Source: Monocercomonoides exilis PA203
Lineage: Eukaryota > Protista > Preaxostyla
Length of the DNA: 64,000 bases
Assembly (NCBI GenBank): GCA_001643675.2
Contig: LSRY02000034.1
Span: forward strand, 682,001 to 746,000
Direction of reading: 5' to 3'
How positions within the stretch are numbered: position 1 is the first letter of the stretch; every line of letters begins with the position of its first letter. The position numbers and the translations under genes were made by a program. The notes below the pieces were generated by a model. It searched no databases and was not told the origin of the DNA. It saw nothing but the letters and a program-made list of their open reading frames with translations. Below, one piece after another: positions 1-64,000 of this stretch.

Positions 1-709
1 CAGCAAACACTCCTCTGTCCAGAGGTTGACACGAGTGTGTGCTGTGTAGCACGAAGGTTCTAACGTCGATTTGTTGTTTTTGGAATTCTCGCCAGATCGA
101 TGGATCCGCGCGAGATGCATGAGTATCAAGGAGGAGAAGAATGTGTTCGTTTTCAAGTGACATGCGCTTTCTTCTTTCGATGATTGAAGGGAGAAGAATG
201 GTGAGAGCATACCTTTTGAAGCACTTGTTGTCCGTCAAGCCGCTTCCTTTTCTCCATATTTCAAGCGTTTGAGATAACAGGCTTTTCAATTCGTTTTGCA
301 GGTTTGCACTTGGCCATAGAATAACAGAAGGAAAGGAAAATCCATCCGCTACAACAGCTGCCACGAATGTTGAATACATCATTCTTGGTGATTTCTTCGA
401 AAAACCTGCTTTCGTATCTGTAGTACGCACAACAAGCTGTTTTGAGTCTGTGGGAACCCGCGTTGAAGATTCGTCGATGTTTATATTTAAAGCTGAATTG
501 TAATGGTATTTTTCATGCAGCTCGTCGAGTGTTTTGTTCCAGGGTTTTAAAACACTTCTGCACGAAACATCCAGTCTGTTAATGTCCAGATTCTTCGGCG
601 TTCCAGTCTTCAGCTCCGTGTGATGCTTGACAAGGCCATGAACCGCAGACATTGAAACTTCAGTGAATGGTGTGTCTTCTTCATTGTTGTAATTTAAAAC
701 ATTTTCCAT
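1..709 (-). mobile_element. pogo/Fot1-like (Tc1/mariner superfamily, DDE_1 type) transposase, partial; runs off the window edge
   Basis: Manual translation from 709 downward is open to position 1 (absent from the ORF track because it has no stop): ...LNINIDESS...HILLLLDTHASR...RTFVLHSTHSCQPLDRGVFA. These match the N.DE / L.LD.H.S / H..QPLD.GVF motifs, and 35 residues separate the second and third Asp (DD35D). A plausible GT-AG intron (710-756) lies immediately upstream. Confidence 0.85.
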
Positions 710-802
710 CTGAAAAACAAACTAAATAAAAACATGCAAATTAAAATTTAACAAACCAATTCTCTTGTTTTTAATTAATTAATTAATTTATTAATTAATT
801 TA

Positions 803-1006
803 TTTTATTTTTTATTTTTTATTTTTTATTTTTTATTTTTTATTTTTTATTTTTTATTTTTTATTTTTTATTTTTTATTTTTTATTTTTTATTTTTTATT
901 TTTTATTTTTTATTTTTTATTTTTTATTTTTTATTTTTTATTTTTTATTTTTTATTTTTTATTTTTTATTTTTTATTTTTTATTTTTTATTTTTTTTTTT
1001 TTTTTT
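803..1006. repeat. (TTTTTTA)n heptamer tandem repeat ending in poly-T
   Basis: Directly visible near-perfect 7-bp periodicity over about 190 bp, preceded by TTAA-like repeats. Confidence 0.95.
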
Positions 1007-1744
1007 TGTTTTGATTTTTATATAAATTGAATCAATTTGAAGAAGACATGATGAAAAATTCTTGCATTTATGAAAAAAACAATAATTTGCTCCAAACTTT
1101 TTCTCCAACCTTATCATTAAAAGTCTTTCATTCCCATGTCAATAAAATACAGAAAAATACCAAAATTGAGAAAAATATTAGTTTGAGAAGAATTGAACAA
1201 AATTCATAAAGCAAAATATTTTGTCCCAAATTTTGAATTACGAATATGTATTTTTTGCACCTCTTTTGATAACTTTTAATTTTATTTCTGGTTCAATCAT
1301 TTCTTCTTTGACTCATTTTTAGAGAATTATTTGTTTGAAACAATAAACTGGCATTCACATATTTTCCAATTTATTCAAAAAAAAAAAAAAAAATCGTTCA
1401 AGAAAACAAAACAATGGAAATTTCACACTTCATATATGTTTCTATGCGACATATAATTAAAGACAATCAAAGTGAAAAAAAAATACAACCCATAACTCGA
1501 ATATGAACTTCATTTCAAAATGTTATGGGCGTTAACTTTTTTTAAATATGCATCAATCTCAAAAAAATGAAATATTGCCTTTCGTTTGTGCTTTCAATGA
1601 ATGCTACGATCATTCTAAAAAAGTATTATATAGTGATTGATTTTGCTAATTTCGAATTGTGAACTTCCATCCTTTGATTTTTTTGATATTAATGAATAGA
1701 ACGAACGGATTTATCGTTGTGTGGATAAAATAACAAAAGCGAGA

Positions 1745-4147
1745 ATGATATTGAACGTTGCTTTTCTTTCAACTGTTTTATTGATGCGTTCATTTGAGTC
1801 AAGTGATGTGCCAATTAGCGAAGTGTTTGTCAAACAAAGTGGAGATGAAAAAAACAGCGGTTTATCAATTGGTCAGGAAAAGAGTTCATTGAATAGCGCA
1901 TATGATAAACTTGGAGACTCTGAGGCATGCATAATAAGAATTATTAAGGATACAACTGCTCTTGATGCTGAAGTGATCACATTGAATAAGAAACATGGAA
2001 TTACACTGGAAGGAATGAGTTCAAATGGAAAAGAAAATTCAATCGTGACAATTAATTGTAACATTCATCCAGGAAGTAACATTTTCATATGCAGAGATAA
2101 TGTGGAACTGAATTATTTGGCATTTTACTTTCCTTCAACATTATTCAAAGAAAATGAGCCAATAGACGAAGTTTTCTCCTTAATTTATGGACAATGTTCG
2201 TCAATGGTAATTCGGAACTGCAAATTTTTAAGACCTTCAAGTTGTGAAAGCCAATTGGAATTTTTTCTTGTGTATATGCTCGGAGATAGTTTGAAAATGG
2301 ACTCTGTGGAGTGCATAGATGAAAAGAATTTCATTAAATTCAAAGAAAGTCCTTTTGATATTACAGCAAAAAAAGTTGAGCTTGCTAATGTGACGTTAAA
2401 GAAGATTGAGACACATGATGATTACTCATCTCTCTGCATCACTGGATACGAAAGTTTTGCAATTGATGTTATGTTAAATGGAAGCACTTTTGCAGAATGC
2501 ATCGAAAGCAGTGCTGGAGCCCTGTATATTGAAAGCGAAAATATTGAAAGCACGTTTGCTGTTGGAGATAGTGGAGTGACAACTTTTTCATCTTGCGTTT
2601 GCAGTTACGGGTTGAAATATTGTGCTGGAGGGCTATATCTATGTATGTTAGATATTATATCAGAAGATAAACTGAAATGGCCAACAAATGGAAAGAATCT
2701 TGTATTTGATAATTGCTCTATAGGCAAAGAAGGAACAAAGAAAAATATTGGATTATATTTGGAACTGAGTGATACCTCTTTATTTGAAGCTATTGCCGCA
2801 AAAATGAAAGCAAGTTTTGCTTCTGAATATACAAGAGAGAATAATCTTTGGTTCGTTGTGGGATTAGATGAAAAGAATGATATGGAAATCGACTTCACAT
2901 TCGAATTTTTCGATCCTCCTCCTCCAAAGCCGTCAAAAATGGCAAAGGCTTTTGTGAAATATGGAGGCGAAGGAGACGGAATGAGTGCCGATACACCAAT
3001 ATACAGTTTGAAGCTTGCATATGATTATTTGGACAAAAGTGGAAAGTGCAGTATCGAAATTATCAAAACAGAAATCCCAATTGAAACTGAAGAAATCACA
3101 TTTAGCATTTCCAGTGGAATAACGATTGAAGGAACGAACAGTGATGGAAGTGAAAATGCTGAAGCCGAAATTCTATTTGATGATCGCTTTGCATATTACT
3201 TACTGACTTGTGAAAAGATTATCGAATTTTTCAAATTGGAGTTTAAATTTATTATGGCAAATTTATCGATGCACTCATTCATATTAGCAACCGAAAATTC
3301 AGAATCCTTTTCAATGACAAATTGCAGATTTGTCAGAGCAATTCATCAATCTCTCACACAACTTTCCTCAAGTTCAAATGATGAAGATCCTATATCGCAT
3401 CATCTTGTAAGTGCATACGCTGGAAAGGTTATTTTAAATTCTTTGTCATTTGTAGATGATCACAATACGGTTCTATTTTTGTATTCACCTTTTTATTTCT
3501 ATGCAGCAAGTGAAGTTTCACTGAATGGAATAGATGTGAATAAAGTTAATGTGAAGCAAGGTTCAGCGATAAAGATTGAAGATGGTGAAAAAACACAATC
3601 CAAAATAATTGTTGAGGGACTGAATGTGAATGAAGTCAAATCACAGAATGGAGAAAGTGCAGGACTGGATATCTCTCTCAATTCAGAAGCATCAACTGTG
3701 GAAATAGGTAGAACAAGAAAATGCACATTCAGATCCTGTTCATCATCAGATGGGTATGCTGGGGCGATATTCGTTGGAATGCCAAAGGCAGTCTCGAATC
3801 TTCAACTTCCAGCAGCAAACAATCTGGATATCGATGGCTCAAACACAGTTGGATCAAATTCGATTTCACTATGCTTAATTTCACCAGACATTGAGGAATT
3901 TTGCCAACAGGAAAATGCATTTGAGTTTGCTAACGATTACAGTGAATCAGCTGTTGGATGGATCGTTGGCGCAAAAGATTATATTGATGATCCCGTGAAT
4001 GTTTTTGATATTCGTGACAGAGCGGAAAAGGCTCAGCTCAAAAAGAAAACAACAGTTATTGTAATTGCAATTGTTGTTCCAGTTTGTGTTGTTTTTGCCA
4101 TCATTATTGTTGTTTTTATTGTTTTGAAGAAAAAAGGAATTTGTTAA
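1745..4147 (+). CDS. Single-pass type I membrane/surface protein with two internal repeat modules (putative beta-helix ectodomain)
   Basis: Intronless ORF with first ATG at 1745 and an N-terminal hydrophobic signal-like segment. C-terminal TM (VIVIAIVVPVCVVFAIIIVVFIVL) is followed by KKKGIC. Duplicated module: EVFVKQSG..SLNSAYDKL..ITLEG versus KAFVKYGG..SLKLAYDYL..ITIEG, and AGGLYL versus AGAIFV. Confidence 0.8.
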   Translation: MILNVAFLSTVLLMRSFESSDVPISEVFVKQSGDEKNSGLSIGQEKSSLNSAYDKLGDSEACIIRIIKDTTALDAEVITLNKKHGITLEGMSSNGKENSIVTINCNIHPGSNIFICRDNVELNYLAFYFPSTLFKENEPIDEVFSLIYGQCSSMVIRNCKFLRPSSCESQLEFFLVYMLGDSLKMDSVECIDEKNFIKFKESPFDITAKKVELANVTLKKIETHDDYSSLCITGYESFAIDVMLNGSTFAECIESSAGALYIESENIESTFAVGDSGVTTFSSCVCSYGLKYCAGGLYLCMLDIISEDKLKWPTNGKNLVFDNCSIGKEGTKKNIGLYLELSDTSLFEAIAAKMKASFASEYTRENNLWFVVGLDEKNDMEIDFTFEFFDPPPPKPSKMAKAFVKYGGEGDGMSADTPIYSLKLAYDYLDKSGKCSIEIIKTEIPIETEEITFSISSGITIEGTNSDGSENAEAEILFDDRFAYYLLTCEKIIEFFKLEFKFIMANLSMHSFILATENSESFSMTNCRFVRAIHQSLTQLSSSSNDEDPISHHLVSAYAGKVILNSLSFVDDHNTVLFLYSPFYFYAASEVSLNGIDVNKVNVKQGSAIKIEDGEKTQSKIIVEGLNVNEVKSQNGESAGLDISLNSEASTVEIGRTRKCTFRSCSSSDGYAGAIFVGMPKAVSNLQLPAANNLDIDGSNTVGSNSISLCLISPDIEEFCQQENAFEFANDYSESAVGWIVGAKDYIDDPVNVFDIRDRAEKAQLKKKTTVIVIAIVVPVCVVFAIIIVVFIVLKKKGIC

Positions 4148-5152
4148 AAATTGTGAGAAAGTTGAAACGAAAACATATTAACAATTGCAAACTAATTCAA
4201 TGCAAACACGATTGTTGATTGCATCACATTGATTGAATAATATTTGTTCTTTCTTGATTATTCGCTTTTTCATTTGTTTTGTCTATTCTTTAATTCAACT
4301 TTCAAGTTCTTTTTTTCTTGGAATGACAATTATCGATGAACTATTCATTTTTTTTCAATTTTTTATGCAAATATCTGAGAAGTATTTTTTTTTACCATTG
4401 GGTAATAATTCGTGCTTAATTGTTTCTTTCACAACAATTAATTGAAAAACCAATGTTTGAGTTGATATTGATAAAATTATCTCTTCGCATATGGCAAGAA
4501 ATTTTTTTCTGTCTGAATTTTGTTCCACGCAATTCTTCAAAGATTTTTATCGACTTTTCAATATTTCTTTTTTTTATTTTGCACAATAACGTCAGAATTG
4601 TTATTATTCGATTGCAGAAACAGTTTGGAACAAATTGTTGAAATTTTCATAAATTCGATAATTTTGTCCAGTATCATTAAATATTCTTGTTTGTTCCTCA
4701 GGAAGCTTTTTTTTACACATTAAAAAAATCGGAATTTTTCGCTATTGGATGATGAAACGAAAAAAAATCACACGATTTTTATTATGTTGAAAATATCCCA
4801 TTTCAAAATAAAAATTTAACAAATACATCGAAATTTTGTCATAATTTTTCTTTTGTTCTCATGCACAGAATTTCAAACAAAATAAATAACAAAAAAAAAA
4901 AAAAAAAAAAAAAAAGAAAGAAATAAAAAGAATGATGAAACAAAATATATAACTGCCATATCCAATAGGTGATTATTATTTTTAAAGATTAAGCACACAA
5001 TTGAAAAAAGAAGATATCAATTTAAATCACTTTTGAAAACTTTTATTATAATTATGAAATTTTAACCATACAAAGCCAACAAAAAAACCAAAAGTACCAG
5101 AAATGTTTAGAAGTGTGTGAAGTGTTGAAAAAACTATAAATTTCATTGCTCA

Positions 5153-8100
5153 TCATAATTTTGGAATCGGTGAAGGAAGTGGAATTGAACCACTTGAAAC
5201 CTCGCTAATTGTTCGAGGAAGTAAAATGGTCATTTGCCTACACATTGCAATCTATTTCGAATATTAATCAGTTGAAAAAAATTATTAGAAATAAATATTC
5301 AAAATTTTTAACAAAAAAAAATGTTTTCAATAAATTGCACACTTCCTCTTCAAATCCATAATCCACACGGTAATGCTCATAGAATCCAACGATAAACGAA
5401 TATTCATCAAGAGCACGCTTCAAGTTGGCAGTATACACTTCTTCGTCGATTATGACAAAACGAGTGAAAAGTCGGGCAATGGCAAAATGCGACGACAAAT
5501 ATGCTGGGAGCACATCAGTTGGCACCGTAGGGAAGTAAGAAGGGAGTGCATCTATCTCCAATGAAGGAAGAGCAGAGGAGGATTCAGTAGAAGATGGAGA
5601 AGAAGTGGCTTTCTCTTCGGGAGCACTTTCATCCTGCTGTGCGTAGAACCCGTTGTAGTCTGTTTCTGGTTGGTCAAATGGAGCAAGCACAATTCGATGG
5701 AAGAAAATTGCCTTTTTCACATACTCATTCACCTGCGAAAGGAGAAAGATCAGCAATTCATCAAACTTTAATGTGTTGATTTTCTCCTTGCCTTCATCGC
5801 TTCTGCCCACATCAGTTTTTTCTCCCTCTTTCTCCTTTGCATTCTCTTTTTCTTTCTCCTTCATTATCTTCAAAGCTTCGAGCTGCACTTGCTGTGTCTT
5901 CAGCTGCGCCATCTGGTCCATGGCAGTCGCTGCCTCCATCGCAATATCTCTCAGCAGCCAGCTATAACTCGATGGATTGAGCTGCGAAATCAAAGGCTCC
6001 AAGGCCATCACACGGCGCATGTGCAATTTCAGCTGCGTCTGGACGTTGTGCAGGTCGTCTTCTGCCACTTTGATGAGAGCTGCAATCGAAGATGACAAAA
6101 GAAAGAATGAAAAGAAAAGAAAGAGAAAAAAAGAAAGAAAAAGCAGAATAAGAATAAGAAGAATAAGAATAAGAAGAAAATCAAGAAATAAGCAAAAGAT
6201 TTTAAATTTAAACAATAAAAAAGTTATTATTGAAATTATCGCTTTTATTTGCAAACCTTTGCTATTAAAGCTTAATATGCTCATTGGATGAGTTTTATCA
6301 GACAAATAGTTCTTTTCTGCTAAATTAGAAGCATTGCTATGTTCCTTGGAGCCTCCAAGATTTTCTCCAACTCTTTCATTTTCTTCTGCATCAGCATCGT
6401 TCTCAGTCGCCTCCATCGCATTGGCCTCTTCTCTTTCCAGCTCCTTCTCGCTCTCGTCTTTGAGCAGATTCTGCGCCTGAACCGGATACCATGCAGTCAT
6501 CGTCTGGAACAAGCTCGAAATATCCATCTTAATTGCCACATGATCTGACACATATCCGTCCAACACATAAAACAGCGCTGCTTTGTTCAACGATGCGAGG
6601 CACTCTCTAAACAGCGGTGCAACTTCATCGAGCGTGTTGGAGAACGAAGGAAATGGAACCAAGCCTGGGTTGATTGAAGTGCGGCTGGCGAGCGAAGATC
6701 TGGGAGAAGACAAAAAGGCGGTGTCTGAAAGAGGAGAGTGCTGTGACTGTGAATTGAGTGTGTTGTCGGTGAGTGTGGAGGGTGTTGAGAAAGAAGCAGA
6801 CGAAGAAGAAGCTGAAGAAGAGTTGCAAGGAGATGTAAAAGAAGATGATGGTGTACGAGATGGAGGCTGGGGAGTCGAGATTGAGAAGGAGCATGTCGAA
6901 GGGTGGTATCTTACAGGAGACTTTGGAGCATCAGACAAAGGAGATCGCATCTGCTTCATAACAGTCAGCTCTTCTTCGTCTTCTTTCTTTCGTCTTTGAA
7001 GTCGCTCGTTCTCTTCTCTTTCTCTCACTTTCATTTGCGCTTCAACATCCATCTCTTCTTCAGTTATAACGCGCGGAAGCTTCACTTTTCTTCTGCTTGA
7101 CCTTTTCGCCCGTTCCACAAAGCTGCTGTCATTTCTCTGAGAAAACGTAAGCTCGTCTTCCATTTCTTCCTCTGTCTCCAGCAGCACAGGGAGATGTGCA
7201 GGCATTTGCAAGGTTTCTCCCTCGCTGCTGATCGACTCTGGCTGAATGGCCATCGCAAGCGAATAGCGCCTCTCAGACGCAGGCGTTGCGAAGTGAGACC
7301 TGCGCACAGAATAAGGCGTGGTTGCGTTTGACGAGCCGAAAGAGGATGTTGTTGGAGTGTTTGAAGGAGATGATTCAGATGACTGGTGGCGATTCTCCTG
7401 TTTTGGCGTTGAGAATGAATCCTGCTTCAATGAAGATGCTGCTGATGCTTGTGGAGATGCTGTTGGTGCTGAAGGGGAAATTGCAATGTGCGTGTGCGTG
7501 GGAGTCATTTTCAAAATTGTTTTTGCCGAATCTGTTTTCTCCTCTTTTGTTGTTTGATTGGATGTTTCTGAATCCATTTTATTAGATTCATCTCCAATCA
7601 CCTCGTCAGCTTCCATTCTATTCTTGTTTTCATCATTTGCTGTTGCTTCTTCTTCTTCTATTTCTTCTTTCTGTTCAACATCTTCGTCAACCTCAGCATC
7701 TGCTTCTTCGTCTTCATCATCCTCATCCTCTCCATCGCCTCCTTCATCTTCATTTTTCAGCTTTGCAAGCGCCTTCAGCTGTGTCAGAAGCACTTTTCCC
7801 TTTGTCAAGTCAACCATTGCATACAACCTCTCCATTTCCTCATCATTTGTCACGCCTTTTTCTTCGTTTGCTTCGTTTTCTTGTTCCTCTTTCTCTTCTT
7901 CCGTTCTTTCCGCTTTTTTTCCATTAGCATCTCCACTGTCAATCTCTTCTGAACTATCTTTCGAATTTTCACTTTTCGCTTTTGCTTCTTCTTTCACCTC
8001 ATTCAACAGATGCAATGCTTCTCCGAGACAGCATTTCGCTTTTTCATAGTCTTCCATTTCAATGTATTGTGTGGCCAAAGAGCAGCAATCCATGATCCAG

Positions 8101-8933
8101 TTCGAAAGAGAATAATCTCCAAATTGGAGTTGCCTTCCGAGAGTAACCTCAAAATACTTAGCACTCTGTTCTTTATCTCCTAATTGCCCATAGACTTGTC
8201 CGATGTAAAAAAGGGTCAATGTGTGCATATTCTCAATTTTTTGATCAAGAACAAAAGTGACATCTTGTTGCAATTGCTCATTATTTTCATCTGAAGAAGG
8301 CGTTTTTTCAGAATTTTCCTTCGCAAATTGCTCCTTTTGAACATTTTGCTTTTCAATCGAATATGCTTCTTCAGCTCTTCTGAAAAAAGTCATTGCATCT
8401 TCCCATTCATCTCGATTAGCCCAAATAATTCCAAGTTGATTAAATGCATCAAGAAGAGCAACTGCATTTTCATCTGATCTGAAAAACAAATAAAACATAA
8501 TATTATTGTTGAATAAGTGTTAAATAAAGTGAAAAGCAAATTCAAACTTTGTTTCAAGAACTGGGATTGAAGCAGATAAAAACTCTTCACCAGAAACAAC
8601 ATCATCACATTCAATTTTTGTGACTCCTATTAAATAACCCATGTGCGCTAATTCCATTTGTGCCTCTTCAATCACAGTTTGATCTTTTGATGATTGAATG
8701 AGTTTTGAAAGATGCGAATGAAGACGTTCCAACAGTTTATAAGCAGAAATTCTTGACAAAAAAGGAGTTTCTTCAGGGTCATTCACTTTAAGAAGGGATT
8801 GAAACTCACTTGTTACACGTGGAATATCGACAGATAAAATAGTTGAAATATTATCTGAAAATGATGTGATATCGTTTGAATCTTTGTTAATGTTTTGATT
8901 TTCCTCCGCTATCATATTAGATTTTTCTTCCAT
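5153..8933 (-). CDS. KIFBP: KIF-binding protein (KBP/KIF1BP) homologue, spliced, with long acidic/Ser-rich insertions
   Basis: Motifs NQLGIIWANR, HTLTLFYIGQVYG..SAKYF..TL.RQL, FYVLDGYVSDHV, KLHMRRV..LEPL..LNP..Y and terminal EEEIAMCRQMTILLP match the KBP family. Introns inferred from GT-AG sites and phase: 8479-8547, 6080-6256 and 5252-5342. The last exon is 5153-5251 and ends in TGA. Confidence 0.85.
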
Positions 8934-9228
8934 ATAATTGAAATTGAGCTAAATTTCACGGTTTAACACAAAATTTATTCAAATCTATTATGATCATGTA
9001 GCATAATTAATTTCATTTATCAAAATATCAACATAATCATTAATACTCAAAATGCAAAAACAATTGCGTTCAAATTAACGAAATCGTCTGAAAATTATCA
9101 TTTCTTGATCAAAATTACTTTAATAATAGTCTGTGAATATTTCTGTTCGCTGTATTGTTCTCCAGAGCGCTCGTTGTTTAATAACACAAGAGAAATTGCA
9201 AAAAATATTTACAAAAAATTGAATTAAT
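8934..9228. promoter_or_regulatory. Putative bidirectional promoter region between KBP and the SF3B3-like gene
   Basis: Only 295 bp separate the divergent ATGs at 8933 (-) and 9229 (+). No specific motif was identified. Confidence 0.45.
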
Positions 9229-12200
9229 ATGAATCTTTTGCACGTCCCGCTGTTTAATCCAACAGCGATTACTCATATTATATCTGGGAGTTTTTCGTCT
9301 CCAAATGCTTTGGAACTGGTTGTATGCAAAAGTAGAGTGATTGACCTTGTTAGAGTGACAAATCAAAATAACTTTTCAGTGCTATGTACTTCTCCATTAT
9401 TTTGTCATGTTCGAAGTTTATCAAAAGTGTTTTTTCCAAGTATGATCTTTTTGTTGCTCGCATTTCATCTTTTTTTTATCTTTGTGTTTTTATTTTTCAA
9501 CAGAGAGCAAGCGTGATTATATTTTGATTGGAACTGATTCAGCATCAATCACCCTTGTGGAATTCAATCCTTTCACAAAAAAATTTCATTTGTTGACATG
9601 TTTCACATTTGCTGTTCCCCTTACAATTCCCTTTACCAATCTCCCGAAATATCATATAGATAACGCACCAACTGAATATATAACAACAGATCCTCAGAAT
9701 TGTGCAATTGTTGCATCAGGAAAAACAAACGAAGGAACTGCATTTATATTGCCTCGTCCAGTTGAAGATCGCAATATATCTTATCTTCCTGCATTCACTT
9801 ATCCATTGGTTGTGGATTTACCCAAAAATGAGAAGAAGTCGACAATTCTTTCGATTGTCACAATGAATATACCTCCAATAGGCACGATTTTGATAAGGCT
9901 TGAGCACTTAGAGAGGAATACAAGTTCGGTCACTAAAAGAACCAAACGTCTTTCGTTCTATCGGCTTCCTTCACCCGTTCTCGCAACCAACCATCGACTT
10001 GCAACACCACCAATTATCCCAATAACAATGAACGATACGTATTTATTTAGCATTGAAGCACCTTCTTCATCGATATCTCTGTTTGTCCCTCAATGTTCAA
10101 CCAAAAAAATGCAGGCACAGTCAAAAATTGAAGGCGTTTTTCTATTTGGAGAAGGATTCATATCATATTTTTCAGTGTCATGTGTGAATGGCATGCTGAA
10201 AGAAGCTGCTTCAAGAAAAATGAAAGGAATGCTTCGAACTGGACAAAATATTGAAATGCCTGCAGCTTCAGTTCAGACGCTGTTTCTTCCAGTTTCTATG
10301 AATTCAATCAACTCGCCAAGAAAGCATTATAGCTCAGCTGAATATAAAAGCGACATTTCTTCTGTTGATTCAGCACTTTCACATTCTTCTCCTTCTCATT
10401 CTTCTTCTTCTTCTTCTTCTCTTTCAGCTGCCTCACCAAGCACTTATTCCTCGTCTTCCCCTCCATCCCTGCAATCACCTCATCCAAATATTTCTTCTTC
10501 TTCAACATTCTCCTCCTCCTCCTCCTTTTCTTCTTCTTTTTCTTTTCCCTCTCAAACTTCCTTTCTCTGCTCTGTCGACCCGCCCCGTGTCGTTTCTGCT
10601 TTTTATTTGCATTTCAGCCAGCTTCTTTTGACTGACTCACCCACGCTGGCTGTTGAAGGCAGCGATTTGCTTGAAATCCTCTTCGTTCTGACAGACTGCG
10701 GCGACATCTTCGAAGTACTTTGGAAGGAAGAAAAAGAAGAAATTGAGCCGATTTCATTGGCAGAGGCAGAAGTTTTGTGTTCGGGTGTGAATTATGAGGC
10801 GAACGTGATGCTGGACGATCTGCCGGAAAAGAAGGAATTCAATTTTGACATTGGCGATGAGGATAACGCAGCTGCTTTGGGGGAAAGCGGAAGCGGAAAC
10901 GGAAAAGGAAGCTTATATCCAAATGCTTCGTTATTGTCTTCTTCTTCTTCTTCTTCTTCATCTTCTTCTGTTAATGCTCAAGAACCATCTTCATCTCTCA
11001 TTCCATCTTCGCTGATTCAATTGGAGCCTCTTTCGTCCACAACACAAATGCTTTCAAATTCTTCTTCTTCTTCTTCTTCTTCTTCTTCTTCTTCTTCTTC
11101 TTCTTCTTCCTCCTCCTCTTCTTCTTCTATCTCCTCCCGCACCATCACTTCATTCGCCCTTCTCTATGCCACCTCCATTCCACTCCAGACGTCTTCCTCT
11201 GTTTCCTCCGTCGCTGCCTCCGCAGCCATCAGCCGGTTCATGTTCATTGCGCCTGTCTCAGGCAACCACATCGTCCTGCGTGTGGAGCAGAGCAAAAACG
11301 AAAAATTGGATTTGAATGGCATTTTCTGTGATGATGGAAACTGTACTGTTGTTTCTAAGCAGATGCGCTTGGGAGAAATTGAAGCAAATATGGAGAAAGC
11401 ATTTCATTGTGATTCTTCTTCTTACTCCTCCTCTTATTCTAATCCTTATTCCTCTGATTCATTTCCCCTCAAAAAGTATCAGTTCATCCCAGTTTCTGTG
11501 GTTGCTTCGCAGTATCAGCTTGTCGTCCACCGCACCTTTCCAAACCTGGCTCCACTGACGCAGCTGCTTCCATTCACAAACACATTCAACTCTCTTTCCT
11601 TCTGCGCACTTGCTGGGCTTAACGGATTATCACACAAACGAGGACTGCCTTTCACCTCACAGTCATCATTGTTATCTCTTTCTCCTTCTATTTCTTCTTC
11701 TTCCTTTTCTTCCTTTTCTTCCTCTTCTCTCCCCTCTCTCAACTCCGAGCTCCGCTTCCACCTCTCCCCCGCCATCTCCTTCCTCTCACAGACCGTCCAG
11801 CCAGTTTCTCTTGTTGCCTCTCCGCTGCGTGTGGCAGAAACACCCAATGGAATGTGGCTCCTTCACAGGACTGTCTGTGTGAATGGGCAAAACAGAGTGG
11901 TAACAGGAAAGAGGGCGATGCAGACCATCTGGAGGGAGAAGAAGCGCAGGGCGCTGCTGCTGATGGGGTTGAGGATGATGAAGAAGAAGAGAGAAAGAGA
12001 AGGAAGAGAAGGAGAAAGTGTTGAAAATGGAGGAAACGAAGCGAATAGAAAAGAACAAGATAATTCCAATTTTAGTGAAAATAAGGCTGACCAGCTGAAA
12101 GTGATGCTCAAATGGTATTTAATCATTTCGTTCCCATCGCGTGTGATGTGCTACACTTCTTTCACTTCTCTTCCCCCTCTTTTCTCCTCTTCCTTCTTTA

Positions 12201-15200
12201 CCCGCCACGAACAGTGGGAAAATTACCTGCAAAACCCGCTTCTCGCCCCTCATGTCACTCCACCCACAATAAATTCCTTTGTCCCGTCGCCTTTGCCGGC
12301 ATTTCTGCCTCGCGAGGCGCCGATTGTGTTTATCGCGCCGTTTTCCGGTGCCTCTCTTGTTATTGCCACACCGCAGGTGCTGATGCAAGTGAGAGGCAGG
12401 AACGAGCTTCTGTTTGAGCATCGCCCGTCGCCTAAGGAAGAGATCAAGCGATGTGTCGCAAACGCCACGCAGATTGTGCTAGCGGTAACGAACGGGCTGC
12501 TGAAAGTGTTCGAGTGGGAAGAAGGGAAGACAAAGCAGATGATGGCACAAGGAGGACTGGCTGTGAACAGCTCGGTTTCGCCTGCGTCTTTAAGCGCTCT
12601 CTCATCAACTTCTTCTTCTGCTGCTGCTTCTTCTGCTCAAAACTCAAAACCCTCCTCAACTGAATCCTCTTCCTCTTCTTCTTCCTCTTCTTCCTCTGAT
12701 CCTCACCGCACCCCTCACAACATCATCACCCCGTTTGTGTTCCCTCCCCGTGGACGCATCACGATGACCAGCAAAATCCCCGCCACTTGCGAAGTGCTAT
12801 GTCTGGAGCTGCTTCCTGCACTGCCTTACGATGGCTCGCTGTCTCTGACTGAATGGGGCATTGATGAGATTGAGTGGGAGGCTGTGGATGGCACAGAGTT
12901 GGACGAAGGATGGGGTGATGTGGTGAGACAGGGAAGTGATGCCACAGGGCAAACTGAGCAGGGGCAAGGACAAGGTCAGATGCAGACTCAAGGACAAACA
13001 CAGGCACAGATGCAAATGCCGAATCAGATGCAAATGCAAAACCAAGTGCAGATGCAGAGGCCAAGAGGAAATATGTTTCCAGCAGCAGGGAATGTGCCAG
13101 CTTCAAATGTAACAGTCAACCAACCTTCGCAACTCACATCTATGAATCAGATGCCCCAAATGAATCAAATGAATCAGATGAACCAAATTGCATCGCTTGC
13201 ACAGTCTGCACCTTCTGTGATGTCTGCGGCGTTGATGCCCTTCGGAACAGCAGGGCTGACCATCACAGACGACGACGCAGACGACTCGTACGAAGACAGC
13301 AGCTCTGAGCTGGAATCACTTGCTTCTTCAGTCTTTTCGTTCCGCTCGTCGCTTCTTTCATCGTCGAGCTCGGTGAACCGCCTGTGTGACACGGTCCTCG
13401 CTCGCTCGCTGTGCTTTGTGTTCAACTCACCACCGGCACAGACGAGCAGCTATTTGTGTGTGGGCATTGCAGACAACTCGGTGCGGGTGCTTTCTGTCGG
13501 CAGCGGCAAGAACGCGAAGGACCTGCTCAGCATCCAGTGCAAGGAGACGCCCAATGCTGTGTCTGTGTTGCCGGTTGTGGAGAGGTCGCTGTTCCTGCCA
13601 GACAAGAAAGTGTGGGAGATGGAAGAAGAAGAAGAGAGGAGGCTGAGAAGGAGGCTGAGGCAGAAGTGCCGCGAAAAGAGGAACAGCGAAGAAGACGAGG
13701 CGCAGTGGAATATCGAGAGAAAAGCTGGGTTTATGCCTCCGACTGGGATCACGTTCCAGCAGCAGCAGCAGCAACCCAATCATTCTTCTCAGCAATCACA
13801 ACAACAGCAACAACAACAGAACCAGCAAAATCAACAGCAACAGCAATTTTTCCAGCCGAGACAAGAAATGCATCAAAACTCGTCATTTGCAGCTGTCCAG
13901 CAAGCTCAAGTTCCTTCCTCTCAATCGCTTGCTCTTCAGATGCAGCAGCAACAGCAACAACAACACCAGCAACACCAGCAGCAACAACAACAGATTCATT
14001 CTCAAATGCAGATGTATCGCTCAGACTCACACCAACAATCTCAACAGCAGCAGCAGCTCCTCAAAACGCACCAAGCTAACAGATATGCCCTGGTCGACTT
14101 CCACATCGTGATTGGCATGCGGAACGGCTCGATGCAGCGCTTTGTGCTCAACCGCGAGCGTCCCGAGGCGTCTGAGCAGCACACTGCTGTGGTGACTGTG
14201 GGCAATTCGCCTGTCTCCTTTGCGAAGACGACACACCACGGAGAGCCCGCCTTGCTTGTGCTTTCATCGTCGTACTGGCTCATCCACCGCACACCATCCA
14301 ATCAAGTTTCCTTGTCTCAGCTCTCATCATCGAAGGAGGATCCTTCGGTGGTGTTCGAGAACTCCATCCAGTACAGAGTGAATGGGGTGGCTGGTTTGTC
14401 TTCATCACAGTCATCTCAGCCGTCTCAGTTGCAGGCACAAACAATGACGCCAGTACAGATTCAATCACAGAGTCAGATACAGTTGCCGTCGCAGTTTGTT
14501 AACGAGCAGCAGACGCCGAGGCTGGGGATGCTGCCGTGCCAGCTGAACGGTGTGCAGTTCGCTGTGGCATGCAACATCCCCTGCGGATGGAACGGGATGA
14601 GCCCGGCGGTGCTGGCGGTGGGGTTCAACAAGGAAAGAGAGGCGCTCATGAGAGAGAAGGAGAAAGAGAACGAGAGGAAGAAGGAGGCCGAGAGAGCAGA
14701 GAGAGGAGGGAGAACAGAGCTGGACAGTGAATTCCGAGGCGGGGTGTATTTGGACCAAAGCAAAGGGAATGTGAAAGAAGCATCTCTTTTGCTGAGGGAG
14801 AAGATGAAGGTGAGAGACAGAGATGCAGCGGCGCAGCTGTGTGTGCTGTGTCTGGAGGAGAACAGCCAGATGGTTGGAAAAGACCCGCTTTCGTTGGACT
14901 GTATGGGAAAAGCAATGATACAAGTTGGGCAGACGAAGGATCTGATCGTGATGAAGAGCGAAGAGGTGGAGGAGCGTGTGTGGAACAGGAAAAAGAGGAG
15001 GAGTTTGAATAGAAGTGATGGCACATTCATTTTGGATGAAGCACAAAAAGCAGCTTTTCAACCGATTGGCAATGCAGATGAAGCAGGCACGATTCGAATA
15101 AATGAATGTGAAGGCAGAGAAAACAGTTTTTGTGGGGGAAAAGTTAATGAAACTGATGAAACTTTACCATATTTTCGGTCGAGTGTTGCATATTTGACAA

Positions 15201-17878
15201 ATTTTGACGAAATGGCTAATGTTGATACTCCAATCAAGATGCCTTCTTCGTTTCCGCCGAGTTATTATAAGCAGAGAAAGGACAAATCTTTGCATTTGCC
15301 AGACGATTCTTTCAATTTTACCGCGTTGTCGGCTTCTCCTTCATTTCAGTCTATTTCCCAGTTTCCATTGAACTCTGAATTGTCTTTGAGTTCTTCTTCC
15401 TCATTATCATCATCTTCTTCATTTGAAAGTTCTTCTTTTCCTTCTTCTCTTCATTCACAGTTGTCTCATGTCATCAAATATCCGCACAACACACGGCTTC
15501 TTTGCATCTGCATGCTCGCCAGCGACAGACAAGCAAAGCAGGATTTCGTCGTAGCAGTTTCTGGTGAATCATTTTCTCTTGTTTCGAAGCACAGAAAACG
15601 TTCTTTTCGACACAAATCCACGTTTTCTGCAGGCAAAAAGAGAAGAATGGTGGATGAAGAGAATGAAATGGCTGATGATGATAATTCACTTCATTCACAT
15701 TCAAAAAGGCAGAGAAATAACAAACAGCAACTTCTGAAGACGGATTACTTCATCGACATCTTTGAGTGCCGTCATCAGCTTCCAATTCCATCAGAAACAT
15801 GTTCTTCTTCCGCATCAGCTTCTTCTTCCTCTTCCTCTTCTTCCTCTTCTTCTTCACAGCAACAGCAACAGCAACAACAGCAGCAGCAGCAGCTCCAACA
15901 GCAGTTAGCCTCACAACCGACCATTCCTCGCTGTGTCTTCCGCTTCCTCCACCGCACGCGCCTTTCCGCGCCGTGTGGAAAGATGACGGTCTTTCGGCGC
16001 TTTCTGCTGTGTTCTGTGGGAAGTGACATTGTGATGCTCAGCGTGGGCAGGACGAGGCTGTTCATGGCACCCGAGCTGAGGCAGCTGAACTCGAAGGGGA
16101 GTGTGTTTGCCTGTGATGATAGCGACGACGACGACGATGATGATGAAGAAGATGATGATGAAAGTGGAAATGTGCAATTGAGGAATGGGTATGAGGAAGA
16201 TCAAGGAAATGTTATAAAATTTGAAGCGTTGTGCAAAACACCCAAAGAAGATGAGGCTCAAATTGACTTTTATCAAATGCCAAAAATAGAAGAAGAGCAC
16301 ACAAAAGAATCCAATTCTTTGTTTCAAGAAGAGGAAAATTCCATTGTTTCATTGAACAGAAGGAAATGTGCTGATGAGTTGCTCTGCCCGCACTCTCGGG
16401 ATGTGCACCTTTCCTCCTTCACCTCTTTTGCCAAGGGCAACGAAATGCTTGTTGTGACTTCGAATCCTCGGCGCCTTCCTTTGCCTGGAACTTCCATCCC
16501 TCACGAGCCATCACCGCCACTGACGCTGTTGAGAATCACACGCCTTTCTGACACAGCTGTGCAGTTCGATCCAGTTGCTGTAGCATCCCAATGGCCTGGC
16601 TCATCTGCTCTGCTCTCTCTTGCTCCCTTTGCACCTTCTCAACAGCTTTCTTCATCATCTTCATTATCATCATCATCTTCTTCTTCTTCTTTGTCTATTT
16701 CTTCAATTTCTGCAGCAGCGACTGCAATGAAGAGGCTGTTTCGCCCGCAGTTGTATGTGATGGACCAGATGACAGTGGCAATGACAGACGGCGGAAGCAG
16801 CCTGTTTGTGCTGAGGACGGAAGCGGGGATTACACCAGGAAGAGGAGAAAGAGGGTCGCGGGGAGAGGAATGGGACGAGTGGGACAAAGCAGAGCAGCGG
16901 GAAAGAAGCTCAATGGAAGAGAAGAACAAGCAGTTGGAGAAAGAGAAAGTGGAGAAAGAGAAAAGAAAAAGAGAAATGCAGGAAATTAGAGAGTTAATTG
17001 GAATTGACCCAAAAGCTACGAATGACATTAATTTCGCAAAGGAAGTTACAAAACTGAGCGATGATGACCTTGATTTGTTGTATTTATCCAAAGCACTTAA
17101 TTTCAAAGATGGAAGCAAAGATGAAAAGATGAAGCAGTTGGCAGTTTCAATTGTCACACGACGTTCAGAAGACTTCACAAAAAGCAAAATTACCAAAAAT
17201 GCTCTTTCACAGCAAGATTCTTCATCGCTTCTCTCTTCCTCTTCAACTTCTTCCTCTTCAACTTCTTCCTCTTATCCTTCTTCCAACAGTTCCTCATCTC
17301 TTCTGATGTATGCCTCCCCCTCATCAAATGCTCGTCTGTGTCTTCCGCAGCACCGCCGCTTGCTTCAGCTCCACCAAATCTGCTCGTTTTTCGTTGGGGA
17401 GCCGATCACAGCGCTTGTGCGCCCGCCGCTGCAGTCCGGGCAGCAGCTGAACCAGCGCCAGCCGAACATCCCTAACCTACCGCTGTTTTCTTCCCATTTT
17501 GCGCCCAACAGCCAACTGCGCGGGTCGGGCGAGCGGCTCTGCCACGGGACGGTGCTTGGGGCGATAGGGATGTTTGTGCCGCTGACGAAGCGGGACGAGA
17601 TCGACCAGTTGTCGTTTCTGGAGCTGCTGATCCGCCGCTGCCTCGGGCAGTTTGGGGACTCTGGCGATCTGATGGGGAACTTTGGGACGCTCTCCGGGTG
17701 CGACCCGCTTGTGTTCCACGGAGCACATTCGGCTGTGAGAGACACGATCGACGGGGAGCTCATTGAGTATTATCATATGCTTGACTGGCGGCTGCAGGTG
17801 TTCATTGCGCACAACATGAGGAAGCAAAGGCATGAAGTTATCAAAAGGATTGAAGACATGAAAGGGTATGTGATTTAG
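9229..17878 (+). CDS. SF3B3: Splicing factor 3B subunit 3 (SF3B3/Rse1; DDB1/CPSF160 beta-propeller family)-like protein, about 2860 aa with low-complexity expansions
   Basis: Exon 1 (9229-9439; MNLLHVPLFNPTAITHIISGSFS..ELVVCK..VRSL) joins through intron 9440-9503 (gtatga...caacag, correct phase) to KSKRDYILIGTDSASITLVEF. The C-terminus GTVLGAIGMFVPL..LSGCDPL..VRDTIDGEL..EVIKRIEDMK parallels the SF3B3 C-terminus. Internal YLIISF, YLCVGIADNSVRVLS and FLHRT motifs are also present. Confidence 0.8.
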
Positions 17879-18137
17879 AGTTTCATCTTCTGAATCTTTG
17901 ATTAAATTCATTTCAAAAAAAGATATAAAAAATAAATAAATAAATAAAAGTAACAAGTAAAACTTAACTTTTAATTTCATTTTTCTCAAACAAACAGGAA
18001 TAGATAAAGTCAGCATACAAACAAATGAAGTGTAACTCAACAAATAGTCGCTATTTTGAAACAAAAACAACAAATCAGTTTTCAAATATTTTTGAAAAGA
18101 AAAAATTGTTAAATAAACTGGATAAGATATGAGTCTT

Positions 18138-18389
18138 GGCAAGTGGAGTAGATCATGGTACCAAGGTGATCCTACCCACTATTTATATCATTTTCATATT
18201 GAAAATCTCTTCTAGGGTTAACCCTAACACTAAATTTACTCGGTAAAATCCTAAACCATCACACTATCCAATATGAAATTATTTAACTCGTCAAAACCCT
18301 AAGACCTAATAAGCACAATAAGAATGAATTTCAAAATTTTAATAATTAAAGGAGTTGATCATGTGGTACCAGGATCTTCTCCATTTGCC
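18138..18389. mobile_element. Merlin-type MITE (family A), 252 bp
   Basis: Imperfect TIRs GGCAAGTGGAGTAGATCATGGTACCA and (revcomp) GGCAAATGGAGAAGATCCTGGTACCA. Perfect 8-bp TSD TGAGTCTT at 18130-18137 and 18390-18397. No coding capacity. Confidence 0.9.
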
Positions 18390-19011
18390 TGAGTCTTTAA
18401 TAATATCGTGGATAAAAGTAGATTCAAACGAAATAGTTCTGCAATTTGAAAAGTGTCCAATGGATTATGTGAATTTGAAGATTTTTCTTGAAATGGGTTG
18501 AGTGAGCGTGTCACGAAAGTCAAAAAATACAGTGACTGAAACTTTAAAATTGATATGAAATTTAATAAAATAGATAATAGTTAATATTTCACAGCTATTA
18601 TTTGCTTGTGAATCAAGACTTGTTTTTACAAATGGATTTGCATCATTTGTTCATTTTTAAAAGGTCTGTTTTGTTAAAAAAAACAGAAGACAAAAAGAGT
18701 GTTTAAGCAGCATCTCCAAACATATTGAAAGAAAAAGGAATATTTGTTGCAATGATCCCAATAACATCTTCTTATTTTGTTGACAATAAATAATCAGCTT
18801 GATTTTTCTCAAAACAAAAATATCTCCTGTTTTTGTATTGTTCAAAAAATATTTTATTATCATAACTTCGTTGCAAAAAATTTGCTTCATGTGTATGATG
18901 ATAAAGCTCAAAATTTTAAATTTGTGCAAAAAGTCTTTTTGTTGGAATAAACAATTTTTATTCACAAAATAACAATAAAAAAACATTTAACAAGATTCAA
19001 TCATCCATTGC

Positions 19012-19662
19012 TCACGCCCCTTTGCATTCATATGTGGAGCCTTTCAAATCCTCCATTTGTTCACGTACTGCTGAGAGATCCTTTTCCACAAGCACGTTCA
19101 AGCCATGAATCACAAAAGGCAATGCAGGAACCCAACTGTATTTCCATGGTATAAAACGCGCACCAAAAATGAAAATCAACATCCAGTATGTCGCAATGCA
19201 GATGCTGCAGCAAAAAGAGAGCTTCTTCATGTGTACAGCCAAGCGCATTTGCACTGCATCGGATTGAAGAAACAGCCCAGCAATCGCAACCGAAATCGCT
19301 GAAATCAAAAATGCGAGTGATGAAAAGGGAGCATCAAAGCAAGATGGAAGAAGTACACTTGCGCCGTGGAAGGTTGAAAAGTAAAACAAGGCAAGATACA
19401 AGCCAACGAAAAAAAAAGAAGCGCTTCCAAATGCAACCTGACAAAAATCACGTCAAATGAAAAAAACTACAGTCATGAATCAAACCCTAAATCTTTTGCT
19501 CATTATTTCGTTTTCTTTTTCAAGTGCATGGATCTCACGTTGTTGTTCTGAAAAAAAAAATATGAGTTAAAAAGGATAGTTCGTTATCAACAAGCTTTAA
19601 ATTTAACCTTCTTCTGTCAATATCTGGGATTCCGCTATAGCACGCCGCTGAAGCACTTCCAT
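19012..19662 (-). CDS. Small conserved multi-pass membrane protein of unknown function (about 180 aa, 3 exons)
   Basis: Exons 19662-19608, 19547-19486 and 19437-19012 are joined by in-phase GT-AG introns to give MEVLQRRAIAESQILTEEEQQREIHALEKENE..., about four hydrophobic segments and the C-terminus MEDLKGSTYECKGA. The 'EEQ..I..L' start and 'L....Y..KGA' end recall an uncharacterised eukaryotic family (from memory, unverified). Confidence 0.7.
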
Positions 19663-20194
19663 TTAACTCGGTAAAATTGCTGAATATTTTTTTAATTAGA
19701 AAAAATCACATGATCTGTAATTATTATTTTTTTTATCTCATTTTCGAACTTTAAATATGGTTCAAATTTTTGAGCTTTCAAAATTTTGTATGACACAACA
19801 TTTTCAATTTTTTTTTTCGATGCACTTAATATATAATTTTTATGATTTAAAATTTGCAAATTTTCTTATCTTATCTTATCTTATCTTATCTTTTCTTTTC
19901 TTTTATTTCTTTTTTTTGAAAGTGAAATTAGTTATTTCTCTTCCTTCTCATTTATTTTTGAGAGCATAGATAATTGGGAAGGTTTGATAATGTTAATTAG
20001 CTTGAACAAATATTCTTTTCTTCATATTGTTTCTTTTCCAATTTATTTCTTCTTTGAGATCTTGTGCGGATAATGAATTCAATCTTAGCCTCGCTGATAA
20101 TTGTCTGTGAAGCATTGTTTTTTTCATTGCCCTTTGGTTCTTCAACTTTATCTGGGTATGCAAATTCTGTTTGTTGTTTTTGATCTCTGTTTTT

Positions 20195-23100
20195 TCATAT
20201 TTCCATTGTTGGCATTTGTTTTTCTGATTTTGAACTGGAATTTGTTTCGGAATCGGATTCCGTCAAAGAATCTGAATCGGACTCTGACTCAGACCCACTT
20301 TCTTCAGATTGGAGAATAGCTGAATTGCATCTTGCTATCACATGGGCCAGCTTGCTTGACACATCTGATTGGACGTGATGCTTTGTGATGGTGTTGCTTC
20401 TAGAAGAGAGTCTGGCAAACTTAGCAATTTTGGCAAATTGAATTCCTGCCATCGTTAGCGCAGTGATTGACGCATGCTTCAATGAGAAAAACTAGAAACT
20501 CTTCGGAATCCCAGCATCCTGGAACATTTCAGCTGCATAATTACGAATCCTTCTTGCAGAGAGGGCAAGATGGGTAGTTTCATCTATAAATAGTGAAGTT
20601 GCATTTGGATGAGACTCCTCGATTCTGTTCCAAAGTTCCTTAACTGAAGCTGCTGGGTACAGAAGCTGCTGTATTTTGTGAAACGGGATGACAATATCTG
20701 TACGTTCTGTTGATGTTTTTAATGATGAATCGAGTTTTATTGAATCATCTCCAATTGTTGAATGCTGGAGGTTTATCCTTTCCAACTCCGAAAAGCGAAA
20801 GGCGGAGGACAACAAACATGTTCATATGGCATTTTTTGTCAATTCGTGAAAGTCAAGACTTCTGTTCTCTCATAACGATGTAATTTTCTGCAGCAGGAGT
20901 TGTGTGTTCCAGATGTCTGGTTTGTCTTTTTTCTTCTTGTTTTCTGATTTTCTGAATGATTTTAATAGCCTTTGCATGAGAGCAGATTCTCCCAGTCCTC
21001 GATTGAACAGTAATTCTGAGATGAGCGATAATGCAGCGCATGTTTATCTGAGCGTTGAAGCCTTCATCCCTTTGTTTTTCAGGCTAATGAAAATGGGAGC
21101 ACATTTTTCAACCCACTCACTCCAAGCTTCCGGTGGATCTCCGTTTCTGTTATCTTCCCATATTTCACCAAAGCGCGCATAACTATATGAATATCCTTTT
21201 CATGTGTTTTCGGCAACGCTATTTTTGCAATCATCGATCACCCTTTCAAAAAATCCCTTTTTAACAAGCATTTTCCGAAACAATTTTTCTCCTTGTTATT
21301 CAAAGGATTGATTTGAACGATTCTCATTCTGCCTGGTGGAAGACTTGCTTCCATCCGTTTCATCCATCTTCCTTCCTTCAAAACCTGGTTCTGTTCTTTC
21401 CATCTCCATTCGTAGAGTCTCGACATTCTTATCAGTGGTTCCCATCTCTGCCCTCTCCAATCTGGAATCAGAAGAACATGTGCATTTTCCTCTATTGATT
21501 TCACAACCGTTGGGACTATTAGTGGAATCGGCGGATGGGCTAAAATAACGCCTCTTTTCCATGATTGCTGGAGTCCATCTTCGTTGAGTGTGCTTCCTGG
21601 ACCGCACAATCGGTCCGCTTTCGTATTCTGCTTTGTTGCGAACGTATCCATTGTTATTTTGAGATTGAGGTTTTCCATGATCTCATTTAACTCTTCTTGT
21701 TTTATGGAGTAATCTCCCCCTCTTTCTAGCCTGGATAGAGAATCTGCTCTGACATTCTTCGTTCCTTGTAAGTGTTAGACTTTTATCTAAATGCGACTGT
21801 TCTGAACAAATGTCCATATTTTCATTAGCAACTTCCTGAGATTTGTTCCTGCATTCCATCGATTGACATTGAAAACTGCTGTTGTATTGCCTAATCTGAT
21901 TAACAAACTGTGGGCTTTGTTCGCCTGAAGAATATATCTGAAATGGTTGAGTACTCTATTAATTGCATATAATTCCCTGTAATTCGAGCTCTAGCATCTC
22001 AACTTCCCTGGAAGCGATTGATGGAAATCGTATTTCTTGCAGTTCATCAGGAGAAAAGCTCCCACAGCTCTCTCTGATGTTTCTGTCGTTATAGTTGCTT
22101 GTGGTTGGAATATTTTGCTAAATTGTCTCGGTTTGTTCGCATTCAGTCTCGATATCCATTTTTGAATATTCGGAAGGATTGATGAGTTGATTTTTATCTT
22201 TCCTTTCCACCTCATGCATCTGACCATTTTGTTCAGCAATATATTTTTCGATGGAAGAAGGAGTGAAGCTTCCTTGAAAACGAAGCGAGTTGCACTTAGC
22301 ATGCCAATGAATGACGCGAAATCTCTCACTCTTGTTTGCTTGCATTTCAGTGCTCGGCTCCTCCATCTATAGCATTCTGTGAGCAATTCTTTTTTTCTGT
22401 CTTTCTCCAAAGTTACGGTAAAGTTGGATGTGTCCCATGAATATCCGAGGAATGAAAAACGATTTGATGGTTCTATGTAGCTCTTTTCCAGATTTACAAT
22501 GAGTCCAAGTTTCTGAAATAGACTTACAACTTCTTGTGAGATTCTCTTTTGTTCTTGCTTGTCTTTATGGAGCAAGACAATGTCGTCTAAATATGCGACA
22601 GCTTTCACCTTCCATCTTTCCCAAATGAAAGAAATGAACTTTCACATTATTTTTGTGAATATTCTTGGAGAGTCCTTGTGATAGAAAGGCATGCTGGTGA
22701 AGCACTAAAATTCTTTGTTGAATTCGAATCTTAGAAAAGGAGTGAAATCCTCGGAAACCTTGATGAGATAGTTCACTTTGCTTAAATCCAGTGTGACTGC
22801 AAAATCGCCCTTCTTTATTATTCTCTCCATAGATCGATGGTTCTTTTGTTTGAAGTGAATAGTTTTTATCGTATTGTTTAACCTCCTGCAATCCACAATC
22901 TGTCTCCAGCTCCCGTTCCTTTTCCTGACTTCAAATATTGGATTGACAAATTTCACTTGGTTTTGGTGATTTTCCTAAGAATTCCTGTTTTCACATGAAC
23001 TTTGATTAATTTGGACAAGGCTTCCCTTGCTTCTTGTGATAGCGCAGGTCTCCTGCAGTTTACTGAGAGTTGATAAGGGTCTTGCGAGCTTTGGCACTCC

Positions 23101-24141
23101 TCCAAATAGGAACAACTCCTCTTTTGATCAGCTTTACTCCCCCCACAATTATCCAAGCCTTGGCAAATAACGCAGTTCTTCCACCAATTGTTAAGTCGTG
23201 CTTTATTGAGACTTTGCTTTGTCCCCTGAACTCCCTCTTGAGTAACCTCTTGAGGCGCTGCTTGTGTTGAATGATCGATTTGTGCTGGTCGTCCGGGGCC
23301 AATCTCGAAAAAACCGATAATTCTTTGTTTCGCTTTGAATTCCCATGGTTTGTTTCTTCCTTGCATATGAATTCGAAATACTTGCCAATCCCCATCTTAA
23401 TTTTGTGGATGTTATCTTTGATTCTTCTTATGAATCTTTTAGCCTCTGAGTTTTCAGCGATAATGAAAACTCGTCTTTCATTTTTTCTGCTTCAGTAAAT
23501 CTATATCTTGCTTGTATTCTCACGTGTCGAGCTTCTTTCAGTGCCTGGGCTTAAAGTCAACATGATTCTGCTATCATTTCTTTTGTTGTATCTCCTGACA
23601 TGATTGTTAAACATGCCGAGATGAGCAACTTTATTGCTTGATAAAGATATGATTCTATACGTTCTCCTGCACGATCGAGCTCGTCTTTCCAAAACACTTT
23701 GGATCTAGTAAATGGTGGCGGAGCATCCTGGATAAAAGGACTCAAATCTTTATCTTTTATTGATAAAAGCGCTTCGTTAATTTTATTCTCTGGAAAATCC
23801 ATATCGTAAAGTGAAACCTCTGGTGTCTGTCCAGATATTTCGATAAATGTTTGTTGCATAAAAAATCCTCCTTCGTCTTCTTCAATTCGTGTTGGATCTG
23901 TCCTGCCATCAAGCGACAACTGAACGCTTGATTGGGAAGCGGAATAACTCCCTGATATTGAGGGAATTGCACGAGGAGGGACACAAGTCAGCGGAGCTGC
24001 GCAAGGTTCGGTCGCGAGTCCGGTTCCCATGAAAATAGTCAACATGTTTCCTTTTTGGTCAGCGATCGTGACTGACCCATAACGTGGCGCTCTCAAAAAT
24101 ACAAGAGAAGGAAGTAATGCTAATGTTTTCTCTGTAATCAA
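20195..24141 (-). mobile_element. Degenerate DIRS-like tyrosine-recombinase retrotransposon (gag-like, RT, RNase H, methyltransferase-like, YR), fragmented by stops and frameshifts
   Basis: RT: FVNPIFEVRKRNGSWRQIVDCRRLN, LDLSK, AYLDDIV, FLGYSWD. MT-like: DTFATKQN..DGLQQSW..ILAHPPIPLI..LIPDWRGQRW..LPPG. YR: FRFSEL, LKT, KHASIT. Termini were not identified. Confidence 0.88.
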
Positions 24142-25177
24142 AACGCTTGTGTTTTGATTAAATAATAATTGTTCAAAATTTTATTCTTCGAATATGGGAC
24201 AAATTCTTTCATGCATGAAAAAAAACTTAGATTTGTAACATACTTTTTCTGCAATCGTATCTTTTATAGTCCTCCACATTCTCACAAAAATTACAGGAAA
24301 ATACTCAGGCTGAGAAAAAAAGGAAAATGCTTCATGGAATAGAATTCATCAAGCTATTTAATTTATATTTTAAAAGCATCTGGCACAAAATATTTGACTT
24401 CAAACATTTTCATTGAAAAATTATGCATTTTTCATAGTTTTTTTTAATCAAAAAACACGTAGAAAATATATTCATCTTTTGACTTTCGTAAAAACTATTA
24501 AACCTTTATGTTTTGATTTCAACGATGCATGTTTACTTACATGGAAATCAGATTTTATTTGAAATTTGAGAAAGTTAAACAAAGTTATGAGCGAAGCAAT
24601 TTTTCAATGCCTTGTGCAAAAAAAGCTTGAAAGTCCATATTTTCCTCCATATAAAAAAAAAAAATACATATTGCAGAAATAAAAGCCAAATACTTGCTTA
24701 AAATCAGTTTAACTCTTTGATCAATAAACACCACTATAGATTTTATTCTTTCGAATTTTGATCTTTTTTTATGATGTGAAAAAAAATCACCAATATTGTC
24801 TTTGAAAGAAAAATGAATATTAAGTTGATTTAACATCTTTGTTATAGAAAAACTTTTGGAGATTAATTCCGTTGTTGAAGAAAATGAATTGTCTAAAAAT
24901 GATTGTTTCTTGAGGTGCTAAAATTCAAATAAAGGAGGGATGCTCACATTTAATGACGAGCGAAGCGTTATTTACAATTGTCTTGTTAAAATTGTTGAAT
25001 TACTTGCAACCGTAGAACGCTTTTGCATGTATGATTTTCAAAGCTATGAAAGGCCAAACGTTTAACAAATTTCTCAAAAGGGCATAAAACGGGATGAAAT
25101 ATTTGACAAACGAACAAGTGTGAGAATTCTTTTGAGCACAACGGTGTTCTAGCCAGTCATTTCGAATATTTTTGTAT

Positions 25178-26236
25178 GGTGGTTTTTTTATCCGGACTTT
25201 TTTTTTATCCGGACAAAAATTTTAAATTTAAAATATCTCAACAATTATTCAATATTAATTTCCAGCAATTTGCACAGTTGTATGTTAGCATATATAACAT
25301 CGATTCATATACAAAATTTTCATAGCAGTGTTGTATTTTTTTTTGAAATAAATAATTTTTATTTTTGAAAATCCGACTTTTGATGAATTTTTCTATTGAA
25401 ATAAAATGATTCAATTTATCCTATATGTATAAAACTTATTTTTTCCATGATATTAACAATTCTGGTTATTTTTTATTTTCCACAATTTGCTCTTTCTAAC
25501 GGAATGAAAATCTATCATTTTTGAAAAATCATTGTCAATGTGACAACTTAAAAAATAGTTTTCATAAAATGAAAAAGCATGCAAGTGAATTTAACACATG
25601 CATTAATTAATAAAAGTTATATAAAATTACCACAAAGAAATTATTAAAAATGATTCAGTGAAGATTCCAAAAATAAATATTATTCGAATTTCAATGAAAT
25701 CGAATATTAAAAATCATCAATTATGAAAACAAATGATGCTTATGAAATCCCTTCTGAATCATTTTTAATAATTACTTTGTGGTAATTTTATATAACTTTT
25801 ATATTAATTAATGCAAGTGTTGGTTTCAGTTAGATGCTCCTTCATTTAATAAAAAATATTTTTTAAGTTATCACATTGACAATGATTTTTCAAAAATGAT
25901 AGATTTTCATTCCGTTAGAAAGAGCAAATTGTGGAAAATAAAAAATAACCAGAATTGTTAATATCATGGAAAAAATAAGTTTTATACATATAGGATAAAT
26001 TGAATCATTTTATTTCAATAGAAAAATTCATCAAAAGTCGGATTTTCAAAAATAAAAATTATTTATTTCAAAAAAAAATACAACACTGCTATGAAAATTT
26101 TGTATATGAATCGATGTTATATATGCTAACATACAACTGTGCAAATTGCTGGAAATTAATATTGAATAATTGTTGAGATATTTTAAATTTAAAATTTTTG
26201 TCCGGATAAAAAAAAAGTCCGGATAAAAAAACCACC
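25178..26236. repeat. Foldback-like long inverted repeat (1059 bp), probably a non-autonomous element
   Basis: 25178-25543 reads as the reverse complement of 25871-26236 (366-bp arms, no mismatch seen by eye). About 120 bp of diverged inner arm and a short spacer lie inside. The ends carry a duplicated TTTTTTTATCCGGAC motif. No TSD was found. Confidence 0.9.
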
Positions 26237-26434
26237 CTTGACGAAAAGAAGCAATAAGATTATATGATTGTTTCTATTTTTGAAAGATTTGTTTCATTCA
26301 AAAAAAAAATGAAAAAATTCACAAACAAAACTTTTTCATATTTCGAATAAAAATCTGTTTTCAATTTTGTTAAATGGCGAAAAAAGAAAAATAAAACATA
26401 AAAGTTACAATATTCATTTTTCTTATTTTCTCAA

Positions 26435-27859
26435 TCAAACGTTAAATAGACAAAAGTATTCATAGGCAATTAATCAAAATATTTTTCATTTTAAAAAAGA
26501 AAAAGCAATTCGCAAAAAATAGCGTTGATGTCTTCATATCCTACTTCTTCTATCTTTTTGAGCATCTCTTTTTGGTTATCTTTCTCTTTGCCTCTTTCAT
26601 TTTGTTACCAGTCTTTTCTTTCATTCCCTGTGAAATGAAATTAAAAAAATATAAGCATTCATATGCTGCTTTGTGATCAATTGTTGACTGTTGAATTTCC
26701 TCCAAAACAACAAAAACTGCTCTCCTTTTCAACAAATCTTCAACTTTCACGCTTGTACCATCTGCTACTCTTTTAATTGATTCAATGCATTTTTGACTCA
26801 TTTCTCCAGAATTATCCTTTCTTATTCGAAGCATCCGAACAATGCTTTCAATAACCCCAGCAAATTCTTCATTCCACAATTTGCATTACCAAAAAAATTA
26901 ACGAACGTTCTGAACCATCTCAATTAAATGAATTATTTTTTTGTATCTTTTCTTCTCTTCCAATTCACACATTTCGACAGCTCTTCAAGTTCTCTTACAG
27001 CTTCTCTCACAAAATGCAGCTTATTTACAACAATATCTTCCAAGCTTCTTTTGAAACAGAATTTTTGAATCAGAAATTCACAAATAGAATAACAGTTAAT
27101 ATGAGAAGGAATGTTGCGTTCCTGATTTCATTGGATTACTCCCGCTTCCCATTCAGATACAGTTTCTGCTCGACAAACTTAATAAATACAAAAAAAAAAT
27201 ACCCTGACATTGGTAATAACATCAAAATGTTCAATAATTTTGCCCAAAAGCAACTCCGAACCACCAATGCCATTTCCACTTCTTTTTGCAGCTCTTCATT
27301 TTCCTCTTTGTTCAAAACAGCTTTCAAAAGACAAGGAACAAAAAAGGAAGGAACTTCTTTTGAAATTTAACCATCAGAGGGTATCAGATAACAATCACAA
27401 AGATAAACCAAAGCATTTCTTTCTTTTCATCTTCTTTCTTCTATTTTTGGAGAATAAACTTTTCAAATATTTCACAAAGAAACGAACGATTCAAACCATC
27501 AATATTCATTCTCTTCATAATTTTCCAATACCCAACATGCTCCAGAAGTACAGCTTCAGTTCCAGACACAATTTCATATGTTCGATCATTTTGTGTATTT
27601 TATTGACTGTTCTTCTGTAAAAACAGTATCAAATTCTTTGCAACGCATAGTATCAATTGCTTCATGCATTTCTTCCATTTGCTGTCAATGCATCTCCATT
27701 GCATCTTTCAAGCTCAGAAAACATTTCTGAATATAATATATGAGATATTATCACGATCATTTAAAATTCTGCATTAACACAATAAGCAAACTCAAAAACG
27801 TATTTTCAATATTCTTCTCCTTTATTTTTTCTGCAAATATTGCAGTTGGAAAGTGTCAT
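26435..27859 (-). pseudogene. Decayed copy of the lineage-specific acidic helical multicopy family (paralogue of the 53.4-kb and 58.8-kb genes)
   Basis: Fragments LNKEENEELQKEVEMALVV, NEEFAGVIESIV, VKVEDLLKRRAV..VLEEIQQ and EAKRKITK match the other two copies. There are multiple frameshifts and stops, and the 5' boundary is approximate. Confidence 0.75.
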
Positions 27860-27891
27860 ACTTCTACAATTCAAACAAAATAAACACATGT

Positions 27892-29373
27892 GGTAAATGG
27901 TACTTATAAGCCACCTCACAAATCTTTACAAAACATAGAAATAATCAAAGAGAGCATGTTGTTTTTTAACTTTAAGAAGAATGATATGTGGAAAAATCGG
28001 TATTTATTTATCAGCCTCCCATTCAGATGCATCAGCTCCATCCCCAGCCCCATCTGATGATGTATCTGTTTCAAGTTCGTATTCTGATTCTGAAGATTCT
28101 TCTTCGTGAAGCATTTTTGCTCCAGCCTCTTCTTCCTCTTCCTCTGGACCAAAAGCTTCATCCAAAAGAGCTTTGTATTCTTCATCACTGTATTTCATAA
28201 CATTCGACACAAAAACAGAAAAATCAACTTTTCGATTTCTGAAAAACAAAAAGGAATAGATATATTCTTTCATTCTATTTTGTCTCACTCCATGTGAAGG
28301 AAGGAATTTTCGAAGTGCATCCCACAACGCTTCGATATGATTTGTGCAAGCGCCTGTGATTGGATCTGAATAAGTGAGAAATAACATTTCATGAAAAAAG
28401 ACAATAAAATAAGAAAATTTAAACCTACAAAATGCTCGGAATAATTGACGGTCTTGTGTGTGAATCCATTCTCACTTAAAGAAGAATAAGCTTTCCATTG
28501 ATCAGAGGAAATTTCTGTTCCGGGACGAATATATTTTTTAATAAACGGAATTTATACTGAAACAGATCTGTTGGACACAGGATAAACAAATGCTCTTCCT
28601 CCACGTTCCTGAGCACCGAAAATCCATATTTGCTTCTTCGCACGTCCTAATAAAAAAAAGTTCAATTGATAATTAAGTTTCAAAAGATAAAAATTCAAAA
28701 CCTCTCTTATATTTTTGCCGACTCCAAACAGCTTCATCAATTTCAACAATGCTGCCAGGACCTTTTATAGGAGTTTGAATTCCATCAATAATCTGAGTAC
28801 ATGTTCTCCGGCAAATGCAATAATAATTAGAAAAACAATGTCTTTCGCATGAAGTTAGAGATGATGTTTAAAGAAGTGAATGATCAGAATAAAATTTATA
28901 TTTGAAAGCTTCGATTTTGAAAACGGAGTTCCTGTTCCATAAGAGACTTCTTTTCTGCATTTACGGCATCTGAAGAACCATTTTCCTTCGCTTCCTCTAA
29001 TCAAAATCATTAATGAACGACATGTTGCTATTGCGCATCTTCTGACAGTGTTAATCACATTGTCGTGAAGCCATTGCATGGTTTCTCCATTATCGCAAAA
29101 AATCTTCAATAAATTATGTTTTTCCTCCATCAAATGATTAAATATTTGACATTCGTAAATGTTTTTGGTGTAATATATATACTCAACAATAAAAAAACCG
29201 ATAATTTTGAGAACAAATATTTTGTATTTTTTTATGGGTTGATCAAATTTTTTTTCTATTAAATCTGATTTTTCCACTAATTAACGATTGAATAATCTTT
29301 TCAAATGTGCTTTTAACATATGATCTCAAGTTTATCTTTAATTTGGCAAGGTGGCGTATAAGTGCCATATGCC
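27892..29373 (-). mobile_element. Merlin (IS1595/ISXO2-like) DNA transposon, 1482 bp
   Basis: Imperfect TIRs GGTAAATGGTACTTATAAGCCACC and (revcomp) GGCATATGGCACTTATACGCCACC. Perfect 8-bp TSD ACACATGT at 27884-27891 and 29374-29381. An internal transposase gene is present. Confidence 0.92.
28004..29130 (-). pseudogene. Merlin transposase with two spliceosomal introns, inactivated
   Basis: N-terminal Cys cluster (RCAIATC..FRCRKC), then GPGSIVEIDEA, KYKRG|RAKKQIWIFG, IRPGTEISSDQWKAYSSL and HKTVNYSEHFVD|PITGACTNHIEALW (D-D-E triad). Introns 28647-28701 and 28366-28424 restore the frame. There is an in-frame TAA at 28552-28554 and a stop/frameshift near 28855. Confidence 0.88.
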
Positions 29374-29901
29374 ACACATGTTAATAAAGAAGAAAGAATT
29401 TGATATTTTATAATAAAAATGAATGAGAAAAAATTTGAATTCGCACCAGATGAAACTGATTTGTTCTATAAATAAGCAATATTGAAGATAATTTTTGTTT
29501 AAAAAATGAATCATTCTGTAATGGGATATCTTGATCATTCACAAAAAATACAAAAAATATATTATTATAAATGTTCATATATTTATTTTTTAAATTAAAT
29601 AGATATTATTATCTGAATATAAATAAATTTGTATTTTTTTATTTATTTATTTATTTATTTATTTATTGAAGTGGAAAATTGGTGACAAACGCAACGAACA
29701 TTTTTCTTCACGTTTCCCAGGGCTATAATAGATAAGATAACGTAATCTTATTCAATGAAAATCGATTAAGAAACCCTTATTTTCTAAAATCTTCTTTAGC
29801 GCCCAAAATATATTCTTTGTTCTTCACAGATCGATTGAATAATTTCAAAAACATTGTTCCGAGTTTTTCTTTTGTTTAATTCAATCTGAAGAGAAAGAAA
29901 A

Positions 29902-30657
29902 ATGGGAAACATAGTGCGTAATCCAAAGAATAAAAAAGATGCGTGTGATAAAACTAAAGCAATGAAATGGATTGAAGAAAAGAGAACTGAACCTCCAAAA
30001 GAACTGAGGCATGATACAATAATTTCAGATAACCAAGGAAATACAATGGCAATGTGGTGGATTTATTATGTGAAAAAAGATCCGCCAGAATGGATGAGAC
30101 ATAGCATAACACTCAAAGATAATGCGGGATGGACGATGGCAATGTGGTGGATAATTTTTGTTCACACGGATTTGCCAGAATGGATGAGACATGACGTAAC
30201 ACTCAAAGATAATGATGGATTTACAATGGCCATGCACTGGATACATGAAGTTAAGACTGATCCTCCTGAATGGATGAGACATGATATTGAACTCAAAGAT
30301 AATGATGGATTTACAATGGCCATGCACTGGATACGTGAAGTTAAGACTGAGCCTCCTCTGTGGATGAGGCATAGCAATTCTTTGGTCAGTGTCAATGGAT
30401 GGACAATGGCGATGTTCTGGATTGGAATTGTTCAAACAGATCCTCCAATGTGGATGAGACATGACATCACACTCAGTGATTCTTTTGGAATGACAATGGC
30501 CATGTTCTGGATTGGAATTGTTCAAACAGAACCTCCAATATGGATGAGGCATTCCAATTCACAAAAAAATATTGCAGGGCAGACAATGGAAATGATATGG
30601 AAAGATGCAATGGAAACTGAACCCCCAAAATGGATGAAGAAAAAATTTCATTTATAA
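29902..30657 (+). CDS. Trp/Met-rich 30-aa tandem repeat protein (8 units, ankyrin-like D..G.T turn)
   Basis: Intronless 251-aa ORF with unit consensus DNxGxTMAMxWIxxVxTxPPxWMRHxxxLx and 90-bp DNA periodicity. Confidence 0.8.
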   Translation: MGNIVRNPKNKKDACDKTKAMKWIEEKRTEPPKELRHDTIISDNQGNTMAMWWIYYVKKDPPEWMRHSITLKDNAGWTMAMWWIIFVHTDLPEWMRHDVTLKDNDGFTMAMHWIHEVKTDPPEWMRHDIELKDNDGFTMAMHWIREVKTEPPLWMRHSNSLVSVNGWTMAMFWIGIVQTDPPMWMRHDITLSDSFGMTMAMFWIGIVQTEPPIWMRHSNSQKNIAGQTMEMIWKDAMETEPPKWMKKKFHL

Positions 30658-31067
30658 CCATTATTTTAAGACTGACTATTATCTCAACATTTTGATTGAG
30701 CTTTCATTCTTTTGAATAATTAATTTTAAACTGTTTTTTGTATTTCAAAATATGAATCATTTTTTCATATCTTATTTTAACAAAATCTTTTGATCAACCG
30801 TAATAAAACATTCACAATTCAGATAATATCAATTCAAATCTTTCTTTCTTAACAAAAATAATTGTTGGCTTTTTTATATTGACTTACGAAATGAATCAAA
30901 TGAAAAGAATTTTTTTTATTTTTCTTACATGATAAACAACACAAAACAAAAAAAGAAGAGAATTGAAACAAAGAATCCATCATTAATTGAAAAATGAAAC
31001 AGAAAAACCATTTTTTCCAAAAAAAAAAAGATATTTCAAATATCAAAAATCCATTTATTGTTAATTT

Positions 31068-31559
31068 GGCAAAATGGGATTATTCTGCCAGAAATGATTA
31101 TTTTCTTGAAAACACCTAAAACTGTATCGAAACGGGGCTTAACGAACTCATCAATGAAGGTCAGATATGAAATCCTATTCAAAAATTTAATTATCTTCCA
31201 ACGTCATAAATCTCAACGATATGAAAATCTTTGATCAATCCCATCAAAAAATTTAATCATGTTTTCATTTTGGTTTTTTTTTCCTATTAACTATTTTTAA
31301 CAACAGAACTCTATGAATAAGGGTTAACCCTAAAAAAATTTCATTTTTTCTTCATTTTCAAAGATATTTGGGTCTCAATTAGAAAATAATATTTTTTTAT
31401 CATAATTCAAAAATAGAAAAAATTTAAAGTTTCTTTCATCGAAAAATTGAAGATAAAAATGGACTTTATCTTCATTGTTCTAATGATTTTCTGGCAGGAA
31501 TATGAAAAAGAAATCGTTATGACATAAATTTTTCACTGGACGTATCGTACCCATTTGCC
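31068..31559. mobile_element. Merlin-type MITE (family B), copy 1, 492 bp
   Basis: Ends are GGCAAAATGGGATTAT and (revcomp) GGCAAATGGGTACGAT. The 8-bp TSD is GTTAATTT/GTTTATTT (one mismatch). It is homologous over its length to 49784-50275 in the opposite orientation. Confidence 0.88.
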
Positions 31560-32346
31560 GTTTATTTTTCTGTGAATCTTATTTCTTCAAATTAGTTCTG
31601 ATTTATTTATTGATAAGTTATTTCGGAAGATATTCTTTCGAAAATGAAAAAAGAATTCTTAATAAATCTATTTTTTTTTCTTTTGTTTTCAATGTTGAAG
31701 CATTCAATGTGATAAGGATCAAAACACTTTCACAAACAATTAAAATTGAGTAACAATTTCATCTGGTTGAAATGTTTTGAAATATTCTGTTTGAAAAGTC
31801 GCAAATGAAAAATTTTCATGTTCAAAAAATTTTGACATTTTCACATGAATATTACGCATATAAGTGAAATATTAATATCAAACAAATATGAATAATAAAA
31901 AAAAATTCAATAAGAAATGATTGGCTTAATGATCAAATTTGACAGATCAATTGAAAAAATTCATGAAAAAAGAACTGATTTGAATGAGCATCACAGTTTA
32001 AAATTAAAGACTTTGAGACGGAATTATACCAACTATTTTTTTACAAAAAATTTTGTATAGCACTTTCAACTTTCATTTCAACTTAATATAGTTTAATCAT
32101 TTTCTTTTATTAAAAGAAAGTTACGTTTGTTGCTTTTTTCACAATTATTCCCAATCTTATTTTTGAATAAAAACAATGTAAGATAGGTTTGCTCCGAGAT
32201 AATGAGTATTTGATTCATTCTTTGGATGATTTGAGTGAGAACTTCGCTCTCTCCAAAATGATGTGGAAAAAAGGGTGAGATGAAAATATACACAATAACA
32301 TGTTAAATAATAAAAAGTGTATTATGAATTGTCCGCTTCACTTCAC

Positions 32347-32560
32347 CTCCGACTTCGCCTTTTCGCCTTGGTCATGAAAACCAGAGGGCAGGGGACATTG
32401 CCCCTCGGAGCTTTCTCCTGCAGGCAGTGTGAGGATCAGGTGAGGCGAGTCTTCTAGTCGGAGCAGAAAGAAAAACCACTCTCGCTTTCGCGAGGAGTGG
32501 AAAAGAAAACTGCGTGTGATGTGCTCTGCCTCCCGCTTCTCTGTTGCATCAGCAGAGCAA
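32347..32560 (-). ncRNA. Candidate cis-acting structured RNA in the DIRS 3' non-coding region, including an ENE-like U-rich internal loop
   Basis: GC-rich island with nested helices. The minus strand reads gcag UUUUCUUUU ccacuccucgc GAAA gcgagagugg UUUUUCUUU cugc. A long-range stem pairs cuccgacu..ucgccu with aggcga-agucggag. The GNRA loop and a G-U pair favour the minus (element sense) strand. Confidence 0.55.
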
Positions 32561-32965
32561 CCTCGATCATCACCCATCGTTTGGATTGCTCTGAATCTTA
32601 TGTGTAAAAAACAATCGTTATCATGTTGAGGAGAAAGCTTTTTGATAAATACTGTTTATTCGTTCTATTAGTATATTTCTAGATTCTAGACGCACACTAA
32701 TCACTTCGGGCGTTTGATCTTTCTTTCTCCTTCTATATCTCTCCCTTTTTCAAATCATCTCACCACTTGGATGTTGCTCACATTCGCACCCAGCCGCCTA
32801 TTATCTCTCCATCCGCATTCCTATTATCTCGGAGCAAACTTGTCTCACTGCGATCTATCAAATTGCAATAGAGCGAATTAACAAACGCAAGGAGCAGGTT
32901 TGCTCATCGATAATGAGTCTCGAAATCCCTTCTATTTCCGTCTGTGTGATCTAAAAACCCCTTTC

Positions 32966-34129
32966 CTAATACACTCTTGTGCGGCAGATGAGTTGAGAGC
33001 GTGCGTGGAGTGGTGCGGACCTCTTGCTCCACACCCTCTCTCTCTTGGGATCTCTTTGAGGCGACATTGGTCTGGCCCTTTCCTCTTCAGTGTTAGTCCC
33101 TATCTGTCCGATACTTCTTTCGCCACGTATCCTCCCATCTTTGCCTCTCTTCTTCGGTGGAGTTGTGTCCCTCACTCCAGTCAGCTCACAGATGATACTG
33201 GGGATTATGGAGGGTGTCTTCTGACGACTTGGTTGTCGGGGTGTAGAGCTTCGTGACCGAGCCGTTTCACCTTTTTTTCCTTCTTCCCTCATAATACTCT
33301 CTCTTCTTTTTGATTGCTTTCTCGTAAGTCTCTTCCCTATCTCAGATCCCGCTTTGAGTAATTCCTCTGTGCAATCTTTCATATCTGCATCTGCTATCTC
33401 CAGTGTCCCTTCCTTCGTTTCTCCACTCTTCTCCGGCTTGTTATCATATCCAATCTGATGTGTCGGTCCACCTATAGTCTCCAGGATCCATTTTGTGTCC
33501 TGTCCCTGAAAAACAGTATAATGTTCCTGGTCCACTCTCGAACCTGGCGCCCATCTCGCGTACGCATTAATTGCTTTCCAATCTGCAGCTTGTTGTCTTG
33601 CTAAGTGCGTTATCACAGCGTGTCTTATCGAGTACGCGGTAAATGTGTCGGGTATTCCGTTCTCTCTCAAGACAGCCACTAGTTCTTCCTTAATTCTCTG
33701 CAAGTTTGCAGGTTGCCTCTCCTTGATATCGAACCAAACATGTTCGTCTCTAAGGGTTGTCTTTGTATAATCCATCCAGCGTTGGAGCGCAACAACAGCA
33801 TCTATGCGTGGGTTTGGATGTTTGTTTATAATAACCTTAACCGTCTCCCCTCCAGATGTTTTTGTTTGTACTTGTGTCTGGACTAACTCGTCTTTAAATA
33901 TCGTTGTCTCTCTTCTCATTCTTTCCAGCTCTTCTGGCCTTAAAGCACAAAAAATCATTGTCAGGATGAGGGCTCTCCTCTGGAAGATTTGTGGGTCCAT
34001 CATATCGTGGGTGGATTCAGCCCATTTAGTGATAATTGTGAGATCCCACATCGTCTTGTATCGCTTGCCCTTTCTCGGCTTCTTACCCACATAAGTTTTT
34101 AAAAATATTTCTATGTCTTTCACATTCAT
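32966..34129 (-). CDS. Tyrosine recombinase of the DIRS element (N-terminus disrupted)
   Basis: Catalytic-type residues appear in order: LRPEEL (R), TKT (K), AYSIRHA (H/Y-x-x-R), ARW (W) and EHY (Y). Confidence 0.85.
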   Translation of the reverse strand: MNVKDIEIFLKTYVGKKPRKGKRYKTMWDLTIITKWAESTHDMMDPQIFQRRALILTMIFCALRPEELERMRRETTIFKDELVQTQVQTKTSGGETVKVIINKHPNPRIDAVVALQRWMDYTKTTLRDEHVWFDIKERQPANLQRIKEELVAVLRENGIPDTFTAYSIRHAVITHLARQQAADWKAINAYARWAPGSRVDQEHYTVFQGQDTKWILETIGGPTHQIGYDNKPEKSGETKEGTLEIADADMKDCTEELLKAGSEIGKRLTRKQSKRRESIMREEGKKGETARSRSSTPRQPSRQKTPSIIPSIICELTGVRDTTPPKKRGKDGRIRGERSIGQIGTNTEEERARPMSPQRDPKRERVWSKRSAPLHARSQLICRTRVY

Positions 34130-34845
34130 CTTAGTCTCTCTGAATAGATTAATAGAGTCCAGTTCTTTCTGAACTGTCTGATAAATCAGTCCATTTGAGA
34201 AGTTTGTATTTGAAAGCGTTTCAATTAATTCTGGCGTTATCCATTTGGCATCATTCTCATTGAGGGGTCTGTTTCATCTATTCTTTCTATGTCCAAAAAT
34301 TGTTTATATTTGCGCAGCGCTCTACACGTATCTCTTTCACTCTTTTGATTTCTAAGTATTGCTTCTGCTATATCTCTTGCTCCAACATATTCTCCAAATG
34401 TTAAGAAAAAGTCCCTTCTTGGTGTATTTTTCTCTCTAGTATAACGCTTATTACATCTCCTAAGTGTATTTTCCAGCCTTCCTTTCTCATCTTCGCTCCC
34501 GGTATCATGCTCTCCTGAAAGGTCCCCAGGGCCTTTGTCGAATGCACAGGCTGCAGTGGCGGGGTCCAGGTTTGCCCCCTCCAGGCTGGAAGAATCAGAA
34601 TCGTTTGTTCCCTCTAAGCTTCGTTCATCTTCTCTTTCAACACCCGTCCAATATTTCTCAGGAACGGATGGACTAGCACTATGTCGTCTTCTGGTGTTTT
34701 TCTCTCTCCTCCTTCTCACGGAGGATAGTCTCCAAGTACTGCCGCAGGGCACCGGCGCAATCTGTTTTAAAATTGAATCTGGTATTCTCGGTGCGATTGT
34801 TTGTACTATCTCTGCGACTTTCTTCCTTCTCAGTGCATAGTCCGG

Positions 34846-36291
34846 CTATCTCTCCATCCGGCTGAGTGCATCTGCTTCCGTGTTCTTCTCTCCCGGAAGA
34901 TGTTCCATTTGTATCGTAATGTCCAGGCTGTTCAGTTTCTTCTCCAATGCCCTCAGTGCTGGAATGAGCGATGGAACTTCCCTCTTCTTCTGTATCGTCC
35001 ATCTCGTGGACATGTTGTCTGTCTTCAGCCGAATCTGATCTTCCTTCTGTTGTTGCAGCCATGCTCCCATTCTCTCCAATGTCCTCAACACTGTTCTGGA
35101 CTCCTTCTCGTTTATCGCTAACGCACTCTCCCGGGGTGTCCAACTTCCGTGGACATAATTCTTCTCCTCTTTGTTCTCCCTCGGTATTGTTAACACTGCA
35201 CACCATCCCAGCTCTAACGCGTCTTTTATTAACTCTGCTGGTCTTGCTCTCTTCCTCAGACTCCTTTGTCTGTTCTCTTGCAGGGTTTTTCTCCAATGTG
35301 TTAATTCTCCCAGAATCATTGGGTTGACTTTTACCGTTCCCTTCCAGCCCCCGCAGGCTATCGCCTGCCTCAGCACGTATTGCATGCGCTTCATCTGCAA
35401 GCTTGCTGGTGTGCGTTGCAGTCTCACAAAATTCAGCCTCCCGAGGAGTGCTGCTAAGTCTCTCGTCTTTTGTCTCCTCCTCTCCTTTACATGTGCTATC
35501 CATTTTCGCACATCCTCCTTCAGCAGAACTGTCTTTCTCTCTTGGAGCGTCACTTCTATCTTCTCTGAATTCCACAGCCATCCCAGAAACTCCCCACTCC
35601 TTGTGGGTTCTAATTTCAGCTTCTCCTCCGACAGTATCCACACCAGATTTCTCTGGAACTGGGCTATCTCCTGTGAGATCGATCTCAATGCATCCCTGTC
35701 TGGGTGCATGAGGAGAATGTCGTCCAGATACATTACTAGCTTCACTTTCCACTGTCCTCTGATGAACGAGGCTACTCGTCTCATTATCTTCGTGAATACT
35801 CTGGGTGCGTCCTTTGCTCCAAATGGCATCCCTACGTAAGCGTAACATTGACTTTGAAAGCTGAAGCACAGATAGGGACTGAATTGCTCGTCCACTTTGA
35901 AATGTTGATAAGCACTCGATATGTCCGGAGTGGTCATCCAATCATTCTCTTCCAGGAGTTCCACCACTGTTTCCTGGGAATCCATCTTGAAGTGCTTTCC
36001 CTGTTCTTCCTCGTTTAATGCCATGCAATCCAAGATCTTTTTCCTCTTTCCGTTCTTCTTTAGAAACATGAATGTTGGGTTGAACCACTTCACCTCAGAC
36101 TCTGGCGCTAGCTTCACAACTCCGTCCTTCAATTCCTCCTCCAAGAGGGATAAATAATTGTTTGTCATCTCCGTTGTTCCCCGAAATTCTTGTCTGTGTT
36201 TTCTTTTTCGAGTGAGATTGGAGCCTAGGAACTCATCCATCGTGCTCTCACACCACGGCTCACTAACTTGACTCCCACAATCTTCTTCCAC
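34846..36291 (-). CDS. Reverse transcriptase-RNase H of the DIRS element (premature TAG before a frameshifted MT-like domain)
   Basis: RT: WFNPTF..KK.GK.KKILDC..LN, DISSAYQH, MPFG..DAP.VF, YLDDILL, FLGW. RNase H: KDALELGW (altered TDAS), INEKE, TDN, HLPGEKNTEADALSR. The downstream frame reads IVLVHPFL..ILILPAWRGQTW. Confidence 0.9.
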   Translation of the reverse strand: MEEDCGSQVSEPWCESTMDEFLGSNLTRKRKHRQEFRGTTEMTNNYLSLLEEELKDGVVKLAPESEVKWFNPTFMFLKKNGKRKKILDCMALNEEEQGKHFKMDSQETVVELLEENDWMTTPDISSAYQHFKVDEQFSPYLCFSFQSQCYAYVGMPFGAKDAPRVFTKIMRRVASFIRGQWKVKLVMYLDDILLMHPDRDALRSISQEIAQFQRNLVWILSEEKLKLEPTRSGEFLGWLWNSEKIEVTLQERKTVLLKEDVRKWIAHVKERRRQKTRDLAALLGRLNFVRLQRTPASLQMKRMQYVLRQAIACGGWKGTVKVNPMILGELTHWRKTLQENRQRSLRKRARPAELIKDALELGWCAVLTIPRENKEEKNYVHGSWTPRESALAINEKESRTVLRTLERMGAWLQQQKEDQIRLKTDNMSTRWTIQKKREVPSLIPALRALEKKLNSLDITIQMEHLPGEKNTEADALSRMER

Positions 36292-37881
36292 TCGTTCAGC
36301 CTATTCACTAGTCTCCGAAACAGTGGTTCCCTCAGTGGTCCAATTGCTACACGCCTCCTCACTTCTGGCGTCCTGATGCCATTCTGGATCTGCGTGTTCT
36401 CTTCTCCTTTGTGATTATCAACAATGGTTCTCTTTAACTCCCCCTTCTGATTGTACCCAATCGGGAATCTGATAGCAGTCTTAGAAGCTTTCGAACTCCT
36501 CTCCCGGTTCTCTTCTCGAAAAAAATCTCGCTCCTCTGTTTCATCACTCGGGGATATGCGGAGTCTTCTTCTGTGTTCTCTCTCCATGTTTCCGTCTCGT
36601 GGTCTCTCGGGATTTCTTGATCTTTCATCTTCTCTCGATCGGATGGACTCAGTGCCTCTTCGCTGTTCTCGCGGCGAAGCGCAGCTCTCTCTTCTTTCTC
36701 TGTCTCGCAGCAAAGCGCGACCACCTTCCCCCTCACTTCTTCTAGGCCCATTGGCTCGATCCAGAAGCTGTGCCTATTGCAAGTCCTCCCTGTATACTCG
36801 GGGAAGCTGGGGGGAGGGGAACTGTGATCTAGGCCACTCTCCCAGCTGATGCTGGGGCATGCTGTGGTAGGACTTGTGTTGATCTCCTTCTTTCCTTGAA
36901 ATTCGTGAAGCTCCCATCGAAGCCATGCTTTTGGAGTTTCCTGTAGGCGAAGCCTTGAGCGTTCCTGCCTGTGCTGTTCCTCCTTAAGCGTCCACTCCTG
37001 GAGGGGACAAAGCCGAAGGCTGTGAGAGAAGCGGGGAATGCTCCGTACACTGGAACATCCCACTCTGGACGAAAAAGCTAGTGCTCTCCACCAACCTCCT
37101 CAGGCTCTCTGGGACGTCCTTGGACGTTCCATCTTCAAGGAAGCACTTCACATTCTCTCAGTTTGACTGGGGTTTAACTATTCGTTGATTAATCCGGCTG
37201 ATACAGTCTGCAATCAGGGCATATGAGCAGAAAAGTCCCCTCAGTCGCTCCTTCTCTTCTTCATCCAAGTGCGTCTTCCTCAATTCTCTTGTTGCAAGGG
37301 CTGCAAATCGCCTTGGGAGCTTCAAACCCTGATTCCAGTGCGGGTTGAAGCAACTCGATGACCCGGGCGGCTTCTGGAGAATCCTTTCTTCCTTCAGCAG
37401 TGACCTTCGTCACCGCAAAGGCGTTCCAACTCGCATCAGTGTGTCTGGTGAAGAAGTTCTTTTCCGTTTCTGGAATAAACGTGTTTAAGATATCATCGTT
37501 TATAATAATCGATCCGACTTTACAGAATTCCATGAACTTCTTCAGCTCACCTGCCTGTCTCCTGGGCGTCAGCCATTCGTCTGTGAAAATTCACAAAAAG
37601 TCTTTTGATCTTTCCTGCTCTTCTTCCCGCTTTCCTGTTCTTCCGGAATCGCTCTCGCTGCTTTCCTCTTCGTCCCATCCCTTCATCTGATTACGTCCGC
37701 GACTGCCCCTCAATCGCTGTCTGTGTCTCTTCTTTGCGATCATCTCTGTATAACTAGTTTCTGACTCAGATTCGCTTGATCTCGACTGAGATCTTCTTCT
37801 TGGCCGTTCCCTCTTCATCTTTCTCGTTGGTATTATTCCTTCTGCTCCGGAGTGACTTAGTCCTCCTCTGTTCCTCGACAC
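36225..37881 (-). pseudogene. gag-like region of the DIRS element, frameshifted
   Basis: Several consecutive minus-strand ORF fragments lie upstream of the RT inside the element termini. The assignment is positional only. Confidence 0.5.
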
Positions 37882-38930
37882 TTCATCAATCCAATTTTCA
37901 ACTCTCTTGAGCCTTCAAACAAGATCAACGGTCTTCTCTTCGCTGTCACTGTCTGCCAAACGAACGGGATTTAGCGTCATCTCAACTGCGAACAATGTTC
38001 TGAACTAGAAGTTAATTCGATAGCGAAGTTTGATCTTAAACCACACATATTTTATGATCAAGACTCATTATTGAGGAGCAAACATGCTCCTTGCGTTCAT
38101 AGATTCGCTTTATTGCGAATTTCTGAGAGTTTATCCCACAAATTCAATTTTTCTGGAGTTTCAAATAAATTATTAAGTTTTCATCATTTCAAACATTGAA
38201 TAATCTCTTTTAATACTTCATCCTTTTAATTTTTTGTCCTTTTCTTAATGAAAGTTTTGGTCTTTTAATGCTTCAAAGAAAAAATTGTTTTTGTTCTGAA
38301 TATTTCTCAAAAAGAATGAGGTTTTTCTATTTCTTCTTCTTTCAAAGAAAAACACAGAAAAAGAAAATTCAAATGTGTTGAAATCTTCACAGATATAATT
38401 ATTACGGAATGAATTCAAAAGAAAATAAAAATTGAAGTGGTTTCAGATGAATCAAAAAGGGGTAAGATTGAATTATGAGATGTTTGAGTTACATGAATAC
38501 AAAAGTTGTGAATGAAAAGAAGAGGAATTAAAGGGCAACGACAACAAATGGCTGCCGGAAAAAAAGTTGAGAAAAAGAAGGAAAAAACTCTTTTTCAAGT
38601 TATTTCAAAGACATTTGAAAAACAAAATAAAAATCTCATGGAATAATTGTCAAAAAAACAAAGATTGATTTTTGGATTATGTTTTGGATAATTATCCAAA
38701 TCAGGTTTTCAGTGAAGCAACGATCCAATTGCAAATTCACTTCATGAAAAGCTCAAAAAAAAACAAGATTGAAGAGGAATTTCTGCTTCCTTTTCAATCT
38801 GGGTTTCACTCTTAATACTTGGTTGAACATTTCTTTTTTTTCAAATAGAAAATGGTTTGCTCGATTATTCGTCGGTTTTCACTTCAACTTTGATATTAGT
38901 CATTTCTCGGCTCATTCAGTTGGGAGTGTT

Positions 38931-41900
38931 TTAGCTGCTGATAAACATTATTTCTGAGGAGGTCAAAGATCCTGATTGCTCCTCTTTTGATTTTTCTCGA
39001 GATCCTTCTTGGTAGGTGACTGCATCAGACACTGTGAGAATCACGGCTCCAGCTGGGAATTTCTGGATGAATTCTCGTTTCAAATCACTCAGTGTTGGCC
39101 TTGCACTCTGTTTCTCACTCACCATCAATTTTATTAACTCACAAAAAGAAGAGATACCAATTGCGGCCATATCTGTCCTCTCTCCATTCACTATCTTCTG
39201 CCCAGCCACCTCTGCTTCATAATCACCAAACGGGATCTGGAGTGTCAGACACTCCCACAGCATCATCCCAATCGAGAATGAAACCGACTCTTTTGTTGCA
39301 TCCATATTTTTGTTGATCAGCAGCTCTGGTGCCTTCCACCTCAAACACTCTTTTTTGAAAAGTCCTTCATCCTCAAATACTAATGAGGGCAGAGAATCTT
39401 CATCGTCATCATCACTGGCAGAAGTTGCAACAGTCGATGATGAGACGGACGATGAATCAGAATCATCAGACAATAAGTCTGAATGCATGACAATGCAGAT
39501 GACCATATGCTCAGAGAACAGCACAATGTGCGGACTCAGATTGACCAGTGAAGATAATCCGTTTTCCATTTCGTCAAACGAGTGGAGTGCAAGATTGGCC
39601 ACCCAGAACAGGATCTGAGCAGCTGTCTGCTCCCTCTCCTGTAAAGTGCCAATTGCCATCTCCTTTGTTTTATTCCTTCCATGCAGCAGCATGAACAGCG
39701 AATCCCTCAAATCCACAATCAACTTCTCATGAGGAGACGAGCAGGCCATTGCATCCACCAGATTCGACATTGATGAGGTGGTTGGGCACAGATCCTCCCC
39801 TCTTACAAAAGTGGAATCTGAGTCAGTTGTTGAGGTGGATGAAATGGATGGAGAAGGTGTTCGCTTTCTTGTCTCTTCTTCTTCCTCCTTCTCATCCACC
39901 TTCTCCAGCGTCCACTCAGGGATCTTGTCTGAATCTCTTCCCAGAATATATTCTGTTGAGCCACTCTCAGATAGAAGATGTTCTGACGACTCTGAATGTC
40001 CCAAGCTTTTCGCATACACCCTCTTCTTAATCTTCTCCTCATTCTTCTTCTCTGCCTCTCTTTCGGCTCTCCTCCACTGCTCCTCAGGAGACATCTCCAT
40101 TGTTGTCATCTCAATCAGCTTTGGATCTTTTCTCACAGTATCATTCACAATCTCTCTCAGATCCTTCGCTTCATTCTTTGCCTTTCTCCATCTGACTGCA
40201 AGAATAACAGAAACGATAAGAACAATCAAAAACAGAACAACAAATATTACTGCAATTATAAGAGCCCATGATGATTTTCCTTCTTTTCCTCCCTCAGAAA
40301 TCCTTTCATCTCCATTCACCTTGGATTCACTTCTGTTCTTCAGAATCTGTGGAGAAGTCTCTGCCAATGGCTTACCAAACAAAATCATCACTAAAATCTC
40401 TGTTTCATCTTCGATGGTTGAAATATTTGCTGATGGGATTGTTCCAATCACTTCCGCTTCTGAAACAAAACTGTCTTCCTCAAAGGGATATGTCTCAACC
40501 AACTCCACATCTCCTGTTTTATACACAACTCTGAATGACAAATCGCAGGGCACAAAAAGAGATCCCTTGAATTTCACAACAACATTGCTGCCATTTTCAT
40601 TCACTGAAACATCTTCCAATTTGGGAATGAAAAATGGAGATGACCTTTCTCCTGCTATCCCTCTCAAATCACATCTATCATTCAAAATCCAAAGTGAAGA
40701 ATAATCCTTCACTCCATCTCCCCCTTTCAAGCTGGAAATGGTCAGTGATGCAGAATCTGAACAAATGATGTTTCGACGAAGAGAGGGATATTTTTCAATG
40801 AAAGGATTGTTGTTCAAAAACTCTCCTTTCTCAACCGTCACATCGCCTGCAGACACTGACAATCCACCTGATGAAGCATTCAATATTGTAATATATTTCA
40901 TCACCAGTGAAGAATTCGCTGAATGGACAAGCGATCCATTCCATTCACATATTTCTCCGAAATCGTTGTTTCTTTCACTTCCCCATTCTTTCGCAAGAAT
41001 TCCTTCAACTTCACACATGTGCATCGAAACATCTGCCGCATCGCGCACTTCTATAACGCTTCCTTTGCTTGACAGAGAATTACAGTCTGAACAGGAACAA
41101 TTGGAAAGAACAATTTGAACAGAAGTTGAAGAAGAAGAAAAAACAGAAGCTCCTTCTGAGTTCCTCGAACAGTTGTTGAATGAGGAACTTCCAATTGAAA
41201 TAGAACTTGAAGAAGAATCATTTATCGCAATTACGCAACCTTCAGACAATTTCACTCCATCTGCAGATACTCCATTCAATACAGCACTTCCATATTGTCC
41301 AATCTCAAATACATCTGTTGTTAATTCAATCTTTTCCAGTTTCATATTTGTGATTGAAACCTCATCTCCATTCAGAAGAAAATAAGGTTTCTTGAGCGAA
41401 AGCATTGATATTGAGCAGTTGTCAACATGAAGAATCCCTTTTGAAACGCTCAGCAAGGTTGAGTTGAGATCAAGAGGTTGATTGTTGTTTGACTCTCCAA
41501 CAGAAGAGAAGTCAACAAATAAAAGAGAAAGCTGGCCACTGAATTCATGAATGAGAGAATTGCCTGAATATGAAAATGACTGGTCAAAGTTGAATTTCAC
41601 ACTTTCAATCCGAACTTTCTCTGATGTTTTGAGAAGACTTCCATTTTTGCCAGCAATTGTTGAGTTCATATGCACCAAAGCGGATGAAGGAAATTCCAGC
41701 GAGCGGATGATCACATTCAAAGCATTGCTTTCTCCATTGATGATTGTTTCCTCCGACATCAAAAGCTGCGAATAAGATGATGGAATGATGTGTTGAACTC
41801 CTTCATTCATTGACTCACAAGGCTTACTGAACTCTCCACATTGCTTGCTATCTGCGTGATTATCCGCGATAGCTGAGACAAATATCGTCTCGCTCTGATA

Positions 41901-44900
41901 TTTCCCGACTCTCAGAAGAAGATCTTCTTCTCCCACAAATGAGTCTGTTGTGCAGCCCCATATCGCCAGCTCTTTCACATATGGTGTTCTAAAATCCAAA
42001 AGGAATTGTTCATCAACTATTTGTGTTTCAATTGAATGGCATCGAACATACACATCCCTTCCCCTCAATGCAGAGTTATCTCTGAACGTGATGTTGGATA
42101 ACACAAAATTCAGAGGCTGCTCAGCTGCTGAGATGCATTCCAGAAACAGCCACCCGCCTCTTCCTGTGCTCGAGCAGAAGCACTCAGAAATCGTGCAAAA
42201 TGAGCAGTCAAACATTCCTCCCTCATTCAACGCACAAAATATTCCACCTCCCTTTCTACACCTCGTTCCACCACACTTCTTCATCGTTGTGTTTCGAATC
42301 ACCATTTTCAATGGCTCATCAATATCCTCATCTCGGATGATCGGAATATCATCTGTTGCGTTTTGTGTAACTTCTTCGAATGAACTGCACTCAATTACAA
42401 TATCTTGTTCAGCTTCATTTTTTCCTCTCCCTGAGCTCTTTGCAACGCACAATCCACTTGCTCCTTCAAGCTCAATATTCTTCATCGTTAGATTTTTCAT
42501 ATTCAAAATAGTTGTTGAATGAACGGAAATAATATCTTGTGAAAAGCTAAGTGATTGAATTGCCACAAATTCAAACACAACTGTGCCTTCATCTGCCTCG
42601 ATCAACCCAAAGTTAATCATTTCTTCTTCTCTGCTTTCCTCATTTTTGCTGAATGAGCAGTCTTTCAGAGTCAATAGTCCTTCACTTGATCCAACATGCA
42701 TCAAATAGTTGACTCCACCTGTAAATGATGATGGAACAACAAAGTCAATTAGCTCGAAATCGGTAATTCCAGAAATCTTCATTGCTGCTTCTTCTGCTCC
42801 TTCAAGCGATGAGAGACACTCCAAAAAGCACATTTCTTCATCATCTGATTTTACTGAAATTCTACTGAGATCAACACATTTTTTAAGAATTCCTTTTCCA
42901 ATTATGTTGATATTTCTTTCATTTCCTTCAGGGAATCGATCCAATGAATAATCGATTGACAGGCATGGATAATCTGAAAGACCACAAATGCACACATCTT
43001 TTCCATCATTTCTGATAAATACCTCTGATCCAAGTGTGAACCAGAAATACACCATTGGAATAGCATTCGTTGTGTCATTCCCATCAAAGCCTCTCATGGA
43101 ATTTAATGAAATATCATCCAGATTCTCTGATACAAATGGAAGAGAGGTGTTTGTGATGCTCTTTGTCAAGTTGGATGATTCAACAAACAAGTCATTTCCA
43201 TATTTCGCAATATTTGGCTTATCTGCATCAAAAATTGGTGATGAGATAACAAACGAAGAATCATCATCAATCAACTTCAGCGCCATCCCTCCTCCAAATC
43301 CGATCTTCTCTTCATCAGCTGGTGCTGAACATCCTGTGAATGTGCATGAAATAATATCCAAATGTGTATTCCCTTTCAACTGAGCATATATTGCGCCTCC
43401 TCCGCTTTCATCAGAAAACACTGAGCATCTATCAAAATCACACTCTTCAATATTTATTTCTCCATTTGAATTTTCATCGTTGCTATTATCAATACTCACA
43501 CAGCCTCCACTTCCAGCTGCTCTTTCCATTTCTGAAAAAGTGCAGTTCGTCATGTTCAACCATTTGATGCTCATTGACTCGGTCTTTGTGCTGCTTCCAC
43601 ACAATGAGATCAATGGATTTCCATTCAAATCAATCGATGAAGCGGAAAACGTATCAATAGCCGAGGTTCCAGACTCAACAGATAAGAACAGAAATGTCAA
43701 TTCAGATGAATGATCTTGAAGGGAAAGAGAACAATGAGACAATGTCAGTTGTGAAGAAGATGATATGAAAGTTGAGTGAAGAGAAAACGAAGAAGGAAGA
43801 GAGAAGATGAGCTTTGATAATTCTGTTTCAACATTTGCTGTTATCATCGCTGAATTGATTGTTGAACTTGCATCGGAGACTGTCCAGCCACTTTGATCAC
43901 TATTTCCTCTGATTTCATGTTTTTGTTCTTCAAATGCCAATTCATCACTCATCATAATCATTCCACTCACAGTCACTTTCTTTGTTTCTGTTTGACGTTT
44001 GATGGAGTGCTTCATTGTCAAACAAGGGAATTCAACAATTCCACAATGAGAATGATCATATGCCTTTGTATTGCTCACAAAGATTTCTTCTGGGGTGGAA
44101 AAGAGATAGATACACAGAGGGATAGCCAAACTATTGTTTCCCTTGTCGTATCCTCTCACCTTGTCAAAAGAATCCAATGAGGCTGTGATACAAGAGATCT
44201 TTTGTGACTTTGTCGTTTCTTCCAGATTCGGAGAAAAAACAAAGATATCTTTTCCCCACTTAGCTGCGTTTGTTCCGAATGAAGAAGAGATCAGAAAATT
44301 GGGATTTTCGTTCAATAACCGAAGAAGGATTCCTCCCCCAAATCCATATGTTGCAGAGCAATAGCACCCGTCAAAAGATCCACCTTTCACTTTCACTTCA
44401 TTTTCACTCCCAACACATAGCATCATTGATCCTCCATCAGTAGATGTTGTGCTTCCACATCCCAAAAATGAACAAGAATCAAGATTCATGTTAACCTTGT
44501 CATTGGAAAATGACATCACAGACGCTCCGCTTGTTGTTCTCTCAATCCCATCAAAGGCACACTCTGAAAGTGCCAATGAAATCTCATTTGTTGAAGAAAG
44601 CGAAAACAGTGAATTTGTGGAAATCGTCTTTGCCCAGTTCACATGTTCCATCTGAAACATCCCATTCTGCACATTTATCAGTTCTGTCGAAAATGCTGTT
44701 TCTATTGATTGTCCGCTCCCAAAAGATATGTTCAGTCTGCTGATGCTCATTCCTCCTGCTCCACTTATCTCAAACAGCCTTGACCCACGGTTATTCGGAT
44801 GTGACGAGTCATGCACAACAACAAAGTCTCTGGCAGTCAATGTGCCTGTCGAGACCGAAAATAGAGACAGCCCAGATGCTTCAAATTCTGTGTGGATTGC

Positions 44901-46703
44901 TGTGCTCATATTGCTTTGGCCATAAACAGTAAAAGCGTTGATACCACATTCAAAACTATTCGTTTCGATTATCGTTCCTGAAGACACTTCCACATTGGGA
45001 ACCAAGTCTGGAATGAGTTGTGTGAGGCAACGGCTGATCGTGCTGCATGGATAAGATTTATCCAGCCCACATGCATATGAATCCATGGCATTTGGCTGCT
45101 TTTGTGCTGATGAGACAAATCTCACTCTTCCAAAATCGTTTCGGAGCCATTCGCTTTTGTCAACAATCTCTAAATAATCCAAGCTTACTCTGTTTGATGC
45201 TTGTCTGGTAGAATAACAGGTGGAATCAATGTTGTTTTTCGATGAGCCTTGAAGTGCAATGTCGTATCCTCCTTGTTCGCAAGAATTATTGTGGAAAAAA
45301 CAGTAGTAAAACAAAATTCCATCATTTTTCTCATTTATCCTTTGACAAGCTGCACCTCCTCCACTCTTGGAATAGCAATCACGAAACAAACAATTTGAAA
45401 TAACAACCTTGTCAATGCAGTCCCAATGCTCAACAGCACCTCCAGTGGATGAGGTTGTATGATTCACTTTGCAGTTTATAAAGAATGAATTAACAATACA
45501 TTGCTTTTGTTTTTTTGTCATCGTTGGACGAAGATCAATTGCTCCTCCATCATTTCCAGAGGAACAGTTTTGAAAAGAGCAATCATCGACAATTGGTTGA
45601 ACACATATGCTCTCTTCCATAATTCCTCCTCCTCCTGCATTTGTTGTTGCTGCAGCAGAACATTGAACGAATACAGAATGAAGGACAATGCTTTCCGCAA
45701 TATTCAAAGCATATATTCCACCACCTCTCGTTGAAGTGGCATTGCATCTTGTGAATGACGAATTTTCAACTTTCAGGATGGCATTTGAATTGTCGTGAAC
45801 ATAAAGAGCACCTCCTTGCGGTGCTGTGCAATCAGTCCATTCGCACAACGAAAATGATTGGCTATCAGTTATATTCATCTGTCCTTTTTTCTCAAGAGCA
45901 TTCATTTCTCTTTTTCCAAAGTTTATTGATGTGTTTCTGCAGATGAATTCTTCTGGCGAAAATGATCCATCTGAGATCCCTCCTTCAAACACATTCACAC
46001 ATGAATAAATGAGGCAGCCCTCCATTCCACTTCGAATGCAAAAATGCTCCATTTTATTATCACTGCTTTTGTCAGATTTCACAGACATGTTCCTGAATAC
46101 ACAATTAGTGACCTTCTCACTTTTGCTCTTTCCAGACAACAGGAAACATTCTGAAGAGGAAACAGCCAGATCTGTCATGATGGAATTTCTCAAATCCATA
46201 GAATTCGAATCATCAGATGAAAATACGAGGCTGGATGAATAAATATTCTTTTGAGGGATCAAACTCATGTTTGAAAGGATGATTGACCCACTTTGCAAAT
46301 GAAAAGGAGTTGTTGATTTTTGGAGTGAAATACACGATTCCATCACAACAATTGACTTATCTGTTATTTGCACACATGATGGAGAAGAATATTCAAATGC
46401 CAAATTTTTCAGTCCAACTGTAGAATTGTTGAATCCCAAAAATGCATTTATCACTGTAGATATTCCTGTCAGGCACTTTTTCACTCCTGGTGCATTTTGC
46501 TGTTCAAATGAAAGATTATCGTCTCCCTTTGATGGAAGTCGAGCATCACTTGCATTGCCTTGGCATGAAAAAGCATGATAATTAGAAATATCAATATTTG
46601 AGAGAATACCTTCGCTTTTCCATGTGGAACTTCCAGAAACACCTTGGATTTCAAACATGTTTGCAAGGAGCAAGCACGCCAAAAACCGCAAATGCATGTT
46701 CAT
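38931..46703 (-). CDS. Giant receptor-like single-pass membrane protein with a beta-helix-like ectodomain and a degenerate kinase-like tail
   Basis: About 2590-aa intronless ORF (first ATG 46703) with a signal-like N-terminus. It has repeated GGA(L/I)Y/GGGI motifs, four D...CG....PC modules and a TM segment (WALIIAVIFVVLFLIVLIVSVILAV). The kinase C-lobe motifs LRWKAPELL, FSIGMMLWECLT..IPF and RPTL are present, but GxGxxG, HRD and DFG are not. Confidence 0.85.
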   Translation of the reverse strand: MNMHLRFLACLLLANMFEIQGVSGSSTWKSEGILSNIDISNYHAFSCQGNASDARLPSKGDDNLSFEQQNAPGVKKCLTGISTVINAFLGFNNSTVGLKNLAFEYSSPSCVQITDKSIVVMESCISLQKSTTPFHLQSGSIILSNMSLIPQKNIYSSSLVFSSDDSNSMDLRNSIMTDLAVSSSECFLLSGKSKSEKVTNCVFRNMSVKSDKSSDNKMEHFCIRSGMEGCLIYSCVNVFEGGISDGSFSPEEFICRNTSINFGKREMNALEKKGQMNITDSQSFSLCEWTDCTAPQGGALYVHDNSNAILKVENSSFTRCNATSTRGGGIYALNIAESIVLHSVFVQCSAAATTNAGGGGIMEESICVQPIVDDCSFQNCSSGNDGGAIDLRPTMTKKQKQCIVNSFFINCKVNHTTSSTGGAVEHWDCIDKVVISNCLFRDCYSKSGGGAACQRINEKNDGILFYYCFFHNNSCEQGGYDIALQGSSKNNIDSTCYSTRQASNRVSLDYLEIVDKSEWLRNDFGRVRFVSSAQKQPNAMDSYACGLDKSYPCSTISRCLTQLIPDLVPNVEVSSGTIIETNSFECGINAFTVYGQSNMSTAIHTEFEASGLSLFSVSTGTLTARDFVVVHDSSHPNNRGSRLFEISGAGGMSISRLNISFGSGQSIETAFSTELINVQNGMFQMEHVNWAKTISTNSLFSLSSTNEISLALSECAFDGIERTTSGASVMSFSNDKVNMNLDSCSFLGCGSTTSTDGGSMMLCVGSENEVKVKGGSFDGCYCSATYGFGGGILLRLLNENPNFLISSSFGTNAAKWGKDIFVFSPNLEETTKSQKISCITASLDSFDKVRGYDKGNNSLAIPLCIYLFSTPEEIFVSNTKAYDHSHCGIVEFPCLTMKHSIKRQTETKKVTVSGMIMMSDELAFEEQKHEIRGNSDQSGWTVSDASSTINSAMITANVETELSKLIFSLPSSFSLHSTFISSSSQLTLSHCSLSLQDHSSELTFLFLSVESGTSAIDTFSASSIDLNGNPLISLCGSSTKTESMSIKWLNMTNCTFSEMERAAGSGGCVSIDNSNDENSNGEINIEECDFDRCSVFSDESGGGAIYAQLKGNTHLDIISCTFTGCSAPADEEKIGFGGGMALKLIDDDSSFVISSPIFDADKPNIAKYGNDLFVESSNLTKSITNTSLPFVSENLDDISLNSMRGFDGNDTTNAIPMVYFWFTLGSEVFIRNDGKDVCICGLSDYPCLSIDYSLDRFPEGNERNINIIGKGILKKCVDLSRISVKSDDEEMCFLECLSSLEGAEEAAMKISGITDFELIDFVVPSSFTGGVNYLMHVGSSEGLLTLKDCSFSKNEESREEEMINFGLIEADEGTVVFEFVAIQSLSFSQDIISVHSTTILNMKNLTMKNIELEGASGLCVAKSSGRGKNEAEQDIVIECSSFEEVTQNATDDIPIIRDEDIDEPLKMVIRNTTMKKCGGTRCRKGGGIFCALNEGGMFDCSFCTISECFCSSTGRGGWLFLECISAAEQPLNFVLSNITFRDNSALRGRDVYVRCHSIETQIVDEQFLLDFRTPYVKELAIWGCTTDSFVGEEDLLLRVGKYQSETIFVSAIADNHADSKQCGEFSKPCESMNEGVQHIIPSSYSQLLMSEETIINGESNALNVIIRSLEFPSSALVHMNSTIAGKNGSLLKTSEKVRIESVKFNFDQSFSYSGNSLIHEFSGQLSLLFVDFSSVGESNNNQPLDLNSTLLSVSKGILHVDNCSISMLSLKKPYFLLNGDEVSITNMKLEKIELTTDVFEIGQYGSAVLNGVSADGVKLSEGCVIAINDSSSSSISIGSSSFNNCSRNSEGASVFSSSSTSVQIVLSNCSCSDCNSLSSKGSVIEVRDAADVSMHMCEVEGILAKEWGSERNNDFGEICEWNGSLVHSANSSLVMKYITILNASSGGLSVSAGDVTVEKGEFLNNNPFIEKYPSLRRNIICSDSASLTISSLKGGDGVKDYSSLWILNDRCDLRGIAGERSSPFFIPKLEDVSVNENGSNVVVKFKGSLFVPCDLSFRVVYKTGDVELVETYPFEEDSFVSEAEVIGTIPSANISTIEDETEILVMILFGKPLAETSPQILKNRSESKVNGDERISEGGKEGKSSWALIIAVIFVVLFLIVLIVSVILAVRWRKAKNEAKDLREIVNDTVRKDPKLIEMTTMEMSPEEQWRRAEREAEKKNEEKIKKRVYAKSLGHSESSEHLLSESGSTEYILGRDSDKIPEWTLEKVDEKEEEEETRKRTPSPSISSTSTTDSDSTFVRGEDLCPTTSSMSNLVDAMACSSPHEKLIVDLRDSLFMLLHGRNKTKEMAIGTLQEREQTAAQILFWVANLALHSFDEMENGLSSLVNLSPHIVLFSEHMVICIVMHSDLLSDDSDSSSVSSSTVATSASDDDDEDSLPSLVFEDEGLFKKECLRWKAPELLINKNMDATKESVSFSIGMMLWECLTLQIPFGDYEAEVAGQKIVNGERTDMAAIGISSFCELIKLMVSEKQSARPTLSDLKREFIQKFPAGAVILTVSDAVTYQEGSREKSKEEQSGSLTSSEIMFISS

Positions 46704-49700
46704 TGTGTCAAGAGAACGCAATTTTGAGATTAATAATTAATGTTTTTTTGAAGGATCAAAATGGCCATAATTAATTATTTTTTCAATCCCTGATTGAAAA
46801 GAAAATAAATATTTGAGATTTCATTTTGATAATAATTCACAAAATATTTGATGAGGCCTTGGATTAATGCTGTTTCTTCATATATTCCGCTTCATGATCA
46901 GCATCTGGCAATATCTGAAACAAGATAATTAAAAAATATAATTGACATAAAATCAGAAGTTGAAAGAGAAAAGCATAAGTCCAATTGAAGCACTGAATGA
47001 GCACACCATTTAATCTCATTGAATCAAAGCCAAGGACATATTGAAAAAAGAAAATAGTTTTCACAAAAGTCCCACAAATCTGGCTAATGAATAAAAAATT
47101 AAGAAATACAAAATAATTCATCTCTTGATTCATTCAAATGATGAGCACTTCTTCACCCCATGCTCTGTTCTTCCCTGAAAACAAAAGATGAAAATCTTTG
47201 TGCAACAATTTGGTTTTTTGCAGAATGAAGGCCCATCAAACAATCCCTTTCTTCCTCTCTTCCTTTCCTCAATTTCTTCTTCTTCTCTCTCTTCTTTCCC
47301 TTCAGTTCCAATCTTCTCCCCACCTTTTTTGTTATTTTTTTCTTATTTATTTCTGCTTTTCCTCACTCAACCGACGCATCTTTGCTGAATTACACTTTGT
47401 TTTCTCTCCTTACTCTGTACCCTTCACTCAATCTTTCCGCTCTTAACGCTTCTTGTTCTTCCTCTTCATTCTCTTCTCAAGAAAACCTCAGATCAAGATG
47501 ATGCCACTCGATTTTCAAACAGGCAGTTTGCCTTCACAAAATTCAGGTTGATTCACAATCAGAACAGAAACACCACATGTGAAACGCATCGGCTGGTACT
47601 GAATCGAAAACTGGCTTTCAAGGCATTCAAAGATGATGGTTGTATTTTTTTGTTAACCTCACTTCATGAGGTGAGTGAGGAGCATTTTCAGCTGGAGCTC
47701 AAAGCAAGCCAAATACATGTAAGTTATTCACAATGGACTTGGTCGCAGCGCATGGGGTCTGCTGTGTTTTGATGCAAGCACAGACATCTATTCCGCTCTT
47801 GGCAATCATTTTGCTTGGAATGGTCAAAGCGAGCTGGCTGATAAACGCTTCATCTCATCTTCTGTTCATCTGAGTGGCTGTACCACACTGGTTGAAATAA
47901 CCAGTCATGCAAAAATTCAAGTGAAAGAACAATCATTTAACACAAATAAAAGAAATGTTTGCACAAACAAATACAATGCCTTTTCTTGATAATCGAATGA
48001 TTTTTTTATCCAGAAAGGGACAAATGCTCAAGTCTAGAAATAATATCATGGAAAACGAAAATCAAACCCCTTGCAACCTTCTATGTGGAGAGGAATATAA
48101 ACATCAATGCGAAAAACTGGGAAAAAATGCATTTTTTGTTTTCAACTCACAGGAAACATCTGAGCTTGATTCCAATTTGATTCTGAATATTCCATTCTTC
48201 CCACGCCATGTATCTGGCCTTATCGAAATCCCTTCTCTGTTCTCAACCAATCATTTTTCAAACATGTTTTATTGTTATCTTTAAATAAATTCTTGTTTCA
48301 GAGGCTGAGAATAAATGTGCAAATTCAATTGTGGCTTCAACGCTTCCTTGCTCACAAAACCGTGAAATATCTGTTTGGTCACCTTTCACATTTTATCAAG
48401 GGCATTCGAATGAATTTTTGTTTCATTTGGTTTTGATATTTTTTCACTCTTTGACGAAAGCCTGATCATCAGCCATACTGGATTGAGCGATTGAATGAAA
48501 ACAATCAATTAAGCAATGAGATGAAGAAGTTTTGGTTGCTTATCAAAAAAATAGATATTGTGAAACCTTCTGCACTTTATCTGCCATTGTTTTGCGGATT
48601 GCCCGCTAGAATTCCTTTCTCTCTGACTGTTTTTCAGGCATTTGTAATTTTCCCCATTTTGTTTGAAGAATGGAAATTGTCTGATTATCCCCAAAGTTCT
48701 GCTGCAAAATCACTGTCATTTGTGATAATTTCCCATCAGTTTCAGTTTGAGAGCATTGAGTGATGACACATGGGAGTTCTTTTCATCACGAGTGTTTTCA
48801 ATGTTTTCGAATTTGAATGTTTCACATGAAAGGAGCATATGTGGAATGAGTGAAGTAGTGTATGTATTTTTCATGATATTTTTATAGATTGATATTTTGA
48901 TATTTTGATGATTATCGAATTTTTTTTCTGAAAAAAAACTTCATTCAGGGAGATTGCAAGCAGGCTTCAGGAGGAAAACATGTGATGATTTTTGGGGGTG
49001 GAACAACTTAGCTGGGGTGAGCAAGGCATCATCAGTGGAGTTTCAATTTTGACAATTCAGCTCATCATTGACTGAATTTTTGATAAACTCGGAAAATAAG
49101 TTTGAAGCTTCTTCGGGCTTTTTTCCAGAGCAGTTGGCAGCACCATCGGCTTTTTCAGCGATTTGTGTTTCAGCTGGAGCGAGCATTCTTCATTGAACTT
49201 TCAGTGTTGAATTTCCCAGTCATATTTGAAGCAATAAATTGCAGTTTCATTGTCTGGCAAGTTGGCAGCGGCCATTGCAGAGTTCCGAGTGAGTGAAGAA
49301 ACTCACATAACAGGTGCTGTCGCTGCGAACAATTCCTCAGCAAAAAGTTGCCAATTCCAATTGTTTGCACCTCTTTCTGCACATTCGCATTTCATCAGAA
49401 AGACATTTATCCCAGTTCGTTCATTCGCAGCTGCCAATGACTGTTCTTTGTGAATCAACCTAAGCAAGCATTTTAGCTGAAACAGAAGAGCAGCATCAAG
49501 GAAATGAATGAAAGCGGGGCGAAATTAAATTTGAAGAACAGGAAGAGAAGATATTTGAGAAAACACAACTTTTTTGTTGAAGAAGCTGTGATGTGCTGTG
49601 TAATTGCAAATGGGGGAGAACAATGGAGGGAAAACCCAAAATAACCTGGAAGCATTGCGGATGCAGCCTTTCAGAAAGCCAGAAAATCAATCAGCAGTTG

Positions 49701-49783
49701 CTATTGACAGAAATGCTGATGTTGTCTGGGTGAAGAAAATGAGTGATTCACAACATTCACTTGCGTTGCAAAGTATTTTTTTT

Positions 49784-50275
49784 GGCAAATGGGTATGATA
49801 CGACCAGTGAAAAATTCATATCATAACGATTTCTTTTTCATATTCCTACCAGATGAATCATAGTTCAATGAAGATATAGTCAATTTTTATCATCAATTTC
49901 TTCAAAGAAAGAAATTTATAATTTTTTCAATTTATGAATTGTGATAAAAAATTATCTTCGTATAAAAGCCCTAAAATTTTTATAAATGAAGTTAAAATGA
50001 AATTCCTTTTAGGGTTAACCCTAATTCATTGAATTCTCTTGTGAAAATTAGTTAATAGGGTTAATAATCCCTAACAGAAAATATGATTAAATAATATGAT
50101 GGGCTTGATCAAAGATTTTCATATCTTTGAGATTTATTTCGTTGGTAGATAATTTAACTTTTGTAAAGAATTTTCAAACTGACCTTCATTGATGAGTTCG
50201 TAAAGCTCTATTTCAATACAGTTTTTGATATTTTCAAGAAAAAAATCATTACTGGCCGAATAATCCCCTTTTGTC
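49784..50275. mobile_element. Merlin-type MITE (family B), copy 2, 492 bp, inverted relative to copy 1
   Basis: Starts GGCAAATGGGTATGATACG and ends TAATCCCCTTTTGTC. It is flanked on both sides by T8 (consistent with an 8-bp TSD). It has the same length as copy 1 and shares blocks such as GACCTTCATTGATGAGTTCGT. Confidence 0.88.
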
Positions 50276-50737
50276 TTTTTTTTTTATGGATGAGAGTCTG
50301 TCTTGTGAAGAATTGAAGGGATCAGATATATTGAAAGCGATGTCAGTTTTTTATTGCCTCAGCCAAAAAAAATATTCATGAGCAAAGGAACGAGCTGCAT
50401 CAAAGAAGAAAATATAAGTCTTCATCACTGTTTTTTTTTAGAAAATTGAAAACCCTTTGTGTGTTTTGGGGAATATGAGATTCAATTTCATTCTAAGGAA
50501 AGTTAATTTTTAGAAAACGTACAAAGAATATGATTTTATTTAGGAGATGACAAGATTATGAAAAGGAAAAAACTGTAAAGTATTCGTGATAAATTCTGGT
50601 TGAATTGAATGTTTACAAGAAAACGGAATTATTTGTTTTTGAGCCTTTTTTTGAATTTTCCAATCTGTTTTTGTATTTGTGTTCTCAAGCAAAATTACAA
50701 TTACCATCAACAGTTTCCTTTTTTCAATCATTTTCTG

Positions 50738-50738
<1 letters not shown>

Positions 50739-50800
<62 letters not shown>
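50739..50800. repeat. Poly-T tract (about 62 nt)
   Basis: Directly visible homopolymer. Confidence 0.95.
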
Positions 50801-52194
50801 CGAGAAAACTGTTCAAAATTTCTTCTCCATTCAATTTTCACTTGCAATTCATATTCAGTTCGTAGCACTTCAAGAATCATGTGAATTTAAATATTTCCGA
50901 TTTATCAATCTCAAAAACAAAAAACTTGATGACTTCTTAATGGGAGTCATCTCTTGACTACCAAATCTCTTCCATTTATCTCAACTTGTTTTCATTGCCT
51001 GTGTAACAAAAAAATTGCTTGCTTGTCTGAAATTTTTGTCAAATTGAAAATAACACAAAAACATCAAATGTCGTTCACAATTTCACGAAGGAAAAAAGAA
51101 ACATACTAATTACTTCTTAGCTTTTACTTGACAATAAACAGAGAAAGAAAAACCATTGTGAATTCTAAAGATTCTCTGAATAACATCAGGAATAATAATC
51201 TTTTGTATAATTTGAACGAACCAACAATTAAACAAATTGAGTTTATGTTTGGCAAGTTCTAATGAATCTTGCCCAAATTTGTATTGTTTTTCATTGTTGA
51301 AAAAGAGTCTAATAAAAGAAAAAAGAAAGACAAGAAAGTAAAACTAATAAAATTATAACATTTCTCATCTTTCGAAAAGATGATTCAAGAAAAAATATGA
51401 ATAAAGCGGAAAAGTTGAATTTTTTTTATTTTTCATTTTTCCCACAAAATAAGATTTTCCTGTTATATTCTTCTGATTTTCTCAATCCATGCAAATTCTT
51501 CTCTGAAACAGATGTCTGTCTCCTTCTTCGCTTCGACTGTCCAAACACGAAGAGAAGACAGAAGATGCATTGGCAGAGGATGAACAGTCTTCATCATCAT
51601 TTTCATCAGCAACTGCGATTGATTCTTTTGAAGCATCTGCACCAATCACATCACAAACTTCTTTTGTTGCATTGCAAAACATCGAGAGCTGTCTACTGAT
51701 TGAAGCGCTTGAAACAAGTTGCTTCCATGCTCTGTGCTGATTTCCATATCAGCTGCTGCTGCTTCTGTTGCCTCGCGCACCGCTGAAGCTGAAGCGCTGG
51801 TTGTTGTCACTCAATGTGCTATCCTGTGAACAATGCGGTGCTTTCAGCGATTCTTTCAGTTCCTCTGGCAGAGCATCTTCCTTCGCTTGCTTCATTGGCT
51901 GACACCAAATCGATTAAAAAAAAATAAGCTAATCTTGACAGTGTCTGATGTGAGTGTGTTCCCATCTGCCAATCATCTGCTTCGTCTGTCGCATTCGCCA
52001 TCACCATTCATTCAGCTGAAGTGGCAGCGGCAGCAGTCGAGGCGTGTGTGGTTATGAAGCTATTCAAAAAGGATATCAAAATGTTTTGTTTTGTGAACTG
52101 TTGGGAATGTTGTGGAATGAGCTGAGCGAGATGGGAATAAGGATTAACGAAGAGGTTCTTTCACAAAAGCGATTAAACTTGTTGTGTTGGATGA

Positions 52195-53310
52195 AAGAAG
52201 AAGAAGAAGAAGAGGAAGAGGAAGAGGAAGAGGAAGAGGAAGAGGAAGAGGAAGATGAAGATGAAGAAGATGTAATATTAGAAGAAGAAGAAGACGAAGA
52301 GGAAGGAGTAGCAAATGAAGAATTAACGCCAAAATTTGGGGAGGAGGAGGAAGAAGTGGACAAAGGAAGAGGAATAGAGAGAGGGTTATCAGAAGAACCA
52401 GATGCAGATGAGGCAGTAGATAGAGCATTCATTGAAGATACATTCATTTGGGTGGAATCAGATGAAAGAGAAGAAGAAGAAGAAGGATTAAAAGAAGAAG
52501 AAGAAATGGAAGAAGAAGGATTATTAGAGGAGGAGGAAGAAGATGAGGAGGAAGAAGAGGAAGAAGAAGAAATAGAAGAAGAAGAAGAAGAACAAGAAGA
52601 ATGACGCTTGTCTAAGTTCTGTCTGTTGAATGGAGGAATCACAAGAGTCAGAGGAGGACGAGGCTTTCGAATAGGTTTTGTTGAAGAAGAAGAAGAAGAT
52701 TGAGAAGAATGAGGAGGAAGAAGAAGAGAAGGAGGAGGAGGAGGAGGAGGAGGAGGAGGAGGAGGAGGAGGAGGAGGAGGAGGAGGAGGAGGAGGAGGAG
52801 GAGGGAGGAGGAGGAGGAGGAGGAGGAGGAGGAGGAGGAGGAGGAGGAGGGAGGAGGAGGAGGAGGAGGAGGAGGAGGAGGAGGAGGAGGAGGAGGAGGA
52901 GGAGGAGGAGGAGGAGGAGGAGAAGAAGAAGAAGAAGAAGAAGAAGAAGAAGAAGAAGAAGAATTTCTTTGAAATCCTGCTATTTGCTTAGTATCTTCTT
53001 CATTTCCTCTTCCTCTTCCTTCGTTTTCTTCTTCTTCTTTGATCACCTTCGGAACAGGAATATTCTTCAAAACTTCCTTTGGAAGAGAAAAAATTCGTGT
53101 TGGAAGACGAAATTGGCGAGAAGAAGAAGGAGAAAGAGAAAGAGAAGAAGAAGAAGGAAAAGAAGAAGAAAAATGAATTGGAATTGACCTTATTTATGAA
53201 AAAGACTCTTTTCAGCTTGTTATCAATTTCCTCCTTTCTTCTTCTTCGTCTTCTTCGCCTTCCTCGCCTTCCTCCTCCTTTTCTTCTTCCCCTTCTTCCC
53301 CTTCTTCTGT
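52195..53310. repeat. Purine-rich low-complexity region with a long (GAG)n/(GAA)n microsatellite at about 52730-52962, within a probable decayed gene
   Basis: Directly visible triplet runs, which generate the homopolymeric ORFs in all frames. Flanking minus-strand coding-like fragments contain stops. Confidence 0.85.
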
Positions 53311-53378
53311 TTCCTTTCGTTCTCTGATTGAACAAATGCAATTTCTGAAAAGTCAGAAATAGAAAAAGCTCTTTTGAT

Positions 53379-54790
53379 TTAAACGAATAAGAAGTAATCT
53401 GAAATATCTAATGATATATCACCATAATAATAATAGTAAATAATTACAAAAATTTCATGAAAGCTTGGGATAATATCAGCATATCCTTCTTCTTCCATCC
53501 TTTTGATTATCATAATTTTTGTTGCTTTTCGTTCCTCTTCCTCCATTTCATTTTTCTTCTTTTTATTCAATATCGTTAAAATTCTCCTTAAGAACTGCAA
53601 ATGATACAACATTCTATAATCTTCCAAAGTATATTGCTGAATCTCCTCCAAAATAGCATCAACAGCTCCTCCTTTCAGCAAGTAATTAATTTTCACAGCT
53701 TCTGTTTCTGCTGCGCCTTTTAATAAGCTAATGCTCCAGACGCAAAATATTCTGTTGATAATCCTTGATGCTCGAAGCACTTTCACAATGCTGCTGATAA
53801 GTCCAGTAAGTTCTTCATTCTGCAATTTGCTTTTGTTAAAATAATAATCCAATGTTTGGATCCATCTCTTTATGATTTTTTCTTCTATCGTTTCTTTATC
53901 TCTTAACTCTCCTTTTTTTTTCTTCCAATAAAGAATTCTTGTAAGCTCTTCCAGTTCTCTTGTTGCCTCTCCCACAAAATGCAGCTCATTCACAATAACA
54001 CCTTCCAAGCTTATATCGTTGTAAAATCTGAAAATCAAAAACTGCCAAGCAGACTGATAGGCAAGTCGCGACAGATTGAGATGTGACTGGCGATATTCAA
54101 TGATTTCTTTGATTTCGTTCAAGAAAATTTCTTTTTTAATTTTCTAATCAAAAAACAAGAAAAAAAAGCAAAAATATCAAAAATGAAATCGAAAAACTCA
54201 CACAATTAATCCTGTATTATTCAAAGCCAGTAAAGCCATTTCCCTTTCTTTTTGAGCTTCCTCGTTTTCCTCTTTGTTCAATGCAACTTTCAGAAGGCAA
54301 CACACGCAAATTGAAAGTAATTCTGAAAATTTTCCTTCTCTTAGCAAAAGACAGCATTCACAAAGATCTGCCAGTAACTTTTCGTTCTTTTCTTCATTTT
54401 TCTCATCTTCATCAACAATCATCTTCTCAAATCTTCCACATAACAAGGAATCATAAAAATCACAACTCCACAAGTTTAAAAGAACTTTACAATATCCAAC
54501 ATGCTTTAACAACAAAATTGCACAATCCAATGACAATATCTTTTCTTCAATCATTTTAGATATTTTATTGAAAATTCTTGTTGCGAAAAACGATTTGTGT
54601 TCTTCTTCATTCATTTCTTCCATCAATCCATTCATTTCAAGGATTTTCAGTCTTTGCTCATCCTCATTGCAATGCACCAGATCAGAAAGCAAATCTGAAA
54701 AAATAAAGTTGAAAAATCACAATTAACAGTGCGCAAATACAACAATGAACACAAGCCATAAATTCTTTCGGTTCCACTCGTTGACTGCAT
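53379..54790 (-). CDS. Lineage-specific acidic helical multicopy family protein (spliced)
   Basis: ORFs 54198-54692 and 53379-54122 are joinable by a phase-0 GT-AG intron. They are strongly similar to 58768-60084 (e.g. IVNELHFVGEATRELEELTR is identical). The first exon and start are tentative. Confidence 0.7.
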
Positions 54791-56599
54791 TTTTGAAAAT
54801 ATGTTGAAAGCGGAAAACAACAATATTATTATCATTGACGTTGAAAGTCCACACGTTTGGATTGAAATAATTGGAGAATAGGTCAAACTCAACAAGAATC
54901 ATATAAAGTATCCGCTTTCACACCATCGGTTTTTGCATTTCCATTGGCAAGTATTTGCAGAAAACGTGATGTTTTGTCTTTTTTCTTTATGAGTTATGGA
55001 TGAAATGATCAAATCATTTTCTTTGAACTGGAATATCAACCTGCAAAATGAGAGACAGATGAGCGAATTTATCATGCAAAATGGGATTTGTTCTATCTGA
55101 TGTTTGCACGAATCGCTGGAAAAACAATATTGATTTCTGTCAGATAATTTTTGGTAAATAGATGAAACGGTAACAACAACAATAACATGAGTATATGAAA
55201 ATATCAGCATGTGTGTATTTTCCTTAGTTCTATTCACTTTGAAGGTGCTTCTATCAGTATCCTTTTCAGAGCTCAGGAATGTGAATTATTTGATGAACAG
55301 AAAATATGTTCTTTTCTGTGTTGAATATGGGATTCGAGAAGTTTATATCTCGGGAAAGTGCACAACAAAAAAAGAATGGAATAATATCAATTAGATTAAT
55401 ATTGAAAAAATCGACAGTATTGAAAAGAAAACATGGATTTCTCTTTAATTAGATGGTACAGAAATCGGAGAAATTGAATGTGAAAAGACTTTTGGAAATG
55501 ACATTTTGTGAATAAGATGATGAAACACTTGAAAACAGAAAAAATAATGAAATTAAATCGGAGGAAAACGAGCATTGTTAAGGGAATGAAATATAGAAAA
55601 TTGCTTATAAAAATGATTAAAGGGTTTGTCGTTGTTGTTATTTTTATGTAGTGATTATTATTTTTCATTTTTGCTGTTGAAAGAGTGATGGGTTAGATGG
55701 CTTTGGAGAAGAAGAAACGCAGAGAAGAAAAAACAAAGTCAGACAGGTGAAATGCGAGGTATTACGAAGATGCCTGTCATTGGACTTTGACAAAAAGATC
55801 CTTTTTTGAGGAAAGAAGATTTTTTGAGAAAGAGGAGAAGTTAAAGAAGAAGAGATGGAATGAAAAAGAGATTGACGCGTGCTTTGTATTTATTGTTGGA
55901 GAGAGAGAAAGAATCAAATTGAAATTGTTATGAATTTCAAAGGATATTATTTGCCAGAAGACAAAATCCTGAAGAAGAGAATAGCAATGAATATCATCTT
56001 TGATATTTATTTTCTCTCATCTCTCAATTTTCAACCTTCAATCATCCCATTCGATTCTTTCATCATTATCTTTTTCTTCTTCTGCTTCAAATGAATCGAC
56101 GTCTTGCTACTCAGCATCTCTTTCTTTATCTTTATTCACTTCATCTGTTGTGAATTCTTCATCAATTGCATCAGCCTCAGAGATTAAGAGAAAAATGAAA
56201 TGGAAACGACGAAACTTGCTTGAAGGATATTTTATACAGAAATTGAAAATGCAGTTTATTTCGAAAGGGAAATGAAGGCAGGCAAGAAAACACGCCCAAA
56301 ACCAGAGAAGATGTTTTTCGTCGTGAACAAGAGCTTGGAAGAATTCAGATTTTGAGATCGGAATGGCATTCATTAAATGGAATCTTTCTGATACCTCGTG
56401 GCTTCTATGGGATTTTTGTTTAAACCAACAGAATAAACAAATAACAGCAACTTCAGCATTTTCCATTTCTGAGCTGATCTTTTTATTTGCAACTCATTTA
56501 ATTCATTTGACGCTTGACCAGAACGATATTTCATTCATAATTTGCATAACTTCTTCTTCTTCCCATTTCAACTTCTCACCTGAAGAAACACTGTTCCAT

Positions 56600-57775
56600 C
56601 TATTCCCATTGCTCGAGAACTGTGAGCTTTTGCGACTGATTAGCCTTTCTGATCCGAATGTGGATGTTGTGTTTGTGTCTCCGGTGGAGCTGCTGGTAGA
56701 CGTGATGGTGTATCTGAAAAAGCTTCTTGTGGCAGGGGCAGCGCAGCAGTCGTCTCTTCGCTCAGCACCTTCGTCTTCCTCGTCTTCTTCAACTGGAGCA
56801 GCATGCCGATCAACTTCATTATTCAGGAGGCGTAGAAGCGAAGAGAAGAAGGCAGCAGGAGATGATCAGCCATCATCTTCATCAGCGCCTGCGATTGACC
56901 CTTCGAATGCGTCGGCTGTGGCTGCGTCATACACGTCGGTAGGAGCGATGGATGACATCGAGAGGCGGCTGCGGATTGTGGTACCAGAGGCAGCTGAGGT
57001 GTATGTGCTGCAGACGCTTCGAGGGATATGTTGTGGCGTGACATAGCTGGTTGCATTGTATGGGGATGTTGCGCGTGCGTATGATGTGGCGCTTTTGGAG
57101 ATGCTTTCGGTTTCGCTGGTGAGGCCGCTTCCTTCGCTTGCAGCGTCGGTGGGCACGAAGTCGGTGAGTAAGCGGATCTTTGCGGCGGCAGATGTAAATG
57201 CATTCCCGTCGATCAACGACCTGTTTGTCCCGTCGCTGCAGATATGGAGATCACAACAGTCGAGGCGTGTTGTGGTGAAGCTGGACGAGGAAGTGATGGG
57301 GCGAGGGGTTGCAGTGTGTGAAGTGGGAGAGATTATGGAGAAGGGGCTGTCAGAAGCGGGGCTGAGGATGGAGGATGTGATTTTGTCACCAGCAGCGATT
57401 GCGTTGGCGTTGCTGGAAGAGCGGGAAGAGGCAGAGGAAGGAGAAATGGGATGAAAAGAGGAAGGAGATGGGAATGAGGAGAAAGGCGGCTATCCGACAG
57501 CACACAGAGAGTTTGTGGAAAGAAATAAAGGGAACCTGGGGAAGCTGGAAGAAGCGACGGCACCTCTGATTGTGAAGGAACTTTGAATGGGAAGGCTGAG
57601 GTTTGTGAAGGCGGGGGTGGGGACAGGAGATGAGGTTGAGGCGGGTTCAGATAAGCAGCATTCAGTGGAACCAAGTGTGCAGTTCTTTGTCGCCTATGGC
57701 ATTCAACAGGAGATTTCAAGAGCAGTAGAAGAAGCAGCAGATGGGTCTTTTGGCATAGCTTCAGAAAAAAATTAA
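56600..57775 (+). pseudogene. IQCH: IQCH (IQ motif-containing H)-like gene fragment, probably a pseudogene
   Basis: LRLISLSDPNVDVVFVSP..VMVYLKKLL, DIERRLRIVVPE, GTKSVSKRIFAAADV and RRVVVKLDEEVMGRGVA parallel conserved IQCH blocks as recalled. There is an in-frame TAG at 57044-57046, later stops, and truncation into low-complexity sequence. Confidence 0.65.
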
Positions 57776-58767
57776 AGAAGAGGATGAAAAGAAAGAAGAA
57801 GAAAAAGAATAAGGAGAAGGAGAAGAAGGAGAAGAAAAAGAAGATGATGAAGAAGAAGAAGAATGAGGAGGAGGAGAAGGAGGAAGAAGAAGGAGGAGGA
57901 GGAGGAGGAGAAAGAAGGAGAAGAAGGAGAAGAATGAGGAGGAGGAGAAGGAGGAAGAAGAAGAAGAAGAAAATGTGGGAATTCATAGTTAAGAAGAGAT
58001 GCTTGGCCTGCCTATTACCAAAGGAAAGCATCACATGTTTTTTCATTCGCATTCTTATGGCAAATACGCCTTTTTCTCAATGAATTTGAGTGTCTCTTCT
58101 TCATGTTTAAAAAATGATCAGTAAGAAAAAAATGGAAAGAAGTTGGAGTTACAAGATACTTCTCAAAAGATCAGAAAAGAGAATCAATTAGAAACGAGAA
58201 TAAACTTGCGTGTATTTGTTTCACTCTCGTGAAACTGCTTTGAAGATAAGTCATTTCACGAAGACTTTTAAAGAAGATAAGAGGAAAATGAAAGTAATTT
58301 TAATTCTCTCTTTTTTTTCCTCCCTCAATTCATCGAAATGAAGTGAAACAAAAAAAATTATTAAAAAAGAAAGACTCAAATGATTATTTTCGATTATGCA
58401 ATATGATAAAAAGAAAAGCAATAAATGAGAACTACAAAATGAAATGAATTTCCTTATCTCGAACATTAACATCATCAGTTGATAATTCATCAGACAATCC
58501 AACAAAAATTTTTAATTGAAAAAGGATTCACGCAATTGTTTGCCAACGAAGGAAATAATTCAAAAAGAATAAAACCATATTTAAGAAACGAAATTCAATA
58601 TATCTCATTTCCTCCAACATTTACACTAATTTGATAAACATTAAAGTATTCATTAAGCCAATTTTCTGTTTGTTAAAAAAAACATTTACAAGGTTTTGTC
58701 GAATAACAAATCAATGAAAAAGAAAAAGATAGTTTTTGAGTAACAAAATAATATAAGTTTCATTTTC

Positions 58768-60110
58768 TTAAACATTCACAAAACAATCAGAAATGTTTAA
58801 CGATAAAACAGTTGGCAGATGATGTTTGTTCAAAAAATCAAACATTTTTTGAAAACTCTCAATGTAATCTTCGTATCCATCTTCTTCCATCTTTTCAAAT
58901 ATCTTCCTTTTCAATGCTTTTCTTTTCGCTTCATCAGTTTCTCCATCCGCCTCTTCTTTCAATCTTTCAGAAATTTTCGAAAAGAAACGCAAAAAGCCGA
59001 ATTCCATTGTTTTTTTCAATGTTGGTTGTTTCATTTCCTCCAAAAAAGTGTTGACTGCTCCTCCACTCAATAAGTCTTCAACTTTCACAACTCTTCTTTC
59101 TGCTGCTTTTTCCAATATATGAATGCATAGACTGCTTATTTCTTCGTAATTATCCCTTGATATTTGATATAGCTGAACAACGTTGCTTAAAAAGCCAACA
59201 AATTCTTCATTCTCCAATTTGCATCTGAAGAAATAAGAACCCAATGTTTGGAGCCATCTTATCAAAATAAACTCATCATTCGCTTCCTCTCCTCTTTCCA
59301 CACCTTCTTTTTTCTTCCAGTCAAGACTTCTTGTAAGCTCTTCCAGTTCTCTTGTTGCCTCTCCCACAAAATGCAGCTCATTCACGATCACCTCTTCCAC
59401 ATTCTCATTGTATAATAATCGGTCTATCAAAAAACGCCAAGCAGATTGATTGGCCAGTCGTGAAAGATTTTTGTGTTTCTGCTGATGTTTGACGATTTCT
59501 ATAATTTCTTTCAAATACTGTTTTAGCCTAAAAGACTTATTAGAAATAAGAAAATAACAACAATATCAAAATAGAAATAACAATGTTCATACGCAATACG
59601 TGTCAATGTAATTTAAAGTTAATAAAGACATTTCCACTTCTTTTTGAGTCTCCTCGCTTTCCTCTTTCTTCGAGGCAGCTTTAATAAGGTAAGGCACACA
59701 AATTGAATACAGTTCTGAAGATAACAAGCTGTTAAGCAAAAAACAGCATTCGCTAAGATCAACAAGAAGCTTTTCGTTTTTCTCTTCTTTTTTCTTCTCT
59801 TCATCAATAATCATCTTCTTAAATCTTTTGTTCAACGAAGACCTTTCAAAGTCTTGATTACATATATTTTTCAGCGCTTTGAGATATACGACATGCTTCA
59901 GCATCCAAGTGGAATTTCCCAATTGCAATTTCTTATCTTCAATCATTTTGTCCATTTCATTGAATAGTTCTGTTGTGAAAACTGATTTGAATTCTTCCAT
60001 ATTCATTCCATCAACTACTTCATTTATCTCAAGGATTTTCTGTTTCTGTTCAATTTCATCGCAGCCTTCCAGCTCAGAAAACAATTCTTCAAAAAAAAGA
60101 AAGAAAGAAA
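58768..60110 (-). CDS. Lineage-specific acidic helical multicopy family protein (spliced), paralogue of the 53.4-kb gene
   Basis: ORFs 59587-60084 (FSELEGCDEIEQKQKILE..KEVEMSLL) and 58768-59514 are separated by an intron at the same position as in the paralogue. The first exon is unresolved and may be disrupted. Confidence 0.7.
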
Positions 60111-62332
60111 TCTAATCAAAAGAATTCACATGCGAATGCAATTGCACACTATTGAACTTTTTTGTGTTGTCTGTCTCCTATATACAGATTTTTTTTCAAA
60201 AAAATTGAACAAGAAAACAACACCATTATGATATTTCCATTGAATTTAAATATGTTTGGATAGAAGTAAATTTGTGCAAAATTTATACTCAAAATATTCA
60301 AGAAAATATACCAGTTCGCACCTTCCTTTTTTGTTTTGGCATTTTGACAAAGAATTACAAAAAGAAATAATTATTAATATTATACTGGTTTGTTGTTATG
60401 GTAGTTTTGATCAATTTGGATGTTTCAAAAGGGACATAGGTTAACAAAATGAGAGTTCAGTGAGTGAACATTATCTGTAAAGCTAGAAATATTATTTCCT
60501 GTGGAGATAACAAGAAACGAGGCAATGCAATATTTTTGGAATTCTGCCTGATGATTTTTGTCAATTGGATGGCCAAGGGGAATGCAACAATTTTATAAAA
60601 AAATGAGAATATGTGCATGTGTACATTTTTAATTGTTCTATTGATTGTGAAGATATTTCCGTCTGTATCCTTTCCAAAGTCCAGAAATCCTGCTTATTGT
60701 TGAAATGGCCAATCTCCGCTTTGGAGAGCAATACGATGTAAATGGAGCTGATTATTGTATAGTAATTAGGAAACAAAGGAATATGAGTAAATGTCATGCT
60801 TTTCATAATTTTTTATTTGGAACAAGACTTGAAAACAAATACGACTGTTATTTTATTAAATGAAGACAAAAGAGGATGGAATTCTGTGAAGGACAAAATC
60901 GCACAAAATTATATAGAATTTAGGAGCTAAAGGCAGGGAGAGCGGTTTGGGGTATTTTTGTGCTGAGAAAGTGGCTGGCAATACAAAGGAGGGATAATTA
61001 TTCCAAAAAAAGAAGAAGAAAATGGTGAGGAGATAATGAAAAAAACGAATGAACGGAAAAGAAGGTGATTGCATTGATGTTGGTGTTTGTGAAGGAAGAA
61101 ATGGAAGTGATTGTGAATGAATGAAGAAGAAGAAGAAGAAGAGAGTTGGACGTCCTTTTGGATATTGAGGAAACAAAAGGTTATAAATCCACAAAAATTC
61201 AATGGTATGCTTCTGAAAAGACTTTTTTTAGCTAACAAAAGGAGAGAATCAGGGTAGGGGTGGGGGTTGGGGCACAATTTCAGCGACAGAGGAATTTAGC
61301 TTGGAAAGATGAAACAGAAAAGAAAGTTGTATAAATTATTTGATGAAACAGAGAAAAAAATCAAATGACTGAAGAAAAAAACAAATGGCTGATTAAATGT
61401 CAAAGGAAAGAAATAAAGATTGAAGGGAAAAGAAAGATTTTCATTCAAAGGACAATGATTAGAGCAAAAGACACAGAAAAATTAAGACGAAGAAAATTCT
61501 TCTCCATCATTGATGGGATGCGCGTTTCCAAATGAGTCTCAACCAACAATTGGAGACACATGCAGCACAAGATGAATAGGATGAAGAGCAGATTCAAGAA
61601 ATATGGAGATGATGAATGGATGTGTAAACAAGAAGAATATGCAAGAACTTTGATTTTTTTGATTAAATATTCTTGCATCTTGCATTGAAGAGAAAAAGAA
61701 GATTTTACAAAGAAAGCATTTGAAAAATTCTTGGAGAAGGAAGAATGTGCTTACGAAAGATTCGAAGCAAATGCAAATGGATGTGATGGGGCTCAATAAG
61801 CACAAAAAATTATTCTCACTCTTCCTCCACTGTGGTTCAAAGAAAATCATCAACGTCATCTCTTTCTTCCCATTCTTTCTTCTTTATCTCCATAATATCA
61901 AATGGTGTTGGTATGCGCAGAATTAAATATTAATTTTATTATGATTATTAATAATTTTAGTTTTAATAATCTCACTTTTATTTTTCACATCATCAACATT
62001 TTTATGATGAAGCAAAAAAAAAAAAAAAAGTTTTAATTTCAGATTCAAAAAGATAGTTGGGATGAAATTTTTTCTTTACGAATTTTGTTCTGAACAATGC
62101 TTTTTAATTATTCTCTCAATTCTTTAATTTTTCAATGTTTTGTGGGCATTCTAATTAAAGAATAATAATGAGATTATTTTGTTATAAGTTTGAAACAAGT
62201 TCTTGTTTTGTTCATAAATGCAAATATTTTGCTTTAGTTACCAATTCTATGAAAAACCATTCTTTTAAAAAGATAATGATCAAAATTTGAATTGGGGAAT
62301 TTCAGAATTGTCAAAGCAGTTGAAAATTAAAC

Positions 62333-63802
62333 ATGCGTGAAATCGTTCATATCCAAGCCGGTCAGTGCGGGTTTGTTGATTGAGATTTATGTTTTATGTT
62401 CATATTTATTTGAATCATCTTTTATAAACATTCAATTAATTCAAAATATGCGTTTTAAAATTAAAAAATTTTAAATGCTATTAATTCAAATTCCAGAAAC
62501 CAAATTGGTGCCAAGTTCTGGGAAGTTATCTCCGATGAGCACGGAATTGACCCAACAGGAGCATATCACGGAGAGTCTGAATTGCAACTCGAAAGAATCA
62601 ACGTTTACTACAACGAGGCAACAGGTGGAAAATATGTTCCACGTGCAGTCCTTGTTGACTTGGAACCAGGAACCATGGATTCCGTTCGTGCTGGACCATT
62701 CGGGCAATTGTTCCGCCCTGACAACTTTGTCTTCGGACAGACAGGAGCAGGAAACAACTGGGCAAAGGGACACTACACAGAGGGAGCTGAATTGATCGAC
62801 TCCGTTTTGGATGTTGTCCGTAAGGAAGCTGAGGGTTGCGATTGCCTCCAGGGATTCCAATTGTGCCACTCTCTCGGTGGAGGAACTGGATCTGGAATGG
62901 GAACTCTTCTGATCTCCAAGATTCGTGAAGAATACCCAGATCGTATGATGTGCACATTCTCAGTTGTGCCATCACCAAAAGTGTCAGATACCGTTGTTGA
63001 ACCATACAACTGCACATTGTCAACATCTCTGCTTCTTGAAAACACTGATGAGACCTTCTGCATTGACAATGAAGCACTTTATGATATTTGCTTCCGTACC
63101 CTAAAATTGACCACACCAACATATGGTGATTTGAACCATCTTGTGTCTGTTGTTATGTCAGGAATCACATGCTGCCTTCGCTTCCCAGGTCAGTTGAACT
63201 CTGATCTTCGTAAGTTGGCTGTCAACTTGGTTCCATTCCCAAGACTTCACTTCTTCATGGTTGGATTTGCTCCTTTGACTTCCAGAGGATCACAGCAATA
63301 CCGCGCCTTGTCGGTTCCAGAGCTGACCCAGCAAATGTTCGATGCAAAGAACATGATGGCTGCTTCAGATCCCCGTCACGGCCGCTATTTGACTGCCTCA
63401 GCTTTGTTCAGAGGAAGAATGTCAACAAAAGAAGTTGATGAACAAATGCTCAATGTTCAAAACAAGAACTCATCATACTTCATTGAATGGATCCCCAACA
63501 ACATCAAGTCATCTGTGTGCGATATCCCACCAAAGGGACTGAAAATGGCTGTCTCATTCATTGGAAACTCAACAGCCATCCAGGAATTGTGGAAACGTGT
63601 TGCTGAACAATTCACAGCTATGTTCAGAAGAAAGGCCTTCCTTCACTGGTACACAGGAGAAGGTATGGACGAAATGGAATTCACAGAAGCTGAATCCAAC
63701 ATGAGCGATCTTGTATCTGAATACCAACAATACCAGGATGCTACAGCTGATGATGAAGAAGAAGGTGAAGGAGAGATGGAAGGAGAAGGTGAAGCAATGT
63801 AA
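62333..63802 (+). CDS. TUBB: Beta-tubulin (447 aa, one intron)
   Basis: Exon 1 (62333-62370) encodes [13 protein letters not shown]. Intron 62371-62496 (gtttgt..ttccag) is followed by exon 2, [16 protein letters not shown].., ending in an acidic tail and a TAA stop. Confidence 0.98.
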
Positions 63803-64000
63803 ATCATTTTAACTTTCTATTGTTCATTTCTTATTGATTTCATTGTGAAATTTAAAACAAGCTTTTAAAAAAAGAAAGAATTTTCATCATTTTTTTATAA
63901 TATTAAGTTTTATATAAAGCAAGTGTTACGAATTGAAAATTTGGTAAAAAAATTTTGCAATTGTGGAAAAAGCCGAGATTTGTTCCAAACTGTTTCCCTA

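What the first reader, a model, noticed from the sequence alone, without database searches (positions are those of the whole stretch)
32463..32513. ENE-like U-rich internal loop in the 3' UTR of a DIRS retrotransposon
Seen: on the element's sense (minus) strand the RNA reads GCAG-UUUUCUUUU-CCACUCCUCGC-GAAA-GCGAGAGUGG-UUUUUCUUU-CUGC. This is a 10-bp GNRA-capped helix (one bulge) and a 4-bp closing helix flanking a symmetric 9x9 U-rich loop, located between the ICR and the 3' terminus. Known: ENE elements (KSHV PAN, MALAT1 and some plant/fungal transposon RNAs) have this geometry and clamp an A-rich tract or poly(A) tail in a U-A.U triple helix; the C-interrupted U tract resembles MALAT1. Inference: this DIRS may stabilise its RNA with an ENE. 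I do not know of that being described for DIRS elements or for this lineage.
Basis: partly seen in the sequence, partly recalled or inferred. Interest (0 to 1): 0.82.

Follow-up and report, generated by a model that had tools for sequence, protein, structure and literature searches.

The report
ENE-like U-rich hairpin in DIRS transposon
A jumping gene of the mitochondrion-less protist Monocercomonoides exilis carries, near the end of its RNA, a hairpin whose two unpaired U-rich strands are the best-preserved letters of its whole tail region; it has the shape of the known 'ENE' devices that clamp an A-rich RNA tail in a triple helix, but whether it binds such a tail is untested.

Summary
On the minus strand at 32463-32513 the RNA folds into GCAG / 9-nt U tract / 10-bp GAAA-capped stem / 9-nt U tract / CUGC (-22.4 kcal/mol, z -4.0). 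It lies in the 3' untranslated region of a DIRS-type retrotransposon (reverse transcriptase, RNase H, tyrosine recombinase, inverted terminal repeats, internal complementary region) of Monocercomonoides exilis.

The genome holds 86 exact copies of both U tracts plus the closing helix, against 0 for the reversed control. On a tree of 86 copies the U-tract columns changed 0.9 times each. Other T columns of the same conserved block changed 8.0 times, and the hairpin's immediate flanks 14-29 times. The recombinase proteins of these copies are only 37-77% identical.

The structural features that define an ENE are met. What is missing:
- no covariation in the helices and no strand bias in their substitutions;
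- no RNA data, so no mapped poly(A) site;
- no encoded long A tract downstream;
- no match in Rfam, metagenomes or four distant DIRS-like contigs.

I read it as a probable ENE-type A-strand clamp (about 0.5). The main rival is a protein- or RT-recognition element. This scan had already flagged and followed up the same motif on another copy in this genome (s1-468352).

The parts
32510..32513 (-). Lower (closing) helix, 5' strand GCAG
   Evidence: Paired with 32463-32466 in the MFE and centroid structures. 96.6% of cells are paired in 81 copies. 0-6 parsimony changes per column.
32501..32509 (-). 5' U-rich strand of the internal loop (UUUUCUUUU)
   Evidence: Unpaired in every fold. 1.9% of cells differ from the column consensus over the nine columns (1.6% at its eight T columns), with 1.3 changes per column on a tree of 86 copies.
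32476..32500 (-). Upper helix with GAAA (GNRA-type) apical loop
   Evidence: Changes per loop position are G 11, N 20, A 4, A 0. The helix is less conserved than the U tracts (4.5 changes per column).
32467..32475 (-). 3' U-rich strand of the internal loop (UUUUUCUUU)
   Evidence: The most conserved columns of the region: 0.6% of cells differ over the nine columns (0.4% at its eight T columns), with 0.44 changes per column. It is part of the longest run of columns with at most 2 changes (32476-32460) in 32325-32940.
32463..32466 (-). Lower helix, 3' strand CUGC
32460..32462 (-). UCC directly after the hairpin, predicted to pair with GGA at 32332-32334 and so close the downstream domain
   Evidence: 0-1 changes per column. 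The pairs U-A, C-G and C-G are kept in 81, 75 and 77 of 81 copies. The pairing comes from the MFE of an intact-ORF copy.
32331..32570 (-). Conserved structured block of about 240 nt that contains the hairpin
   Evidence: 76-91% identical in 90 of 97 loci fetched from DIRS copies. A structure taken from an intact copy pairs 87.4% of cells, against 38-49% when slid. Variable linkers flank the block on both sides.
32359..32363 (-). Conserved AAAAG tract, mostly unpaired, 100 nt downstream of the hairpin; the only A run of 4 or more between the hairpin and the element's end
   Evidence: the only such run. (A columns 0, 2, 0 and 1 changes; the 5' neighbours 7-14 changes). (unpaired in the MFE). Its role as a ligand is inference only.
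32811..32930 (-). Internal complementary region (ICR) of the DIRS element
   Evidence: Complementary to both termini: 32860-32923 with 38058-38121, and 32823-32848 with 32178-32203. Pairwise identity between copies is 0.86-0.92.
32178..32290 (-). 3' inverted terminal repeat; similarity between copies ends near 32170-32178
37980..38121 (-). 5' inverted terminal repeat
32966..34129 (-). Tyrosine recombinase ORF (387 aa)
   Evidence: Pfam PF00589, E 1e-09. 110 matches in the genome at 37-100% identity. All named homologs are from Monocercomonoides exilis.
34846..36291 (-). Reverse transcriptase / RNase H ORF (481 aa; the frame is broken in this copy relative to copies with ORFs of 1300-1480 aa)
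   Evidence: PF00078, E 4e-20, and PF17917. Open frames in other copies.

Best explanation
The 51-nt hairpin is a cis-acting element of the sense RNA of an M. exilis DIRS retrotransposon. It most likely works as an ENE-type clamp. Its two antiparallel U-rich strands, held between a G-C-rich upper helix and a 4-bp G-C-rich lower helix, would capture an A-rich strand. One strand would pair by Watson-Crick and the other by Hoogsteen contacts (U.A-U triples), and the lower helix would offer A-minor contacts. The most likely ligand is the transcript's own poly(A) tail, which would be shielded from deadenylation and decay.

The conserved C in the middle of each strand would split the loop into two short stacks of 3-4 triples, or form one C+.G-C triple. 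The adjacent downstream domain is closed by UCC/GGA directly next to the lower helix. That would bring the RNA leaving the structured block back to the foot of the hairpin, where a 3' tail could fold in.

Shown: the fold, its place in the 3' UTR, its copy number, and very strong purifying selection centred on the unpaired U strands and closing pairs.

Inferred: transcription through the motif, polyadenylation, triple-helix formation and stabilisation.
For: (1) Fold and significance.

[quoted passage not shown] The definition is from PMC7583470. The dimensions are like MALAT1 (5-bp P1, ten triples with one interruption).

(3) Copy number: 86 exact genomic instances of GCAG-U tract-N(16-40)-U tract-CUGC against 0 for the reversed control.

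(4) Selection: on 86 copies chosen through the recombinase gene or the block, the fraction of cells differing from the consensus at T columns is 0.016 and 0.004 in the two U tracts. T columns elsewhere give 0.039 (ICR), 0.14-0.21 (rest of the block), 0.15 (ITR) and 0.21-0.34 (linkers). Parsimony changes per column are 0.89 in the U tracts against 8.0 in other T columns of the block (Mann-Whitney p 7e-6) and 14-29 in the hairpin's immediate flanks. The longest near-invariant run of the whole 3' region is the 3' U strand plus CUGCUCC.

(5) Order of constraint: U strands > closing pairs > upper helix > apical loop. The loop positions changed 11, 20, 4 and 0 times, a GNRA-like pattern on the sense strand. 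I read this order as the one an ENE-type clamp predicts; that reading is inference.

(6) Depth of divergence: the recombinase proteins of the same copies are only 37-77% identical. 7 of the 8 copies with the longest open frames carry a perfect motif.

(7) Precedent: ENEs stabilise transposon RNAs in plants, fungi, a slime mold and a fish, and the Evade Copia element needs one for mobility.
Against: No RNA evidence at all: no run was listed, so the 3' end, polyadenylation and even expression are unknown.

No conserved AAUAAA-type hexamer follows the block (17 of 86 copies).

The helices show no covariation above shuffles. Sense-type G.U cells (27) equal antisense-type C.A cells (26), so neither the RNA level nor the strand is proven by substitution patterns. 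The opposite strand folds as well.

Both U strands carry a conserved C that cannot form canonical triples with poly(A). The lower helix is only 4 bp.

There is no Rfam match. The motif is absent from metagenome contigs and from four distant DIRS-like contigs.

The whole 240-nt block is conserved, so the hairpin may be one arm of a larger functional fold with a different job.
Confidence: 0.5

Rival explanations
1. The hairpin is one arm of a larger structured 3' UTR domain (about 240 nt) that is recognised by a protein. The protein could be the element's own reverse transcriptase or Gag-like protein (template recognition, priming or packaging), or a host U-tract-binding protein. In this reading the U-rich loop is a protein contact surface, not a triple-helix clamp.
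For: The whole block 32331-32570 is conserved well above the coding region. It folds into several helices that stay paired across copies (87% against 38-49% when slid). The hairpin abuts the closing helix of the next domain. The DIRS replication cycle needs 3'-proximal cis signals such as the nearby ICR (established knowledge of DIRS elements). The conserved Cs inside the U strands are easier to explain by sequence-specific protein contacts than by poly(A) binding.
Against: No protein partner is known or testable here. The mirror symmetry of the two pyrimidine strands, G-C pairs on both sides and an apical loop free to vary are just what a triple-helix clamp needs, and a protein site would not need them. 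Constraint peaks on the loop strands, not across the whole domain.
Confidence: 0.3
2. The clamp binds an internal strand rather than the poly(A) tail. The conserved, mostly unpaired AAAAG at 32363-32359 would pair with CUUUU of the 5' strand and lie along UUUUC of the 3' strand. That gives four U.A-U triples plus one C+.G-C triple, or simply a pseudoknot, and would lock the 3' UTR fold.
For: It is the only A run of 4 or more between the hairpin and the element's end. Its A columns changed 0, 2, 0 and 1 times, next to 5' neighbours that changed 7-14 times. It is unpaired in the MFE of an intact copy. A one-layer shift puts the two conserved Cs in the same layer, opposite the G (read directly from the sequence). 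Four consecutive triples can support a triple helix (PMC7583470).
Against: A 5-nt match is weak evidence. The strand roles would be the reverse of known ENEs. There is no co-variation, because all partners are invariant. The lower half of the loop would be left unexplained.
Confidence: 0.12
3. The signal acts on DNA or on the opposite strand. Candidates are a recombinase or host-factor site, a mirror-repeat (H-DNA-type) structure, or an antisense-RNA hairpin with an A-rich loop.
For: Both strands fold equally well. Substitutions show no sense-strand wobble bias. The two T tracts are a mirror repeat.
Against: The T tracts are direct on one strand, not inverted, unlike the binding arms of tyrosine-recombinase sites. 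The palindromic arms are separated by only 4 nt and are less conserved than the T tracts. The GNRA-like pattern of loop constraint fits the sense strand. By the standard DIRS replication model, the circle junction at the ITR/ICR, not this site, would be where recombination occurs.
Confidence: 0.05
4. There is no function of its own. The motif looks conserved only because the 3' ends of the copies were homogenised recently (amplification, template switching or gene conversion).
For: Cell counts on genomic copies reflect relatedness. The 3' block is much more alike between copies than the genes.
Against: Homogenisation cannot give a roughly 9-fold difference in changes per column between the U tracts and other T columns within the same 240-nt block. 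Nor can it give hypervariable columns directly abutting the hairpin on both sides.
Confidence: 0.03

Closest known systems
ENEs of transposable-element RNAs (Tycowski, Shu and Steitz 2016; Arabidopsis Copia93/Evade ENE, PMC12501189)
   Same: [quoted passage not shown] The proposed role is protection of the poly(A) tail.
   Different: The host is a metamonad protist and the element is a tyrosine-recombinase (DIRS) retrotransposon; neither was found linked to an ENE in the library I could search. It has a single domain with a long 9x9 loop carrying one C per strand, whereas those ENEs have U5-type loops or the double-domain form common in plants. The lower helix is 4 bp. It is untested experimentally.
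MALAT1 / MEN-beta ENE with encoded A-rich tract
   Same: Long U-rich strands interrupted by C, a short P1 helix (5 bp in MALAT1, 4 bp here), a longer apical helix, and an expected bipartite triple helix.
   Different: MALAT1 binds a genomically encoded, G/C-matched A-rich tail that RNase P cleavage exposes. Here no matching A-rich tract is encoded downstream, only a 4-A run, and there is no tRNA-like structure.
KSHV PAN RNA ENE
   Same: A U-rich internal loop that clamps poly(A) in cis through five U.A-U triples plus three A-minor contacts with the lower stem. It is located upstream of the poly(A) site.
   Different: The PAN loop offers five U per strand without C. Here there are nine per strand with a central C. 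This is not a viral non-coding RNA.
3' UTR recognition structures of retroelements (for example the R2 and stringent-type LINE 3' stem-loops bound by their reverse transcriptase)
   Same: A conserved structured RNA in the 3' UTR of a retroelement, far more conserved than the coding sequence.
   Different: Those elements are not defined by symmetric U-rich loops. No DIRS equivalent is described, to my knowledge (unchecked).

Membership tests
[quoted passage not shown] | Stem-loop containing an internal loop with U-rich strands on both sides, in mirror arrangement | tested here: met
   The 9x9 loop is UUUUCUUUU / UUUUUCUUU. It is exact in 86 genomic copies.
[quoted passage not shown] | One or more G-C pairs adjacent to the U-rich loop (A-minor platform) and a closing upper helix | tested here: met
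   The lower helix GCAG/CUGC has a G-C pair next to the loop, and the upper helix starts C-G, C-G. These pairs are kept in 73-80 of 81 copies.
[quoted passage not shown] | [quoted passage not shown] | tested here: inconclusive
   It is in the 3' UTR, about 285 nt from the element's end. The 3' end and poly(A) status are unknown because no RNA run was listed. There is no encoded long A tract and no conserved AAUAAA.
[quoted passage not shown] | U strands and adjacent pairs under stronger constraint than the apical part | tested here: met
   Changes per column: U strands 0.4-1.3, lower helix 1.9, upper stem-loop 4.5, apical loop positions up to 20.
[quoted passage not shown] | Forms U.A-U triples with oligo(A) and stabilises an intronless reporter | not testable with these tools
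   This needs melting, gel-shift and reporter assays.
[quoted passage not shown] | Helices supported by compensatory changes among homologs | tested here: not met
   3 pairs have a change on both sides, against 1.6 +/- 0.7 in shuffles (55 of 500 shuffles reach it). The covariation score equals that of the shuffles. All homologs come from one genome. This is a criterion for calling a structure, not a defining feature of the family.
Any Rfam family (release 15) | Covariance-model match | tested here: not met
   No relevant match at E up to 10, on 9 kb and on 261 nt.
DIRS-type (tyrosine recombinase) retrotransposon | Reverse transcriptase + RNase H + tyrosine recombinase, with no DDE integrase or aspartic protease match found | tested here: met
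   PF00078, PF17917 and PF00589 on minus-strand ORFs.
DIRS-type (tyrosine recombinase) retrotransposon | Inverted terminal repeats plus an internal complementary region matching both termini | tested here: met
   The ITR arms are 32178-32290 and 37980-38121. The ICR 32811-32930 is complementary to both ends.

The most novel reading that the evidence does not exclude
The DIRS 3' UTR forms a self-contained, MALAT1-like triple helix without a matched encoded tail. The two C-interrupted U strands would clamp the conserved internal AAAAG (C+.G-C plus four U.A-U triples), and possibly the poly(A) tail in the lower half of the loop. That would lock a roughly 240-nt multi-helix fold serving both as an RNA-stability device and as the recognition platform for reverse transcription. 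It would be a hybrid of ENE and retroelement 3' recognition structure, in a transposon class and a eukaryotic supergroup where neither is described.
Probability: 0.12. Interest if true: 0.8.

Novelty: new variant of a known kind. Interest (0 to 1): 0.55.

Why it matters
ENE triple helices are known from herpesvirus and dicistrovirus RNAs, vertebrate MALAT1/MEN-beta, and transposons of plants, fungi, a slime mold and one fish.

A working ENE in a tyrosine-recombinase retrotransposon of an oxymonad would extend the device to a new transposon class and to Metamonada. That would argue either for repeated independent invention or for great age. It would also add a natural single-domain ENE with long, C-interrupted strands that is not tied to an encoded tail.

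The system is unusually clean for study. One genome holds dozens of diverged copies, and in them the unpaired U strands are the most constrained letters of the 3' region, even more than the ICR that the DIRS replication model calls for.

For M. exilis biology, it points to RNA decay as a pressure acting on its most abundant recombinase-type retroelement.

Tried and rejected
(1) RNA evidence. The look-up of sequencing runs listed no RNA run, so read laying could not be used. Expression and the 3' end stay open.

(2) Relatives outside the genome.
- The word-based protein search found only M. exilis proteins.
- The exhaustive HMMER search found the nearest foreign recombinase at 34% identity.
- Its contig and three other DIRS-like metagenome contigs have no U-rich hairpin after the recombinase gene.
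- The exact full-motif pattern has 0 metagenome hits.

(3) Covariation. None beyond shuffles, and no strand bias of wobble-type changes.

(4) A MALAT1-type encoded A-rich tail. None is present downstream.

(5) A 5'-3' pairing partner. Sense 37849-37833 is complementary to 32475-32459. It occurs within 2 mismatches only in about 6-10 copies of the window's own subfamily and not in the long-ORF copies, so I rejected it as a family-wide feature.

(6) RNAalifold on the whole block did not return the hairpin. It proposed instead that the 3' arm of the upper helix pairs with a downstream partial duplicate (ACUCGC). I kept this as a possible alternative conformer only, because single-sequence MFE and centroid folds of the 67-nt hairpin, and the MFE of the intact copy's block, keep it; in the window copy's 251-nt block the centroid keeps the whole hairpin but the MFE drops the lower helix.

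(7) DIRS loci lacking the block (6 of 97) hold no variant ENE; I take them to be truncated copies.

(8) Tycowski et al. 2016 and Brown et al. 2014 could not be read. The transposon class of the published slime-mold ENE is therefore unknown to me.

Full report
**What is there**

On the minus strand, 32513 to 32463 reads GCAG, UUUUCUUUU, an 11/10-nt helix capped by GAAA, UUUUUCUUU, CUGC. The energy is -22.4 kcal/mol, against -10.9 +/- 2.9 for shuffles (z -4.0). A deliberately loose ENE descriptor finds this motif and one marginal other hit in the 64-kb window. Markov shuffles give 0.7 hits, and this motif far exceeds the descriptor's minimum.

**Context**

The minus strand between about 32178 and 38121 carries several features:
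- ORFs with reverse transcriptase (PF00078), RNase H (PF17917) and a tyrosine recombinase (PF00589);
- inverted terminal repeats at 32178-32290 and 37980-38121;
- an internal region, 32811-32930, complementary to both termini.

This is the DIRS architecture. The hairpin sits between the ICR and the 3' ITR, 173 nt before the ITR and about 285 nt before the point where copies stop being alike. All named homologs of the recombinase are Monocercomonoides exilis proteins on contigs of matching length. The assembly is 82.3 Mb in 101 contigs. The organism named in earlier scan notes is therefore confirmed.

**Population of copies**

The recombinase gene matches 110 places in the genome (410 candidates), at 37-100% protein identity. 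Of 97 loci fetched through the motif region or the recombinase gene, 90 hold a roughly 240-nt block (32331-32570) at 76-91% nucleotide identity. The pattern GCAG-T4CT4-N(16-40)-T5CT3-CTGC occurs 86 times exactly, always 51-52 nt long. The reversed control gives 0. Seven of the eight copies with the longest open frames (1324-1482 aa) have a perfect motif.

**Constraint**

I aligned 86 distinct copies over 870 nt.
- In the two U strands, T columns differ from the column consensus in 1.6% and 0.4% of cells.
- T columns elsewhere differ in 3.9% (ICR), 14-21% (rest of the block), 15% (ITR) and 21-34% (linkers).

Cells count relatedness, so I also counted parsimony changes on a FastTree tree:

| Region | Changes per column |
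|---|---|
| U strands | 0.89 |
| Other T columns of the block | 8.0 (Mann-Whitney p 7e-6) |
| T columns of the ICR | 2.25 (not significantly different from the U strands) |
| Upper stem-loop | 4.5 |
| Eight columns just 5' of the hairpin | 2-29 |
| Four columns beyond the UCC that follows the hairpin on its 3' side | 14-24 |

The longest run of columns with at most two changes anywhere in 32325-32940 is G + the 3' U strand + CUGC + UCC (32476-32460). The second longest is CAG + most of the 5' U strand. The apical loop positions changed 11, 20, 4 and 0 times, which is GNRA-like on the sense strand.

The discrete, sharply bounded unit under selection is therefore the hairpin. Within it, the formally unpaired strands and the closing pairs are the most constrained. 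Recent homogenisation of 3' ends cannot produce such a contrast within 60 nt.

**What the comparison does not show**

The helices are paired in 89.5% of cells, against 23-50% for slid partners. They show no more double changes or pair types than shuffles. Sense-compatible G.U cells (27) equal antisense-compatible C.A cells (26), as expected if most variation is decay of dead copies. The opposite strand folds as well. RNA-level function and the strand are therefore inferred from gene orientation and from the loop pattern, not proven.

The window copy is unusual. Its U-A pair at the fifth position of the upper helix is found in only 8 of 81 copies. The common form has G.A and folds as 4 bp, a 2x1 loop and 5 bp (-20.4 kcal/mol, z -3.3).

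**Wider fold**

The MFE of the block from an intact-ORF copy keeps the hairpin. Directly after CUGC it starts a helix, UCC(G) with (C)GGA at 32334-32332, that closes a multi-helix downstream domain. Laid on 81 copies, that structure pairs 87.4% of cells (38-49% when slid), with slight excess covariation (5-15 of 500 shuffles reach it). The UCC/GGA pairs are kept in 75-81 copies. If this fold is right, the RNA leaves the structured block at the foot of the hairpin, followed by an AU-rich variable linker and the ITR. That is a favourable geometry for a 3' tail to fold back. This step is inference.

RNAalifold on the whole alignment instead pairs the 3' arm of the upper helix with a downstream partial duplicate. 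I treat this as a possible alternative conformer.

**The ligand question**

Downstream of the hairpin, within the element, the only A run of four or more is AAAA(G) at 32363-32359. A MALAT1-type encoded, matched A-rich tail is therefore absent. Poly(A) is the default candidate, but nothing here shows polyadenylation. Only 17 of 86 copies have AAUAAA after the block, and the organism's poly(A) signal is unknown to me.

Both U strands carry a conserved C. In register the two Cs are one layer apart, which gives stacks of 3 and 4 U.A-U triples with poly(A). That is consistent with published remarks that natural stacks are short and that four triples suffice.

With a one-layer shift the two Cs share a layer. 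The conserved, mostly unpaired AAAAG then fits both strands: Watson-Crick with CUUUU, Hoogsteen with UUUUC. Its A columns changed only 0-2 times, next to variable neighbours. This is an attractive but weak lead, because the match is only 5 nt.

A 17-nt complement in the 5' region (37849-37833) is confined to the window's own subfamily, and I dropped it.

**Outside this genome**

Nothing related was found.
- Rfam: no match.
- Metagenome contigs: the full pattern gave 0 hits. The 17-nt core gave only chance hits.
- Protein searches: the nearest foreign recombinase is 34% identical. Four distant DIRS-like contigs have no such hairpin.

The motif is therefore specific to this DIRS lineage as far as the data reach, and deep covariation cannot be obtained yet.

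**Literature**

Reviews state that more than 200 ENE-type elements are predicted, including transposons of plants, fungi, a slime mold and stickleback. They define the class as a stem-loop with a U-rich internal loop next to G-C pairs. The Evade Copia element needs its ENE, placed in a spacer before the 3' LTR, for RNA stability and mobility. Searches combining DIRS, or Monocercomonoides, with ENE or triple helix found nothing relevant. The 2016 primary paper could not be read, so I cannot exclude that its slime-mold case is a DIRS.

**Verdict**

| Reading | Odds |
|---|---|
| ENE-type clamp for an A-rich strand, most likely the poly(A) tail | 0.5 |
| Protein or RT recognition arm of the structured 3' domain | 0.3 |
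| Internal AAAAG triple helix or pseudoknot | 0.12 |
| DNA-level or antisense element | 0.05 |
| No function | 0.03 |

If it is an ENE, it is a new variant: a single domain with long, C-interrupted strands and a 4-bp lower helix, in a new transposon class and a new eukaryotic group.

The same motif on another copy in this genome was already flagged and followed up in this scan with the same reading (s1-468352). This report is therefore not an independent discovery. What it adds:
- the tree-based constraint map;
- the negative strand-bias and covariation tests;
- the negative search for an encoded A tail and for a 5' partner;
- the AAAAG lead.

**Limits**

- No reads tool could be used.

Noticed in passing
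window 32359-32363 (minus strand): A short AAAAG tract is nearly invariant among 86 copies (A columns 0-2 changes), while its 5' neighbours vary (7-14 changes). It is unpaired in the MFE of an intact copy. It is complementary to CUUUU of the 5' U strand. One copy (L074) has expanded it to A12.
   Followed up: partly
window 37833-37849 versus 32459-32475: A 17-nt stretch near the element's 5' end is complementary (15 of 17) to the 3' U strand plus CUGCUCCG. It is found only in about 6-10 copies of the window's own subfamily, not in the long-ORF copies.
   Followed up: partly
window 32443-32450 versus 32476-32485 (minus strand): Downstream ACUCGCC partly duplicates the 5' arm of the upper helix and could pair with the 3' arm instead. 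This is RNAalifold's preferred pairing on the 81-copy alignment, so it is a possible alternative conformer.
   Followed up: partly
window 32331-32462 and 32514-32570 (minus strand): The hairpin is embedded in a multi-helix block. Its parts include an upstream CUGCUG/CAGCAG hairpin, a GGAG-loop-CUCC hairpin, a GGGG-loop-CCCC hairpin, a GGUC-UUCG-type hairpin and a long closing helix. These stay paired in 83-97% of cells across copies. One pair (alignment columns 148/243) switches among G-C, G-U, U-A and A-U.
   Followed up: partly
G000, DIRS copies listed: Many copies with long open frames (up to 1482 aa) show exactly one or two in-frame TAG codons within the recombinase match. This may be a shared stop position or read-through site, or an artefact of the query's longer C-terminus.
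   Followed up: no
L098:2150-2700: The nearest foreign DIRS-like recombinase (34% identity; Logan contig from ERR14656777; 62% G+C) is followed by about five tandem repeats of roughly 110 nt, rich in purines. This 3' region is quite different from that of the M. exilis element.
   Followed up: no
window 38931-46721 (minus strand): An uninterrupted 2596-aa open reading frame lies directly beside the element's 5' end. I did not examine it.
   Followed up: no
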